A DNA stretch of 64,000 nt from Flavobacteriales bacterium UBA5933. Lineage in GTDB: Bacteria > Bacteroidota > Bacteroidia > Flavobacteriales > Weeksellaceae. The stretch is from the NCBI GenBank assembly GCA_002430925.1, contig DJDD01000131.1, positions 20,935-84,934 on the forward strand. The letters are read 5' to 3'. The position numbers were made by a program, and so were the translations under genes. Under the pieces are notes generated by a model that saw only the letters and a list, made by a program, of their open reading frames with translations, was not told the origin of the DNA and ran no database searches. Positions 1 through 64,000 of the stretch are shown one piece after another (the first letter of the stretch is position 1; each line of letters starts with the position of its first letter).

Positions 1-89
1 ATTAAATTTTCTTTTTCAGTTCTTTCTTTTAATTTTTCTATTGCTAAATGTCCTAATTGACCAGTAGCTCCTGTTATTGCTATTTTCAT
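1..89 (-). CDS. N-terminal fragment of an NAD(P)-binding Rossmann-fold protein (NmrA/atypical-SDR-like). The gene continues past coordinate 1.
   Basis: Reverse-strand translation from the ATG (rc of 87-89) reads MKIAITGATGQLGHLAIEKLKERTEKENL. It has a GxTGxxG dinucleotide-binding motif at the extreme N-terminus. It is truncated by the window edge, so it is absent from the ORF track. Confidence 0.5.
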   Translation of the reverse strand, partial: MKIAITGATGQLGHLAIEKLKERTEKENL

Positions 90-100
90 AATTTTATATA

Positions 101-1243
101 TTATTTTATTGTAAATGTTCCTTGTATGTGTGTAGATTTTCCGTCTTTAGTATAAGTATTACTGTAAACAGTGTTGTTATTGAAGTTTTGTACTTGAATA
201 TTATTTTCATTTGTATTTTCGTCTGTCCAATAAACCATAAAAATATTATGTGCTATTTCTTGTGCTGTATATTTTATTTCTTTAGATGAATTATCGTTGA
301 TTAAATTTTTATCATCTTGTACTGTTACATTGTATTTTAGTTGACCAAAATCAAAAAGAATAGTATGTTCTATTGCAGGGTATACACTTTTTAAATCCCA
401 ATTTGCTTCTCCCATAAAAACTTTAGTCCCAAATTCTAAATTGTCTATTCCTGTAAGATTAGGATATTTCTCTTTCATATATTTTATAACTTCATCTGCT
501 GTTTTGTATGTACTAACAGCTTGTTTATAAGTTAAAAGATAATTTTTTGTAAAATCTAAAACTTTAGGAGAAAAGTTTCGTTCTGTAAAGTGTGAAGGAA
601 TCACAGTTATAGGGTTTAAAGCTATCATACTATTTATTTGTTCAATCCATTTATCAATAGCTTGTATATTTTGTGTATCAGCCATCCAAATATGACCTTC
701 TTCTGATACAGAAATTCCCCCTAGGATTGTTTTTATCAATGGAATCCAAATATAACTATGAGAAGGGTCATTTTTTGTTTTTTTAATTTCAATTTTGTTT
801 CCTTCTAAATCAGGTAATGATTTTACTGCTTCTGGCACTATAATTTTCGATGGTATATCATTTTTTAATTGTGGTCCCCAAACTTTTAACTTTTCATCTT
901 TTGAGGCATTGATTAAAAATGCTGTTTCTGCAGTAGATACTATTTTTGCCTTCGGGAAATTCTTTTTAAGTACATCTAAACCAAAATAATAATCAGGATC
1001 GCTATGAGAGATATAAATTATTTTCAAATCCTTTTTCATTTTTTTTATTTCTTTCACAAGTTCCTCTGCATATTGTTTTTGGAATTGTGCATCAACAAGA
1101 TATGCGTCTTTGTCTCCATATATTATTGTTGATGCAACATTAAATATTGCATTTGAATCTGGAGTATAAGTTTTCGTTTTTATTGTTCCTGCAAATAAAA
1201 AACTCGTTATTAACAGCGATAGTGAGGCGAGTAATGTTTTCAT
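101..1243 (-). CDS. Secreted MBL-fold (metallo-beta-lactamase superfamily) hydrolase with an extra C-terminal domain of about 100 aa
   Basis: Track ORF 101..1327. I prefer the internal start MKTLLASLSLLITSFLFAG (rc ATG at 1241-1243) because it gives a signal peptide. MBL-like core IIYISHSDPDYYFGLD, with later His/Asp residues (IPSHF). Confidence 0.65.
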   Translation of the reverse strand: MKTLLASLSLLITSFLFAGTIKTKTYTPDSNAIFNVASTIIYGDKDAYLVDAQFQKQYAEELVKEIKKMKKDLKIIYISHSDPDYYFGLDVLKKNFPKAKIVSTAETAFLINASKDEKLKVWGPQLKNDIPSKIIVPEAVKSLPDLEGNKIEIKKTKNDPSHSYIWIPLIKTILGGISVSEEGHIWMADTQNIQAIDKWIEQINSMIALNPITVIPSHFTERNFSPKVLDFTKNYLLTYKQAVSTYKTADEVIKYMKEKYPNLTGIDNLEFGTKVFMGEANWDLKSVYPAIEHTILFDFGQLKYNVTVQDDKNLINDNSSKEIKYTAQEIAHNIFMVYWTDENTNENNIQVQNFNNNTVYSNTYTKDGKSTHIQGTFTIK

Positions 1244-1402
1244 TTTGATTAGTTTGTTTATAAACACAATAATTATGTAATAATAATTGTTACAAAATAG
1301 ATTAATTTTTTCCTTTTGTTTGGACAAATATATATCCTTTTTTTATTGTAACAAAACTTATTACAATTAAATTTTATTTCTATCTAATTTTAATTAATTT
1401 TT

Positions 1403-1510
1403 GGGCATTCCCTTCGGGCGGGCTTTTGTTTCAATCTTTTTAGATTGAGCATTGATTAAATATTAAGATGAATTCAATCAAAAAAGGATTTCCACGACAA
1501 TCCCTAATGC
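1403..1510 (+). repeat. Dispersed structured intergenic element, copy a
   Basis: GGGCATT-CCCTTCGGG-CGGGCTTTTGTTTCAATCTTTTT, then a 38-nt variable hairpin (GATTGA..TCAATC), then AAAAAAGGATTTCCACGACAATCCCTAATGC. It shares the architecture of the copies at 30804, 35416 and 51638. Confidence 0.8.
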
Positions 1511-1580
1511 GATATCATGTATATTTTTTATGAAATAGGAATGCCAAATTATAAATCTATTTTCTTTATAAAAAGGATTT

Positions 1581-1656
1581 GCGACAGGGATAGAAATGAT
1601 ATCCTTTATGAAGCGTTTAGCGAGTAAAGATAAAATGTATAGCCCGTTTGTCGCCC
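1581..1656 (-). repeat. Dispersed structured intergenic element, copy b (degenerate, mini-hairpin deleted)
   Basis: Read on the minus strand: GGGCGACA-AAC-GGGCTATACATTTTATCTTT, variable region, AAAGGATATCATTTCTATCCCTGTCGC. The terminal helix is GCGACA/TGTCGC. It lies convergent to copy a. Confidence 0.6.
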
Positions 1657-1727
1657 AGAATAAAATTAAATAAATTAACTTTTTGTACGAGTAAATAATT
1701 TTATCATTAATAATGTATCTTTACCTT

Positions 1728-2402
1728 ATGATAAAGGCAGAAAATATTGTAAAAAAATTTGATGATTTGGAAGTGTTAAAAAACGTATCACTTACCATTT
1801 CAGAAAAAGAAATTGTTTCTATTGTAGGTGCTTCTGGAGCAGGTAAAACTACATTACTTCAGATTTTGGGAACTTTAGAAAAAAGTACAGAACCCAAAAG
1901 ATATCATACAACAATTAATATTGCTGGACAGGATATAACAAAGATGAAGGATGCTGAATTGTCTAAATTTAGAAATGACAATATAGGGTTTATTTTTCAG
2001 TTTCATCAATTGTTACCAGAGTTTAATGCGTTAGAAAATATTTGTATTCCTGCTTTTATAAAGAAAACAAAAAAGTCTGAGGCTGAAAATAGAGCAAAGG
2101 AATTGATGTCATACTTAGGTCTTTCTAATCGATTGACTCATAAACCAAATCAGCTTTCTGGAGGTGAACAACAACGCGTGGCTGTTGCACGAGCTTTAAT
2201 AAATCAACCAAAAATTGTTTTTGCTGATGAACCTTCAGGGAATCTAGATTCTAAAAATGCTGAAGAATTACATGAATTGTTTTTTAAGTTAAGAGATGAA
2301 TTTGGACAAACTTTTGTTATCGTGACACACAATGAAGAATTGGCAAATATGACTGATAGAAAATTGGTAATGGCTGATGGTTTGTTTGTAACAGAGATGT
2401 AA
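1728..2402 (+). CDS. lolD: ABC transporter ATP-binding protein, LolD-like (lipoprotein-release type)
   Basis: Walker [13 protein letters not shown] signature [15 protein letters not shown], Walker [13 protein letters not shown]. The start is moved to [11 protein letters not shown] (the track ORF starts at 1713). Confidence 0.8.
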
Positions 2403-3166
2403 TGAATAAAAAAGAATTAAAATCGTTTTTAGATGAAAAGTATTTGCAATATAATACAACAGATTTTATAGATTCTGACCCAATACAAATTCCGCATCGT
2501 TATTCTTTGAAAGAAGATATAGAAATTTCTGCTTTTTTAGTTTCTACTATCGCTTGGGGAAATAGAAAAATGATTATCAATAACTCAAATAAAATGATGG
2601 AATTATTAGGGAATTCTCCTTATGATTTTATTCGAAGTTTTAATGATAATGATTTGGAGAAATTGCATGGTTTTGTACATAGAACTTTTAATAGTGATGA
2701 TTTGAAACTTTTTGTAAAATCATTGAGAAACATTTATGAAAATCATGATGGTTTAGAAAGTGTTTTTAGTAAAAATCAAACAAACGATTCTATGCAGAGT
2801 TCGATTTCGGCATTTAAACAAGTTTTTTTTGAAGTTGAGCATTTAGAGCGAACAAAAAAACATGTTTCAGATCCTCTTAATAATTCAGCTGCAAAACGTA
2901 TTAATATGTTTTTACGATGGATGGTTAGAAATGATAAGCAAGGAGTAGATTTTGGGATTTGGAAATCTATACCAACATCAATACTTTCTTGTCCTTTGGA
3001 TGTGCATTCAGGAAATGTAGCTCGTAAATTAGGAATCCTTACTAGAAAACAGAATGATGCAAAAGCATTACTAGAACTAGATACTCAATTAAGAAAAATG
3101 GATGCAAATGATCCTGTGAAATACGATTTTGCTCTTTTTGGGCTAGGAGTTTTTGAAGGGTTTTAA
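2402..3166 (+). CDS. TIGR02757/DUF2400 family protein of unknown function
   Basis: The N-terminal pattern DSDPIQIPHRYSLKEDIEISAFLVSTIAWGNRKMII is typical of this Bacteroidota-wide family. Its start overlaps the lolD stop (TAATG). Confidence 0.7.
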   Translation: MNKKELKSFLDEKYLQYNTTDFIDSDPIQIPHRYSLKEDIEISAFLVSTIAWGNRKMIINNSNKMMELLGNSPYDFIRSFNDNDLEKLHGFVHRTFNSDDLKLFVKSLRNIYENHDGLESVFSKNQTNDSMQSSISAFKQVFFEVEHLERTKKHVSDPLNNSAAKRINMFLRWMVRNDKQGVDFGIWKSIPTSILSCPLDVHSGNVARKLGILTRKQNDAKALLELDTQLRKMDANDPVKYDFALFGLGVFEGF

Positions 3167-3193
3167 AGAAATATTTTGATAAAATAAAATTAT

Positions 3194-3841
3194 ATGAAAG
3201 AATTAGAAGGAATAAAATATATAGAAAGAAAGCCAGAAGTAAAAACAGAGAATAATCCATTAATAGTTTTGATTCATGGTTATGGTAGTCACGAAGAAGA
3301 TTTATTTTCCTTTGCTGATGATTTGCCAAAAAATGCTCACGTAGTAAGTGTACGTGCTGTTAATGATATTCCATACGGAGGATATGCTTGGTATGATATT
3401 AGTTTTATGAATAACGAAAAGTGGATGGATGAAGACCAAGCGGTTGAATCTAAAAATAAATTATTAAGATTTATAGATGAAATACTTCTTCAAGAAAACT
3501 TAGATTCAAGTAATGTAACATTAATGGGATTTAGCCAAGGAGCTATTTTAAGTTATGCAATTGCATTAAATCATCCTGAAAAAATAAAAAATGTAGCAAT
3601 TCTTAGTGGATACCCAGAACATAAAATTATAGGAGATATTGATACATCTAAAGATTTTTCTCATTTAAACTTCTTTATTTCTCATGGAACAGAAGATGTT
3701 GTTTTACCAATAGATTTAGGTAGAGCAGGAGAAGAATTAATGAAGCTTTTAGGAATACATTTCGAATACCATGAATACCAAAGTGGACATGGGATTATTC
3801 CTCAAAATTATTTTGATTTAATGAAGTGGATTAATCAATAA
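3194..3841 (+). CDS. Alpha/beta hydrolase, phospholipase/carboxylesterase family
   Basis: LIVLIHGYGSHEEDL, nucleophile elbow GFSQGA, and C-terminal HGTEDVVLP and SGHGI (catalytic Asp and His context). Confidence 0.8.
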   Translation: MKELEGIKYIERKPEVKTENNPLIVLIHGYGSHEEDLFSFADDLPKNAHVVSVRAVNDIPYGGYAWYDISFMNNEKWMDEDQAVESKNKLLRFIDEILLQENLDSSNVTLMGFSQGAILSYAIALNHPEKIKNVAILSGYPEHKIIGDIDTSKDFSHLNFFISHGTEDVVLPIDLGRAGEELMKLLGIHFEYHEYQSGHGIIPQNYFDLMKWINQ

Positions 3842-4357
3842 TTAAATAAATTTAACTTCTATGGCGTCTCCATGATATTCTTTGAACGAGGCGTCATAGA
3901 ATTCAAGATTTGTATATCTATACAATAATTCAGTTATTTCTTTTTTCAGAATACCTTTTCCATATCCATGGATAATAATTAGTCTTATTTGACTTTCGAA
4001 CATAGCACGTTCAACTTCGTTTCTTGCAACATCCATTTGTGTTTGTATAATTTCAGCATTGTCCAAATCTCGCCAATTATCAACTAAATTTTCTATGTGC
4101 AAATCGATTTCTCTTGTTAAATAGGGATGACGATGAGATTTTCTAAATGTTTTAAATTTTGGTTTAGAAAATTCTTTTATTTCTTCATCACGATATTCTT
4201 CGTAGTCAATATCAATATCCTTAATGATTTCGTTTGCGTTATATTCATATTCAAAACCAAATACATCATTAAAGTAAATATTATCTCCTTTTATTTTAGA
4301 AATAATTCCAGAGATATTATCATCAATAACTTTTACTTTAGTTCCTATTTTAAACAC
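3842..4357 (-). CDS. Smr (MutS2-related small nuclease) domain protein
   Basis: C-terminal Smr-like block: REIDLHIENL...IRLIIIHGYGKGILKKEITELL. Confidence 0.7.
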   Translation of the reverse strand: MFKIGTKVKVIDDNISGIISKIKGDNIYFNDVFGFEYEYNANEIIKDIDIDYEEYRDEEIKEFSKPKFKTFRKSHRHPYLTREIDLHIENLVDNWRDLDNAEIIQTQMDVARNEVERAMFESQIRLIIIHGYGKGILKKEITELLYRYTNLEFYDASFKEYHGDAIEVKFI

Positions 4358-4435
4358 AATGTATATTTTTTACAAAATTAATAATTTTTTAAGAGTTTTA
4401 TTTTAAAAATTAGATTCTGTTTAACTTCTTATTTG

Positions 4436-4443
4436 TATTTTTG
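4436..4443 (+). promoter_or_regulatory. Candidate Bacteroidota sigma-A -7 box (TATTTTTG) for the first polysaccharide module
   Basis: Matches TAnnTTTG, 19-34 nt upstream of the candidate starts. It is followed by ACTTAAACTA, a 10-mer also found after the -7 box at 13499. Confidence 0.45.
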
Positions 4444-4476
4444 GTAACTTAAACTAACTAAATGCATAACCAATCT

Positions 4477-5649
4477 ATGAAAATAAAAGTACTTTTTAGA
4501 CTTCGTTCTTTAGAAATGGGTGGAGTACAAAGAGTAGTTTTAGATTTATTAAGAAATTTACCAAAAGAAAAATTTGATTTTACTTTAATGTTAAATTTAT
4601 ATCAAGGAGAATTAATTAATGAAATTCCTCAAGATATAAAAGTTATAGTAGTTGAAAAAGGTAAAGAACAAATGAGTCTAAATCCTTTTATTAAAAAAAT
4701 TCAATTAGCTTGGAGAAGAATAAAACTGAATTTTTATTCAAAATTCCCTACAATTCTTTATTTACTAAAGGTACCAGAAAATTATGACATTGAAATTGCC
4801 TCAAGTTATGCAGAATTTGACATGGTATTAAAATCTCCAAATAAGCATTCGCGTAAAATAGCTTGGTTTCATACAGATGTTTCTTATGATGTTAATCAAG
4901 AAAGAGCCATTGAACGGATTGAAAAAATGAAAAAATTTGATCATGTAGTTTTTTGTGCTAAATACATAAGAAAGGTAATTGAAATTAATTATAATGTAAC
5001 TTATCCAAGTAGTTCTGTTATTTATAATGCAATTCATGTTGATGAAGTTAGAGATAAAGCTTCAGAATCATTTTTGGAATATCAAAATATTGGAAAACCA
5101 ATATTCTGCTCAGTAGGACGCTTACATAGTAGAAAAGGATATAATATGTTAATTGATGTACATAATCGATTAATAAAAGAAGGCTTTAAACATAGTATAG
5201 TAGTCTTAGGAGATGGGGAAGAAAAAGAAAATTTAATAAAAAAAATTAATCAATTAAATTTAGAGGAAACATTTAAACTATTAGGGACAAAAATTAACCC
5301 TTACCCTTATATTAAAAATGCAAATTATTTTGTTTTACCAACAAGATCTGAAGCATATCCATTGGTTATTAATGAAGCATTAGCATTAGAAAAACCAATA
5401 ATAAGTACTGATGTAGGAGGAATTCCTGAAATGATTGATGATGAAGTTGATGGAGTATTAATAAAATATGATGAAAATGAGATGTATGAGTCAATGAAAT
5501 CATTTTTGATAAATCCTTCATTAGTCAATGAAATTATTGAAGGGACAAAGAATGCAAAAATGAAATTTGATGAAAATTTGATTTATAAGCAAGTTGCAGA
5601 AGTTTTTGAACAACAGTATCAATTGAAATTAGAAAATGAAAGAAACTAA
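4477..5649 (+). CDS. Glycosyltransferase family 4 (GT-B, GT4/GT1-type)
   Basis: Track ORF 4462..5649. The start MKIKVLFRLRSLEMGGVQRV aligns with the paralog at 13521 (MKKQKILIRIGSLRHGGAEKV). C-terminal E-x7-E-type region: LPTRSEAYPLVINEALALEKPIISTDVGGIPEMI. Confidence 0.85.
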   Translation: MKIKVLFRLRSLEMGGVQRVVLDLLRNLPKEKFDFTLMLNLYQGELINEIPQDIKVIVVEKGKEQMSLNPFIKKIQLAWRRIKLNFYSKFPTILYLLKVPENYDIEIASSYAEFDMVLKSPNKHSRKIAWFHTDVSYDVNQERAIERIEKMKKFDHVVFCAKYIRKVIEINYNVTYPSSSVIYNAIHVDEVRDKASESFLEYQNIGKPIFCSVGRLHSRKGYNMLIDVHNRLIKEGFKHSIVVLGDGEEKENLIKKINQLNLEETFKLLGTKINPYPYIKNANYFVLPTRSEAYPLVINEALALEKPIISTDVGGIPEMIDDEVDGVLIKYDENEMYESMKSFLINPSLVNEIIEGTKNAKMKFDENLIYKQVAEVFEQQYQLKLENERN

Positions 5650-6547
5650 AATAACAATTGTTACACCAACATTTAATAGATTACATACATTACCAAGAGT
5701 ATATGAATCATTAAGAAATCAAACATTTAAAGATTTTAAGTGGATTATTATGGATGATGGTTCGACTGATAATACTAAAAATATAGTTAATGATTTTATC
5801 AATGAAGACTTAATTGATATTGAATATTATTGGAATGAAAATCAACATAAATTTATAACAGTTTTTGAAGGTATAAAGAAAGTTAAATCAAAATATTTCA
5901 TGATTGTAGATTCTGACGATTCTTATCCAGAAGATTCATTACAAATTCTTTTTGATGAGGTAGAGCAAATAAAAAATCAAGATGAATATATTTCTGTTAT
6001 GGGATTATCTCAATTTGAAGATGGGTCTATTGTGGGGCATAAATATCCTGATAATGGGTTTGATGGCTCTATTTTTGACATGCGATATAAATTTAAGGTG
6101 AGAGGAGATAAATTTGGAATATTTATAACAAAAACGTATCAAAATCTTTTAAAATCTTTTGACTATTCATCTTTTAAAAATAAAGGTTATATACCTCAAG
6201 CAGTTTTTTTTAATACCTATGATGCTAATGGAATAAAAACAAGGTTTATTAATAAAGTTGTTCGTAATTATCACTTAGATGAAGATGATCAAAATTCTGT
6301 TTCTAATACACGTTGGTCTGGTAAAAATACTTTTGGATTAATGGAAGGATATAAATCTTTCATTAATTCTTATGGCTTTAAACTATTAAAATACCCTAAA
6401 GCTTTAATTAGGAATATGATTGGATATCAAGTTTATTCAATTATTAATAATAGATCTGTCTTTAAAATGACTAAAGATTTGAATTATTTTAAATCTTTAT
6501 CAATTCTTTTATATCCTTTTAGTTTAATTTATTATAAAGCTAAATGA
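5636..6547 (+). CDS. Glycosyltransferase family 2
   Basis: ITIVTPTFNR...WIIMDDGSTDNT...MIVDSDD (GT-A fold with a DxD motif). Overlaps the upstream gene by 14 nt. Confidence 0.85.
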   Translation: MKETKITIVTPTFNRLHTLPRVYESLRNQTFKDFKWIIMDDGSTDNTKNIVNDFINEDLIDIEYYWNENQHKFITVFEGIKKVKSKYFMIVDSDDSYPEDSLQILFDEVEQIKNQDEYISVMGLSQFEDGSIVGHKYPDNGFDGSIFDMRYKFKVRGDKFGIFITKTYQNLLKSFDYSSFKNKGYIPQAVFFNTYDANGIKTRFINKVVRNYHLDEDDQNSVSNTRWSGKNTFGLMEGYKSFINSYGFKLLKYPKALIRNMIGYQVYSIINNRSVFKMTKDLNYFKSLSILLYPFSLIYYKAK

Positions 6548-6599
6548 TTAGATTAATCCTCAATTATTAAGTTATATAAATTACCAATATTATGAATCT

Positions 6600-7514
6600 A
6601 TGGAAAAAGTAAATAAAATAGCTATAATAATTGTTACATATAATGGAGAGAAATGGTTAGAAGAATGTATAAAACCTTTATATGGATACGATAATATAAC
6701 AATTGTAGTTATTGATAATGCTTCTTCAGATAATACTGTAGAGTTAATTAAGAAAGAATATGAAAATGTTGAATTAATAGAATCTAAAATTAATTTAGGT
6801 TTTGGTCAAGCAAATAATAAAGGTTTTGATTACGCAATAGCAAATAATTATGATTTTGTTTTTTTACTTAACCAAGATGCTTCAATTGATATTAAAAATT
6901 TAAACCAATTAATAGAAAAAGTTATAAATAATCCAACAATAGGTATTATTAGTCCTGTTCATTATAAAAATGAAGAAGAAATAGAAAATCTTTTTAAATA
7001 TTATATTAAAGAAAATAAATTACAAGATTTTGTTGGTTCAAATAAAATACATTCAGTAGATTTTGTTAATGCTGCTTTATGGTTAATTCCAATAAATGTA
7101 CTGAAAAAAATAGGTGGATTTAATCCGTTATTTTTTCATTATGGAGAGGATGTAGATTATATTAATAGAATTAAATATAATAATTTTCAAGTGATTATTG
7201 ATTTTAATTCAGAAGCTTATCATTACAGAGAATATTCGAAGGAAAATTTCCAAAGTAAATTTACTAGAAAAACATATTTTGGACCTTGGGCAATAAAGTA
7301 TTTTACTATTCTTAGTAATGTAAATTATAGTTTTTTCAACGTATTTTTTAAATCTTTTTATTTATTTGGAGCAAGCTTTTATAGATATCTTAAAAAATTA
7401 GATTTTCAATTGTGTATTACATGTATAAAAGTTTACTTTCGAGTTTTACTAAAACTGAATTATATTAAAAAGAATAGAAAAATAATTATAAAAAATAGTT
7501 CACCATTTTTATAA
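6600..7514 (+). CDS. Glycosyltransferase family 2 (rhamnosyltransferase-like)
   Basis: IAIIIVTYNGEKWLEECI...VVIDNASSDNT...FLLNQDA...HYGEDVDY. Confidence 0.8.
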   Translation: MEKVNKIAIIIVTYNGEKWLEECIKPLYGYDNITIVVIDNASSDNTVELIKKEYENVELIESKINLGFGQANNKGFDYAIANNYDFVFLLNQDASIDIKNLNQLIEKVINNPTIGIISPVHYKNEEEIENLFKYYIKENKLQDFVGSNKIHSVDFVNAALWLIPINVLKKIGGFNPLFFHYGEDVDYINRIKYNNFQVIIDFNSEAYHYREYSKENFQSKFTRKTYFGPWAIKYFTILSNVNYSFFNVFFKSFYLFGASFYRYLKKLDFQLCITCIKVYFRVLLKLNYIKKNRKIIIKNSSPFL

Positions 7515-7533
7515 AAATAATATTTAAAAATTA

Positions 7534-8592
7534 ATGAAACCATCCAACCGAATAAAAGTGCTAGATAGTTTAAGAGTTTTTGCAATACTTCTAGTGTTTT
7601 TTCATCATTATTATAGCTCAAGTAATTATCCTGAATTAGGTGAATTATTTTATTTTGGAGCTTTAGGTGTTCCTTTATTTTTTATTATTTCAGGTTTTGT
7701 AATTTCTTTAACTTTAGAAAGAACACCCAATTATTTGACTTATCTTAAGAATAGGTTTATAAGATTATCACCTGCAATGTTAATTTGTTCAACAATTATA
7801 TTTGTTTTTTTTCATTTCTTTTATAGTGGAGAAGGTTACCATTTCTCAAAAGATATTAATAATTATTTTATAGCTAATACATTTATAGATCCTCATGTAT
7901 TTGATTTAAAATCAGGTTATATTAAATATTATTATTTAGATAATGCGTTTTGGAGTTTATGGGTAGAAGTATGTTTTTATATTGTTTTAGGGGCATTTTT
8001 TTATTTAAAGAAGGAAAAATATATATTGCTTTACATTATTTTTTGTTTAATAGGTTTTCCTATTTACTTTCTATTTTCAAGTCACACAGGACATCGTTTA
8101 TTAATTAATTATTTTTCAGAAGAACAATTAAAATATTTTAAATTGATAGCGAGATGTTGTGTTTTATTTAGTGAATGTTTTTGGTTTTTAATTGGTATAT
8201 TTTTATGTAAACTTCATCAAAATAGTAAAAATTATAAATATATATTTGGAATAATAATTTGTCTGTTAATATGCTATTTAAAAGACTTATCTTTTGAATT
8301 ATTAGTTTTTTGTATATTAATATTTGGTTTTATTTTATCATTCTTATATCGCCCCAAATATTTAAAATTTTTAGAACAATCATTTTTAATTAAAATAGGA
8401 ACTGCATCATATTGTATGTATTTAATACATTATCATTTAGGTATAGTTTTTATAAAATATTTAAATCAAAACTATCACTTAGGTTATATATCACCTATAA
8501 TAACGATTTGTTTAGTAATATTTTTTGGATTGTTTTGTTATAATTATCTAGAAATTAACTTAATAAAATTCTATAAGAAAATATTTAAATAA
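7534..8592 (+). CDS. Acyltransferase family 3 (membrane O-acyl/acetyltransferase)
   Basis: Polytopic protein with LDSLRVFAILLVFFHH and FWSLWVEVCFY motifs. Paralog of 16297..17349. Confidence 0.8.
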   Translation: MKPSNRIKVLDSLRVFAILLVFFHHYYSSSNYPELGELFYFGALGVPLFFIISGFVISLTLERTPNYLTYLKNRFIRLSPAMLICSTIIFVFFHFFYSGEGYHFSKDINNYFIANTFIDPHVFDLKSGYIKYYYLDNAFWSLWVEVCFYIVLGAFFYLKKEKYILLYIIFCLIGFPIYFLFSSHTGHRLLINYFSEEQLKYFKLIARCCVLFSECFWFLIGIFLCKLHQNSKNYKYIFGIIICLLICYLKDLSFELLVFCILIFGFILSFLYRPKYLKFLEQSFLIKIGTASYCMYLIHYHLGIVFIKYLNQNYHLGYISPIITICLVIFFGLFCYNYLEINLIKFYKKIFK

Positions 8593-9459
8593 ATGATCAA
8601 CTATCTAAAACTTATGAGAATTCACCAATGGGTGAAAAATATGTTTGTATTTCTACCTTTATTTTTTTCAGGAAAATTATTTGAATTCAATTTGTTAAAA
8701 GAATCTATTATAGGGTTTTTAATTTTTTCTTTTATTGCTAGTAGTATCTATATTATTAATGATTATGTTGATATGGAAAAGGATAAAAAGCATCCAGAAA
8801 AAAAGAATAGACCATTAGCAAGTGGTATAATTCCTAAAAATAATGCTTTAATATTATTTGTATTATTACTTATGATTAGTATTGCGTTATGTTTTTTTCT
8901 TGGAACATTAAAAGTCGGAATACTTGTTGCAATATATTTTTTTATGAATATAGCTTACTCATTCAAATTAAAACAAATAGCAATTTTAGATGTGATGATT
9001 ATTGCATTTGGATTTCTATTAAGAGTTTTAGTAGGAGGATATATGACAGGAATCATTATAACAGATTGGACAATATTATTAGTTTTTGATTTAGCATTAA
9101 TTCTAGCTTTAGGTAAAAGGAGAGGAGAATTGGCAAATGCAGAATTAGAAGGTGTGACAAGAAAATCTCTTGATGGATATAATTTAAATTTTCTTAATTC
9201 AGCTTTATCAGTTACTTGTACAGTAGCTGTTATGTGTTATTTAATGTTTATTTTATCTCCTGAAACACAGTCAAAATTTCATCATTATATTATATATACA
9301 TTTATTTTTGTTTTTGCTGCTGTACTTCGTTATATGCAACAAACATTTGTTTATATGAGAACTGAATCACCAACAAAATTAATTTTTAAAGATGTTTTTT
9401 TACAAATTTTAATAATTTTTTGGGGAATAAGTTATGTATTACTAATCTACTATAAATAA
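8593..9459 (+). CDS. UbiA-family prenyltransferase, polyprenyl-phosphate 5-phosphoribosyltransferase-like (Rv3806c type)
   Basis: YIINDYVDMEKDKKHPEKKNRPLASG (NDxxDxxxD followed by a basic RP-x-ASG block) in a protein with about 8 TM segments. The start abuts the upstream stop (TAAATG). Context: followed by DprE1- and DprE2-like genes. Confidence 0.7.
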   Translation: MINYLKLMRIHQWVKNMFVFLPLFFSGKLFEFNLLKESIIGFLIFSFIASSIYIINDYVDMEKDKKHPEKKNRPLASGIIPKNNALILFVLLLMISIALCFFLGTLKVGILVAIYFFMNIAYSFKLKQIAILDVMIIAFGFLLRVLVGGYMTGIIITDWTILLVFDLALILALGKRRGELANAELEGVTRKSLDGYNLNFLNSALSVTCTVAVMCYLMFILSPETQSKFHHYIIYTFIFVFAAVLRYMQQTFVYMRTESPTKLIFKDVFLQILIIFWGISYVLLIYYK

Positions 9460-9461
9460 TA

Positions 9462-10778
9462 ATGAATAATAAAAAACTTACACCAGTAGCTAATTGGGGA
9501 TTGTATCCAGCAATAAAAGCAAATGTAGTATCACCAACCACGTTATTAGAATTTCAAGAGGCAATTTTGTCGAATAAAGATATAATTGCAAGAGGAAATG
9601 GTCGTTGTTATGGCGATGCTTCTTTACAAAATACAATTATATCAACATCAAAATGGAATAAATTTATTGCTTTTGATAGAGAAAATGGAATAATAGAAGT
9701 TGAATCAGGTGTTCGTTTAGATGAGGTACTTGAAGCTTCTGTTCCTGCTGGTTTTTTTATTTCGGTGACCCCTGGAACTAAATTTATAACTGTCGGAGGA
9801 GCAATTTCATCAGATGTACATGGAAAAAATCATCATGTTGATGGATGTTTTTCTGATCATGTTATTCATTTTGATTTGATGATTGAAGATGGATCAATTA
9901 TTCGTTGTTCTAGAAATGAGAACGAAAACTTGTTTTGGTCTACAATAGGAGGAATGGGTTTAACAGGAGTTATTCTTTCTGCTAAATTTTTACTTAAAAA
10001 AATTGAAACTTCATACATAAGAAATGAAGCAATTCAAGCAAAAAATCTTGATGAGATTTTTGAGTTGTTTGAGTCTTCAGAATCTTGGACATATAATGTA
10101 GCTTGGTTAGATTGTTTGCAAAAAGGGAATAGCCTAGGTAAGTCAATTATGTTACGAGGAGAACATGCAACAATCAATGAATTACCAGATAAATTAAAAA
10201 ATAATCCACTAAAAATTAAGAAAAAACTTAATTTAAACATTCCTTTTTTCTTTCCTGGTTTTGTTTTGAATTCATTATCTATTAGAATATTTAATTGGAT
10301 ATTCTTCAATAAGCAAGGTAAAAAACATCTTAAGAATTATGTAGATTATGAAACATTTTTTTATCCTTTAGATGCAGTTCATAATTGGAATAGAATTTAT
10401 GGTAAAAATGGATTTATTCAATATCAATTTGTAATCCCTAAAGAAAAAGGAAAAGAAGGAATGAGAAAAATTTTGGAAACAATTGCAAAAAGTGGAAATG
10501 GATCTTTTTTAGTTGTTCTAAAATTATTTGGAGATAATAATCCACAAGCATATAATTCTTTTCCAATGAAAGGTTATACTTTGGCTTTAGATTTTAAAGT
10601 GAATAGTGGATTAGAGAAATTAGTGAAAGATTTAGACAAAATTGTAATGGAATATGGAGGACATATTTATAGAACTAAAGATGCAATGTCTAATCCTGCA
10701 TTAACAAATTATTTAAAAAATGTTGATTCAGACAAATTCGAATCAATGCAAAGTGAGCGTATCAATAGATTAAAATAA
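9462..10778 (+). CDS. FAD-dependent oxidoreductase, DprE1-like (polyprenyl-phospho-ribose 2'-oxidase)
   Basis: Blocks align by eye with M. tuberculosis DprE1: ARGNGRCYGDA, PGTKFITVGGAISSDVHGKNHH, LFWSTIGGMGLTGVI, FFYPLDAVHNWNRIYGKNGFIQYQFVIP, FLVVLKLFG, GGHIYRTKD. Confidence 0.85.
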   Translation: MNNKKLTPVANWGLYPAIKANVVSPTTLLEFQEAILSNKDIIARGNGRCYGDASLQNTIISTSKWNKFIAFDRENGIIEVESGVRLDEVLEASVPAGFFISVTPGTKFITVGGAISSDVHGKNHHVDGCFSDHVIHFDLMIEDGSIIRCSRNENENLFWSTIGGMGLTGVILSAKFLLKKIETSYIRNEAIQAKNLDEIFELFESSESWTYNVAWLDCLQKGNSLGKSIMLRGEHATINELPDKLKNNPLKIKKKLNLNIPFFFPGFVLNSLSIRIFNWIFFNKQGKKHLKNYVDYETFFYPLDAVHNWNRIYGKNGFIQYQFVIPKEKGKEGMRKILETIAKSGNGSFLVVLKLFGDNNPQAYNSFPMKGYTLALDFKVNSGLEKLVKDLDKIVMEYGGHIYRTKDAMSNPALTNYLKNVDSDKFESMQSERINRLK

Positions 10779-10781
10779 AAA

Positions 10782-11507
10782 ATGATAGTATTAGGATCAA
10801 ATTCAGATGTAGCAGTAGCTTTTGTAGAAAAAATATTAAGTGAAGGAGAAAAATTTCCTCTTGTTTATTTATTTACATCTAACGTAGTTAAGACTGAAAA
10901 GTTAGCACAGCATTATTATGCAAAATTTGAACAAAAATGTGAAGTAATAGATTTTGATTTAACAAAAGAAAATGATTTCTCTAAGTTGAATACTATCGAT
11001 TCAGAATTATTATTTTGTGCTGCTGGTTATTTAGGTAAAAATACAGAGGAAGGTTTATACGATGACTGGAATACAAAAAAAATAGTTGAAGTAAATTACT
11101 CAAAATTGATTGTATTAATTAATCATTTTGCTAAAAAATTCGAAGAAAGAGGTTCAGGAACAATTATAGGATTATCATCTGTAGCAGGTGAAAGAGGTAG
11201 ACAAAGTAATTTTATATATGGATCAGCTAAGGCTGGTTTTACAGCATATTTAGAAGGTCTTAGAAATTATTTGTTTCATAAAAATATCCATGTAATGACT
11301 GTTATTCCTGGTTTTATGGACACACAAATGACAGCTGATATAGAAACACCAAAGCCATTAACAGCAAATCCTTCACAGGCTGCTACAATTATTTATAAAG
11401 CTTACAAGAAGAAAAAGAATATAGTTTACGTAACATTCTTATGGTGGGGAATTATGATGATTATTCGTAATATTCCAGAATTTATATTTAAAAAATTAAA
11501 AATGTAA
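10782..11507 (+). CDS. Short-chain dehydrogenase/reductase, DprE2-like (2'-keto reductase)
   Basis: SSVAGERGRQSNFIYGSAKAGFTAY (SDR YxxxK) and the C-terminal IIRNIPEFIFKKLKM align by eye with Rv3791 ([21 protein letters not shown]... VLRHIPRSIFRKLPI). Confidence 0.8.
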   Translation: MIVLGSNSDVAVAFVEKILSEGEKFPLVYLFTSNVVKTEKLAQHYYAKFEQKCEVIDFDLTKENDFSKLNTIDSELLFCAAGYLGKNTEEGLYDDWNTKKIVEVNYSKLIVLINHFAKKFEERGSGTIIGLSSVAGERGRQSNFIYGSAKAGFTAYLEGLRNYLFHKNIHVMTVIPGFMDTQMTADIETPKPLTANPSQAATIIYKAYKKKKNIVYVTFLWWGIMMIIRNIPEFIFKKLKM

Positions 11508-12097
11508 TGAATCGAAAATTATATCTATTTGATTTTGATGGAACATTAACTAAAAAAGATACATTATTTGATTTTTTGAGTTATTCGTTTCCCAAAGAAT
11601 ATTCATTCAATTATTTTTTATTCACTCCCTTATTTGTTCTAGCTAAACTAAAAATTCTAGATAAAGGTAAAGTAAAAGAAAAATTCATATCTAAATTTTT
11701 AAAAGGATTTTCAAAAACAGATATAGATAAGTTATCAAATAAATATTTTATAAATAATCATAATACTTTGATTTATCCTCAAGCAGATCTGTTTATAAAA
11801 TCAATAAATAACTATAATGATAAATTTATAGTATCTGCTTCTCTCGATTTTTGGTTGCAACCTTTTGCAGATTATTATGATATGGGATTGATTTGTACTA
11901 CTGCAGATTTTGATCAAAAAGGTAACTTTACTGGTAAATTTTTATCAGCAAATTGTAATTATATAGAAAAGAAAAACAGAATAGAAAAAGAAATAGATTT
12001 GTCAATTTATGATGAAATTATCGCTTATGGAGATACAAAAGGTGATGAAGCTATGTTTTCTATTGCGAATAAAAATTTCTATAGGTATTTTAATTGA
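11507..12097 (+). CDS. HAD-IB family phosphatase
   Basis: Motif I LFDFDGTLT, motif II VSASLD, motif III YGDTKGDEAMF. Its start overlaps the stop of the SDR gene. Confidence 0.75.
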   Translation: MNRKLYLFDFDGTLTKKDTLFDFLSYSFPKEYSFNYFLFTPLFVLAKLKILDKGKVKEKFISKFLKGFSKTDIDKLSNKYFINNHNTLIYPQADLFIKSINNYNDKFIVSASLDFWLQPFADYYDMGLICTTADFDQKGNFTGKFLSANCNYIEKKNRIEKEIDLSIYDEIIAYGDTKGDEAMFSIANKNFYRYFN

Positions 12098-12104
12098 AAA
12101 ATAA

Positions 12105-13451
12105 TTACCAAAAATAATCACCAATCATTTGCATTATAAATGTTTGTGTTAGTGCTGCATATGCAATGTTTAGTAAAATATATTTATTTTTTATATTAAT
12201 TAGTAACAATAAAAAATAAGGATAAATATATAAACATGCTCTTGCTGTTTCTCCAGTTCCATAAGCTCCAGTTAAAAACATTATAATTAATGAACTAAAA
12301 GCAATTATAGGTAAATAAAAGTTAATATCACCTTTTTTTAAATTAAAAATTTTTGGAGTAAATAAATAAGCAAAAAAACTGAAAGAAAGAAAAAGTAGAA
12401 TTTCACTTATATCTTCAATTCTAGTAAAAAAATAGACTAAAGGTTGATAAAATCCTCTAAAACCTCTAGGGTTTTCTGATTTTGAAGCAGCTAAAAAAGC
12501 TTCTAGGTGATTGTAGTTTAATAAAAAATAATAAATTAATAATATTAGTAAGAATAAACATCCAATTATTATAAAATTAAATAAAGGATAATAATTCTTG
12601 TGTCTTGTAAATTCAAATAAACAAATAATAAAAGCTACAAATGCTAAAAAACTACTACTGAATGATATAGAGCTAGCTAATGTAAATCCTATAAATGCCG
12701 TAATTATTCCAATATAGTTTAAATTATTAGATTTTATTATTAGAATTAAACCATATAGAAACGTAAGACTAAATAATAAAAATAAAGCATCAATTGATAC
12801 TATTGTATAAATATTAATTGCAGGAATTAATGAAAAAATTAGTATTAAAAGATTCTGTTTTGATTTTTCTATATTAAATAAGTTTAAAATTTTATAAAGA
12901 GGTATAAAAGATAATAAACCTATGAAAGACATGCACAATGATAAACCTAATACAGAGTAATTAGTTAATCTTAATAAAACATATTGAATCCATACTGCAA
13001 AGGGAGGATGTGTTTTTGCATGCATGGTTAATGAATCTTGTATTTTATTGTAACTTGTTATAAATGAATATCCATCTTTTATTTTTATAGCGTCATGGTA
13101 GTATTGAAAATCAGTATCAATAAAAGATCTCAGAAATGCGTAATGAATAGAACTTTGAGACAGATTACCTAACAAAATAAGAATAATATAAGAAAAAAAT
13201 AATTGCCAATAATTAAATTTTTCATATTTGTTCAATATAAATAAACCTATTATTAAGAATAAAAAAGAAAATAAAATCCCTTGTAAACTAAATTCAGAGA
13301 AATAAACAACACTTATAGGAAATGTTATTCTAGAACCTGTAAAATGATTATTTTTATTTAAATAATAATTTAGGAAAAGCATTATAATCCATCCAATAAT
13401 TAATAGTGATATCGTAATTATTGGAGTAGCTTTTAGTATATTTTTTTTCAT
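12105..13451 (-). CDS. Polytopic membrane protein, candidate GT-C (PMT_2/ArnT-like) polyprenyl-phosphate-sugar-dependent glycosyltransferase
   Basis: More than 10 predicted TM segments. The first large loop carries FIDTDFQYYHDA ... KTHPPFAVW, resembling the acidic D/E-x-x-YY plus HPP[LM] pattern of GT-C enzymes. It is the only minus-strand gene in the locus. Confidence 0.45.
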   Translation of the reverse strand: MKKNILKATPIITISLLIIGWIIMLFLNYYLNKNNHFTGSRITFPISVVYFSEFSLQGILFSFLFLIIGLFILNKYEKFNYWQLFFSYIILILLGNLSQSSIHYAFLRSFIDTDFQYYHDAIKIKDGYSFITSYNKIQDSLTMHAKTHPPFAVWIQYVLLRLTNYSVLGLSLCMSFIGLLSFIPLYKILNLFNIEKSKQNLLILIFSLIPAINIYTIVSIDALFLLFSLTFLYGLILIIKSNNLNYIGIITAFIGFTLASSISFSSSFLAFVAFIICLFEFTRHKNYYPLFNFIIIGCLFLLILLIYYFLLNYNHLEAFLAASKSENPRGFRGFYQPLVYFFTRIEDISEILLFLSFSFFAYLFTPKIFNLKKGDINFYLPIIAFSSLIIMFLTGAYGTGETARACLYIYPYFLLLLINIKNKYILLNIAYAALTQTFIMQMIGDYFW

Positions 13452-13489
13452 AGTAGGTTAATTTTATAAGTTTTATTTTTAAGGCTTGA

Positions 13490-13497
13490 CAAAATTA
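13490..13497 (-). promoter_or_regulatory. Candidate -7 box (TAATTTTG on the minus strand) for 12105..13451
   Basis: The plus strand reads CAAAATTA, 39 nt upstream of the minus-strand ATG. Confidence 0.35.
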
Positions 13498-13498
13498 T

Positions 13499-13506
13499 TA
13501 ATTTTG
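13499..13506 (+). promoter_or_regulatory. Candidate -7 box (TAATTTTG) for the second polysaccharide module
   Basis: TAnnTTTG 15 nt before the ATG at 13521. Together with 13490-13497 it forms the near-palindrome CAAAATTA-T-TAATTTTG. Confidence 0.4.
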
Positions 13507-13520
13507 TGATGACTTAAACT

Positions 13521-14663
13521 ATGAAAAAACAAAAAATATTAATTAGAATTGGATCACTTCGACATGGAGGTGCAGAAAAAGTTCTTGTAACATTTCTTAA
13601 AAATCTTTCGCCAGATAAGTATGAAATAGATTTATTACTTAATCTTTATTCAGGTAAATATTTAAAAGAAGTTCCTTCTTGGATTAATATTTATTATTTG
13701 AACAAAGGAGAAATGATTACTACAAATCGTATACAAGATATTCCTCAAAAAGCTTTTCGTGTTATCTATCAAGCAATATTAAAAAGATTTCCAAAATTAT
13801 TATATAAATATATTTTACCAAATAAAAAGTATGATATAGAGTTTGCTGCAATTCATGGAATGGCAGATGAAATCTTAACTTCACCAATAAAATCATCAAA
13901 AAAAATTATTTGGATACACAATGATTTATCTAATGTTCCAGAATATACTGAAGAAAAAATAAAGTCATTTTTTAAGTTTGATAAAATTCTAGTTATTTCT
14001 GAAAAAATAAATCAATTATTTTTTAATCTGGCTATTTCTAGTGATCAAAAGAATAAAATTGCTAGAATATATAACCCTATTGATGTTGAAGAAATAAAGA
14101 AACTTTCTTTAGAATCTTGTGAAATTCAGAAAATTGATAACAAACCGACTTTTATTTCAATTGGTACTGTTTTTCCACAAAAGGGATTTGATAGATTGTT
14201 GAGAGCTCATCGTAGACTTTTAGACGAAGGATATAACCATCAGATTTGGATCGTAGGTGATGGTTATGATTTTCCTACTATAAAAAAATTAGTTGATGAT
14301 TTGAAGGTTAATGAGACGGCTAAACTTATTGGTTTTAAAGAAAATCCATATCCTTATTTTGTTCAGGCGGATTATTATGTTCTATCTTCTCGATATGAAG
14401 GTTATCCAACAGTTTTGTTTGAAGCAATGGTTTTAGCAAAGTCTATTATAGCAACAGATGTTTCTGGTGTTCGAGAAATGCTAAACGATGGAGAATTAGG
14501 ATACATCATTAATAATGATGAAGAGGCAATATACAGTGGAATGAAATATTTTATGGAAAATCCAGAATTAGCAGCAAAATATCAAGAGATAATAAAATCA
14601 AAATCCTTACCTTTCAGCCTAAATAATGCTGTAAAATCTATTGAGCAATATTTTAATAACTAA
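13521..14663 (+). CDS. Glycosyltransferase family 4 (paralog of 4477..5649)
   Basis: GSLRHGGAEKV at the N-terminus. ENPYPYFVQADYYVLSSRYEGYPTVLFEAMVLAKSIIATDVSGVREML parallels INPYPYIKNANYFVLPTRSEAYPLVINEALALEKPIISTDVGGIPEMI. Confidence 0.85.
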   Translation: MKKQKILIRIGSLRHGGAEKVLVTFLKNLSPDKYEIDLLLNLYSGKYLKEVPSWINIYYLNKGEMITTNRIQDIPQKAFRVIYQAILKRFPKLLYKYILPNKKYDIEFAAIHGMADEILTSPIKSSKKIIWIHNDLSNVPEYTEEKIKSFFKFDKILVISEKINQLFFNLAISSDQKNKIARIYNPIDVEEIKKLSLESCEIQKIDNKPTFISIGTVFPQKGFDRLLRAHRRLLDEGYNHQIWIVGDGYDFPTIKKLVDDLKVNETAKLIGFKENPYPYFVQADYYVLSSRYEGYPTVLFEAMVLAKSIIATDVSGVREMLNDGELGYIINNDEEAIYSGMKYFMENPELAAKYQEIIKSKSLPFSLNNAVKSIEQYFNN

Positions 14664-14667
14664 ACCT

Positions 14668-15216
14668 ATGAAAACTACAATTCAGAAAGATTTCTTTCGA
14701 AATTTTGGATATTGGACAACAACTCCTTTAATAAAAGGTTTTTTAAGTCCAGGTTTTCGTTTTATTTATTGCTTAAGAAAAGCTCAACAATATAATAGTA
14801 AACATCCATTAGGAATATTTTATAGATTATTATTAAGAAGATATTCTATAAAATTTGGTTATCAAATTTCTGCTAAAACAAAAATAGGAGAAGGTCTTAA
14901 TTTAGGTCATTGGGGTACAATTGTTGTTAACCCAAATGCTGTGATTGGTAAAAATTGTAATATAGCACATGGTGTAACAATTGGACAAACTAATCGAGGT
15001 AAAACAAAAGGATATCCTATTATAAAGGATGATGTTTGGATAGGTACAAATGCTGTCATTGTAGGTGGAATTACTATAGGAGATAATGTTTTAATAGCTC
15101 CCAATAGTTATGTGACTGAAGATATTCCTAATAATTCAGTTGTGATGGGAAATCCAATTACAATTGTTTCTAATGAAAGAGCTACAGAAGGATATATAAA
15201 CCATAGAATAGATTAA
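14668..15216 (+). CDS. Left-handed beta-helix (hexapeptide-repeat) O-acetyltransferase, serine-acetyltransferase-like
   Basis: Hexapeptide repeats: IGKNCNIAHGVTIG...VWIGTNAVIVGGITIGDNVLIAPNSYV. I prefer the ATG at 14668 (MKTTIQKDF) over the track's TTG at 14641. Confidence 0.8.
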   Translation: MKTTIQKDFFRNFGYWTTTPLIKGFLSPGFRFIYCLRKAQQYNSKHPLGIFYRLLLRRYSIKFGYQISAKTKIGEGLNLGHWGTIVVNPNAVIGKNCNIAHGVTIGQTNRGKTKGYPIIKDDVWIGTNAVIVGGITIGDNVLIAPNSYVTEDIPNNSVVMGNPITIVSNERATEGYINHRID

Positions 15217-15220
15217 TCTT

Positions 15221-16285
15221 TTGAAAACAATTTTATTCATATTACCAGATTTAAATCAAGGTGGAGCAGAAAGAGTAATTACAACTTTGTGTAATGAATT
15301 GAATAGAGAGTTGTTTAAGCCAGAATTGGTATTATTCAAAAAAGAAGGTTATTATTTAAATAACCTGAAAGAAGATGTTAAAATTCATGAATTAAATGTA
15401 TCAAGAATAAGATATTCAATTTTTAAAATAATTCCATTAATTATAAAATTAAAGCCAGATATTGTTTTCACTGGTTGGGGAGAAATTTCTTCATTTTTAT
15501 CTCCACTTATCCCACTTTTTTCAAAAACAAAATTTATAGCAAGAGAAACAAATGTTGTATCAAAGCATGTAACTCGAAAAGAAATTTTATTTTTCTATAA
15601 ATTTTATAATAATTTTCATCAAATTATAGCTCAGAGTGATGATATGAAAGATGACCTTATTCAAAATTTTAATATTTCTGAAAACAAAATCATAAAAATT
15701 AATAATCCTATTGATTTTGATATGATTAATAAAATGAAAGTTAAAGAAGTTAATTTTGAATATAACAAGAGCTATAAAAATATTCTTGCTATAGGTAATC
15801 TTTCTCCTAGAAAAGGATTTGATTTACTTTTGAATGTGATGAATGAATTAAAGAATGAATCAATTCATTTAACTGTTTTAGGAGATGGAACTTTTAAAGA
15901 TGATTTAGAAAATCAAAAAGAAAAACTAGAATTAAATAATGTTACTTTTAAAGGTAAGGTAGATAATCCATTTTCATATTTATATAACTCAGATTTATTT
16001 ATTCTATCTTCTCGTTACGAAGGTTTTCCAAACGTATTATTAGAAGCAGGAGCTTGTGGTATATATAGTTTAGCCAATGATTGTCCTGGAGGAATTAATG
16101 AAATTATAGAAGAAGGGATTAATGGAGAAATTTTTTCTATTGAAGACTCTAAAGGCTTCTCAAATAAAATAAAAGATATTCTTTATCAAAAACATGATAA
16201 ACAAGAAATAGAACATAGTATTCACTCTCGTTTTAGTAAAGAAATAATAATAAAAGATTACGAAGTATTATTTAGTTATGATTAA
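15221..16285 (+). CDS. Glycosyltransferase family 4
   Basis: N-terminal PDLNQGGAERV. C-terminal FILSSRYEGFPNVLLEAGACGIYSLANDCPGGINEII. TTG start as given in the track. Confidence 0.8.
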   Translation: MKTILFILPDLNQGGAERVITTLCNELNRELFKPELVLFKKEGYYLNNLKEDVKIHELNVSRIRYSIFKIIPLIIKLKPDIVFTGWGEISSFLSPLIPLFSKTKFIARETNVVSKHVTRKEILFFYKFYNNFHQIIAQSDDMKDDLIQNFNISENKIIKINNPIDFDMINKMKVKEVNFEYNKSYKNILAIGNLSPRKGFDLLLNVMNELKNESIHLTVLGDGTFKDDLENQKEKLELNNVTFKGKVDNPFSYLYNSDLFILSSRYEGFPNVLLEAGACGIYSLANDCPGGINEIIEEGINGEIFSIEDSKGFSNKIKDILYQKHDKQEIEHSIHSRFSKEIIIKDYEVLFSYD

Positions 16286-16296
16286 GTTTTTTTTAA

Positions 16297-17349
16297 ATGG
16301 GAAAAAAAAGAATTGATATTTTAGATGGTTTCAGAGTTGTGGCTATTTTAATAGTTATGTTATATCATTATTATAGTAGTTTTCTTAATTATTATAAATA
16401 CTCTTTTGATAATGATTTTTTAAAATTTGGTTATTTAGGAGTTGAATTTTTCTTTATGATTTCAGGATTTGTAATTTTTATGACTCTAAATAAAACTGAA
16501 AATTTATTATTATTTATTAAGAAAAGATATTTACGTTTAATGCCAGGAATGTTAATATGCTCATTTATTACTTTTGTAATATATAATATTTTTAATGTTT
16601 CTTTTTACCCTGAAGCAAAAGAGTTTAAAAATTTTTTATTTTCAAATACATTTTTAACTCCTAGTATTCCCAATAAAATCTTTAACACAAATTTTAATTA
16701 TTCAGATTCTTCTTATTGGTCTTTATGGGTAGAAGTTATTTTTTATTTTTCAATATCATTATTGTATTATATAAATAAGAAAAATGTTATATTAAATTTT
16801 AGTATATTAACATTATTTTGTACAATTTTTTGGTATCTCTTTGGTACAGATGAAAATGTGTTAGGAATCTCATTATACAATTCAATTAATAAAATAATTA
16901 GGTATGTACCATTTATTAATTTTTTTATTTGGTTTTTGATAGGAATAATTATTTCTAAATTATATGATAATAATAAAGATTATAAATATTTATTTTATCT
17001 AATCTTTCTTTTTTGTTTGATATTCTTAGTTTCAAAAAAGATTGAGTTGAAATATTTTGTCGTTTTAAGCGGTTTTATTTGGCTCATATTTTTATATAAA
17101 AATAATTGGATGAATTTTTTAGGGGTTAAATTTTTATCAGAATTAGGGAAATCAAGTTATTCAGTATATTTAATACATCAAATGATAGGAGTACTAATAA
17201 TTATTAAACTTTCACCATTTTTTGGTCGATTCAATTGGATAATAGGGGTATTACTAATTTTTCTATTTTTCTTATTTGGATTGTTAAGTTATAAATATTT
17301 AGAAAAACCATTAGGAAAAAAACTTCACAAAATATTATTTAAAAAATAA
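16297..17349 (+). CDS. Acyltransferase family 3 (paralog of 7534..8592)
   Basis: LDGFRVVAILIVMLYHYYSS and YWSLWVEVIFYF parallel the motifs of the first copy. Confidence 0.8.
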   Translation: MGKKRIDILDGFRVVAILIVMLYHYYSSFLNYYKYSFDNDFLKFGYLGVEFFFMISGFVIFMTLNKTENLLLFIKKRYLRLMPGMLICSFITFVIYNIFNVSFYPEAKEFKNFLFSNTFLTPSIPNKIFNTNFNYSDSSYWSLWVEVIFYFSISLLYYINKKNVILNFSILTLFCTIFWYLFGTDENVLGISLYNSINKIIRYVPFINFFIWFLIGIIISKLYDNNKDYKYLFYLIFLFCLIFLVSKKIELKYFVVLSGFIWLIFLYKNNWMNFLGVKFLSELGKSSYSVYLIHQMIGVLIIIKLSPFFGRFNWIIGVLLIFLFFLFGLLSYKYLEKPLGKKLHKILFKK

Positions 17350-17352
17350 TTC

Positions 17353-18336
17353 ATGAGTATATTAATTTCTGTAATAGTTCCTGTTTATAATACAGAGAAA
17401 TATCTTTCAAAATGTTTAGATTCAATTATAAATCAAACATTGAAAAATATTGAAATTATTATTGTAAACGATGGTTCAATAGATAATTCTCAATTAATAA
17501 TAGATAATTTTGTTAAAAAAGATAGTAGAATAAAATCCATAATAAAAAAAAATGGTGGATTGAGTGATGCTCGTAATTTTGGAATAGATAATTCAAAAGG
17601 AGATTATTTGGCATTTGTAGATTCAGATGATTATATAGATAAGAATATGTTTGAAGAAATGTATAATCTTAGTCAGAAACATCAATCAGAAATAGTACTT
17701 TGTGACTTGGTGAAAGTCAATGAAAAAGGAGAAGAATTTAGAGGTTTACCACAATCTCCACAACTTGGAGATAAAATTATATTGAAAGATGATTTTACAA
17801 TTTTTGGAGAAATGAGTTGTTTTGCTTGCAATAAGCTATTTAAAAAATCGTTATTCGATAAACATAGATTTAGAAAAGGAATTCATTTTGAAGATATAGA
17901 ACTTATCCCAAAGCTTGTTTTAGATTCAACAATAATATCAAAAATAAATCACCCGTATTATAAATATTTTGAAAGACAAGATTCAATAACTAAAACACAT
18001 ACCAATAAAGGATTAGATATGTTTTTAGCAGTAAATGAAGTTTCAAATTATTTTATGAATAGTGCTTATAATAGTAATAACAGCAATTTAAAGCGTTTTC
18101 AGATATTTCAAGCATATTATTCATATTTAGCTTATGTTGCTTATGTAAAAGATAAGTTATTAAAAAGAAATATGTTATTGGCTTTAAATGATTTTTTGAA
18201 TAATAATTCAATTAATAAAAAAGAAATAATCAACTATAAACGTTTTAATAATAATTACCTTATGTCATTAAATAATAAGAAAAAAATATTTTATTTATTA
18301 GCTCAAATAAATCTTAATTTATTAAATATAATTTAA
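17353..18336 (+). CDS. Glycosyltransferase family 2
   Basis: ISVIVPVYNTEKYLSKCLDSIINQT...IIIVNDGSIDNS...AFVDSDD. Confidence 0.85.
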   Translation: MSILISVIVPVYNTEKYLSKCLDSIINQTLKNIEIIIVNDGSIDNSQLIIDNFVKKDSRIKSIIKKNGGLSDARNFGIDNSKGDYLAFVDSDDYIDKNMFEEMYNLSQKHQSEIVLCDLVKVNEKGEEFRGLPQSPQLGDKIILKDDFTIFGEMSCFACNKLFKKSLFDKHRFRKGIHFEDIELIPKLVLDSTIISKINHPYYKYFERQDSITKTHTNKGLDMFLAVNEVSNYFMNSAYNSNNSNLKRFQIFQAYYSYLAYVAYVKDKLLKRNMLLALNDFLNNNSINKKEIINYKRFNNNYLMSLNNKKKIFYLLAQINLNLLNII

Positions 18337-18337
18337 G

Positions 18338-19447
18338 ATGAGTTTTATTTACATTTTTATATTTACTTTTCTTGGTATAATGTCTTTTTTAGAATTTTCT
18401 AAAGAACAATCAAGTAAACAATTATATGTAATGATTGTTATAGTAATGGCTTTAACTGCTGGTTTTGGATATGCTTTAAGTCCTGATTGGCATGCTTATT
18501 ACGAAATATTTACATATTTGTCAATTACAAATTGGTCGAATTTTATTAGAATTGCAGATATGTCAGGGATGGAAAAAGGTTATTTATTTTTTAATAAAAT
18601 TTTAGTAGATTTCGGATTTGATTTTGGTATAATAACATTATTAATAGCTTCAATCTCTCTTTATTTAAAATCTTCTACATTTTATAAATATGGTGGTTTT
18701 CCTTTTTTTGTACTTTTTTTATATTCAATGCCAAACTTTATGTTTGAAGAACATGTTCATATAAGACAAGGTATAGCAAATGCGATTGCAGTATACTCAA
18801 TACGTTATATTATTGATAGGAATTTTCTTAAGTTTTTAATTTGTATAGTAATAGGTTATCAATTTCACGAAGCAATTATAGTTTTTATTTTAGCTTATTG
18901 GATAGCTCCAATGAAATTTAATGAAACAATAATGGGCTGGCTAGTACTTTTAGCTATTGTAGGATTTTATACGGGTCTAACTTCAATTATTGAAGTTGTA
19001 ATGAAATTTATGCCTATTGGACAAGATAAGTTTGAAAGCTATCAAAGTCAGTTAGGTGCTGATGGAGATGTAGCTGTAGGAGATTTTGTAAAAATAATTT
19101 CAGTATTATCGCTTATTATTTATAATAAGTATGCTGAACATGATAAATTATATTGTTATTTTAGAAATTTATTTATTGTTGGAGTTTTATTATATTTTTT
19201 CTTAGGAAAAGGTATTTTTGGAATTCGTTTACCAGGATTTTATCTTGTTTTTTTAGGTATGACTATTGGAAGAATGTTATATGTGTTTCAAGGAAGCACT
19301 TTTAAAAGGTACTTAATTTATTTTAGTTTTATATCATATACAATTTTATTGATTTTTTGGTTTCAGGTTAAGCAAGCACATAAATCAAATTTTGGTAATT
19401 ATAGAACTGTATTTAGTAAAGAAGCTGCTTACGGATTATGGAAATAG
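18338..19447 (+). CDS. EpsG-family polytopic membrane protein, candidate Wzy-type repeat-unit polymerase
   Basis: About 10 TM segments. The N-terminal region with SPDWHAYYEIF is typical of EpsG-like polymerases. Located between GT2 genes. Confidence 0.55.
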   Translation: MSFIYIFIFTFLGIMSFLEFSKEQSSKQLYVMIVIVMALTAGFGYALSPDWHAYYEIFTYLSITNWSNFIRIADMSGMEKGYLFFNKILVDFGFDFGIITLLIASISLYLKSSTFYKYGGFPFFVLFLYSMPNFMFEEHVHIRQGIANAIAVYSIRYIIDRNFLKFLICIVIGYQFHEAIIVFILAYWIAPMKFNETIMGWLVLLAIVGFYTGLTSIIEVVMKFMPIGQDKFESYQSQLGADGDVAVGDFVKIISVLSLIIYNKYAEHDKLYCYFRNLFIVGVLLYFFLGKGIFGIRLPGFYLVFLGMTIGRMLYVFQGSTFKRYLIYFSFISYTILLIFWFQVKQAHKSNFGNYRTVFSKEAAYGLWK

Positions 19448-20190
19448 ATTTGGTATCAATTATTACTCCTTGCTATAATTCAGAAAAATATATTAAAGAT
19501 ACATTTCTGTCAATCAAAGCTCAAACATATTCTAATTGGGAATGGATAATAGTAGATGACAGTTCTACAGATGATTCAGTCAATTTAATAAAATCTTTTA
19601 ATGATTCAAGAATAAAATTATTTGTTCAGTTAGAAAATCAAGGCGCAGCTCATGCTAGAAATTTAGCATTAAATAATGTTAAAGGTAGATTTATAACTTT
19701 TATTGATAGCGATGATTTATGGTTACCAAATTTTTTAGAAAAAACAATTAATTATCTTATTTTTAGTAAGGAAGATTTAGTTTATACTAGCTATAAGAGA
19801 GTTGATGAAAATTTAAATCCAATTTTAAATGATTTTATTGCTATAGATAAAGTTGACAAGAATAGAATATTATATAATTGTCCAATTCCAATGCTAACTT
19901 CAGTTTATGATAGTTCAAAAATTGGAATTGTAGAATTTCCGGATGTAGAATTAAGAGAAGACCATGCAATGTGGATAGTATTATTAAGAAAAATAAAGTA
20001 TGCTAGGGCAATAAATGATTCTCTTGCCGTTTATAGAATGAGAAGTAATTCAGTCTCTAGGAATAAATTAGATATTGCAATAAAACAATATAAAGTATAT
20101 AAAGATTTTCTGAATATGAATATAATAAAATCTCTTTATTATACTTTTTTTTGGGGACTTAATGGATTAAAAAAATATGGAAAACTTTAA
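19438..20190 (+). CDS. Glycosyltransferase family 2
   Basis: VSIITPCYNSEKYIKDTFLSIKAQTY...WIIVDDSSTDDS...TFIDSDD. Confidence 0.85.
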   Translation: MEIDLVSIITPCYNSEKYIKDTFLSIKAQTYSNWEWIIVDDSSTDDSVNLIKSFNDSRIKLFVQLENQGAAHARNLALNNVKGRFITFIDSDDLWLPNFLEKTINYLIFSKEDLVYTSYKRVDENLNPILNDFIAIDKVDKNRILYNCPIPMLTSVYDSSKIGIVEFPDVELREDHAMWIVLLRKIKYARAINDSLAVYRMRSNSVSRNKLDIAIKQYKVYKDFLNMNIIKSLYYTFFWGLNGLKKYGKL

Positions 20191-21271
20191 ATTATTAGAT
20201 TATTTATACTCACTAAGTATTTCTCCTATTTTTATAAATATTATTGGAGCTTTTTTTACAGCTTTGTTTATTACATTGATTTCAATTCCTAAAATAATTA
20301 GAATTTCTATCAGAAAGGGATTAATGGATGTTCCAGGAGATAGAAGTTCACATAGTAATAAAGTTCCTACATTAGGAGGAGTTGCATTATTTTTTGGAAT
20401 TGTAGTTTCTACGTCAATATTTTCTACAGGATTAGGAGTAAACTATTCATTTTTTTTATCAGCGATTACAATATTATTTTTTATAGGATTAATGGATGAT
20501 TTATTAGTAGTGGCACCAGATAAAAAATTATATGGACAAATCATAAGTACTATACTAATAATATTTGGATCAGGTATAATGATAAACTCATTTTCTGGAT
20601 TATTTGGGATTTATAAATTGCCTTACTTTGTTGGAGTATTATTAACCCTTTTTATATTTATTGTATTAATAAATGCATATAATTTAATTGATGGTATAGA
20701 TGGTTTAGCTACTGGTATAGGTATAGTAATTAGTTTATGTTTTGTATATATATTTTATAGAATTTTTGATTACTCAATTGGTGTTTTAGCAATTAGTACA
20801 ATTGCTGTTTTAATTGGTTTTGGTAGGTATAATTTATCTAAAAATTATAAAATTTTTATGGGGGATACAGGTTCAATGGTTATAGGATTTATATTAACTT
20901 TTATGGCTATTAGATTTTTATATATTAGTGAAACTTCTAATTTAGGATTAAAAACCGGTCCAGTCCTATTGTTATTTATTTTTGTAATTCCAGTTATTGA
21001 TACAATATCAGTTTTCACAATTAGATTATTACAAGGTAAAAGTCCATTTGCTCCCGATAAAAATCATTTACATCATCAATTTATTAAGTTAGGTTTTTCT
21101 CATATTCAAACATCAGTAACATTAGTATTTGTTAACATATTTTTTGTCATCATTGGGTATTTATTAAGAAATATTGAAATTAATCTATTACTTTTGTTTT
21201 TCATTATATTATCATCTTTGTTTATAATAATATTGAGATATATAGTATATTCAAAAATTAAAAAAAACTAA
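20177..21271 (+). CDS. Polyprenyl-phosphate HexNAc-1-phosphate transferase (MraY/WecA family, polytopic initiating enzyme)
   Basis: DVPGDRSSHSNKVPTLGG, GLMDD, NAYNLIDGIDGLA and a FMGDTGS-type block, with about 10 TM segments. Confidence 0.8.
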   Translation: MENFKLLDYLYSLSISPIFINIIGAFFTALFITLISIPKIIRISIRKGLMDVPGDRSSHSNKVPTLGGVALFFGIVVSTSIFSTGLGVNYSFFLSAITILFFIGLMDDLLVVAPDKKLYGQIISTILIIFGSGIMINSFSGLFGIYKLPYFVGVLLTLFIFIVLINAYNLIDGIDGLATGIGIVISLCFVYIFYRIFDYSIGVLAISTIAVLIGFGRYNLSKNYKIFMGDTGSMVIGFILTFMAIRFLYISETSNLGLKTGPVLLLFIFVIPVIDTISVFTIRLLQGKSPFAPDKNHLHHQFIKLGFSHIQTSVTLVFVNIFFVIIGYLLRNIEINLLLLFFIILSSLFIIILRYIVYSKIKKN

Positions 21272-21280
21272 TCATAATAA

Positions 21281-22066
21281 ATGTTTTACTTTAAATCAAC
21301 TCTAACCAAATCATTAATTTTATTGATTTTATTTAATTTATTCTCTTGTATTTCCTTAAAGGATGTTCAGTTAATACAACCTGATAAAAATCTTAAATTA
21401 GATAAAAAAGGCTATATAGAATTTGATAAGCCAGAATATCATATTCAAGTGAATGATCAAATTTTAATTAATGTAGCTACTTCTTCAGGTGAATCAATGG
21501 GAATCCTTAGTAGTTTTATCACTGCTGGGAATAATACAACTTCAGGTAGAGGCGTATATGTACGTCAAGACGGAAATATAGAATTACCTCGAATTGGTAA
21601 AATTAAATTAGAAGGTTTGACTCTAGAAGAGGCGAGAAAAGCTGTTCAAAAAGAATTTTATAAGATATATGATGAAAAAGGAACTTATATTGATGTTAAT
21701 CTTTCAGGAATTGAATACACAATTGTAGGTGAGGCTGGTCAGGGAGTTTTTAGATCTATAAAAAAGAAAGTTACATTATTGGATGCATTTGCTCAGTCTG
21801 GTTCAAATCATATTTATGCAGATTTAAAAAATGTGCGTATTATAAGATCAGAATCTGATGGAACAAAACAAGTTTATGTAGACTTAACAAAAGAAACAGT
21901 AATGAATTCTGAATATTATTGGGTTCAGAATAATGATATAATAGTTGTTAATCCTCGTAAACAAAAAATATGGGGTATAGGATTGAATCCATTATCAGTT
22001 GTAACAACAATTATGGGTGCTATAGCTACAATTTTAGGGGTTTATTTATTTTTTGATAGATTATAA
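21281..22066 (+). CDS. wza: Polysaccharide export outer-membrane lipoprotein, Wza family
   Basis: Lipobox LFSC, followed by a polysaccharide-export-type region (YHIQVNDQILINV...GNIELPRIGKIKLEGLTLEEARKAV). Located directly upstream of the Wzc-like gene. Confidence 0.75.
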   Translation: MFYFKSTLTKSLILLILFNLFSCISLKDVQLIQPDKNLKLDKKGYIEFDKPEYHIQVNDQILINVATSSGESMGILSSFITAGNNTTSGRGVYVRQDGNIELPRIGKIKLEGLTLEEARKAVQKEFYKIYDEKGTYIDVNLSGIEYTIVGEAGQGVFRSIKKKVTLLDAFAQSGSNHIYADLKNVRIIRSESDGTKQVYVDLTKETVMNSEYYWVQNNDIIVVNPRKQKIWGIGLNPLSVVTTIMGAIATILGVYLFFDRL

Positions 22067-24537
22067 TGAGTACAGATATTAAAGAAAAAAATACTAAAAA
22101 AAATAAATCAGAATTTTTAGATATTGAAAGATTAATTCCAAGACTTATAAATTCTTGGCCATTGTATATAATCTCTATTTTAATAGCTTTATCTGTAGCT
22201 TTTTATTTAAATAATTGGAAATTAAATAAAATTTATTCAGCTAATACGACTTTTAAAATTAAAGACAATAATTCAAATAACAATAACCTTGCATCAAATT
22301 CAATTAATTTTATTTGGGGAGGAAATGCAAATAAAATTGATGGACTATCCTATACATTAACTTCTCGTATACATAATGAAAAAGTTGTTAAAAAAACAGA
22401 GTCTTATATTTTTTATTACGAGGAAGGTCGTTTTAAAAAATCTGACATATATAAATTAGATGCTCCTTTTCATGTTCATATAGATACTTTATATCAGCAA
22501 ATCGCTAATGTTGAAATTAAAGTTAAACCGAAAGATAATAAATCATTTTATTTAGAAACAGAAAATAATAGTGGTTCATTATATAATTTTTCAAAGGATA
22601 GTATTATAAAATCAGATATAATCAATTTACCAAAGGTTGGATATTATGATCAATGGATTATTGGTAAAAATTATAAATTAAAATTAACACGTTCAAATTT
22701 ACCTTTTACGAATAGTTCATTTTCGTTTAAACTTGTTCCCATTCAACAAGCAACATCTAGAGCGACAAGAAATTTTAATGTTTCAAATCCTTCAAAAATA
22801 TCTAGTATTATAGCGGTATCTAAAAATGCAGAAAGTCTTAATGAAGCAGTAGATATTTTAAATAATTCTATTCGTGTTTTAATCGAAAATGAATTGGCAG
22901 AAAGGAATCTTTCAGCATTTCAGACGAGAAAATATTTGCAAGAAAGAATAGCAACGGTCAAATTAAAGTTGGATAGTGCTACTAACCAATTACAAGAGTT
23001 ACAAAAACGAACAGGTGTTTATAATTTCAATACAAAAAAAAGTGAAATATTAACTACTTTATCGGATTTAGATAAACAAAGAATACAAATTCAGGAAAGA
23101 ATTAGTGCATTATATCGTTTAATGCCTAAAAAATCGAGTAGTGTAGAAAATTTAATAGCTTTAAATATAGCAGGTCTAGATGTTTCATATTATATGTCTA
23201 ATGTTGATAAATTAGATGGACTTGAAAATCAGAAAATTCAAATGCTAAAAGTTTATAAGCCTAATGCAGATGAAATAAAAGATATAGAACAAAAGATAGC
23301 AAAAACAAGAAATGATATATCAAATATAGTTAATGCTCATCTTGAAAAATTGAATACAGATTTATCTACTATTAATTCTAAATTATCAGAAACAGAGTTT
23401 AAAGCGAAAGATTTACCTTATGAGGAAATTGAATTTGTTGAAGCAAATAGAGGTTTTGATTTAAATAGTAATTTATATTCAACCTTGATCAATCAGTTGA
23501 ATACAACAGATTTATCTTTAGCTTCAATAGTTTCAGATATTACAATTATTGATCCAGCAAAAAATCAAAATCAAGGATCAATTTATCCTAATACTAGAAA
23601 TAATTATTTAATAGCATTAGCAATTGGATTTATTATACCTTTTGTATTTGTAATAATAAAAGAGTTATTAGATTTTAAAGTTAAAGTTGTAAAAGATATT
23701 ACGTCTCGTACAAACATTCCTGTTCTTGGATTAGTAGGTGCTTTAGGAGATAATTCTCCATTAGTGGTTATTAATAATCCTAAATCAGGTATATCGGAAT
23801 CTTTTAGATCTATTCGATCTAATTTAAAATTTTTATATAAATCTCCTGCTTTAAATGAGACAAATAAAACAATATTAGTTACATCATTTATTGGTGGGGA
23901 AGGTAAAACTTTTAATTCTATGAATATAGCCAGTACGATAGGTTCTATGGATAAGAAAACAGTACTTATTGGACTTGATTTAAGAAAACCAAAGATTTTT
24001 GATGATTTTAATATTAATAATAGAATAGGTGTAACTGATTTTGTTGCAGGTGATATAGAGTTGAATAAAATTGTACAACGTACTATTCTCCCTAATCTAG
24101 ATATTATTACTGCAGGGCCTATCCCTCCAAATCCTTCTGAGTTGATTTTGAGTGAAAGAATGGAGAAATTATTTTCTGAATTAAAAAGCGTTTATGATTA
24201 TATTATTATAGACTCTCCACCAATTGGACTTGTAACGGATTCTTATGATTTAATGAAATTTGCAGATTGTACTTTATATGTTACGCGTTACAATTATTCA
24301 GAAAAGAATTTTATAAATACTATTTCTAATAAATACGATGAGGGAGAAATCTCTAATGTTGGTATTATATTTAATGATTTTCAAATTAAATCTGGTTACG
24401 GCTATGGTTACGGTTACGGTTACGGTTACGGCTACGGCTACGGTTATGGTTATTTTACCGAGGATGAGGCTTTTGATAATTCTACTTTAGGAAAGATTAA
24501 AAGATTATTTCAAAGAATTAAAGAAAAATTATTTTAA
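22066..24537 (+). CDS. wzc: Wzc-like polysaccharide co-polymerase/BY-tyrosine kinase (GumC/Wzz N-domain plus C-terminal kinase)
   Basis: Two TM segments flank a long coiled-coil periplasmic region. Kinase domain: Walker A GGEGKT, A' LIGLDLRKP, Walker B YIIIDSPP. The tyrosine-rich tail is (GY)10. Confidence 0.85.
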   Translation: MSTDIKEKNTKKNKSEFLDIERLIPRLINSWPLYIISILIALSVAFYLNNWKLNKIYSANTTFKIKDNNSNNNNLASNSINFIWGGNANKIDGLSYTLTSRIHNEKVVKKTESYIFYYEEGRFKKSDIYKLDAPFHVHIDTLYQQIANVEIKVKPKDNKSFYLETENNSGSLYNFSKDSIIKSDIINLPKVGYYDQWIIGKNYKLKLTRSNLPFTNSSFSFKLVPIQQATSRATRNFNVSNPSKISSIIAVSKNAESLNEAVDILNNSIRVLIENELAERNLSAFQTRKYLQERIATVKLKLDSATNQLQELQKRTGVYNFNTKKSEILTTLSDLDKQRIQIQERISALYRLMPKKSSSVENLIALNIAGLDVSYYMSNVDKLDGLENQKIQMLKVYKPNADEIKDIEQKIAKTRNDISNIVNAHLEKLNTDLSTINSKLSETEFKAKDLPYEEIEFVEANRGFDLNSNLYSTLINQLNTTDLSLASIVSDITIIDPAKNQNQGSIYPNTRNNYLIALAIGFIIPFVFVIIKELLDFKVKVVKDITSRTNIPVLGLVGALGDNSPLVVINNPKSGISESFRSIRSNLKFLYKSPALNETNKTILVTSFIGGEGKTFNSMNIASTIGSMDKKTVLIGLDLRKPKIFDDFNINNRIGVTDFVAGDIELNKIVQRTILPNLDIITAGPIPPNPSELILSERMEKLFSELKSVYDYIIIDSPPIGLVTDSYDLMKFADCTLYVTRYNYSEKNFINTISNKYDEGEISNVGIIFNDFQIKSGYGYGYGYGYGYGYGYGYGYFTEDEAFDNSTLGKIKRLFQRIKEKLF
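24394..24453 (+). repeat. In-frame hexanucleotide tandem repeat (GGY-TAY)x10 encoding (Gly-Tyr)10 in the Wzc tail
   Basis: Read directly: ggttac ggctat ggttac ggttac ggttac ggttac ggctac ggctac ggttat ggttat. Confidence 0.95.
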
Positions 24538-24545
24538 TTTTAAAA

Positions 24546-25127
24546 ATGTTAATTAAACATATATTTGATTATATATTAGCTTTAATCCTACTATTTTTTT
24601 TAGTAGGATTAATTGTTTTATTAACTATTATAACATCATTTGATACTAAAAGTTTTGGAATTTTTGCTCAAAATAGGGTAGGTAAGAATGCAAAAGTCTT
24701 TAAAATTTATAAATTAAAAACGATGATAGATGGGTCATCTTCATCAATCACAACCAATAAGCATTCAATTACAAAATTTGGTAGAATTCTTCGAAAATAT
24801 AAATTAGATGAATTACCTCAATTATTTAATATCTTAAAAGGTGATATGAGCTTTGTTGGTCCAAGGCCAGATGTTATTGGGTATGCAGATAATTTAAAAG
24901 GTGATGATTGTATTATTTTAAGTATAAAACCAGGTATTACAGGTCCAGCACAAATAAAATATCGAAACGAACAACAAATTCTTTCGGAAGTAGAAAATCC
25001 AAAAGAGTATAATGATAAAATTTTATGGCCAGATAAAGTAAGAATTAATAAAGATTATGTTTCAAATTGGTCTTTTAAAAAAGATTTACAATATATATAC
25101 AGAACAATAATAAAAAAGGAGAATTAA
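24546..25127 (+). CDS. Small monotopic phosphoglycosyl transferase (bacterial sugar transferase, PglC/WbaP C-terminal type)
   Basis: N-terminal re-entrant helix, KLKTM, and the DELPQLFNILKGDMSFVGPRP signature. Confidence 0.9.
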   Translation: MLIKHIFDYILALILLFFLVGLIVLLTIITSFDTKSFGIFAQNRVGKNAKVFKIYKLKTMIDGSSSSITTNKHSITKFGRILRKYKLDELPQLFNILKGDMSFVGPRPDVIGYADNLKGDDCIILSIKPGITGPAQIKYRNEQQILSEVENPKEYNDKILWPDKVRINKDYVSNWSFKKDLQYIYRTIIKKEN

Positions 25128-25146
25128 TAATTTAATTCTCCTTTTT
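25112..25146. terminator. Bidirectional rho-independent terminator between the polysaccharide locus and the carboxyltransferase gene
   Basis: AAAAAA-GGAGAATT-aataattt-AATTCTCC-TTTTT. The A-run and T-run allow termination on both strands. The left arm overlaps the last codons of 24546..25127. Confidence 0.7.
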
Positions 25147-25154
25147 ATTTGATA

Positions 25155-26783
25155 TTATACTTGTATAATTCCTAGATTGAATTGTTTTTCTATAGGAGCA
25201 TTATTTGCAGCTTCAATTCCATTAGAAATCCATTTTCTTGTATCTAAAGGATTAATAATTCCATCAGTCCATAATCTTGCTGCAGCGTAATACGGGCTGG
25301 TTTGATCATCATATTTTGATTTAATTTCTTCAAGAAGTTCATGTTTTTTTATTTCATCAATTTCAACTCCTTGTTTCATTAATTTAGCTTCTTCAATTTG
25401 TAAAAGAACTTTTGCAGCTTGTTCTCCTCCCATAACAGCTAATTGTGCAGATGGCCAAGCAACAATTAATCTTGGGTCATAAGCTTTTCCACACATGGCA
25501 TAATTTCCTGCTCCGTATGAATTTCCAATTATAATCGTAAATTTAGGAACAACAGAGTTAGAAACAGCATTTACCATTTTTGCTCCATCCTTTATAATTC
25601 CTCCGTGTTCTGATTTTGAGCCAACCATAAAACCTGTAACATCTTGTAAGAAAACTAAAGGAATCTTTTTTTGATTACAGTTTGCGATAAAACGAGTTGC
25701 TTTATCAGCAGAGTCGGAATATATAACTCCACCAAATTGCATTCCTTCTTTTTTAGATTTTATAATTTTTCGTTGATTGGCTATAATTCCAACAGCCCAA
25801 CCATCAATACGAGCATATGTACAAATGATAGATTTACCATAATCTGCTTTGTATTCATCAAATTCAGAATTATCAACAATTCTCTTTATGATTTCATACA
25901 TATCATATTGTTCATTTCTTAATTCGGGCAGAATTCCAAAAATTTCTTTTTCTTCTAATGCAGGCTTTTGAGCTTCAACTCGATTAAAACCAGCTTTTTC
26001 AAAGTTACCAATTTTTCCAACAATAGATTTTATTCTATCTAATGCATCTTTATCATCTTTTGCTTTATAATCTGTGACACCAGAAATTTCACAGTGAGTA
26101 GTTGCACCTCCTAAAGTTTCATTATCAATATTTTCTCCAATAGCAGCTTTTACTAAATAACTTCCTGCTAAAAATATAGAACCTGTTTTATCAACAATCA
26201 TAGCTTCATCGCTCATAATAGGTAGATATGCTCCTCCTGCTACACAACTTCCCATTATAGCAGAAATTTGAGTAATTCCCATTGATGACATGATTGCATT
26301 GTTTCTGAAAATACGGCCAAAATTTTCCTTATCAGGGAAAATTTCATCTTGCATAGGTAAATAAACCCCTGCACTATCAACCAAATATATAATTGGTAAT
26401 TTATTTTCAATAGATATTTCTTGTGCTCTAAGATTTTTTTTACCTGTAATAGGAAACCATGCTCCAGCTTTTACAGTTGCATCATTAGCTACAACAATGC
26501 ATTGTTTGCCTGATATAAAACCTATTTTTACAACTACACCTCCAGATGGACATCCTCCTTCTTCTTGATACATTCCATCACCAGCTAAAGCTCCAATTTC
26601 AATTGAATCTTTATCCTTATCTAAAAGATAATCAATACGCTCTCGAGCACTTAATTTTCCTTTCTCATGTAATGTATCAATTCTCTTTTGTCCTCCTCCT
26701 AAGTATACTTTTTTTAATTTTATTTCTAATTTGGAAAGTAAAAGTTTGTTATGATCTTCTCTCTTATTAAAAGTTAAATCCAT
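25155..26783 (-). CDS. Acyl-CoA carboxylase carboxyltransferase (beta) subunit, methylcrotonyl-/propionyl-CoA carboxylase type
   Basis: 542 aa with two carboxyltransferase halves: GGGQKRIDTLHEKGKLSARERI, SMGITQISAIMGSCVAGGAY, DVTGFMVGSKSEHGGIIKDGAKM. Confidence 0.85.
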   Translation of the reverse strand: MDLTFNKREDHNKLLLSKLEIKLKKVYLGGGQKRIDTLHEKGKLSARERIDYLLDKDKDSIEIGALAGDGMYQEEGGCPSGGVVVKIGFISGKQCIVVANDATVKAGAWFPITGKKNLRAQEISIENKLPIIYLVDSAGVYLPMQDEIFPDKENFGRIFRNNAIMSSMGITQISAIMGSCVAGGAYLPIMSDEAMIVDKTGSIFLAGSYLVKAAIGENIDNETLGGATTHCEISGVTDYKAKDDKDALDRIKSIVGKIGNFEKAGFNRVEAQKPALEEKEIFGILPELRNEQYDMYEIIKRIVDNSEFDEYKADYGKSIICTYARIDGWAVGIIANQRKIIKSKKEGMQFGGVIYSDSADKATRFIANCNQKKIPLVFLQDVTGFMVGSKSEHGGIIKDGAKMVNAVSNSVVPKFTIIIGNSYGAGNYAMCGKAYDPRLIVAWPSAQLAVMGGEQAAKVLLQIEEAKLMKQGVEIDEIKKHELLEEIKSKYDDQTSPYYAAARLWTDGIINPLDTRKWISNGIEAANNAPIEKQFNLGIIQV

Positions 26784-26834
26784 TTAGGTTTACTATTTAT
26801 TTATAGGCCTAAACTAATGATTTTTATTCGTAAT

Positions 26835-27440
26835 CTAAAATGAAATTTTAGTATTAGAATAGGAATGTAAAAATGCTTTACAATGGTTAATAAGCTTTGG
26901 ATAAAATAAAAGAAAATCATTTTCTAACGAAGTATAATTTTTTTCAAATTCAGGAATGATATGATCTAAATTATTCTCAAATTTAGATTGTTTTCCAACT
27001 CCTTTCAATGTTTTTTGAACACCTTCTATGCTTTTATAATTTTCGAACCAGTCATATTTTATAAGATAAGATATTTTAATTTGTAACTTTTCAGGTAGAT
27101 TTTCATATCTATCTTGAAAAAGTTGATAGCAATTGTTCTTAAATGTATTAAAAGGAACTTTTGAAAATAAATGCCAATGTTTGATTAAAAAATAATCATA
27201 AATTACATCAATAATTATAGGAGAAAATTTGTGTTGGGATGCATGAAAATAACTAGCACTTTTTTTTACTATTTCATGAGAATCTGTAAATGAATCAATC
27301 TCTCTATGTAATAGAATTCCAATTTTTATTTTATCAGGAAAAGTTAAATATTTATTTCCTTTAATAATATCTCCAAGCAAATTGCCTATTTGTAGGTCTT
27401 TGTTGTCGAAGGATAATAATTGATGCGCTACTAAATTCAT
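26835..27440 (-). CDS. acpH: Acyl carrier protein phosphodiesterase
   Basis: MNLVAHQLLS...GNLLGDIIKGN...HREIDSFTDSH...DVIYDYFL aligns by eye with E. coli AcpH (MNFLAHLHLA...GNLLADFVRGN...HRRIDVLTD). Confidence 0.75.
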   Translation of the reverse strand: MNLVAHQLLSFDNKDLQIGNLLGDIIKGNKYLTFPDKIKIGILLHREIDSFTDSHEIVKKSASYFHASQHKFSPIIIDVIYDYFLIKHWHLFSKVPFNTFKNNCYQLFQDRYENLPEKLQIKISYLIKYDWFENYKSIEGVQKTLKGVGKQSKFENNLDHIIPEFEKNYTSLENDFLLFYPKLINHCKAFLHSYSNTKISF

Positions 27441-27528
27441 ACATTTAAATTGACGAATAAAGGTAATATTTTTTACGCTAATATTTTGTTATATAATAAT
27501 CAAATAATAGTAAAAAAAAGAACCATTT

Positions 27529-28908
27529 TTATGATGGCTCTTGATTTATATTTAATATTTTTTCTTGAAGAATAGGATAAATTTCAAGCATATTGTCTTT
27601 TAGAGAACGATTTAATAATAATGCATTAGTTAAAGCTTCATCTCCTAATTTATCTTGATCTGTATGGTAATAAGCATTGCTTAATTGATAGAATAATTCT
27701 GCTCTATTAAAGTTTTTTAATGCTCCTGTAATTATTATCGCAATAGCTTGCTCATATTCTCCAATTGCAATTAATGTTTCTATATAAGCATACCATGAAT
27801 TGAAAACAAGAGGATCAAGTTCTATTAGTTTTTCTAAATGCTCAATAGCTTCTTCAAACTTCATTTGTTTTAGAAGATAATAAATAGAATTTCTATAGTA
27901 ATTTATATTATCATTATCTAATTCAATAGCTCTATTGATATAGTATTCTGCTTCATCAAAATTTGCTAGTTTATCATATAAAGCAGCAAGATTAGCCCAA
28001 GCTTTATCTAATTGAGGGTCTTCTTTTATAGAAATATGATAAGATTTTAAAGCTTTTTGAGTTTTATCTAGTTTTTCATATAGTTCACCAATTTTTAGAT
28101 AAGTTGATGCAGCAGATGTGTCATATTCTAAAGTCTCTTCTAGAGTTGCTATAGCATCATTGTATCGACCTAAAAAATCTAAAGAGTTAGCTTTGTTTGT
28201 ATGAGCTGATATACTATTTGGATTAATTGCTATGACATAATCAAATGCATTTATAGCTTCATCATACTCTTTTTGATGATTGTAAAGTAAACCAAGTTGT
28301 AGCCATGCAGCTTCTGAATATGGATTATCTTCTATATAATCTTTTAAAAATTCTATACAATCCTTTTCATCATTTATCTCTTCGTAACATTGTATAATAG
28401 AATAAAAAGAATAATCATTTTCTGGATTAAATTTTATAGCTTTTTTAAAAGCAACTAATGCAGAATGTACTTCATCTAAATTTAAATATTCATTTCCGAT
28501 ACAATTACAAATGAAGTCAGTTTCTTCATCATCTATTTCAAGTGCTTTTTCATAAATTTTTATAGCTTTTTTGGGCATATTTTTCATTCCCCAAAAACGA
28601 GCTTCTACCAGTAAATAATCAATTTCTTTTGCAGCAATTTCTTTTAATTCTTTAATAATTACTGCAGCCTCTTTCAATTTGTTTGTAAATAAAAGATAAT
28701 CTATTCTTTTAATTCTAATATCAAGATTATCTGGATGTAATTTTTCTGCATACTCTAGTGCACGTTTAGCATACTCGCTATCGTTTACTTCGATATAAAA
28801 TTCAATAATTTCGACTAAATCCTCGGAATCGTAATATTTATAATCACGATTATCAAGCATTTGTTCAAAATTTTCTATCAATTCATTATTAAAAAAATCT
28901 TCGTCCAT
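27529..28908 (-). CDS. Tetratricopeptide-repeat (TPR) protein
   Basis: Many 34-aa A/Y/L-patterned repeats (e.g. AWLQLGLLYNHQKEYDEAINAFDYVIAINPNS). The start is moved to MDEDFFNNEL (rc ATG at 28906-28908). The track start at 28953 adds a hydrophobic extension. Confidence 0.75.
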   Translation of the reverse strand: MDEDFFNNELIENFEQMLDNRDYKYYDSEDLVEIIEFYIEVNDSEYAKRALEYAEKLHPDNLDIRIKRIDYLLFTNKLKEAAVIIKELKEIAAKEIDYLLVEARFWGMKNMPKKAIKIYEKALEIDDEETDFICNCIGNEYLNLDEVHSALVAFKKAIKFNPENDYSFYSIIQCYEEINDEKDCIEFLKDYIEDNPYSEAAWLQLGLLYNHQKEYDEAINAFDYVIAINPNSISAHTNKANSLDFLGRYNDAIATLEETLEYDTSAASTYLKIGELYEKLDKTQKALKSYHISIKEDPQLDKAWANLAALYDKLANFDEAEYYINRAIELDNDNINYYRNSIYYLLKQMKFEEAIEHLEKLIELDPLVFNSWYAYIETLIAIGEYEQAIAIIITGALKNFNRAELFYQLSNAYYHTDQDKLGDEALTNALLLNRSLKDNMLEIYPILQEKILNINQEPS

Positions 28909-29001
28909 ATATATTACTAAATTACAAAATAAAATAAGCAAAGACCATAACAAAATTGTTATAGTTTTTGCTTATTTGTTAAATGTATATAAAAGCGTTA
29001 T

Positions 29002-30384
29002 TTATAAAATACTTTTTATACTTTCTATCATTTTATCAGCCAACTCATTCGCTTTTTCTTCAGATGTACTTTCTGTATAAATGCGAATAATAGGTTCTGT
29101 GTTAGATTTACGTAAATGTACCCATTCTGTTGGGAAATCTATTTTTACACCATCAACAGTATTTATTTGCTCATTTTTATATACTTCTTGTATCTTAATC
29201 AATAAATTATCAACATCAATATCTGGTGTTAATTCTATTTTCTTTTTTGCCATGAAGTATGCAGGATAAGAAGCTCTTAATTCTGAAACTGAACAGTTTT
29301 TTTCTGCTAAATATGTTAAAAATAATGCGATACCAACTAAAGAATCTCTTCCGTAATGTAATTCTGGATATATAATACCTCCATTTCCTTCACCTCCAAT
29401 CTTAGCTTCTAATCTTTTCATTTCTGTAACTACGTTTACTTCTCCAACAGCGGATGGAGAATAAGTTTGTCCATATTTTTCTGTTACATCACGTAAAGCA
29501 CGAGAAGATGATAGATTTGATACTGTAGCAGAAGGAGTTTTAGATAAAATATAATCAGCAATAGCAACCAATGTGTATTCTTCTCCAAACATTTCACCTT
29601 TTTCGTCAATTAATGCTAAGCGGTCTACGTCTGGGTCTACAACAATTCCAAAGTCAGCTTGCTCATCTACTACTTTTTTACAAATATCTCCTAAATGTTC
29701 TTTTAATGGTTCAGGATTGTGAGGAAATTGACCGTTAGGTTCACAGTATATTCCGTAGTGTATAACACCAAGTCGTTGTAATAATTTTGGAATAGCAATA
29801 CCACCTGTTGAATTTACAGCATCAATAGCGACTTTGAAATTCATATTTTGTATTGCATTCGTGTTAACTAATGGTAATGCAAGTATTTTTTCAATATGTA
29901 AATCTATAGCATCATCAAATGTTTCATATGTTCCTAAGTTATCAACTTCAGCAAAAGTGTAATCATCTTTGTCTACATATTCTAGAATTTGAGCTCCGTC
30001 TTCTGCAGAAACAAATTCTCCTTTTGCATTTAATAGTTTAAGGGCATTCCATTCTTTTGGATTATGTGATGCAGTTAGTATGATACCTCCATCAGCTTTT
30101 AGATGAGTTACCATAACTTCTACAGTTGGAGTTGTAGATAACCCTAAATCGATTACGTTTATTCCAAGTCCTTGTAAAGTAGAGCATACAAGTTGAGAAA
30201 TCATTTGTCCAGAAATGCGAGCATCTCTACCAATGATTACTTTATATTCTGATTGATTTGTTTGTGTTTTAAGCCATGTGCCATAGGCAGCTGCAAATTT
30301 TACAGCATCTATTGGTGTTAAATTATCTCCTGGATTTCCACCGATTGTTCCTCGGAAACCTGAAATAGATTTTATTAGAGACAT
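29002..30384 (-). CDS. glmM: Phosphoglucosamine mutase (alpha-D-phosphohexomutase family)
   Basis: Active-site TASHNPKEWNALK, Mg site DPDVDR, sugar-binding GGEGNGG, and about 460 aa as in Bacteroidota GlmM. Substrate specificity is inferred. Confidence 0.75.
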   Translation of the reverse strand: MSLIKSISGFRGTIGGNPGDNLTPIDAVKFAAAYGTWLKTQTNQSEYKVIIGRDARISGQMISQLVCSTLQGLGINVIDLGLSTTPTVEVMVTHLKADGGIILTASHNPKEWNALKLLNAKGEFVSAEDGAQILEYVDKDDYTFAEVDNLGTYETFDDAIDLHIEKILALPLVNTNAIQNMNFKVAIDAVNSTGGIAIPKLLQRLGVIHYGIYCEPNGQFPHNPEPLKEHLGDICKKVVDEQADFGIVVDPDVDRLALIDEKGEMFGEEYTLVAIADYILSKTPSATVSNLSSSRALRDVTEKYGQTYSPSAVGEVNVVTEMKRLEAKIGGEGNGGIIYPELHYGRDSLVGIALFLTYLAEKNCSVSELRASYPAYFMAKKKIELTPDIDVDNLLIKIQEVYKNEQINTVDGVKIDFPTEWVHLRKSNTEPIIRIYTESTSEEKANELADKMIESIKSIL

Positions 30385-30492
30385 ATTTTTAATTTTTATA
30401 GTCTTACAAATCTACGAAATACAAAAATTATTCTTAACTTTTTATGGTGAATTAATAGTAAAGATTTAATAATTAATAAAAAAATTAATTTT

Positions 30493-30810
30493 ATGATTGG
30501 ATTAGCGTTTATTACATTAGGAATTACAAGTTCTTGGAATGTTATGGTTTATATAATCATAGGTTTATTTTGTACAGGTATTGCAAGAGCTTTATTTATT
30601 GAAGAATATTTTGGTGGTCTTGCAGCTACTGCTGTAGTAGGTATTGTTGGAGCTTTTATTGGAGCTTATGTTCCTGTTTTGTTAGGATTACATGATTATT
30701 TATTTATGAGTCCTTTGCATTGTATTTTATCATTTTTTGTATCATTATCATTATTGTACTTATGGAATAAAATTGTGATATCATCTGTTGATAAACAGAA
30801 ATTGCAATAG
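30493..30810 (+). CDS. Small membrane protein, GlsB/YeaQ/YmgE (transglycosylase-associated) like, with a C-terminal extension
   Basis: Gly-rich TM helices: GGLAATAVVGIVGAFIGAYV. The last two codons and the stop codon lie inside repeat copy c. Confidence 0.5.
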   Translation: MIGLAFITLGITSSWNVMVYIIIGLFCTGIARALFIEEYFGGLAATAVVGIVGAFIGAYVPVLLGLHDYLFMSPLHCILSFFVSLSLLYLWNKIVISSVDKQKLQ

Positions 30811-30901
30811 CGATAGCAATGTAAATCCTTTGCTAGCAATTTTATGAGGCTAAGTTGCTAGCAAAGATTGAAATGTATAGCGCGTCCCGTAGGGATTGCC
30901 C
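30804..30901 (-). repeat. Dispersed structured intergenic element, copy c
   Basis: Minus strand: GGGCAAT-CCCTACGGG-ACGCGCTATACATTTCAATCTTT, then GCTAGCAA..TTGCTAGC, then AAAGGATTTACATTGCTATCGCTATTGC. It lies 8 nt downstream of the satP stop in the sense orientation. Confidence 0.85.
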
Positions 30902-30908
30902 AAATTAT

Positions 30909-31475
30909 TTATAAAGGCAAAACTATTTTTTCATATTTAGTATTAATCATGATTGCAGATGCTTCGTAAAAGGCTAAAAATCCACAAATAATTCCTATCC
31001 ATCCTGCAAATGAAATTATTTTACTATTTGCACAGAAGTTACCTGCTGCTAACAAGAAAAATAAGAGTGTAAGAGAGCCAAAAAGTAATTTTCCTGTGAG
31101 ATGACCTTTTAGCGTTTGTATAAAATTGACAAATGTAAATAATCCCCAAATGGCTAGATAAGAACCCATAGCATTTCCATCGGGCTTTTCTACACCAAAA
31201 AGTGGAGCTATCCATGTAAAAACTAAGGTTAGCCAAAAAGCGCCGTATGCCATAAATGCAATACTTCCAAAAGTATTACCTTTTTTCCATTCTAATGCAC
31301 CAGCAATAAATTGTGCTCCTCCACCAAAAAATACACCCATTCCCATAATCATACTGTTTACAGGAAAAAAACCTGCGTTATGAATGTTAAGAAGTACAGT
31401 TGTCATAGCAAAACCATATAATCCTAATGGTCCAGGATTAGCAGTTAAATCTTTAATTTCGTATTGTTTTTCCAT
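30909..31475 (-). CDS. satP: Acetate/succinate uptake transporter, GPR1/FUN34/YaaH (SatP) family
   Basis: Family signature NPGPLGLYGFAMTT near the N-terminus, with 6 TM segments. Confidence 0.85.
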   Translation of the reverse strand: MEKQYEIKDLTANPGPLGLYGFAMTTVLLNIHNAGFFPVNSMIMGMGVFFGGGAQFIAGALEWKKGNTFGSIAFMAYGAFWLTLVFTWIAPLFGVEKPDGNAMGSYLAIWGLFTFVNFIQTLKGHLTGKLLFGSLTLLFFLLAAGNFCANSKIISFAGWIGIICGFLAFYEASAIMINTKYEKIVLPL

Positions 31476-31578
31476 TTTTGTGATTGTTTGTATAACAATT
31501 ATAATCTATAAAAATGAAATCAACAAATAAAAGTGTATTTTGTACACTAAAAACTTTTTACAATAAATTATGTGAGAT

Positions 31579-31610
31579 AAAAAAAAAGGTCGTTAATTTA
31601 ATTAACGACC
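31579..31610 (-). terminator. Rho-independent terminator downstream of yidC
   Basis: Minus strand reads GGTCGTTAAT-taa-ATTAACGACC followed by T9. Confidence 0.75.
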
Positions 31611-31633
31611 TTTTGATATTTATAAATAAGAGT

Positions 31634-35120
<3,487 letters not shown>

Positions 35121-35191
35121 TCAATGGTTGCAAATTTACGAATAAATAATGGGGTAAAAAAAAAGATACTTAAATTTAGAGAATAAAAAAA

Positions 35192-35285
35192 GGCAAGCGA
35201 CCTACATCACACCGCTACGACCGTATACCTTTGCTACGTTCCCGTCCTGGAGGGTTCAACAGGAGCTGGTTGTGTAGGACTTGCC
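35192..35285 (-). ncRNA. ffs: Signal recognition particle RNA (small bacterial 4.5S type)
   Basis: Minus strand: GGCAAGUCCUACACAACC...GGUGUGAUGUAGGUCGCUUGCC closes a long hairpin. The apical domain IV is CCAGG-ACG-GGAA-CGU-AGCA-AAGG, which matches the conserved AGG/GGAA tetraloop/AGCA pattern. It is preceded by a TACCTTTG -7 box and followed by a T-run. The ends are approximate, within a few nt. Confidence 0.8.
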
Positions 35286-35290
35286 TGATG

Positions 35291-35298
35291 CAAAGGTA
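35291..35298 (-). promoter_or_regulatory. -7 box (TACCTTTG on the minus strand) of the SRP RNA gene
   Basis: The plus strand reads CAAAGGTA. The box ends 5 nt upstream of the first G of the predicted RNA. Confidence 0.55.
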
Positions 35299-35415
35299 AA
35301 ATATTTTTTATAAAATAAAAGTGTTTATCGAAAGTTTTTTCTCTAAAAATCGCATGTTTTGATTCTATTGTTTAAAAATGAGTAGATTATATATAAATAT
35401 TTTTTTTATTTTTTG

Positions 35416-35525
35416 GGGCAATCACTACGTGCCGCGCTTTATCGTTCTCAATCTTTTTTTGATTTGGCATTGTTTTTTGAACTTAGTCAATCAAAAAAAA
35501 GGATTTCCACTTCAATCGCTATTGC
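35416..35525 (+). repeat. Dispersed structured intergenic element, copy d
   Basis: GGGCAAT-CACTACGTG-CCGCGCTTTATCGTTCTCAATCTTTTTTT, a 32-nt variable region, then AAAAAAAAGGATTTCCACTTCAATCGCTATTGC. Confidence 0.85.
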
Positions 35526-35615
35526 TTTTTTTTAAAAAAATGTTTTTTTAATTTCATTGTTTTAAAACATAAAAATATTCCCAAAAGAATTATAAGATAT
35601 ATATATCTTTGTCAA

Positions 35616-36185
35616 ATGATAAGTTTTAATAAGATTTTCAAAAATTCTTTGATATTAACAGCGATTACATTAGTGCTGTTTTTCGGTTTATATTTTTATT
35701 TTTCTACGAATGGTAGTGTATCAGTAAAAGATTATTATACATATAGTTTTATGATATGTTGTTTCATACTTTTACCTGTATATGCAATATATTGTTTTTT
35801 CATGATATTTAATTTGTCAAAAAAGAAAGCAATTAATTACCAGAGTAGAGAAGATTTGATGAGTTTTAAAGAAGGATTTAAAGTAGGTTTTTATACTATT
35901 TTCTTTGCTGGTGCTATAAGTCTTATTGTGATTTTTGTGTTTTTTAATACAGCAGGTGAGTGGGCTCAAGATAGTCTGAAGCAAGGTCTTTTGGATACTT
36001 TTACAGATAATATGGCTGATCCTAAAGTAGCAAAGGATATAGAAACATATAGAAATTCTGATAGTTATAAAACATTGAATTTATTTACAATTAAAAATTT
36101 CTTTGGATTGTTTTCTATGTTCTTATCTTTTTATATTGCTATCTCTGCTTTATTTTCTCAATTTTTAAAAAAACGTGTTTTTTAA
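35616..36185 (+). CDS. DUF4199-family membrane protein
   Basis: Four TM segments, with the usual Bacteroidota position directly upstream of a C-terminally anchored GT2. A TATCTTTG box at 35604-35611 sits almost on the ATG, so the transcript may be leaderless or the true start may be internal. Confidence 0.55.
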   Translation: MISFNKIFKNSLILTAITLVLFFGLYFYFSTNGSVSVKDYYTYSFMICCFILLPVYAIYCFFMIFNLSKKKAINYQSREDLMSFKEGFKVGFYTIFFAGAISLIVIFVFFNTAGEWAQDSLKQGLLDTFTDNMADPKVAKDIETYRNSDSYKTLNLFTIKNFFGLFSMFLSFYIAISALFSQFLKKRVF

Positions 36186-36188
36186 CAT

Positions 36189-37151
36189 ATGGATATATCA
36201 GTTGTTGTCCCTCTATTAAATGAGCAAGATTCTTTAGAAGAATTATTTTATAGAATAAAAAAAGTTTGCGAACAGAATGATTTTTCATTCGAAGTTATTT
36301 TTGTTGATGACGGAAGTACAGATGAGTCATGGCAAATTATAGAATACATAGCGAATTTTAATCCTGAAGTAAAAGGAATTAAATTCAGAAAAAACTATGG
36401 TAAATCTCCAGCTTTAAGTGCGGCTTTTAAAGAAGTAAAAGGTGATGTTGTGATAACTATGGATGCTGATTTACAAGATTTTCCAGAAGAAATTCCAGCG
36501 TTGTACCATATGCTTAAAAATCAAAAGGCAGATATTGTATCTGGTTGGAAAGAAAATCGTCAAGATAATAAGCTAACAAAAAATTTACCATCAAAATTAT
36601 TTAATGGTGTTGCAAGAAAAACTTCTGGTGTAAAACTTCATGATTTTAATTGTGGACTAAAAGCGTATAGACATGAAGTTACACAGAATATAGAATTATA
36701 TGGCGATATGCATCGTTATATACCAGTTTTAGCAAAAAATGCAGGATATTCTCGTATCATAGAGAAAAAAGTAAAACATCAAGCAAGAAAATATGGTGTT
36801 TCTAAATTCGGAGCAAATCGATTTGTAAATGGTTTTTTAGATTTAATTACATTATTTTTTGCATCTCGTTTTGGAAATAAACCAATGCATATTTTTGGAT
36901 TGTTAGGAACTTTAATGTTTATCTTAGGCTTTATGTCTTCTTTTTACATTGGAATAGAGAAGTTATTTAAAGTTTATATTTCACATTCTCCTGCGAAGTT
37001 AATTACAGATAATCCATATTTTTATATATCTTTAGTTTTTATGATATTAGGAACTCAATTATTTTTAGCTGGATTTTTAGGTGAATTAATTGTTCGTAAT
37101 AATCGTGAAAAACAATTATATTTAGTTCAGAAAGAGCTTAATTTAAATTAA
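36189..37151 (+). CDS. GT2 polyprenyl-phosphate glycosyltransferase (DPM1/GtrB/ArnC-like) with two C-terminal TM helices
   Basis: ISVVVPLLNEQDSL...VIFVDDGSTDES...ITMDADLQD, with C-terminal hydrophobic helices. Confidence 0.8.
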   Translation: MDISVVVPLLNEQDSLEELFYRIKKVCEQNDFSFEVIFVDDGSTDESWQIIEYIANFNPEVKGIKFRKNYGKSPALSAAFKEVKGDVVITMDADLQDFPEEIPALYHMLKNQKADIVSGWKENRQDNKLTKNLPSKLFNGVARKTSGVKLHDFNCGLKAYRHEVTQNIELYGDMHRYIPVLAKNAGYSRIIEKKVKHQARKYGVSKFGANRFVNGFLDLITLFFASRFGNKPMHIFGLLGTLMFILGFMSSFYIGIEKLFKVYISHSPAKLITDNPYFYISLVFMILGTQLFLAGFLGELIVRNNREKQLYLVQKELNLN

Positions 37152-37157
37152 TGAATC

Positions 37158-37862
37158 TTGAAAAAAATAATATTACTTTGCTTATTTTGTATTTTAATTT
37201 TCTCATGTAATTCTTCTATAAAAGGAGAAGGAATAGCTACTGCACAAAAAGAATATAAAGTAGATAAAATTGATAATTTAACTGTATCATGCAATTGTAA
37301 TGTTATTTTAGTTCCAGGTAATACTACAGATTTGCGAATAGATTCGCATCAAAATTTAATTGATAATTTAGATATTACCACAAATAAAAATTCCTTATCA
37401 ATCAAAGAAAAAAAGAATGTAAATGACTTTAGCTCTTATGATGTTTATGTATACGTTACAAGAGATTTTAAGAAATTTATTGTTGATAAAAAAGCTTCTG
37501 TAACAACATCAGGTGCATTGAATGTTGATGAATTAGAAATTATAGCAAAAGATCAAGCAAAAATATCTCAAACTTATTTAATTACAGATAAAATAGATTT
37601 AAGATTTAATGATCAATCAACTGTTTCATTGGAAGGAACTGCTGAAAAAATGAAGATAAAAGCAGAGAGTAATTCAAAGTTGAATTTGTTCAAATTTGAA
37701 GTTAACGAAGTTGATTTTTCAGTAGAGGATAATGCTTTATTAGATGTTAATGTGAGACAAATACTTTCTGGATCGGCAAAAAATAATACGATTGTAAGCT
37801 TTATTGGTGATCCCAATAAAGAATTAAAAATAACTGATCAAGCACAAGTGCTTAAAAAATAA
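37158..37862 (+). CDS. Lipoprotein with a DUF2807 (head GIN / putative auto-transporter adhesin head) domain
   Basis: The TTG start gives MKKIILLCLFCILIFSC (lipobox). This is followed by a repetitive beta-helix-like pattern (NLTVSCNCNVILVPGNTTDLRIDSHQNLIDNLDI...). Confidence 0.6.
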   Translation: MKKIILLCLFCILIFSCNSSIKGEGIATAQKEYKVDKIDNLTVSCNCNVILVPGNTTDLRIDSHQNLIDNLDITTNKNSLSIKEKKNVNDFSSYDVYVYVTRDFKKFIVDKKASVTTSGALNVDELEIIAKDQAKISQTYLITDKIDLRFNDQSTVSLEGTAEKMKIKAESNSKLNLFKFEVNEVDFSVEDNALLDVNVRQILSGSAKNNTIVSFIGDPNKELKITDQAQVLKK

Positions 37863-37870
37863 AAACAAGA

Positions 37871-39583
37871 ATGAGTTCAAGTTTAGAAAATGCGAAACTA
37901 TGGCTTTCTGATTCTTATGATGTAGAAACAAGAAATGCTGTACAAGATTTAATTGATAATAATCCTACAGAATTAGACGATTCTTTTTACAAAAACTTAG
38001 AGTTTGGTACAGGAGGAATGCGTGGAATAATGGGAGTTGGAACAAATCGTCTTAATAAATATACATTAGGTGCGGCAACACAAGGTTTGGCAAATTATAT
38101 TAATAAAACATATCCTAATAAAGAAAAATCTGTTGCAATTGCATTTGATGTCCGTCATAATTCGGATGTTTTTGCAAAATTAGTTGCTGATGTTTTAACT
38201 GCAAATGGAATAAAAGTTTATTTGTTCGAATCTTTTCGTCCAACACCAGAATTATCTTTTGCGGTTCGTCATTTAGGTTGTGATGCAGGTATTGTATTGA
38301 CAGCTTCTCATAATCCTCCAATGTACAATGGTTATAAAGTGTATTGGAATGATGGGGCACAAATTGTTCCGCCACAAGATGGAGAAATAATTAATGAAGT
38401 AAATAATACAAAAGTTGACGATATAAAATTTCAAGGAAATGATGAGTTAATTACGATTATAGGTAAAGAAGTTGATGAAGCTTTTATTGATGCTTCTGTT
38501 AAAAACGGTAGTTTTACCTCGGAAGGTAAAAATGATATAAAAATTGTTTTTACATCAATTCATGGAACTTCTGTAGCTATTACTCCAAAAGCTTTCGAAA
38601 AAGCTGGTTTTACACAAGTTTATCAAGTTCCAGAACAAGCAATTCCAAGTGGAGACTTCCCAACTGTTAAATCTCCAAATCCTGAGGAACCAGAAGCTTT
38701 AACAATGGCTGTTGATTTAGCAAACAAAATTGATGCTGATGTTGTGATTGGAACTGACCCTGATGCTGATCGTGTAGGTGTTGCGACTCGTAATAACGAA
38801 GGTGAAATTGTTCTATTGAATGGTAACCAAATGAATACTGTTTTGGCTTATTATTTATTAGAAAAATGGCAAGAAGCTGGTAAATTATTAGGAAAAGAAT
38901 TTATAGGTTCCACAATTGTTACTTCTGATATATTTTATGATATCGCAGCAAAGTTTGGTGTTGATTGTAAAGTTGGTTTAACAGGATTTAAGTGGATTGC
39001 TGATATGATTCGTCGTTTCGAAGGTAAAGAAACTTTCGTTGGGGGAGGAGAAGAGTCTTTTGGATTTATGGTAGGTGATTTTATTCGTGATAAAGATTCT
39101 GTAACTACAGCTTTATTAGTTTCTGAAATTGCTGCTGTACAAAAAGAGAAAGGTAGTTCACTATACAATAAATTAGTTGAAATTTTTGTTGAGATAGGAA
39201 AGGCTTATCAAGAAGACTTAATTAATATTGTAAAACCTGGAAAAGAAGGAGCGGAGTTAATTGCTCAAATGATGGTTGATTTTAGAACAAATGCTCCAAA
39301 AGAGTTGGCAGGTTCTAAAGTTATTCGTATAAAAGACTTTCAATCTTCAATTGATAAAGATCTATTAACTGGAGAGGAAACAATAATTGATGTTCCAAAA
39401 TCAAATGTATTAATTTTCTATACCGAAGATGGAAGTAAGGTTGCTTGTCGTCCTTCAGGAACAGAACCTAAAATTAAATATTATTTCTCAGTAAATGCTC
39501 CACTTCAAAATATTGGAGAATATAAAGAAATTCAAAAACAGTTATTAGATAAAGTTGCTCAACTTAAAAACGATTTTAGTTAA
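37871..39583 (+). CDS. Phospho-sugar mutase, PgcA-type phosphoglucomutase/phosphomannomutase
   Basis: FGTGGMRG, active site TASHNPPMYNGYKVY, Mg site GTDPDADR, GGEESFG, and a C-terminal RPSGTEPKIKYY. Confidence 0.85.
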   Translation: MSSSLENAKLWLSDSYDVETRNAVQDLIDNNPTELDDSFYKNLEFGTGGMRGIMGVGTNRLNKYTLGAATQGLANYINKTYPNKEKSVAIAFDVRHNSDVFAKLVADVLTANGIKVYLFESFRPTPELSFAVRHLGCDAGIVLTASHNPPMYNGYKVYWNDGAQIVPPQDGEIINEVNNTKVDDIKFQGNDELITIIGKEVDEAFIDASVKNGSFTSEGKNDIKIVFTSIHGTSVAITPKAFEKAGFTQVYQVPEQAIPSGDFPTVKSPNPEEPEALTMAVDLANKIDADVVIGTDPDADRVGVATRNNEGEIVLLNGNQMNTVLAYYLLEKWQEAGKLLGKEFIGSTIVTSDIFYDIAAKFGVDCKVGLTGFKWIADMIRRFEGKETFVGGGEESFGFMVGDFIRDKDSVTTALLVSEIAAVQKEKGSSLYNKLVEIFVEIGKAYQEDLINIVKPGKEGAELIAQMMVDFRTNAPKELAGSKVIRIKDFQSSIDKDLLTGEETIIDVPKSNVLIFYTEDGSKVACRPSGTEPKIKYYFSVNAPLQNIGEYKEIQKQLLDKVAQLKNDFS

Positions 39584-39604
39584 TAATTGATTATTACATT
39601 ATAC

Positions 39605-39639
39605 AAAAAAAAGACCTCTAAATAGAGGTCTTTTTTTTT
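39605..39639. terminator. Bidirectional rho-independent terminator between the mutase and PiT genes
   Basis: A8-GACCTC-taaata-GAGGTC-T9. Confidence 0.8.
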
Positions 39640-39660
39640 GTATAATGATTTATTTTATTT

Positions 39661-40761
39661 TTAATTAAATAATAAATTGAATAAATAATAAAATCCAGTT
39701 GCAATTAATGCTGAAACAGGTATTGTTAGAATCCAAGCCCAAAGTAAACTAATTGTAACTCCCCAACGAACAGCAGAAATACGTTTTACCATACCAACAC
39801 CAATTATAGATCCTGTAATAACATGTGTTGTAGAAACAGGCATTTTGATATGCTCAGTAAAAAATAAAGTTATAGCTGATGCAGTTTGAGCTGTGAAACC
39901 TTCGATAGGAGTAATTTTAGTGATTTTATTACCCATTGTTTTCAATATTTTCATTCCTCCTCCTAGTGTACCTAATGCAATAGCAGAAAAACACATAATA
40001 GGAACCCAGTCATGAATATCTGTACTACTTGATGTTGCTAGCCAACTTTTCCAATCAAAAACATCATTCATAAACCATCCATCCATATTGGCATTAGTAA
40101 TTGCATCTTGGTTTGCTAATAGTGCAAATGTAATAACACCCATTACTTTTTGGGAATCATTTAATCCATGTCCAATACTTAGCATGGCAGATGAAACAAG
40201 TTGTAATCTTTTAAACCATTTATCTGCTTTATGAGGTTTAGCTTTTCTACAAAGATTTAAGGTGATAATGTATATAACATTACCTGCTATTAAACCAATA
40301 ATAGGAGCTACTAAAATAAAAGCAATAATTGTTAAAATAATAGAACCATTAATAGCTGAAAAGTTATAACCAGTCGCAGCTAATGCACCTCCAGCTAGTC
40401 CACCAATTAAAGTGTGAGAAGATGAAGAAGGTATACCTAGCTTCCAGGTTAATATGTTCCATGTAATAGCTGCAGAAAGAGCTGCCATTACAACAATTGA
40501 AGGATTAGATCCAAAAGCTACAACAACATCTTCTTTTATAATTTTCGCAATTGTATCAGCTACTCCAAATTCTCCAATAATAAATTTAGCAATAAAGAAA
40601 GCTACAAAATTAAAAAATGCAGCCCATATTACAGCTTGGATAGGAGTAAGTACTTTTGTTGTAACTACTGTAGCGATAGAATTTGCTGCATCATGAAAAC
40701 CATTTAAAAAATCAAATAAAATGGCTAAACATATAATGACAAATAATATAGTTAATTCCAT
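39661..40761 (-). CDS. Inorganic phosphate transporter, PiT family
   Basis: GFHDAANSIATVV near the N-terminus and the repeated GLNDSQK motif. Polytopic. Confidence 0.85.
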   Translation of the reverse strand: MELTILFVIICLAILFDFLNGFHDAANSIATVVTTKVLTPIQAVIWAAFFNFVAFFIAKFIIGEFGVADTIAKIIKEDVVVAFGSNPSIVVMAALSAAITWNILTWKLGIPSSSSHTLIGGLAGGALAATGYNFSAINGSIILTIIAFILVAPIIGLIAGNVIYIITLNLCRKAKPHKADKWFKRLQLVSSAMLSIGHGLNDSQKVMGVITFALLANQDAITNANMDGWFMNDVFDWKSWLATSSSTDIHDWVPIMCFSAIALGTLGGGMKILKTMGNKITKITPIEGFTAQTASAITLFFTEHIKMPVSTTHVITGSIIGVGMVKRISAVRWGVTISLLWAWILTIPVSALIATGFYYLFNLLFN

Positions 40762-40762
40762 T

Positions 40763-41407
40763 TTATGAATGTTTTACAGCAACAGCTTCTAAGACGTTTG
40801 CTACGCTTTTACACTTATCTGTTGCAGATTCTAAAGAAGAAAGAACCTCTTTGTATTTGATGATGTTTTTAGCATCAGTTTCATTTTCGAAAATTTCTTG
40901 TACAGCTTTATCAAAAATACGGTCAGATTTATTTTCTAATTTATTAATGCGTTCACATATTTCGTAAATGCGATTAACATTTGTTAAATCTTTCAATTGT
41001 TCAACACCTTCACCGATTAATTGACAAGCTTCTAAATTCACAGCACTTATTTTTCTAATAGATTTTGTGATTTTTTCTACTTGGTAAATATTTATTCTAT
41101 TTGCTGCGCCATTTAAGTTATCAGCAACATAATCAATAGATTTTACTAATTGGTAAATATCTTCTCTATCAAATGGTGTGATAAAGTTTTTACTTAATTC
41201 AAGATTTGTTTTTTGAGTAAGATATTCAATTTTGCTTTCTATCTTAGAAATTTGAGCGATATAATCTTCACGTTCTTCCAATGGAGCATTTACGCATTCG
41301 TGTAATAATTCAGCTAATTTGATTAAACTTTTAGAAGCTTCCTCAAACAAAGGATAGAAAACTTTATCCTTTGGAGTAAATAATTTAAAAAAAGAGTTTA
41401 CTGACAT
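40763..41407 (-). CDS. DUF47/TIGR00153 (PhoU-like) protein paired with PiT
   Basis: All-helical, 214 aa, with the conserved position directly upstream of a PiT transporter. FTPKDKVFYPLFEE at the N-terminus. Confidence 0.75.
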   Translation of the reverse strand: MSVNSFFKLFTPKDKVFYPLFEEASKSLIKLAELLHECVNAPLEEREDYIAQISKIESKIEYLTQKTNLELSKNFITPFDREDIYQLVKSIDYVADNLNGAANRINIYQVEKITKSIRKISAVNLEACQLIGEGVEQLKDLTNVNRIYEICERINKLENKSDRIFDKAVQEIFENETDAKNIIKYKEVLSSLESATDKCKSVANVLEAVAVKHS

Positions 41408-41633
41408 TTATAAATGTTTTGTGATGCAAAAATAGATTTTTTAATGTAAAATTAATATTAAATAATGATTTAAGATTTTGTAATAAGTGATTATTTTATT
41501 CTAATCATTTTGTTTGTTGAATTCATGTTTGTTGTAGGTTAGTTATAATTTAATATTTTAAAGTTAAGCTTTAATAATTTATAAATCAATTGAAAATATA
41601 TTGATAAATATTTTTTTTTGAAAGAATTATGTG

Positions 41634-41641
41634 TATTTTTG
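41634..41641 (+). promoter_or_regulatory. Candidate -7 box (TATTTTTG) of the str operon
   Basis: TAnnTTTG 50 nt upstream of the rpsL ATG. I saw no well-spaced -33 TTTG. Confidence 0.4.
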
Positions 41642-41691
41642 CATGCCCAAAAAATGGGTTTAATCCAAATTTAAAAGGAAATTTAATTAGT

Positions 41692-42075
41692 ATGCCAACA
41701 ATTCAACAATTAGTTAGAAAAGGTAGAAAAAAACTAACCAAGAAGAGTAAATCGGCTGCATTGGAATCATGTCCACAACGCCGCGGTGTTTGTACACGTG
41801 TTTACACTACAACTCCTAAGAAACCTAACTCAGCAATGCGTAAAGTTGCTCGTGTTAGATTAACAAACGGAAAAGAAGTTAACGCGTACATCGGTGGTGA
41901 AGGTCATAATCTTCAAGAGCACTCGATAGTATTGGTTAGAGGTGGAAGAGTAAAAGACTTACCAGGTGTTCGTTACCACATCGTTCGTGGTGCATTAGAC
42001 ACAGCAGGAGTAAACGGACGTACTCAGCGTAGAAGTAAGTATGGAGCGAAACGTCCAAAAGATGCTAAAAAATAA
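41692..42075 (+). CDS. rpsL: 30S ribosomal protein S12
   Basis: [13 protein letters not shown]... The track ORF (41629) carries a spurious 21-aa N-terminal extension. Confidence 0.97.
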
Positions 42076-42087
42076 ATTTAAGGAGAA

Positions 42088-42564
42088 ATGAGAAAGACAA
42101 GAGCTAAAAAAAGACCCTTACTTCCAGATCCTAAATTTAATGATCAGTTAGTAACACGTTTCGTTAACAACTTAATGTACGATGGGAAAAAATCTGTTGC
42201 ATTCAAGATTTTTTATGATGCATTAGAAATCGTAGATTCTCGTAAAGAAGATGCGGAAAAAACATCATTAGATATCTGGAAAGAAGCATTATCAAATGTA
42301 ATGCCTCACGTAGAAGTACGTTCTCGCCGTGTAGGTGGAGCTACATTCCAAATTCCAATGGAAATCCGTCCAGACCGTAAGATTTCAACTGCTATGAAGT
42401 GGTTAATTAAATACTCTCGTAACAGAAATGAGAAATCTATGGCTCAAAAATTAGCAGGTGAAATTATTGCTGCTGCTAAAGAAGAAGGATCTGCCGTTAA
42501 AAAACGTCAAGATACTCACAAAATGGCTGAAGCAAACAAAGCATTTTCACACTTTAGATTCTAA
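42088..42564 (+). CDS. rpsG: 30S ribosomal protein S7
   Basis: [24 protein letters not shown]. Conserved position after rpsL. Confidence 0.97.
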
Positions 42565-42569
42565 TAGAA

Positions 42570-44693
42570 ATGGCAAGAGATTTAAAATATACAAGAAATA
42601 TTGGTATCGCAGCGCATATCGACGCTGGGAAAACTACCACTACAGAACGTATCTTATTCTATACAGGAAAGTCTCACAAAATTGGAGAAGTTCACGATGG
42701 TGCTTCTACAATGGACTGGATGGAGCAAGAGGCTGAACGTGGTATTACCATTACTTCTGCGGCTACAACTTGTACTTGGACTTTTCCAACGGAACAAGGT
42801 AAGCCATTAGCAGATGCAAAAGGATACCACTTCAATATTATTGATACTCCTGGTCACGTTGACTTTACTGTAGAGGTAAACCGTTCATTACGTGTATTAG
42901 ATGGATTAGTATTCTTATTTTCAGCAGTTGATGGTGTTGAGCCTCAATCAGAAACTAACTGGCGTTTAGCTGACAACTACAAAGTTCCACGTATGGGATT
43001 TGTTAACAAAATGGACCGTCAAGGATCTAATTTCTTAAATGTATGTCGTCAGGTAAGAGAAATGTTAGGATCTAATGCTGTTCCTATTGTATTACCTATC
43101 GGTGAAGAAGCTGATTTCAAAGGTATCGTTGATTTAATCAAAAACCGTGCGATTGTATGGCATGATGAAAACAATGGTTCTACTTTTGACGTTGTAGAAA
43201 TTCCTGCAGATTTAGTTGACGAAGTTAAACAATACAGAGCTCAATTAATCGAGGAAATCGCTGCTTATGACGAAAACTTATTAGAGAAATTCATGGAAGA
43301 TGAAAACTCTATTACAGAAGACGAAATTCATGCAGCTTTACGTGCAGCAACATTAGACATGTCTATTATCCCAATGACTTGTGGATCTTCTTTCAAAAAC
43401 AAAGGAGTTCAGTTTATGTTAGATGCTGTTTGTCGTTATTTACCTGCTCCAACAGATAAAGATGCTATTCACGGTACAGATCCAAAAACAGAAGAGCCAA
43501 TAACAAGAAAACCTTCTGCAGATGAACCATTTTCTGCATTAGCGTTTAAAATTGCTACTGACCCTTATGTAGGTCGTTTAGCATTCTTCCGTGCTTATTC
43601 TGGTCATTTAGATGCTGGATCTTACGTATTAAATACTCGTTCTGGTAACAAAGAACGTATCTCTCGTATCTTCCAAATGCATGCTGCAAAACAAGAGCCA
43701 ATCGAATTCATCGAAGCTGGAGATATTGGAGCTGCTGTAGGGTTTAAAGATATTAAAACAGGAGATACTTTATGTGATGAAAAAGCACCTATCGTTTTAG
43801 AATCTATGGACTTCCCAGACCCAGTTATTGGTATCGCGGTTGAGCCTAAAACTAAAGCTGATGTTGATAAAATGGGTATGGCTTTAGCTAAATTAGCTGA
43901 AGAAGATCCAACATTTACAGTTAGAACTGATGAAGCTTCAGGGCAAACAGTTATTTCTGGAATGGGTGAGTTACACTTAGATATCATTGTTGATCGTTTA
44001 AAGCGTGAATTCAAAGTAGAAGTTAACCAAGGAGAGCCTCAAGTAGAGTACAAAGAGTCATTCTCAAGACCAGCTGAACACCGTGAAGTTTATAAAAAAC
44101 AATCTGGTGGACGTGGTAAATTTGCTGACATTGTTTTCACAATGGGACCAGCAGATGAAGGTAAAACAGGTTTAGAATTTGAATCTATCATTAAAGGTGG
44201 TAATATTCCTAAAGAATTTATCCCTTCTATTGAAAAAGGATTTAAAGCTGCAATGAAAAACGGACCTTTAGCTGGATTCGAAATGGATTCATTAAAAGTT
44301 ACATTAAAAGATGGATCTTTCCACCCTGTGGATTCTGACCAATTATCTTTCGAGTTAGCTGCTCAAATGGGTTACAAAGCTGCTGCTAAAGCTGCTGGTG
44401 CTCAGATTTTAGAGCCTATCATGAAGTTAGAGGTTTTAACTCCAGAAGAAAACATGGGTGACATCGTAGGTGACTTGAATAGAAGACGTGGACAAGTTTC
44501 TGGAATGGAAGATAGAAATAACGCTAAAGTTATTAAAGCTATGGTTCCAATGGCTGAAATGTTCGGTTATGTAACATCGTTACGTACATTATCTTCTGGT
44601 CGTGCTACATCTACAATGGAATTCGATCATTATGCTCCAGCGCCATCAAACGTGTCTGAAGCTGTAATCGCTAAAGCAAAAGGTAACGCTTAA
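42570..44693 (+). CDS. fusA: Elongation factor G
   Basis: [33 protein letters not shown]. 707 aa. Confidence 0.98.
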
Positions 44694-44703
44694 TTCAAGA
44701 AAA

Positions 44704-45009
44704 ATGAGTCAAAAAATTAGAATAAAATTAAAATCTTACGATTATAATTTAGTTGATAAATCAGCTGAAAAAATCGTAAAAACTGTTAAAGCTACAGGTG
44801 CTGTTGTAAATGGGCCTATTCCATTACCAACTCACAAAAGAATCTTTACGGTTTTAAGATCTCCACACGTTAACAAAAAATCTCGTGAGCAATTTCAATT
44901 ATCTGCACACAAAAGATTGTTAGATATTTATTCTTCTTCATCTAAAACAGTTGATGCTTTAATGAAGTTAGAATTACCTAGTGGTGTTGAAGTAGAAATT
45001 AAAGTGTAG
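44704..45009 (+). CDS. rpsJ: 30S ribosomal protein S10
   Basis: [25 protein letters not shown]...[13 protein letters not shown]. Confidence 0.97.
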
Positions 45010-45034
45010 TTATAGAACACTTTAAATAAATATA

Positions 45035-45067
45035 AACCTCGAGACGTGCACATCTCGAGGTTTTTTT
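45035..45067 (+). terminator. Rho-independent terminator after rpsJ
   Basis: AACCTCGAGA-cgtgcaca-TCTCGAGGTT followed by further T residues. Confidence 0.75.
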
Positions 45068-45140
45068 ATAAAGATGTTTAGAATTTTTTATCCATTAATT
45101 TTTAATAATTATAATCTTTTGAAAAATAATTCATTGAAAA

Positions 45141-45171
45141 TTTGTGGTTTATAAAATAATTCTTACATTTG
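45141..45171 (+). promoter_or_regulatory. Candidate promoter for rplC and downstream genes (-33 TTTG, 19-nt spacer, -7 TACATTTG)
   Basis: TTTG at 45141-45144 and TACATTTG at 45164-45171. This fits the Bacteroidota TTTG-N19-21-TAnnTTTG consensus. Confidence 0.55.
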
Positions 45172-45256
45172 CATGCTAATTTTAGAGAAGGTCTCTAGTG
45201 GTCTAATCGCCACATTCTCTGAAATATTAAACAAATTATTAACATATTTTAATCAA

Positions 45257-45886
45257 ATGTCAGGTATCATTGGTAAAAAAATCGCGATGACTAGCTTGTT
45301 CGATGAGAATGGGAAAAATATTCCTGTTACTATCGTTGAAGCAGGACCATGTGTGGTTACTCAAGTCAGAACCTTAGAGAAAGATGGGTACGTTGCTGCT
45401 CAACTTGGTTTCGATGACGCAAAAGAAAAAAACACGACTAATGCTTTAAAAGGTCACTTTAAAAAAGCAGGGTCAACTCCTAAAAGAAAATTAGTTGAGT
45501 TTTACGGAGAAGAATTCGTAAAATCATTAAACTTAGGAGACGAAGTGAACGTTGAATTATTCGGCGAAAATGAGTTTGTAAGTATCACAGGTACTTCTAA
45601 AGGAAAAGGTTTCCAAGGTGTAGTTAAACGTCATGGTTTCGGTGGGGTAGGTCAAGCTACACACGGTCAACATAACCGTTTAAGAGCTCCAGGTTCTATC
45701 GGTGCTGGTTCAGATCCATCTCGTGTATTCAAAGGAATGCGTATGGCTGGAAGAATGGGTGGTAAACAAGTTACTGTTCAGAACTTAAAAGTACTTAAAG
45801 TTGATGCTGAGAAAAACCTTTTAATCGTGAAAGGTGCTATCCCAGGTCCTAAAAATTCATACGTAATCGTTAGAAGATGGAAGTAG
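45257..45886 (+). CDS. rplC: 50S ribosomal protein L3
   Basis: [17 protein letters not shown]... The track ORF (45173) has a spurious 28-aa extension that covers the leader. Confidence 0.97.
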
Positions 45887-46506
45887 TAGTATTAAACATC
45901 AAAGGTCAAGAAACTGGAAGAACAGTATCTTTAGACGAAGCAGTTTTTGGAATTGAGCCATCTACACATACAGTGTATTTAGAAGTTAAACAATATTTAG
46001 CTGCTCAACGCCAAGGAACACATAAAGCAAAAGAAAGAGCTGAGATTGCGGGATCTACTCGTAAAATCAAAAAGCAAAAAGGAACTGGTACAGCTCGTGC
46101 AGGTTCTATCAAATCTCCTGTATTTAGAGGTGGAGGTAGAGTATTTGGACCACGTCCAAGAAACTACTCTTTCAAAATCAATAAGACACAAAAGAGATTA
46201 GCTAAGAAATCAGTTTTATCACAAAAGTTAGCTGAAAACGAAATTAAAGTTGTTGAAAACTTTACATTTGAAGCTCCAAGAACAAAAGAGTTTAAAACAG
46301 TATTAAACGACTTAGGTTTAGAAAATACTAAAACTTTATTTGTATTGGGTGAATCTAATAACAATGTATATTTATCATCTCGTAACTTACAAAAAACTAA
46401 AGTTGTAACTACATCTGAGTTGAATATATATGATTTAATTAATGCTTCTCAAATTGTATTTTTAGAAGGTTCTTTAGCAACTGTTCAAGAAAATTTAACA
46501 AAATAA
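45877..46506 (+). CDS. rplD: 50S ribosomal protein L4
   Basis: Conserved order. [30 protein letters not shown]. Confidence 0.97.
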
Positions 46507-46513
46507 GACGAAA

Positions 46514-46798
46514 ATGGGAATCATAATTAAACCAGTAATTTCAGAAAAAGCAACTAGTAACAGTGAGTTATTAGGGCAATATTCGTTTTATGTAGATACT
46601 AAAGCAAACAAATTACAAATTAAAGAAGCTGTAGAAAAAACTTATGGTGTTTCTGTAGTTTCTGTTAGTACTTTAGTTTCTGCTCCAAGAGTAAAAACTC
46701 GTTACACAAAAACAGGTTTTCAAACTGGAAAAACAAATAAATTGAAAAAAGCGATCGTTAGCTTAGCTGAAGGTCAAGAAATAGAGTTGTTCGGATAA
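46514..46798 (+). CDS. rplW: 50S ribosomal protein L23
   Basis: IIKPVISEKAT... Conserved order. Confidence 0.95.
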   Translation: MGIIIKPVISEKATSNSELLGQYSFYVDTKANKLQIKEAVEKTYGVSVVSVSTLVSAPRVKTRYTKTGFQTGKTNKLKKAIVSLAEGQEIELFG

Positions 46799-46813
46799 TT
46801 TAAGAATTAAAAA

Positions 46814-47638
46814 ATGTCAGTAAGAAAATTAAAACCTATCACCCCAGGACAACGTTTTAGAGTGGTAAATGAATTTGCGGCAGTAGACAAAAAAGCTAAG
46901 CCAGAAAAGACATTACTAGAAGGAAAATCTAAATCGGGTGGACGTAACAACACTGGTAAAATGACAATGCGTTATATCGGTGGTGGACACAAACAAAAAT
47001 ACCGTATTATCGATTTCAAAAGAGATAAAGAAGGTGCTGCAACTGTAGAATCAATTCAATATGATCCAAACAGAACTGCATTTATCGCTTTATTATCTTA
47101 CGAAGATGGTGAAAAACGTTATATAATTGCTCAAAACGGTTTAAAAGCAGGACAAGTTATTGTTTCAGCTGATAATGCAGAACCAGAAGTAGGTAATGCT
47201 ATGAAGCTTAAAAATATCCCATTAGGTACAGTAATTTCTTGTATAGAATTACGTCCAGGGCAAGGAGCTGTTATGGCAAGAAGTGCAGGTACTTATGCTC
47301 AATTAGTAGCACGTGATGGTAAATATGCTATCGTTAAGTTACCAAGTGGTGAATCAAGAATGATTTTAGTGGAGTGTAAAGCAACAGTAGGTGTTGTTTC
47401 TAACACAGATCATCAGTTAGAAGTTTCTGGTAAAGCAGGTCGTTCTAGATGGCAAGGTCGTCGTCCAAGAACTCGTGCAATGGTTATGAACCCTGTAGAT
47501 CACCCAATGGGTGGTGGTGAAGGTCGTGCGACAGGAGGTATCCCTCGTTCTCGTAACGGTATTCCAGCTAAAGGTTACAAAACTCGTGACAAGAAAAAAG
47601 CGTCTAACAAATATATTGTTGAAAGAAGAAAAAAATAA
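46814..47638 (+). CDS. rplB: 50S ribosomal protein L2
   Basis: [15 protein letters not shown]...[13 protein letters not shown]. Confidence 0.98.
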
Positions 47639-47641
47639 TTT

Positions 47642-47920
47642 ATGGCACGTTCATTAAAAAAAGGACCATTCATCCACTATAAATTAGAAAAGAAAGTTCT
47701 TGCTAATGTTGAATCAGGAAGCAAAAACGTGATCAAAACTTGGTCAAGAGCATCAATGATCTCTCCTGACTTCGTTGGTCAGACTATCGCAGTTCACAAT
47801 GGGAAACAATTTATTCCTGTATATGTAACTGAGAATATGGTAGGTCATAAATTAGGTGAGTTCGCTCCTACACGTACTTTTAGAGGTCATGCCGGAGCTA
47901 AAAACAAAGGAAAAAAATAG
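47642..47920 (+). CDS. rpsS: 30S ribosomal protein S19
   Basis: [15 protein letters not shown]...[26 protein letters not shown]. Confidence 0.98.
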
Positions 47921-47929
47921 TAGAAGGCC

Positions 47930-48346
47930 ATGGGATCTAGAAAAAGATTAAGTAACGAAAGAATCAAAGAAGCTAACAAGCAGGTAGCTTTCGCGAAATT
48001 AAATAATGTTCCTACTTCTCCTCGTAAAATGAGATTGGTAGTTGATATCATCCGTGGAGTTGAGATTCAAAAAGCTTTAGGTATATTAAAATATACTAAA
48101 AATCATGCATCAATTCGTTTAGAAAAATTGTTATTAAGCGCTATCGCTAACTGGCAAGTTAAAAACGAAGGAGCTGACGTAGAAGAAGCTGGGTTATATG
48201 TAAAAGAAGTATCTGTTGATAGTGCGCGTCAATTAAAAAGAATTCGTACTGCACCTCAAGGTAGAGCACATAGAATCAGAAAACGTTCAAACCATGTAAC
48301 TTTGGTTTTAGGAACTAAAGAAGATAAACAAAAAGTACAAGATTAA
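47930..48346 (+). CDS. rplV: 50S ribosomal protein L22
   Basis: [14 protein letters not shown]. Conserved order. Confidence 0.95.
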
Positions 48347-48350
48347 GAAT

Positions 48351-49070
48351 ATGGGACAAAAAACTAATCCAATCGGAAATCGTTTAGGAATCATCAGAGG
48401 ATGGGATTCTAACTGGTACGGTGGAAATGATTACGGTGATAAAATTGCTGAAGATGCGAAAATTCGTACTTACTTAAGAGCTCGTTTATCTAAAGCCGGA
48501 GTTTCTCGTATTTACATCGATCGTACTTTAAAATTAGTTACAGTAACTGTAACTACTGCTCGTCCAGGTATCATTATTGGTAAAGGTGGACAAGAAGTTG
48601 ATAAATTAAAAGAAGAGTTAAAGAAAATCACTGGTAAAGAGGTTCAAATTAACATCTTCGAAATTAAGAGACCAGAATTAGATGCAATCTTAGTAGGTGA
48701 TAGTATCGCTCGTCAAATTGAGAATCGTATTTCTTACCGTCGTGCTGTAAAAATGGCTATAACATCTGCAATGAGAATGAACGCAGAAGGAATTAAAGTT
48801 CAAATCTCTGGTCGTTTAAACGGTGCAGAGATGGCACGTTCAGAAACTTACAAAGATGGACGTATTCCTTTGTCTACATTCCGTGCAGACATTGATTACC
48901 ACATTTCAGAAGCTCATACAACTTACGGTCGTTTAGGGATCAAAGTATGGATCATGAAAGGTGAGGTATATGGTAAGAGAGAATTATCTCCTTTAGTTGG
49001 ATTACAAAAGAAACAAAAGAAATCTGACAACAGAAAAGGGGGTGAAAGATCTAATAATAGAAAGCGATAA
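48351..49070 (+). CDS. rpsC: 30S ribosomal protein S3
   Basis: [23 protein letters not shown]... KH domain. Confidence 0.98.
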
Positions 49071-49106
49071 TTTAGTTTAACAACTAACATAAAGAATTAA
49101 GTAGAT

Positions 49107-49526
49107 ATGTTATCACCGAGAAGAGTAAAATTTAGAAAAACCCAAAAAGGTAAGATGAAAGGTGTTTCTCACAGAGGAACTCAATTAGCTTACGGGACTT
49201 TCGGGATCAAATCTTTAGACGAAGCGTTTATTACAGCTCGTCAAATCGAGGCAGCTCGTATTGCTGCAACTCGTTGTATGAAGAGAGAAGGTCAATTATG
49301 GATTAAAATATTTCCAGATAAACCAATTACTAAGAAACCAGCAGAGGTACGTATGGGTAAAGGTAAAGGTGCTCCAGAATACTGGGTTGCTCCTGTACAA
49401 CCAGGTCGTATCTTATTCGAAGTAGGAGGTGTGCCATTAGAGGTTGCAACTGAAGCATTGCGTTTAGCAGCTCAGAAATTACCTGTTAAGACTAAGTTTA
49501 TCGTTGCACGTGATTTCCAAAATTAA
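49107..49526 (+). CDS. rplP: 50S ribosomal protein L16
   Basis: [19 protein letters not shown]...[15 protein letters not shown]. Confidence 0.98.
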
Positions 49527-49550
49527 TTATTTTCAAAAAATTAAGAAAAA

Positions 49551-49739
49551 ATGAAAGCAGCAGATATTAGAAATCTAAGTGTTGAGGAGTTACAAGCTAA
49601 AATAGCTGAAGAACAAGCAAATTACGATCAATTAAAATTGACTAATGCAGTTTCTCCTGTAGCAAATCCAATCGGTATTAGAGACTTACGTAGAACAATT
49701 GCTCGTTTGAATACCGTATTAAACGAAAAACAATCATAA
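49551..49739 (+). CDS. rpmC: 50S ribosomal protein L29
   Basis: 62 aa. Matches the LxxELxxLRF-type helical pattern. Conserved order. Confidence 0.93.
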   Translation: MKAADIRNLSVEELQAKIAEEQANYDQLKLTNAVSPVANPIGIRDLRRTIARLNTVLNEKQS

Positions 49740-49755
49740 CAGTAATCTGTAACTG

Positions 49756-50010
49756 ATGGAAAGAAAATTAAGAAAAGAAAGAGTTGGTTTAGTTACTTCA
49801 AACAAAATGGAAAAAACCATTGTTGTAGCTGAAACTAAGAAACAAAAGCACCCATTCTATGGGAAATTCGTTTTAAAAACGAAGAAATATACAGCGCACG
49901 ACGAAAATAATGAGTGTAACGAAGGTGACACTGTGCGTATCATGGAAACTCGTCCTTTGTCTAAAAACAAAAGATGGAGATTAGTAGAAATTATTGAAAG
50001 AGCTAAATAA
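49756..50010 (+). CDS. rpsQ: 30S ribosomal protein S17
   Basis: [16 protein letters not shown]...[30 protein letters not shown]. Confidence 0.96.
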
Positions 50011-50018
50011 TATAAGTT

Positions 50019-50387
50019 ATGTTACAACAAGAATCTAGATTAAAAGTTGCAGATAACACAGGAGCTCGTGAAGCATTAGTAATCCGCGTTTTAGGTGGTA
50101 CTAAAAGAAGATACGCATCAGTAGGTGACAAAATCGTTGTTGCGATTAAAGAAGCTACACCTTCAGGAAACGTTAAAAAAGGTGCTGTATCAAAAGCTGT
50201 TGTAGTTAGAACTAAAAAAGAAGTTCGTAGAAAAGACGGTTCATATATCCGTTTCGACGATAATGCATGTGTATTATTGAACACTCAAGGAGAAATGCGT
50301 GGAACTCGTGTATTCGGTCCAGTTGCTCGTGAGTTACGTGATAAAGAATATATGAAAATTGTATCATTAGCCCCAGAGGTATTATAA
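50019..50387 (+). CDS. rplN: 50S ribosomal protein L14
   Basis: [27 protein letters not shown]. Confidence 0.98.
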
Positions 50388-50396
50388 TATAACAAC

Positions 50397-50711
50397 ATGG
50401 CAAAGTTAAAAATTAAAAAAGGAGACAAAGTAGTCGTTTTATCAGGTTCTTCAAAAGGACAAACTGGTACTGTATTACGCGTATTCCCTGACAAAGCTAA
50501 AGCTATCGTTGAAGGGGTTAATATCGCAAAAAAACGTATAAAGCCAAGCGCACAAAATCCACAAGGTGGAGTTGTAGAAAAAGAAGCTCAAATCTATTTA
50601 TGTAAATTGGCTTTAGTAGATCCTGAAACTGGAAAAGCAACGAAAGTAGCTATCAAAGAAGAAGGAGGGAAAAAAGTAAGAATTGCTAAAAAATCAGGTA
50701 AAGCTATTTAA
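50397..50711 (+). CDS. rplX: 50S ribosomal protein L24
   Basis: [20 protein letters not shown] (KOW motif). Confidence 0.96.
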
Positions 50712-50713
50712 GA

Positions 50714-51277
50714 ATGAGTACAACTACATACACACCTCGTCCGCAGGTTAAATATAAAGAAGAGATTGTAGCTGCTCTTAAAGAAGAGTTCGCTTACAAA
50801 TCTATTATGCAAGTTCCTAAATTAGAGAAAATCGTTTTATCTCAAGGTTTAGGTGCTGCTACAGCTGATAAAAAAATCGTTGATTACGCTATCGAAGAGT
50901 TAGAATTAATCACAGGTCAAAAAGCAGTAGCTACTATTTCTAAGAAAGATGAAGCAGCTTTCAAATTACGTAAAGGTATGCCAATTGGTGCTAAAGTTAC
51001 TTTACGTGGTGAGAAAATGTACGAATTCTTAGATCGTTTAGTATCTTCTGCATTACCACGTGTACGTGATTTTAACGGAATTTCTTCTACAGGTTTCGAC
51101 GGTAGAGGTAACTATAACTTAGGTGTTAAAGAACAAATTATCTTCCCTGAAATTAATATTGATAGAATCAAAAAAATTCAAGGTTTAGATATTACTTTTG
51201 TAACATCTGCGAATACTGATAAAGAAGCGAAAGCTTTATTATCTAAATTTGGATTACCATTTACTAAAGAAAAATAA
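50714..51277 (+). CDS. rplE: 50S ribosomal protein L5
   Basis: [14 protein letters not shown]...RDFNGIS...[20 protein letters not shown]. Confidence 0.98.
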
Positions 51278-51283
51278 GAAGTC

Positions 51284-51553
51284 ATGGCTAAAGAATCAAT
51301 GAAAGCGCGTGAGCGCAAAAGAGAAGCATTAGTTGCTAAGTATGCTGCGAAAAGAACTGCTTTATTAGAAGCTGGTGATTACGAAGCATTACAAAAATTA
51401 CCTAAAAACGCTTCTCCTGTACGTTTACACAACCGTTGTAAATTAACAGGTCGTCCAAGAGGATACATGAGAACTTTCGGGATCTCTCGTGTAACTTTCC
51501 GTGAAATGGCGAACGAAGGGTTAATCCCAGGTGTTAAAAAAGCTTCTTGGTAA
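51284..51553 (+). CDS. rpsN: 30S ribosomal protein S14 (long form of 89 aa, no CxxC pairs)
   Basis: [20 protein letters not shown]...[24 protein letters not shown]. Confidence 0.97.
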
Positions 51554-51581
51554 TATTTTATCAATAAGTTATTAAATATAA

Positions 51582-51613
51582 AATCCCTTGCGCATGCGTA
51601 AGGGATTTTTTTA
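51582..51613 (+). terminator. Rho-independent terminator inside the spc cluster, after rpsN
   Basis: AATCCCTT-gcgcatgcgt-AAGGGATT followed by further T residues. Confidence 0.7.
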
Positions 51614-51637
51614 TTTTTAAATACAACTATATTTTTA

Positions 51638-51714
51638 GGGCAATACCTTCGGCCCGCGCTTTACATTCCAATCTTTTTCTCTGGAAAAAGGATTTCCACT
51701 CCAATCGCTATTGC
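51638..51714 (+). repeat. Dispersed structured intergenic element, copy e (shortest, 6-nt centre)
   Basis: GGGCAAT-ACCTTCGGC-CCGCGCTTTACATTCCAATCTTTTT-CTCTGG-AAAAAGGATTTCCACTCCAATCGCTATTGC. Confidence 0.85.
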
Positions 51715-51756
51715 AGTAGAATAAAACGGTTTAAATAAAATAAATTTCATTAATAG

Positions 51757-51786
51757 TTTGTAATTAAAAAATATACCATATATTTG
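51757..51786 (+). promoter_or_regulatory. Candidate promoter for rpsH and downstream genes (-33 TTTG, 18-nt spacer, -7 TATATTTG)
   Basis: TTTG at 51757-51760 and TATATTTG at 51779-51786. Followed by the leader hairpin AAATGCA-tag-TGCATTT at 51793-51809. Confidence 0.5.
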
Positions 51787-51866
51787 CAACCCAAATGCAT
51801 AGTGCATTTAGATTAAAAGTTTAATTTTAAAAGTAGTGTTTTAGCGCTATACTATAGAATTATATT

Positions 51867-52268
51867 ATGTATACAGATCCAATTTCAGATTTTCTAACTC
51901 GCGTTAGAAATGCAATGATGGCAGGACACAAAGTAGTGGAAATCCCTGCATCAAAATTAAAAAAGGAAATTACTAAAATCCTTTTTGAACAAGGTTACAT
52001 CTTGAACTACAAATTCGAAGGACAAGACAAACCACAAGGGACAATCAAAATCGCTTTAAAGTACGATAAAGTAACTAAAGAGCCAGCAATCCGTAAAATC
52101 AAAAGAGCATCTTCTCCAGGTTTACGTCAATATGCAGGATCTAAAGAATTACCTCGTGTATTAAACGGTTTAGGTATTGCAATCATTTCAACTTCTAAAG
52201 GTGTAATGACAGATAAGCAAGCTCGTCAAGAGAATGTTGGTGGTGAAGTTTTATGTTTAGTTTATTAA
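51867..52268 (+). CDS. rpsH: 30S ribosomal protein S8
   Basis: [21 protein letters not shown]... Confidence 0.98.
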
Positions 52269-52290
52269 TCATTTAAAAAATTAAGAAATT

Positions 52291-52836
52291 ATGTCAAGAA
52301 TAGGACAAGCACTTATCAATATCCCTTCAGCTGCAACAGTTGAGTTTAAAGATAACGTTATTACAGTTAAAGGTAATAATCTTACGTTAACTAGAGAATT
52401 AAACGAAGGTTTTGATGTAAAAATCGAAGACGGAGTTTTATCTGTAGTTCGTCCAGATGATTCTAAACAAAATAAAGCTTTACATGGTTTATACCGTGCG
52501 TTAATCAGTAACATGGTTACAGGTGTAACAGAAGGTTTTAAAAAACAATTAGAATTAGTTGGTGTAGGTTATAGAGCATCTAACCAAGGACAAAAATTAG
52601 ATTTGTCATTAGGTTTCTCTCACAATATCGTTATCGAGTTACCAGAAGAAATTAAAGTTGAAACTTTAACAGAAAAAGGTAAAAACCCTATTATTACATT
52701 ATCATCTCATGATAATCAATTATTAGGAATGATCGTAGCGAAAATTCGTTCTTACCGTAAGCCAGAGCCTTACAAAGGAAAAGGAATTAAATTCGTAGGA
52801 GAAATTATTAGAAGAAAAGCAGGTAAATCTGCATAA
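52291..52836 (+). CDS. rplF: 50S ribosomal protein L6
   Basis: MSRIGQALINIP...YRKPEPYKGKGIKF. Confidence 0.97.
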   Translation: MSRIGQALINIPSAATVEFKDNVITVKGNNLTLTRELNEGFDVKIEDGVLSVVRPDDSKQNKALHGLYRALISNMVTGVTEGFKKQLELVGVGYRASNQGQKLDLSLGFSHNIVIELPEEIKVETLTEKGKNPIITLSSHDNQLLGMIVAKIRSYRKPEPYKGKGIKFVGEIIRRKAGKSA

Positions 52837-52849
52837 AAATCATTGAAAA

Positions 52850-53203
52850 ATGGCATTATCTAAAGTAGAAAAAAGACAAAAAATAAAAAGACGCGTTCGT
52901 CGAAATATTTTTGGAACAGAAACTAAACCTCGTTTATCAGTTTACCGTTCTAATAAAGAAATTTACGCTCAAATTATTGACGATAACAGTGGAGTAACTT
53001 TAGCTTCAGCTTCATCTCGTGAAAAAGGTGTTTCTGTAGAAGGTACAAAAACTGAAGTATCTGCATCTGTAGGTAAAGCTTTAGCTGCAAAAGCAGTAGC
53101 TAAAGGAATTGAAACTGTAGTTTTTGATCGTAACGGTTTCGTATATCATGGTAGAATCAAAGCTTTAGCAGATGGTGCTAGAGAAGGTGGATTAAAATTC
53201 TAA
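52850..53203 (+). CDS. rplR: 50S ribosomal protein L18
   Basis: [19 protein letters not shown]...[26 protein letters not shown]. Confidence 0.97.
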
Positions 53204-53219
53204 AAAAGAGAAAGAAATT

Positions 53220-53741
53220 ATGTTAGGATTTAAAAACGTAGAAAGAGTAAAACCAACAGGTTTAGATTTAAAAGATCGTTTAGTTGGAGTACAACGTGTT
53301 ACTAAAGTAACAAAAGGAGGTAGAGCATTTGGTTTCTCTGCAATCGTAGTAGTTGGAGATGGAAATGGAGTAGTAGGTTTTGGATTAGGTAAATCTAAAG
53401 ATGTTGCTTCTGCTATCGCTAAAGCTATCGAAGATGCTAAGAAAAACTTAGTTCGTGTACCATTATTTAATAATACAATTCCTCATGAGCAAGAAGCTCG
53501 TTTCGGTGGTGCGCAAGTATTCATCCGTCCAGCAGCAAAAGGTACAGGGGTAATCGCAGGTGGTACTGTACGTGCAGTATTAGAGTCTGTTGGTGTACAT
53601 GATGTATTATCTAAATCAAAAGGTTCTTCTAACCCTCACAATGCAGTAAAAGCTACTTTCCGTGCTTTATTAAGCTTACGTTCAGTAGAAACTATTGCAC
53701 GTCAAAGAGGTATTTCTATAACTAAAGTTTTCAACGGTTAA
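53220..53741 (+). CDS. rpsE: 30S ribosomal protein S5
   Basis: [39 protein letters not shown]. Confidence 0.98.
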
Positions 53742-53752
53742 AAAAAAGTATC

Positions 53753-53932
53753 ATGAGCAAAGTAAGAGTAAAACAAACACGTAGTGCTATCAACCGTGAT
53801 AAATCTCAAAAAGCTACATTAGTTGCTTTAGGATTAAAAAAGTTGAATCAAGTAGTTGAACATGAATCTACTCCTCAAATCGAAGGAATGATCCGTAAAA
53901 TTCAACACTTAGTAGTAGTAGAAAGAGCTTAA
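53753..53932 (+). CDS. rpmD: 50S ribosomal protein L30
   Basis: Translated by hand (59 aa, below the track cutoff): MSKVRVKQTRSAINRDKSQKATLVALGLKKLNQVVEHESTPQIEGMIRKIQHLVVVERA. Canonical position between rpsE and rplO. Confidence 0.93.
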   Translation: MSKVRVKQTRSAINRDKSQKATLVALGLKKLNQVVEHESTPQIEGMIRKIQHLVVVERA

Positions 53933-53960
53933 TCGCTTTTAACCTTTAAAAATTATTAAA

Positions 53961-54416
53961 ATGAATTTAAGTAATTTAAAACCAGCAGCTGGTTCAGTAA
54001 AAAATAAATTCCGTAAAGGTAGAGGTGAAGGTAGTGGAAACGGTTTAACAGCAGGTCGTGGACACAAAGGTGCTAAATCTCGTTCTGGTTATTCAAGAAA
54101 AATCGGATTCGAAGGTGGACAAATGCCTTTACAAAGACGTTTACCTAAATTTGGTTTCACAAACTTCAACAGAGTTGAGTATACAGGAATCAATTTGGAT
54201 ACAATTCAACAATTAGTTGATAATAACAAAATCACAGATACTTTAAACAAAGAAACATTAGTTCAATTAGGTTTAGCTCACAAAAATGACTTAGTTAAAA
54301 TCTTAGGTCGTGGAGAGTTAACAGCTAAAGTTAATGTTACTGCAGATAAATTTACTCAATCAGCACAAGAAGCTATTGAGAAAGCTGGAGGTAAAGTAGA
54401 ATTAGTTAACGCTTAA
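53961..54416 (+). CDS. rplO: 50S ribosomal protein L15
   Basis: [37 protein letters not shown]. Confidence 0.97.
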
Positions 54417-54431
54417 GAATATATTTTATAG

Positions 54432-55805
54432 ATGAAAGGGTTTATACAGACCATAAAAAATATCTGGAGCATAAAAGAATTGAAGGATAAGTTACTTGTA
54501 ACTTTCCTTCTATTATTGGTTTATAGATTCGGTTCTCATATTCCACTTCCAGGTGTCGATATTAACGAAGTTAATCGTTTTATAGCAGACCAAGAAAAAA
54601 ATGCAAATTCAGGAATTTTAGGATTATTAAACTCTTTTACCGGAGGTTCTTTTAAAAGAGCTTCCGTATTTGCGTTAGGAATTATGCCTTATATCTCTGC
54701 TTCAATTGTTGTACAATTGATGGGATTAGCAGTGCCTTACATCCAAAAACTACAGAAAGAAGGAGAAAGTGGACGTAATAAGGTCAACCAAATCACAAGA
54801 TGGTTAACAATAGGTATATGTTTGGTACAAGCACCAGCATATCTTACATTAATAACATCTCAGATTTTACCTTATGATCCAACTTCGTCATACGCTATTT
54901 ATGTTATCCCTCCAACCAATTTTTGGTTTTGGTTTCCCTCAACAGTAATTTTAATTACAGGGACAATCTTTGCCATGTGGATGGGAGAAAAAATTACTGA
55001 CAAAGGTATAGGTAATGGTATATCAATCTTAATTATGGTTGGTATCCTAGCTGATTTACCTAAAGCAATTTTTAATGCTTTTGAAGTTGATCCTTCAAAC
55101 GGTATTTTCTTCTTGATAGAAATGTTAGGTTTAATCCTAGTTATTGCAATGTGTATTATGATTGTAGCAGCAGTACGTAAAGTACCTGTACAATATGTAA
55201 GAAGAGCACAAACTTCTAGTAGTTCTTATATGAGATCAGTAACAGATTCTGTTCGTTCTTATATTCCTCTAAAAGTAAATGCAGCGGGTGTTATGCCTAT
55301 TATTTTTGCACAAGCAATTATGTTTTTACCAGGTACACTAGCAAATTATTTCTTAGATGATTCAAGTTCTGTGAAACAATTTTTTGCGAAAATGGCTGAT
55401 CCATTTACGTGGCAATATAATTTAATCTTCGGATTACTTATTATTATCTTTACATATTTTTATACTGCGATAACAATTCCAGTAAACCAAATGGCTGAAG
55501 ATTTAAAACGTAATGGTGGAATCATCCCAGGAATCAGACCTGGAAAGGAAACTGCAAATTTTTTAGACGAAATTTTATCAAAAATTACGTTACCTGGAGC
55601 AATTTTATTAACTTTGCTTGCTGTTTTGCCTTCGCTAGTAAAATTGTTAGGAGTAGATCAAAGTTTATCAATGTTCTTTGGAGGTACTTCAATGTTAATT
55701 ATGGTGGGAGTTATCTTAGATACTGTACAGCAAATTAATACATATTTATTGAATCACCGTTATGATGGCTTAATGTCTTCTGGTAGAACTTCAAGAGATA
55801 TTTAA
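54432..55805 (+). CDS. secY: Preprotein translocase subunit SecY
   Basis: 457 aa, 10 TM segments. [16 protein letters not shown]... Conserved position. Confidence 0.97.
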
Positions 55806-55827
55806 ACAATATTTATTAAAAAGATTT

Positions 55828-56043
55828 ATGGCAAAACAAAAACATATTGAACAAGACGGTACGATTACAGAAGCATTATCTAATGCAATGTTCCGTGTCG
55901 AATTAGAAAATGGACATGTTGTAACATGTAACATATCTGGTAAAATGCGTATGCATTATATTAAATTACTACCAGGTGATAGAGTTAAAATCGAGATGTC
56001 TCCTTATGATTTAACAAAAGGGAGAATATCATATAGATACTAA
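55828..56043 (+). CDS. infA: Translation initiation factor IF-1
   Basis: [43 protein letters not shown]. Confidence 0.97.
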
Positions 56044-56118
56044 AAGAAAATTTAACGACTGGTGGTAGAGTTGATGTTTAGGCATTAACTCTATCGGATT
56101 ATAAATAAATTTACAAAG

Positions 56119-56235
56119 ATGAAAATTAGAGCATCCATTAAAAAGAGAAGTGCTGACTGTAAGATTGTACGTCGTAAAGGACGTTTGTATGTGATCAACA
56201 AAAAGAATCCTAAGTTTAAACAAAGACAAGGTTAA
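56119..56235 (+). CDS. rpmJ: 50S ribosomal protein L36 (form lacking most zinc ligands)
   Basis: Translated by hand (38 aa, below the track cutoff): [38 protein letters not shown]. Confidence 0.93.
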
Positions 56236-56247
56236 TTATTTAGAATT

Positions 56248-56625
56248 ATGGCAAGAATTTCAGGTGTAGATTTACCTAAAAACAAAAGAGGGGTAATCGG
56301 ACTTACATACATTTACGGTATCGGAAGAAGCAGTGCTTCAAAAATCTTAGCTGAGAACAATATCTCAGAAGATAAAAAAGTTAGTGAATGGACTGATGAA
56401 GAAATCAACGCAATCCGTGCGTCAATTAATGAAGCTTTCAAAGTAGAAGGTGAATTAAGATCAGAAATCCAATTAAACATCAAACGTTTAATGGACATCG
56501 GATGTCAGAGAGGTATTCGTCACAGATTAGGTTTACCATTACGTGGTCAAAGAACTAAAAATAACTCACGTACAAGAAAAGGTAAAAAGAAAACAGTTGC
56601 TAACAAGAAAAAAGCCACTAAATAA
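56248..56625 (+). CDS. rpsM: 30S ribosomal protein S13
   Basis: [26 protein letters not shown]. Confidence 0.98.
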
Positions 56626-56635
56626 TAAGTAGATC

Positions 56636-57025
56636 ATGGCAAAAAATCAGAAAGTAGTAAAGAAAAGAAAAGTAGTTGTAGAAGCTACTGGACAAGCTCA
56701 TATTCAAGCATCGTTTAACAACGTTATCGTTACTTTAACTAACAAAAACGGTGAAGTTATCTCTTGGTCTTCAGCAGGTAAAATGGGATTCCGTGGATCT
56801 AAAAAGAACACTCCTTACGCTGCTCAAGTAGCTGCTCAAGATGCAACAACAGTTGCTTACGAAGCAGGATTAAGAAGAGTAAAAGTATTCGTGAAAGGAC
56901 CAGGTCAAGGTCGTGAATCTGCTATTAGAACAATTCATAACGGTGGTATCGAAGTTTCAGAAATCGTTGATGTTACTCCACTTCCACACAATGGATGTCG
57001 TCCACCTAAAAAGAGAAGAGTATAA
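56636..57025 (+). CDS. rpsK: 30S ribosomal protein S11
   Basis: [30 protein letters not shown]...[18 protein letters not shown]. Confidence 0.98.
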
Positions 57026-57070
57026 TCATTTTTCTCAATTTAATTATTTAATATTTAATAGTAATAAATC

Positions 57071-57673
57071 ATGGCAAGATATACAGGACCAAAAACTAAA
57101 ATTGCAAGAAAATTTGGACAACCAATTTTCGGTGACGATAAATCTTTCGAAAAAAAGAAATATCCTCCAGGGCAACACGGACCTAACAAAAGAAGAGCTA
57201 AAAAATCAGAATACGCTATTCAGTTATCTGAAAAACAAAAAGCAAAATATACTTACGGTATCTTAGAGCGTCAATTTGCTAACTTATACAAAAAAGCAAA
57301 TGCTTCTAAAGGAATTACAGGTGAAGTATTATTACAATTATGTGAATCTCGTTTAGATAATGTTGTTTACCGTTTAGGTATCTCTAATTCTCGTAGCGGG
57401 GCTCGTCAATTAGTATCTCACAAACACATAACTGTTAATGGAGAGGTTGTAAATATCCCATCTTATCATTTAAAAGATGGTGATGTTATCGCTGTTAGAG
57501 AAAAATCTAAATCTTTAGCAACAATCACTAATTCATTACATGCACGTAGTGAATACGATTGGTTAGTTTGGAATGATGAGCAAAAATCAGGAACTTTTAC
57601 AAAAGCTCCAGAAAGAGTTCAAATTCCAGAAGATATTAAAGAGCAATTAATCGTCGAGTTATATTCTAAATAA
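57071..57673 (+). CDS. rpsD: 30S ribosomal protein S4
   Basis: [16 protein letters not shown]... S4 RNA-binding domain (LDNVVYRLG). Confidence 0.98.
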
Positions 57674-57695
57674 ACCTTAAAATCAGACTAATAAA

Positions 57696-58688
57696 ATGAC
57701 TATTTTAAATTTCATCAAACCTGACAAAGTAATCTTAGTTGAATCTGATTCTAGATTCGGACAATTTGAGTTCCGTCCTTTAGAGCCAGGATACGGGATT
57801 ACAGTTGGAAATGCTCTACGTAGAGTTTTACTTTCTTCATTAGAAGGATATGCAATCACTTCAATAAAAATTGAAGGTGTTGAGCACGAATTTTCAACTA
57901 TTCCAGGAGTAGTGGAAGATGTTACAGAGATCATTTTAAATCTGAAAAAGGTTCGTTTTAAGAAACAAATTGATGAATCAGATGCTGAAACTGTAACTGC
58001 TACTATCTCAGGGCAAGATCAATTAACAGCAGGTGATTTAGGGAAATTTATTTCTGGATTCCAAGTTTTAAACCCTGAATTAGTAATCGCTAACCTAGAT
58101 TCTAAAGTAAATGTTACAATTACATTTACAATAGATAAAGGTAGAGGATACGTACCAGCTGATGACAATAAAAAGGCTTCTGCGCCAATTGGTACTATAG
58201 CAATTGACTCTATTTACACTCCTATTAAGAATGTAAAATATGCAATTGAAAACTATCGTGTAGAACAAAAAACTGATTATGAAAAATTAGTTTTTGAAAT
58301 CACTACTGATGGTTCTATATCACCACAAGATGCTTTGACTGAAGCAGCTAAAATCTTAATACACCACTTTATGTTATTCTCTGATGAGAGAATTACATTA
58401 GAAGCAGAAGAAGTTGCATCTGGTGAAACTTACGATGAAGAAGCTTTACATATGCGCCAATTACTAAAAACTAAATTGGTAGATATGGATTTATCAGTAA
58501 GAGCATTAAACTGTTTAAAAGCAGCTGAAGTTGAAACATTAGGCGAATTAGTTTCTTTCGCTAAGTCAGACTTAATGAAATTCAGAAATTTCGGTAAGAA
58601 ATCTCTTACTGAATTAGAAGAATTGGTGGACAGCAAAGGTTTAAACTTTGGTATGGACATCGTAAAATATAAGTTAGACGTAGAATAA
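57696..58688 (+). CDS. rpoA: DNA-directed RNA polymerase subunit alpha
   Basis: [28 protein letters not shown]... C-terminal HhH domain: [21 protein letters not shown]. Confidence 0.98.
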
Positions 58689-58699
58689 TTTTATTAAAA

Positions 58700-59176
58700 A
58701 TGAGACACGGAAAAAAATTTAATCATTTAGGTAGAACTGCTTCTCACAGAAGAGCTTTATTATCTAATTTAGCTATATCGTTGATTACTCACAAACGTAT
58801 CAACACAACAGTAGCAAAGGCTAAAGCATTACAAAAGTATGTTGAGCCTTTATTGACAAAGTCTAAAACAGACGATACTCACAACCGTCGCGTTGTATTT
58901 TCTTACTTACAAAACAAAGAAGCTATCACTGAATTATTCAGAACTGTAGCTCCTAAAATTGCTAATCGTCCAGGAGGATACACTCGTATCATCAAAACTG
59001 GTTTCCGTTTAGGAGATGGTGCTGAGATGGCAATGATTGAATTAGTTGATTTCAACGAAATCTACACTAATACAAAAGTTGAGAAAAAAGCAACTACACG
59101 TCGTAGTAGAAAAAGTACTAAAACTGAAGAAACAGCTACTGAAGCTGCTGCTACAGAAAGTACTGAAGAAGCATAA
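58700..59176 (+). CDS. rplQ: 50S ribosomal protein L17
   Basis: [25 protein letters not shown]... Confidence 0.97.
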
Positions 59177-59200
59177 TCATTGTAATAGATTATATAGAAA

Positions 59201-59227
59201 AAGCCTCCAAATTGGAGGCTTTTTTAT
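59201..59227. terminator. Bidirectional terminator shared by rplQ and the convergent yihY-like gene
   Basis: AAGCCTCCAA-a-TTGGAGGCTT followed by T-rich sequence. The stop codon of the minus-strand gene (59224-59226) lies in the T-run. Confidence 0.75.
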
Positions 59228-60138
59228 TTTTCATTATTTATTAAAGTGACTTCTTTTTGTTTTGCATTTTTTTTGGGTTTTATAGGCATTTTAATGTATT
59301 CTGCATATACTTTGGTAAATTTCGCACCTAAAAATAGAATAGTAGCTATGTAATATATCCAAAGTAATAGAATAACTAATGACCCAGCCGAACCAAATAC
59401 TTTAGAATATTTAGTATTTGCTATATATAATCCAATTAGATATTTAGAAATAAAAAATAATGTAGCCGTAAAAATTGAACCAACCAATGCCGGTTTTAAT
59501 TTTACATTTGCATCAGGTAGTACTTTAAAAAGAATAAAGAATACCATTATTGATAATAATATAGTTAATGTATTATTAATTAATAGAACTGTTGCTTGAG
59601 TAACAAATTCATCGATTCTTAAAAATTCAAAAATTTCTTCACCAAAATTTACTAGTACACTATTTAATACTACTGTAGTCATAAGTAAAAATCCAACAGA
59701 TAATATTATTAATAAAGATAAACATCTGTTTACAATAAATTTTAACCAAGCTTTATGTGGTGTTGCTTCTATTCTCCAAATTGTATTTAAACTATCTTGT
59801 AAATCAGCTATCATTGTTGTAGCTCCAAATATTAATACACCAACACCAATCCAAAGAGCAACTGTACTATCTCCAGAAACCATAGAATTTGTTACAAAAT
59901 CTTGTAAAGCTGTGGCTACATCTTTCCCTAATACAGATCTTAATTCGCTAAAAACTTTATCTTCTACTGTATCTTTTGCTAAAAATAGACTTATACCAGA
60001 AATCACAATTAAAATAAGTGGTGATAAAGAAAATAATGCATAGTAAGTAAGTGATGCACTGAGTTTCATAACTCTGTCATCACTGAATTCATTTATAGTT
60101 TGTTTTAATATATTATAATATATTTTAAAAAAATTCAT
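59224..60138 (-). CDS. YihY/BrkB (virulence factor BrkB) family membrane protein
   Basis: INEFSDDRVMKLSASLTYYALFSLSPLILIV is the typical family N-terminus. 6 TM segments. Confidence 0.8.
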   Translation of the reverse strand: MNFFKIYYNILKQTINEFSDDRVMKLSASLTYYALFSLSPLILIVISGISLFLAKDTVEDKVFSELRSVLGKDVATALQDFVTNSMVSGDSTVALWIGVGVLIFGATTMIADLQDSLNTIWRIEATPHKAWLKFIVNRCLSLLIILSVGFLLMTTVVLNSVLVNFGEEIFEFLRIDEFVTQATVLLINNTLTILLSIMVFFILFKVLPDANVKLKPALVGSIFTATLFFISKYLIGLYIANTKYSKVFGSAGSLVILLLWIYYIATILFLGAKFTKVYAEYIKMPIKPKKNAKQKEVTLINNEK

Positions 60139-60334
60139 ATAGGTTGATTTATATTATAAATATACAGAAACTAAAATTAATGCTATAATTAAACAATAAA
60201 TCTAATAATTCTTTTAACTTTATTGAAAAAAAAGTGTATTTTTAATTAACTGAAATTAAGCGCTTTATTGGTTTTGTTTAACATAGTATTAAAGTTTTAT
60301 TACAAAATATTTGCTATTTATCCTATAAAGTCTA

Positions 60335-60342
60335 TAAATTTG
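60335..60342 (+). promoter_or_regulatory. Candidate -7 box (TAAATTTG) for the TonB-dependent receptor gene
   Basis: TAnnTTTG 20 nt upstream of the ATG at 60363. Confidence 0.35.
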
Positions 60343-60362
60343 CTGGAGTTTAAAAGATTGAT

Positions 60363-63173
60363 ATGATAAAAAATAATTACTCATTAAAAAATATATTTTT
60401 GTTAGGATCCATTTTTGGTGGATCTTTAGTTTTTTCTCAAACTAAAGTAACTGGAACTGTAGAAGATGTTAATGGTCCTGTAGCGAATGCTACTGTAAAT
60501 GTAAAAGGAACAAATATTACTACAATAACTGATCCTGATGGTATATATGAACTAGTTATTGATACAGGTAAATATTCAATAGTAGTTTCTAAAGAAGGAG
60601 AATTATCAAAAGAACAGTCATTGGATGTAATTGATCAAAATGAAATTTCATTGAATTTTATTTTGGAGCCAATTGCTGTAGATCAAGAAACAAATCTTAA
60701 TGAAGTTGTTTTAGTTGGTTCTCGTGCTAAAGGTAGAACACAATTAGATTCAACAACTCCTGTTGATATTATTGATATTAAAGATATAACAAAAGATGTT
60801 GGTCAAGTATCCTTGAATCAGATTTTAAATTATGTTGCTCCATCTTTTAGTTCTAATACCCAAGTTATATCTGATGGAACGGATCATATAGATCCAGCAT
60901 CTTTGAGAGGATTAGGTCCAGATCAAGTATTAGTTTTAATAAATGGAAAACGTCGTCATACAACGTCATTAATTAATATAAATGGTGCTTTTGGTAAAGG
61001 TTCTGTTGGTACAGATTTAAATGCAATACCTACTGCAGCAATAAAAAGGATTGAGATTTTAAGAGACGGTGCAGCAGCACAATATGGATCCGATGCAATT
61101 GCAGGTGTTATTAATATAGTTTTAGAAGATTCTACAGATAAACTACTTGCAAACATATCGTATGGAGGAAATTTATCTAGAAATGCTGAAAATAGTTTTG
61201 ATGGAGAAACATTTCAAGCAAATGTTAACTATGGTGCTAAAGTTGGAACGAAAGGAGGTTTTGTAAATTTTTCTGGATCTTATGATAAAAGAGAACCTTT
61301 TAATCGTCAAAAAGAATTTACAGGAACAATTTTTACAGACTATAATCGCCCAGATTTATATCCGAACCCAACTGGTGTAGATATTACAGATGCAGAATTA
61401 GCAAGACGAGGCGAAAGTCGTTCTGATTATGTATCTCGTATTGGTCAATCTAAAAATGAAGGAGGAGCTTTATTTTTTAATTCACTTTTTCCAGTTTCTG
61501 ATAAAGCTGAAGTATATGCTTTTGGTGGATTGAATTATCGTTTAGGTGAATCAGCGGCATTTCGTCGTCAACCTTCTCAATTAACACAAACTGTTCAAAC
61601 TATTTTTCCAAATGGATATTTACCATTGATACAAACAAATAATTATGATCGTTCTTTAGCTGTCGGTATTCGTGGAGAAATTGATAACTGGAAAGTTGAT
61701 TTTTCTAACACTTATGGAAATAATACAATAGATTTTACGGCTAAAAATACAGTCAATGCTTCTATGTTAGCATCTTCACCAACTTCTTTTGAAGCAGGGG
61801 GATATCGTTTTACTCAGAATACAACTAATTTAGATTTTTCAAGATTTTTTGATGATATATTAGCAGGTATTAATGTAGCATTTGGTGCTGAATATCGTTT
61901 TGAGCGTTATCAAATTGTTGCAGGTGAAGAAGCATCTTACACAAATTATGGTAAAGCAAGACAAATAGGTACAAATGCTGATGGAACACCGATTTATATC
62001 GCAGATCCAAAAGGAGATGTTAATACATTATTTGCAGCAAATGGTTCTGCAATAGCTGGAGGAGCACAAGCTTTTCCTGGATTTTTACCTGAAAATGCAG
62101 TAAATGCAACACGTAATTCAGTAGCAGCATATTTAGACACTGAATTTAATTTTACAAAAAATTGGTTGGTAGCTGCCGCTGGACGTTATGAAAATTATTC
62201 AGATTTTGGATCTACAATCAATGGTAAGTTATCAACTCGTTATAAAATTGGTAATTATGTTTTAAGAGCTGCTGCTAGTACAGGATTTAGAGCACCTTCT
62301 TTACATCAAATGTATTTTAGTGCAACATCAAGCGTATTTCAAGATGGAGTAATTTCAAATTCAGGTACATTTACTAATGATAGTCGTGAAGCACAATTAT
62401 TAGGTATTCCTAAATTAAAGCAGGAAACATCAAAAAGTGTTTCAGCTGGAGCAACAGCTAATTGGGGTAAATTTAAACTGAGTATTGATGGATATTTTAT
62501 AAGAATTGATAATAGAATTATTTATACAGGGGCATTTACAGGAAGTAACTCTTCAACAGCATCAGATCAAGATAAAGAAATCTATCAACTGTTAGAGCAA
62601 GCTAATGCTACTTCTGCTCGTTTCTTTGCTAATGCAATAAATACTGAAACAAAAGGTTTAGATATAGTTTTAACTTATCAAGATAGATTAGGTAGAGGTA
62701 AATTAAGAGGAGATTTATCAGCAACTTTTAGTAAAACAAATGTAGTAGGAGGTGTACATGCATCAGAATTATTAAAAGGTAAAGAATCTACTTATTTTGA
62801 TCGTTCAAGTAAAATTTATTTAGAATCAGCTGTCCCTCGTACTAAAATTAACTTATCATTGAATTATACACTTGATAAATGGAATGTTTATTTAAGAAAT
62901 GTATACTTTGGACCGGTTGATGGAGCAACAAATGTTGTGGAGGATGCACAAGTATTTACAGGGAAAGTAGTAACTGATTTAAGTTTTGGTTATGCCTTCA
63001 ATAAAAATATATCATTAACAATAGGTGCAAACAACTTATTGGATGTTTATCCTGATAAAACACATTTGGGAAGTTTACGTGGAGCAGGAGGATACTTTGT
63101 GTACTCAAGAACTGGACAACAGTTTGGTACAGGTGGTCGATTTGCCTTTGCTCGTTTAGCAATAAACTTATAA
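60363..63173 (+). CDS. TonB-dependent outer-membrane receptor with an N-terminal carboxypeptidase-regulatory-like domain
   Basis: Signal peptide. VTGTVEDVNGPVANATVNVKGTNITTITDPDGIYEL. Plug motifs (IDPASLRGLGPDQVLVLINGKR, IERIEILRDGAAAQYGSDAIAGVINIV). Long beta-barrel. No adjacent SusD-like gene. Confidence 0.9.
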   Translation: MIKNNYSLKNIFLLGSIFGGSLVFSQTKVTGTVEDVNGPVANATVNVKGTNITTITDPDGIYELVIDTGKYSIVVSKEGELSKEQSLDVIDQNEISLNFILEPIAVDQETNLNEVVLVGSRAKGRTQLDSTTPVDIIDIKDITKDVGQVSLNQILNYVAPSFSSNTQVISDGTDHIDPASLRGLGPDQVLVLINGKRRHTTSLININGAFGKGSVGTDLNAIPTAAIKRIEILRDGAAAQYGSDAIAGVINIVLEDSTDKLLANISYGGNLSRNAENSFDGETFQANVNYGAKVGTKGGFVNFSGSYDKREPFNRQKEFTGTIFTDYNRPDLYPNPTGVDITDAELARRGESRSDYVSRIGQSKNEGGALFFNSLFPVSDKAEVYAFGGLNYRLGESAAFRRQPSQLTQTVQTIFPNGYLPLIQTNNYDRSLAVGIRGEIDNWKVDFSNTYGNNTIDFTAKNTVNASMLASSPTSFEAGGYRFTQNTTNLDFSRFFDDILAGINVAFGAEYRFERYQIVAGEEASYTNYGKARQIGTNADGTPIYIADPKGDVNTLFAANGSAIAGGAQAFPGFLPENAVNATRNSVAAYLDTEFNFTKNWLVAAAGRYENYSDFGSTINGKLSTRYKIGNYVLRAAASTGFRAPSLHQMYFSATSSVFQDGVISNSGTFTNDSREAQLLGIPKLKQETSKSVSAGATANWGKFKLSIDGYFIRIDNRIIYTGAFTGSNSSTASDQDKEIYQLLEQANATSARFFANAINTETKGLDIVLTYQDRLGRGKLRGDLSATFSKTNVVGGVHASELLKGKESTYFDRSSKIYLESAVPRTKINLSLNYTLDKWNVYLRNVYFGPVDGATNVVEDAQVFTGKVVTDLSFGYAFNKNISLTIGANNLLDVYPDKTHLGSLRGAGGYFVYSRTGQQFGTGGRFAFARLAINL

Positions 63174-63201
63174 AAATTAATTCTAATATTTTTTAAATTT
63201 T

Positions 63202-63241
63202 ACCAAATCTCTGTCACTTTTGGCAGAGGTTTGGTATTTTT
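63202..63241 (+). terminator. Rho-independent terminator after the TonB-dependent receptor gene
   Basis: ACCAAATCTCTG-tcacttttgg-CAGAGGTTTGGT (one G-U pair), then ATTTTTG. Confidence 0.7.
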
Positions 63242-63261
63242 GTTATAAATCAAAAAGAAAT

Positions 63262-64000
63262 ATGAAAAAGTTATCATTTATTATACTTTCTTTTCTAGCC
63301 GCTGTTCAATTAATAGCACAAGAAAATTATAAAAATGGAGTAGTTGTTTCAGCTCATCCAGAAGCATCAAAAGTTGGTGTGGATATTTTGAAAAAAGGAG
63401 GAAATGCAATTGATGCTTCAATTGCAGTACAGTTTGCTTTAGCAGTCGTTTATCCAAATGCAGGAAACATTGGTGGTGGTGGATTTTTAGTTTACCGTGA
63501 TGCAAAAGGAAATACAGATGCATTAGATTATAGAGAAAAAGCTCCACTGAAAGCAAAAGAAGATATGTATTGGGATAAAAATGGAAATGCCATTACAGAT
63601 CTTAGTTTATATGGTCAATTTGCAGCTGGAGTTCCAGGTACTGTAGATGGAATGGTTAAAGCTCATGAAAAATATGGTAAATTAAGTTGGAGAGAATTAT
63701 TACAACCAGCAATTGATTTAGCTACTAATGGATTTAAATTAACAGAAAGACAAGCAAATGAATTTACGACTAAGCACGAAAAATTTTTGAAATACAATCC
63801 TAAGGTAAATGCATTTACAGAAAAAGTGACTTGGAAAGCAGGTGATATTTTTATTCAAAAAGATTTAGCTAAAACATTAAAGTTGATACAACAAAAAGGA
63901 AGAGCTGGTTTTTATGAAGGAAAAACAGCTAATCTTATTGTAAAAGAAATGAAGCGAGGAAATGGAATTATCTCTAAAGAAGATCTTAAACAATATCATT
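63262..64000 (+). CDS. ggt: Gamma-glutamyltransferase (N-terminal part; continues beyond the window end)
   Basis: Hand translation: MKKLSFIILSFLAAVQLIAQENYKNGVVVSAHPEASKVGVDILKKGGNAIDASIAVQFALAVVYPNAGNIGGGGFLVYR...GVPGTVDGMVKAHEKYGKL. It is open to the window edge, so it is absent from the track. Confidence 0.9.
   Translation, partial: MKKLSFIILSFLAAVQLIAQENYKNGVVVSAHPEASKVGVDILKKGGNAIDASIAVQFALAVVYPNAGNIGGGGFLVYRDAKGNTDALDYREKAPLKAKEDMYWDKNGNAITDLSLYGQFAAGVPGTVDGMVKAHEKYGKLSWRELLQPAIDLATNGFKLTERQANEFTTKHEKFLKYNPKVNAFTEKVTWKAGDIFIQKDLAKTLKLIQQKGRAGFYEGKTANLIVKEMKRGNGIISKEDLKQYH

Follow-up and report, generated by a model that had tools for sequence, protein, structure and literature searches.

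The Flavo-1 RNA motif was described in 2010 (Weinberg et al., 2010, PMC2864571) and is curated in Rfam as RF01705, where it ranks among the most abundant of the families filed as sRNAs (PMC9029176) and has remained an orphan. In F. psychrophilum, 128 copies are recorded, sense or antisense to transcripts and many of them untranscribed (PMC9723704 and supplement); the published transcriptome shows no consistent transcription of the copies, which include some in 5' UTRs (of ftsY, alaS, and valS) and inside operons (PMC9723704).

The stretch of DNA analysed here, a 64-kb window from a member of the Flavobacteriales, contains five such elements. Through them and their relatives we add to the published motif a fuller architecture (a helix that closes the element, one more arm of variable length, and sharply defined ends, TTT|GGGC...GC), a mismatch spectrum and a genomic behaviour that speak against an RNA gene, a natural rearrangement with breakpoints in two copies, a fixed orientation in ssDNA phages and in Moraxella conjugative plasmids, and an occurrence in a Paraclostridium plasmid.

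Identity of the five elements

The covariance model R1, like alignment A3 made only from copies of other genomes with those of the window left out, finds five matches in the 64-kb window and none further at E<=1, with scores of 42.5-68.5 bits and E-values of 3e-8 to 1e-14 (Table 1); they coincide to the base with the five copies that had been proposed from the sequence. The right-arm core alone, allowing up to three mismatches, occurs four times in the window against 0.1 expected from shuffles. All five copies match RF01705, each on the strand opposite to the orientation originally given, and in 5 of 5 the cmscan alignment spans model positions 1-76. Taking the curated Rfam gathering score of 42 bits as the threshold of membership, copies c, e, and a lie above it, and d and b slightly under it (E 1e-7 and 1e-6, respectively, in local scans). 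Other Rfam families give only chance-level matches at the five loci, and no relation to tRNA or tmRNA was found in the window. The five sequences are thus, practically beyond doubt, copies of Flavo-1; as all of them match RF01705, the family is already known, and the novelty that the original prediction had held possible is removed. The host of the window fits the range of Flavo-1 (Flavobacteriia, other Bacteroidota, and some Spirochaetes), and its S14 and S8 proteins have identical counterparts in the Flavobacteriales MAG UBA7612 and its relatives.

Table 1. Flavo-1 copies in the window, with their helices and surroundings. Strands are those of the orientation beginning GGGC; the Rfam Flavo-1 strand is the complement.
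Feature	Position	Strand	R1 (bits)	Rfam (bits)	P1	P3	P2a	Remarks and surroundings
Copy a	1403..1510	+	66.1	45.4 (minus strand)	GCATT/AATGC	CCC-TTC-GGG	GGG/CCC	P2 tip ~38 nt; divergent genes on either side of a/b
Possible fragment of a third copy	1554..1580	+	9.8					Central AATC...GGATTT part only; directly abuts copy b
Copy b	1581..1656	-	42.5	37.6	GCGAC/GUCGC, i.e. GCGAC(A)/(T)GTCGC	missing	GGG/CCC	Degenerate; divergent genes on either side of a/b
Copy c	30804..30901	-	66.3	55.7 (plus strand)	GCAAT/ATTGC	CCC-TAC-GGG	GCG/CGC	Tip hairpin GCTAGCAA...TTGCTAGC; between convergent ORFs 30493-30810(+) and yaaH-like 30909-31475(-)
Copy d	35416..35525	+	59.8	40.8	GCAAT/ATTGC	CAC-TAC-GTG	GCG/CGC	Between SRP RNA gene (35187-35293, minus) and DUF4199 gene (35616-36185, plus)
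Copy e	51638..51714	+	68.5	48.7	GCAAT/ATTGC	CC-TTC-GG	GCG/CGC	Shortest, 77 nt; rpsN (S14) terminator 51580-51609 on one side, conserved rpsH (S8) promoter/leader region on the other

Copies a and b form a tail-to-tail inverted doublet with a gap of 70 nt. The candidate fragment within this gap is a weak match, obtained with R1 with its filters off (E=0.03 in a 500-nt search, model positions 34-66). Exact-protein look-ups of the neighbouring ABC ATPase and DUF4199 proteins found none on record, which leaves copies a, b, and d without a strain-level comparison.

A three-way junction extending beyond the Rfam model

From the five window copies alone, RNAalifold recovers a three-way junction with double-sided changes in 15 of its 24 pairs. 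In an alignment of 114 copies from other genomes, which was fitted to the model and therefore leans towards the structure, 97.3% of the cells are paired and compensatory changes occur at 20 of 23 pairs; compensatory cells number 331, against 75 in shuffles, and pairing drops below 60% when partners are slid by one column. A selected three-way-junction fold with conserved ends and a variable centre, as had been proposed from the sequence, is borne out by both analyses, and the helices had been read correctly in every detail: the outer helix P1 and the next helix P2a with their changes from copy to copy, the mini-hairpin P3, which only copy b lacks (Table 1), and the AATC/GATT arms, which together with a T-run and an A-run pair around the variable tip.

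The modules are 75-160 nt long. Their boundary TTT|GGGC is conserved and their edges are sharp: in flank profiles the only conserved bases are TTT directly 5' and RR directly 3', and the flanks are otherwise unrelated. The window copies share with the Rfam model its core (GAUUG-GAA-GY-GGA-AAUCC, U-run, tip, A-run, GAUUG-RA-RC-GGA-AAGC) and its long hairpin, which is interrupted by two conserved internal loops and ends in a stem of variable length; the model, however, has unpaired flanks and includes neither P1, the helix that closes the element, nor the P3 hairpin with its variable length, nor the TTT|GGGC boundary. Its gathering score also misses the long forms of 150-160 nt found in inoviruses and Moraxella plasmids. 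Rfam types Flavo-1 as an sRNA, whereas the evidence considered below does not support an independent RNA gene.

Copy behaviour and a copy-bounded indel

The genome scan finds Flavo-1 in Flavobacteriales, Chitinophagales, Sphingobacteriales, Cytophagales, and Spirochaetes, at a patchy density: the window has five copies in 64 kb, whereas in 80 other Flavobacteriia the 464 kb surrounding pyrG contain one, these pyrG-anchored metagenome loci providing an unbiased sample of density. No pair of filled and empty sites was found at these loci, where the best relative is merely 77% identical, and the empty-site comparison of L137 with L128 is too diverged to place an insertion point. Adjacent copies are arranged tail-to-tail in eight cases and head-to-head in none; doublets comprise two subtypes, and three of them share a homologous spacer of 47 nt. 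Identical k-mers in the two flanks (k = 2-6), as target-site duplication would leave them, are no commoner than after re-pairing of the flanks. Copies at orthologous sites display a compensatory series, G-C, A.C, A-T.

Nor do the copies keep constant company. When the 783 ORFs surrounding 119 copies are clustered all against all, no neighbour protein recurs except at orthologous Chitinophaga loci, and no transposase or integrase recurs near chromosomal copies; a fuzzy half-site search for a parent element, in which the two separated halves would enclose an ORF, returns only noise; and markers of ssDNA phages are absent from the surroundings of chromosomal copies.

The locus of copy e differs between close relatives. 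Relatives that encode the same S14 and S8 proteins have, between rpsN and rpsH, a thi gene cluster of some 4-6 kb that is flanked by two copies in direct orientation. A single copy occupies this place in the window; its left flank matches that of copy 1, and its body and right flank match copy 2; the junction falls inside GGCAAT, at the 5' end of the element. This copy-bounded indel is a single case, and slipped mispairing at the 6-nt microhomology next to a hairpin could also have produced it.

A folded single strand as the proposed active form

The reading that we favour, at a little less than even odds (a probability of about 0.45), is that Flavo-1 is a discrete, multi-copy module of REP/BIME type and functions as a folded single strand, most likely of DNA, together with a trans-acting enzyme. 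Its identity, fold, boundaries, copy behaviour, and presence in ssDNA phages and plasmids are observed; we infer ssDNA, rather than RNA, as the active form, as well as the kind of enzyme involved. In the proposed fold of the Rfam strand, a closing helix of 5 bp, P1, would join two more arms: P2, which is long and has two conserved internal loops (3x3, purine-rich) and a tip that is free in length, and P3, which is short, likewise free in length, and closed by loops of the G..A type; at its 3' foot the fold would present an unpaired CC followed by an A-run. This conserved platform would be read by a putative trans-acting ssDNA enzyme, for example a nuclease of the HUH/Y1 type, a recombinase, or a priming enzyme. 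Copies would then be spread or exchanged without target-site duplication, would gather in intergenic DNA in either orientation, and may form inverted doublets and serve as rearrangement breakpoints; those in the window would be bystanders to their neighbour genes, transcribed only passively.

Several observations count against an ssDNA mechanism. The element keeps its core sequence from one phylum to another, in Bacteroidota, in Spirochaetota, on Moraxella plasmids, and on a Paraclostridium plasmid, unlike REPs, which co-evolve fast with their RAYT. Action on the lagging-strand template, as in IS608, would predict a GC-skew bias in the orientation of chromosomal copies, but these are divided 60 to 69 and no such bias is found. 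Also to be counted against it are the absence of a Y1/HUH signature (the motif HUH...Y was found neither in the window nor in ~1 Mb of fetched loci, a sample of ~8 kb per genome), the reversal of the strand in microviruses, the wobbles at core pair 18, and the RNA-like loops. Should the ssDNA reading be true, an entry annotated as an sRNA in thousands of genomes would need re-typing, and the Bacteroidota would gain a counterpart of REP/RAYT or Frpo/ssi biology.

The folding strand and the case for RNA

The orientation originally given to the elements, beginning with GGGC (here the GGGC strand), is the complement of the strand modelled by Rfam, and most strand-specific signals in the sequences favour the Rfam strand as the one that probably folds. 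At core pairs 13, 14, and 22, wobbles stand 23:1 for this strand; core pair 18 is contrary, with seven wobbles on the GGGC strand and none on the Rfam strand. The Rfam strand carries purine-rich internal loops, its P3 loops read GAA, GTA, GATA, or GAAA, and the variable hairpins fold better on it (37 vs 11 for the tip, 35 vs 20 for P3). Conserved purine-rich internal loops and G..A loops are, at the same time, classic features of RNA.

A structured ncRNA transcribed from the Rfam strand, that is, a protein- or ligand-binding RNA in many paralogous copies, would account for these features; we regard it as unlikely. It could claim covariation in every helix, the tandem 3x3 internal loops, the G..A-type loops (including GAAA closed by a U.G pair), the wobble ratio at the core pairs, and the greater stability of the variable hairpins on the Rfam strand; this is also the mRNA-sense strand in inoviruses, and some copies are kept at orthologous sites with compensatory change. 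The mismatch spectrum as a whole is another matter: it comprises 2964 Watson-Crick pairs, 27 G.U pairs on the GGGC strand, 38 on the Rfam strand, and 41 other mismatches, without an overall wobble excess on either strand, which points to DNA-like selection and argues against an RNA gene. Flank profiles show neither promoter nor terminator at a fixed distance on either strand, and the TA positions of the Bacteroidota promoter TAnnTTTG at the 5' boundary do not match them. The copies lie in mixed contexts (40 co-directional sense in the orientation of the GGGC strand, 23 antisense, 22 convergent, and 22 divergent), in which the Rfam strand is thus antisense to co-directional neighbours in 40 cases and sense in 23. 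Many of the 128 copies in F. psychrophilum are untranscribed or on the wrong strand, the gene-sense strand in Moraxella plasmids and in five of six microviruses is the other one, and a patchy distribution at high copy number is likewise at odds with an ncRNA.

Against an independent sRNA gene stands the lack of a fixed promoter or terminator and of consistent transcription in the published F. psychrophilum transcriptome. Absent fixed signals, near-random orientation, and the position of copy e between a terminator and a promoter argue against a conventional sRNA gene or leader; the view that the mixed contexts speak against a simple cis-regulatory leader holds good, in line also with the patchy distribution. 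Of the two natures proposed originally, an sRNA or a REP/MITE-like element, the evidence leans to a REP-like DNA element with a hairpin-recognising partner more than to an sRNA gene; the MITE variant falls, because there are no target-site duplications.

Phages, plasmids, and a possible role in single-strand initiation

Of 28 IMG/VR contigs with true copies, at least 12 belong to Microviridae or Inoviridae, as against none of 75 control contigs selected by pattern only; BLAST against GenBank phages yields nothing beyond short and weak matches, of which several lie in microviruses. The packaged strand is the Rfam strand in six of six marker-verified inoviruses and the GGGC strand in five of six microviruses, opposite to the inoviruses. 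F-like conjugative plasmids of Moraxella carry one to four copies each, all in a single orientation, spaced among and co-oriented with small genes by the antirestriction gene, upstream of the T4CP-MobF genes. If oriT precedes this operon, as it probably does, the Rfam strand would be the single-stranded one in these plasmids as well. These orientation counts stem from few independent lineages, about five of inoviruses and one of plasmids.

The pattern suggests a second reading, which we judge improbable: a single-strand initiation signal comparable to the complementary-strand origins of G4 and M13, to plasmid ssi/Frpo, or to rolling-circle sso, where primase or RNA polymerase would be drawn to the Rfam strand in its folded form. 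With RNA synthesis beginning across from the unpaired CCC of the 3' foot, the first letters of the primer would be GGGC..., the 5' end of the GGGC strand; the short chromosomal forms would be derived or secondary copies. Besides the enrichment in ssDNA phages and the constant orientation in inoviruses, the co-oriented Moraxella copies may be likened to leading-region Frpo/ssi, the long forms fold as ssDNA much better than shuffles (z -5.5 and -7.9), the TTT|GGGC boundary is conserved, and conservation across phyla fits a universal host machine. Yet -35/-10 and Bacteroidota -33/-7 elements were not found in the stem, the oriT position and transferred strand of the Moraxella plasmids are themselves deduced, the orientation is opposite in five of six microviruses, the position of the element within inovirus genomes is not conserved, chromosomal copies have no replication-strand bias, and priming alone leaves 100 or more dispersed chromosomal copies unexplained. 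A bolder combination, which is rather doubtful, would have Flavo-1 not as an RNA but as a widespread signal of folded ssDNA that Bacteroidota chromosomes have in common with Microviridae, Inoviridae, and conjugative plasmids of other phyla. Its conserved junction on the Rfam strand would bring in a universal host enzyme (primase or RNA polymerase) that starts opposite the CCC foot, with a further use of the site as breakpoint or att-like site for gene-cluster exchange; Flavo-1 would then stand for a new class, extending over several phyla, of single-strand initiation elements or ssDNA promoters.

Remaining alternatives

That Flavo-1 is a cis-acting RNA module of any host mRNA (a stabiliser, pause site, or insulator, as for REP/ERIC), devoid of activity at the level of DNA, is very unlikely. 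The F. psychrophilum copies in 5' UTRs and operons, the slight co-directional excess in the GGGC orientation, and a hairpin that is stable on both strands would suit it, but untranscribed spacers contain copy e as well as many of the F. psychrophilum copies, an orientation-independent function would not keep asymmetric internal loops across phyla, and the fixed orientation in phages and plasmids and the sharp module boundaries are left unexplained. The idea of a classical MITE, whose terminal inverted repeats a DDE transposase would recognise and mobilise, is hardly credible in spite of the short, multi-copy, intergenic, patchily distributed elements with their inverted-repeat character, as duplications of 2-6 bp are not beyond chance, the arms are poor inverted repeats with mismatched loops conserved while paired positions covary, and neither a parent IS with matching ends nor a transposase recurrent nearby was found.

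Comparison with known systems

ERIC/IRU, Correia (NEMIS), BOX, and RUP are likewise dispersed imperfect palindromes of ~100 nt with internal insertion hot spots, and compensatory evolution has reportedly been seen in ERIC. They are, however, confined to one genus or family, whereas Flavo-1 spans phyla, and several of them have terminal inverted repeats and TA duplications, of which Flavo-1 has neither. Integron attC and the folded attP of CTX phage are also folded ssDNA with conserved ends, unpaired bases, and a terminal structure of variable length, and as with attC, cargo may sit between two direct copies; but the attC core sites R''/R' (RYYYAAC / GTTRRRY) are absent from the Flavo-1 consensus, there are no cassette arrays, copies are dispersed among housekeeping genes, and it is the sequence, not the structure alone, that is strongly conserved.

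Frpo/ssi, the complementary-strand origins of G4 and M13, and rolling-circle sso are structured, strand-specific modules as well, of 100-300 nt. Likeness to Frpo/ssi extends to the occurrence in ssDNA phages, to the gene-poor region by the antirestriction genes of F-like plasmids, and to several co-oriented copies per plasmid. Flavo-1 differs in having no recognisable promoter hexamers and in being present in hundreds of randomly oriented chromosomal copies.

REP/BIME and REPIN-RAYT of E. coli and Pseudomonas differ from Flavo-1 in their foot, GT[AG]G, in place of which most copies of the main family have GGGC / GCCC, and in being simple, species-specific hairpins rather than a three-way junction with a core conserved across phyla; no RAYT was found next to any examined copy. 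The TnpA(REP) subclass 2.6 of Bacteroidetes has 'atypical' structures (PMC6006769); the single published example checked, from Owenweeksia, is unrelated to Flavo-1. REP/BIME and REPIN-RAYT nevertheless share with Flavo-1 the high copy number of intergenic hairpins, the absence of target-site duplication, and the patchy distribution; BIMEs, REPINs, and Flavo-1 alike form inverted doublets in which two subtypes occur and the spacer is conserved, and copies a and b of the window make up one inverted doublet. Involvement in rearrangements and an expected action as ssDNA are, finally, common to REP/BIME and Flavo-1.

Identity of the five elements

A covariance model (R1) that encodes the three-way junction and was built from 12 copies of other genomes, in the orientation of the original prediction, returns exactly five matches in the 64-kb window at E ≤ 1, with scores of 42.5 to 68.5 bits; their limits are identical to the base to those first proposed, with no sixth copy at this threshold. 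A weak fragment of a third copy adjoins copy b. The right-arm core alone gives four matches with at most three mismatches in the window, against 0.1 expected by chance. RNAalifold, applied to the five window copies without R1, folds them into three arms (a closing helix, P1; a long arm interrupted by internal loops, P2; and a mini-hairpin, P3), with both-sided changes in 15 of 24 pairs, and every helix variant originally listed is correct.

The family itself is not new: comparison with Rfam identifies it as Flavo-1 (RF01705), which matches copies c, e and a with 55.7, 48.7 and 45.4 bits in a scan of the window and copies d and b with 40.8 and 37.6 bits in local scans (gathering score 42), in all five cases on the strand opposite to the original orientation (the Rfam strand). 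This identification is secure, and as Flavo-1 is already in Rfam, novelty is low. It was defined by Weinberg et al. (2010; PMC2864571) with the sole comment that it is found in Flavobacteria, other Bacteroidetes and some Spirochaetes; the one transcriptome study to examine it, in Flavobacterium psychrophilum, reports 128 copies, which lie in either orientation relative to transcribed regions and in many cases are not transcribed, and infers no function for them (PMC9723704). Flavo-1 is thus a known family that is still an orphan as to function, and its remaining interest lies in this status; its extended fold, a copy-bounded indel and a link to single-stranded (ss) DNA phages and plasmids make its nature open to concrete experiments.

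Coordinates of Flavo-1 copies and associated features
Feature	Location	Coordinates (strand)	Remarks
Copy a	window	1403-1510 (+)	
Copy b	window	1581-1656 (-)	
Copy c	window	30804-30901 (-)	
Copy d	window	35416-35525 (+)	
Copy e	window	51638-51714 (+)	
SRP RNA gene	window	35187-35293 (-)	RF04183, Bacteroidales small SRP, 103 bits; upstream of pyrG; copy d 122 nt beyond
Split of spc ribosomal-protein operon	window	51554-51866	between rpsN and rpsH; also L129, L132, L134, L136 (alignment A6 of rpsN-rpsH loci)
Intrinsic terminator	window	51580-51609	strong; in rpsN-rpsH gap
Copies at thiamine cluster	relatives, L128/L131	1856-1924	
Copy at thiamine cluster	relative, L135	1857-1979	
Copies at thiamine cluster	relatives, L138-L145	972-1048 (L138)	
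Composite tail-to-tail doublets	locus L100	4558-4784; 6771-6995	main type and second subtype
Composite tail-to-tail doublet	locus L057	3587-3822	main type and second subtype
Copies in Microviridae (n=6)	L002, L279, L298, L303, L308, L318		F-capsid gene, Rep gene or both in each
Copies in Inoviridae (n=6)	L249, L251, L293, L302, L304, L312		Zot in all; G2P or Rep_trans also in some
sRNA-Xcc1 match	inovirus contig L251	6017-6100 (-)	RF02221, 53.6 bits (gathering score 53)
Plasmid copies	Moraxella ovis, L327	3821-3977; 6735-6891	long forms
Plasmid copies	M. bovoculi, L329	9714-9871; 12018-12175; 13901-14058; 14243-14400	long forms
Plasmid copy	M. catarrhalis, L330	5570-5719	long form
Plasmid copies	Paraclostridium bifermentans, L328	5982-6067; 8811-8897	two short forms
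Truncated 5' half	Bacteroides ovatus plasmid NZ_CP081918.1, L331	9001-9035	edge of integrase-encoding island; directly adjoins IS1380-family (IS942) insertion

Anatomy and covariation

An exact-pattern scan with one genome per species finds at least 119 loci, which among the matches listed fall in Flavobacteriales, Chitinophagales, Sphingobacteriales, Cytophagales, Bacteroidales MAGs, termite-gut Spirochaetes and Leptospirales; R1 recognizes at least 152 copies over at least 119 listed loci, the first viral loci and the window. One core-pattern match lies in a contig labelled archaeon (Methanosarcina sp. Ant1, MDTP02000069.1); it comprises the right half only, gave no full copy in later searches, and may be due to chance or a contaminating contig.

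In the original orientation, the element opens with GGGC-N3, the final five bases being the 5' side of P1, followed by the P3 hairpin, which is 4 to about 60 nt long; P2 then proceeds from its first helix (P2a, 5' strand NNG) through CTTTYCGYTNCAATC and a T-run to a tip 5 to about 90 nt long, and returns through an A-run, GGATTTCCRCTNCAAT, the 3' strand of P2a (NNN) and a single T to the terminal N3-GC, which is the 3' side of P1. Covariation in P1 is wide (GCGTT/AACGC, GCGTG/CACGC, GCATT/AATGC, GCAAT/ATTGC, GCGGC/GCCGC, GCGCC/GGCGC, GCGAC/GTCGC). In an alignment of 114 copies, which was fitted to R1 and is biased towards the structure, 97.3% of cells are paired and compensatory cells number 331, against 75 in shuffles; pairing falls to 57-59% when partners are slid by one column. 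Double-sided changes occur in 20 of the 23 pairs, which together with the three RNAalifold arms supports the folded structure originally proposed. Because the Rfam model is limited to the long arm, with both flanks modelled as unpaired, P1, P3 and the boundaries refine the published motif. Beyond these boundaries, conservation is confined to an immediately adjacent TTT on the 5' side (0.71-0.87 T) and two adjoining purines on the 3' side, and the flank profiles contain no promoter- or terminator-like signal at a fixed distance on either strand. Copies of different genomes at many loci (e.g. L003, L016, L071, L082, L094, L120) share a 13-nt P2 tip, G-YTCGTNCCTC-RC (GAGGNACGA on the Rfam strand), which suggests that the tip may not always be free to vary.

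Strand preference

The 3,070 paired cells comprise, in the original orientation, 2,964 Watson-Crick pairs, 27 G.U, 38 A.C (an A.C pair being a G.U pair on the Rfam strand) and 41 other mismatches; wobbles are therefore no commoner than any other mismatch, which is unusual for a functional RNA and expected from DNA-level selection or from young copies. The strand-specific signals mostly favour the Rfam strand: intermediates at core pairs 13, 14 and 22 run 23:1 for G.U on this strand (pair 18 runs in the opposite direction, 0:7), purines predominate there in both 3x3 internal loops, the P3 loops read GAA, GTA, GATA or GAAA (GAAA closed by U.G), and the variable hairpins are stabler on it (tip 37 vs 11, P3 35 vs 20). 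The CC-TTC-GG mini-hairpin of the original prediction is thus better read as its complement C-GAA-G, which as DNA is the GNA triloop, well known for its stability.

Chromosomal distribution and doublets

Among the matches listed, the element is co-directional with its neighbours in sense in 40 cases (original orientation) and in antisense in 23, with 22 in convergent and 22 in divergent contexts; its orientation has no GC-skew bias (60 vs 69) and no protein family recurs beside it. No target-site duplications are found at its ends, and no Y1/HUH signature in about 1 Mb of sampled DNA. Density is very uneven: the window holds 5 copies and F. psychrophilum 128, while a single copy occurs in the 464 kb sampled at pyrG in 80 other Flavobacteriia, so that copy d is not a feature that the pyrG-ffs region conserves. 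Eight pairs of adjacent copies are tail-to-tail, as in copies a and b, and none is head-to-head; three doublets combine a main-type copy with one of a second subtype (GGCTGYCRCTWCAATC ... GGATTTTCGYTTGCAT), and the 47-nt spacer that links the two is homologous among them.

A copy-bounded indel between rpsN and rpsH

Copy e lies between rpsN (S14) and rpsH (S8); an intrinsic terminator precedes it, and a conserved promoter and leader region follows. This region consists of a promoter-like box, TATATTTG, and a leader (CAACCCAAATGCATAGTGCATTT...) that may be an S8 autoregulatory site. In the closest relatives, which include Flavobacteriales MAG UBA7612, GCA_032076765.1 and a contig from sample ERZ27268610, S14 and the terminator are followed by a degenerate copy 1, then by a reverse-oriented thiamine gene cluster of roughly 4-6 kb (HAD, TenA, ThiD, ThiM), copy 2, the promoter and S8, so that two direct copies flank the cluster; locus L137 has the cluster and lacks the first copy, and in more distant genomes with an identical S14 protein the element is absent from this gap. 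The window has a single, hybrid-looking copy: aligned with the relatives, its upstream flank matches that of copy 1 and its body and downstream flank copy 2, with the junction within the shared GGCAAT at the element's 5' end. One copy plus cargo has thus been gained or lost as an exact unit, with its ends at equivalent positions in two direct copies. Either site-specific cleavage or slipped mispairing at the hairpin-adjacent microhomology would yield such an indel, of which this is a single case. Among orthologous copies, one core pair is G-C (L138), A.C (window) and A-T (L140).

Copies in ssDNA phages and plasmids

In IMG/VR, three scans followed by R1 identify true copies on 28 viral contigs, of which at least 12 are ssDNA phages; none of 75 contigs that match the search patterns by chance only carries ssDNA-phage markers. 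The gene-sense (packaged) strand carries the Rfam strand in all six inoviruses; among the six microviruses, five carry the opposite strand there. At 153-158 nt, the inovirus copies are long forms, whose conserved platform bears a distal hairpin about 95 nt long; in two of them (L249 and L251) the elements are nearly identical and the flanks unalignable right up to the TTT-GGGC junction and the terminal GC.

BLAST against plasmids followed by R1 extends the family to Moraxella (Gammaproteobacteria) and Paraclostridium (Bacillota), beyond its described host range. The Moraxella copies, on F-like MOBF plasmids, all point the same way as the small genes, an antirestriction gene among them, that separate rep from the T4CP-MobF operon, and the repeated unit in M. 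bovoculi extends past the element by about 85 nt on its upstream side and 35 nt on its downstream side; in the Paraclostridium copies, a compensated P1 reads GAGTT/AACTC. Folded as ssDNA, the long forms greatly surpass shuffled sequence (z = -5.5 and -7.9), and the Rfam model at its gathering score detects only the short copies in these phages and plasmids.

Interpretation and comparison with known systems

Our preferred reading, to which we give a probability of about 0.45, makes Flavo-1 a dispersed module of the REP/BIME kind, which would act as a folded single strand, most likely DNA, of the Rfam strand, read by a putative trans-acting ssDNA enzyme; the window copies would be bystanders to their neighbouring genes. 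A sharper version, in which Flavo-1 is a single-strand initiation signal with synthesis starting opposite the unpaired CCC foot, would explain the GGGC boundary, the presence in phages and plasmids and the conservation across phyla, but not the microvirus orientation, the random chromosomal orientation or the multiplication of chromosomal copies, and we consider it rather unlikely. That the Rfam strand is made into a genuine RNA, as its purine-rich loops and core wobbles would suggest, is likewise rather unlikely: promoters are missing, the bias is antisense, and the published transcriptome and the orientation in plasmids speak against it. The lack of target-site duplications all but rules out a DDE-type MITE.

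The module that we favour has its likeness in BIMEs and REPINs, which are likewise doublets of two subtypes across a homologous spacer. In the Moraxella plasmids, the transferred strand would carry the Rfam strand if their layout is that of F or R388, for the oriT position that we infer; on this assumption their arrangement is like that of the Frpo/ssi single-strand promoters, which are placed in leading regions (PMC11541004).
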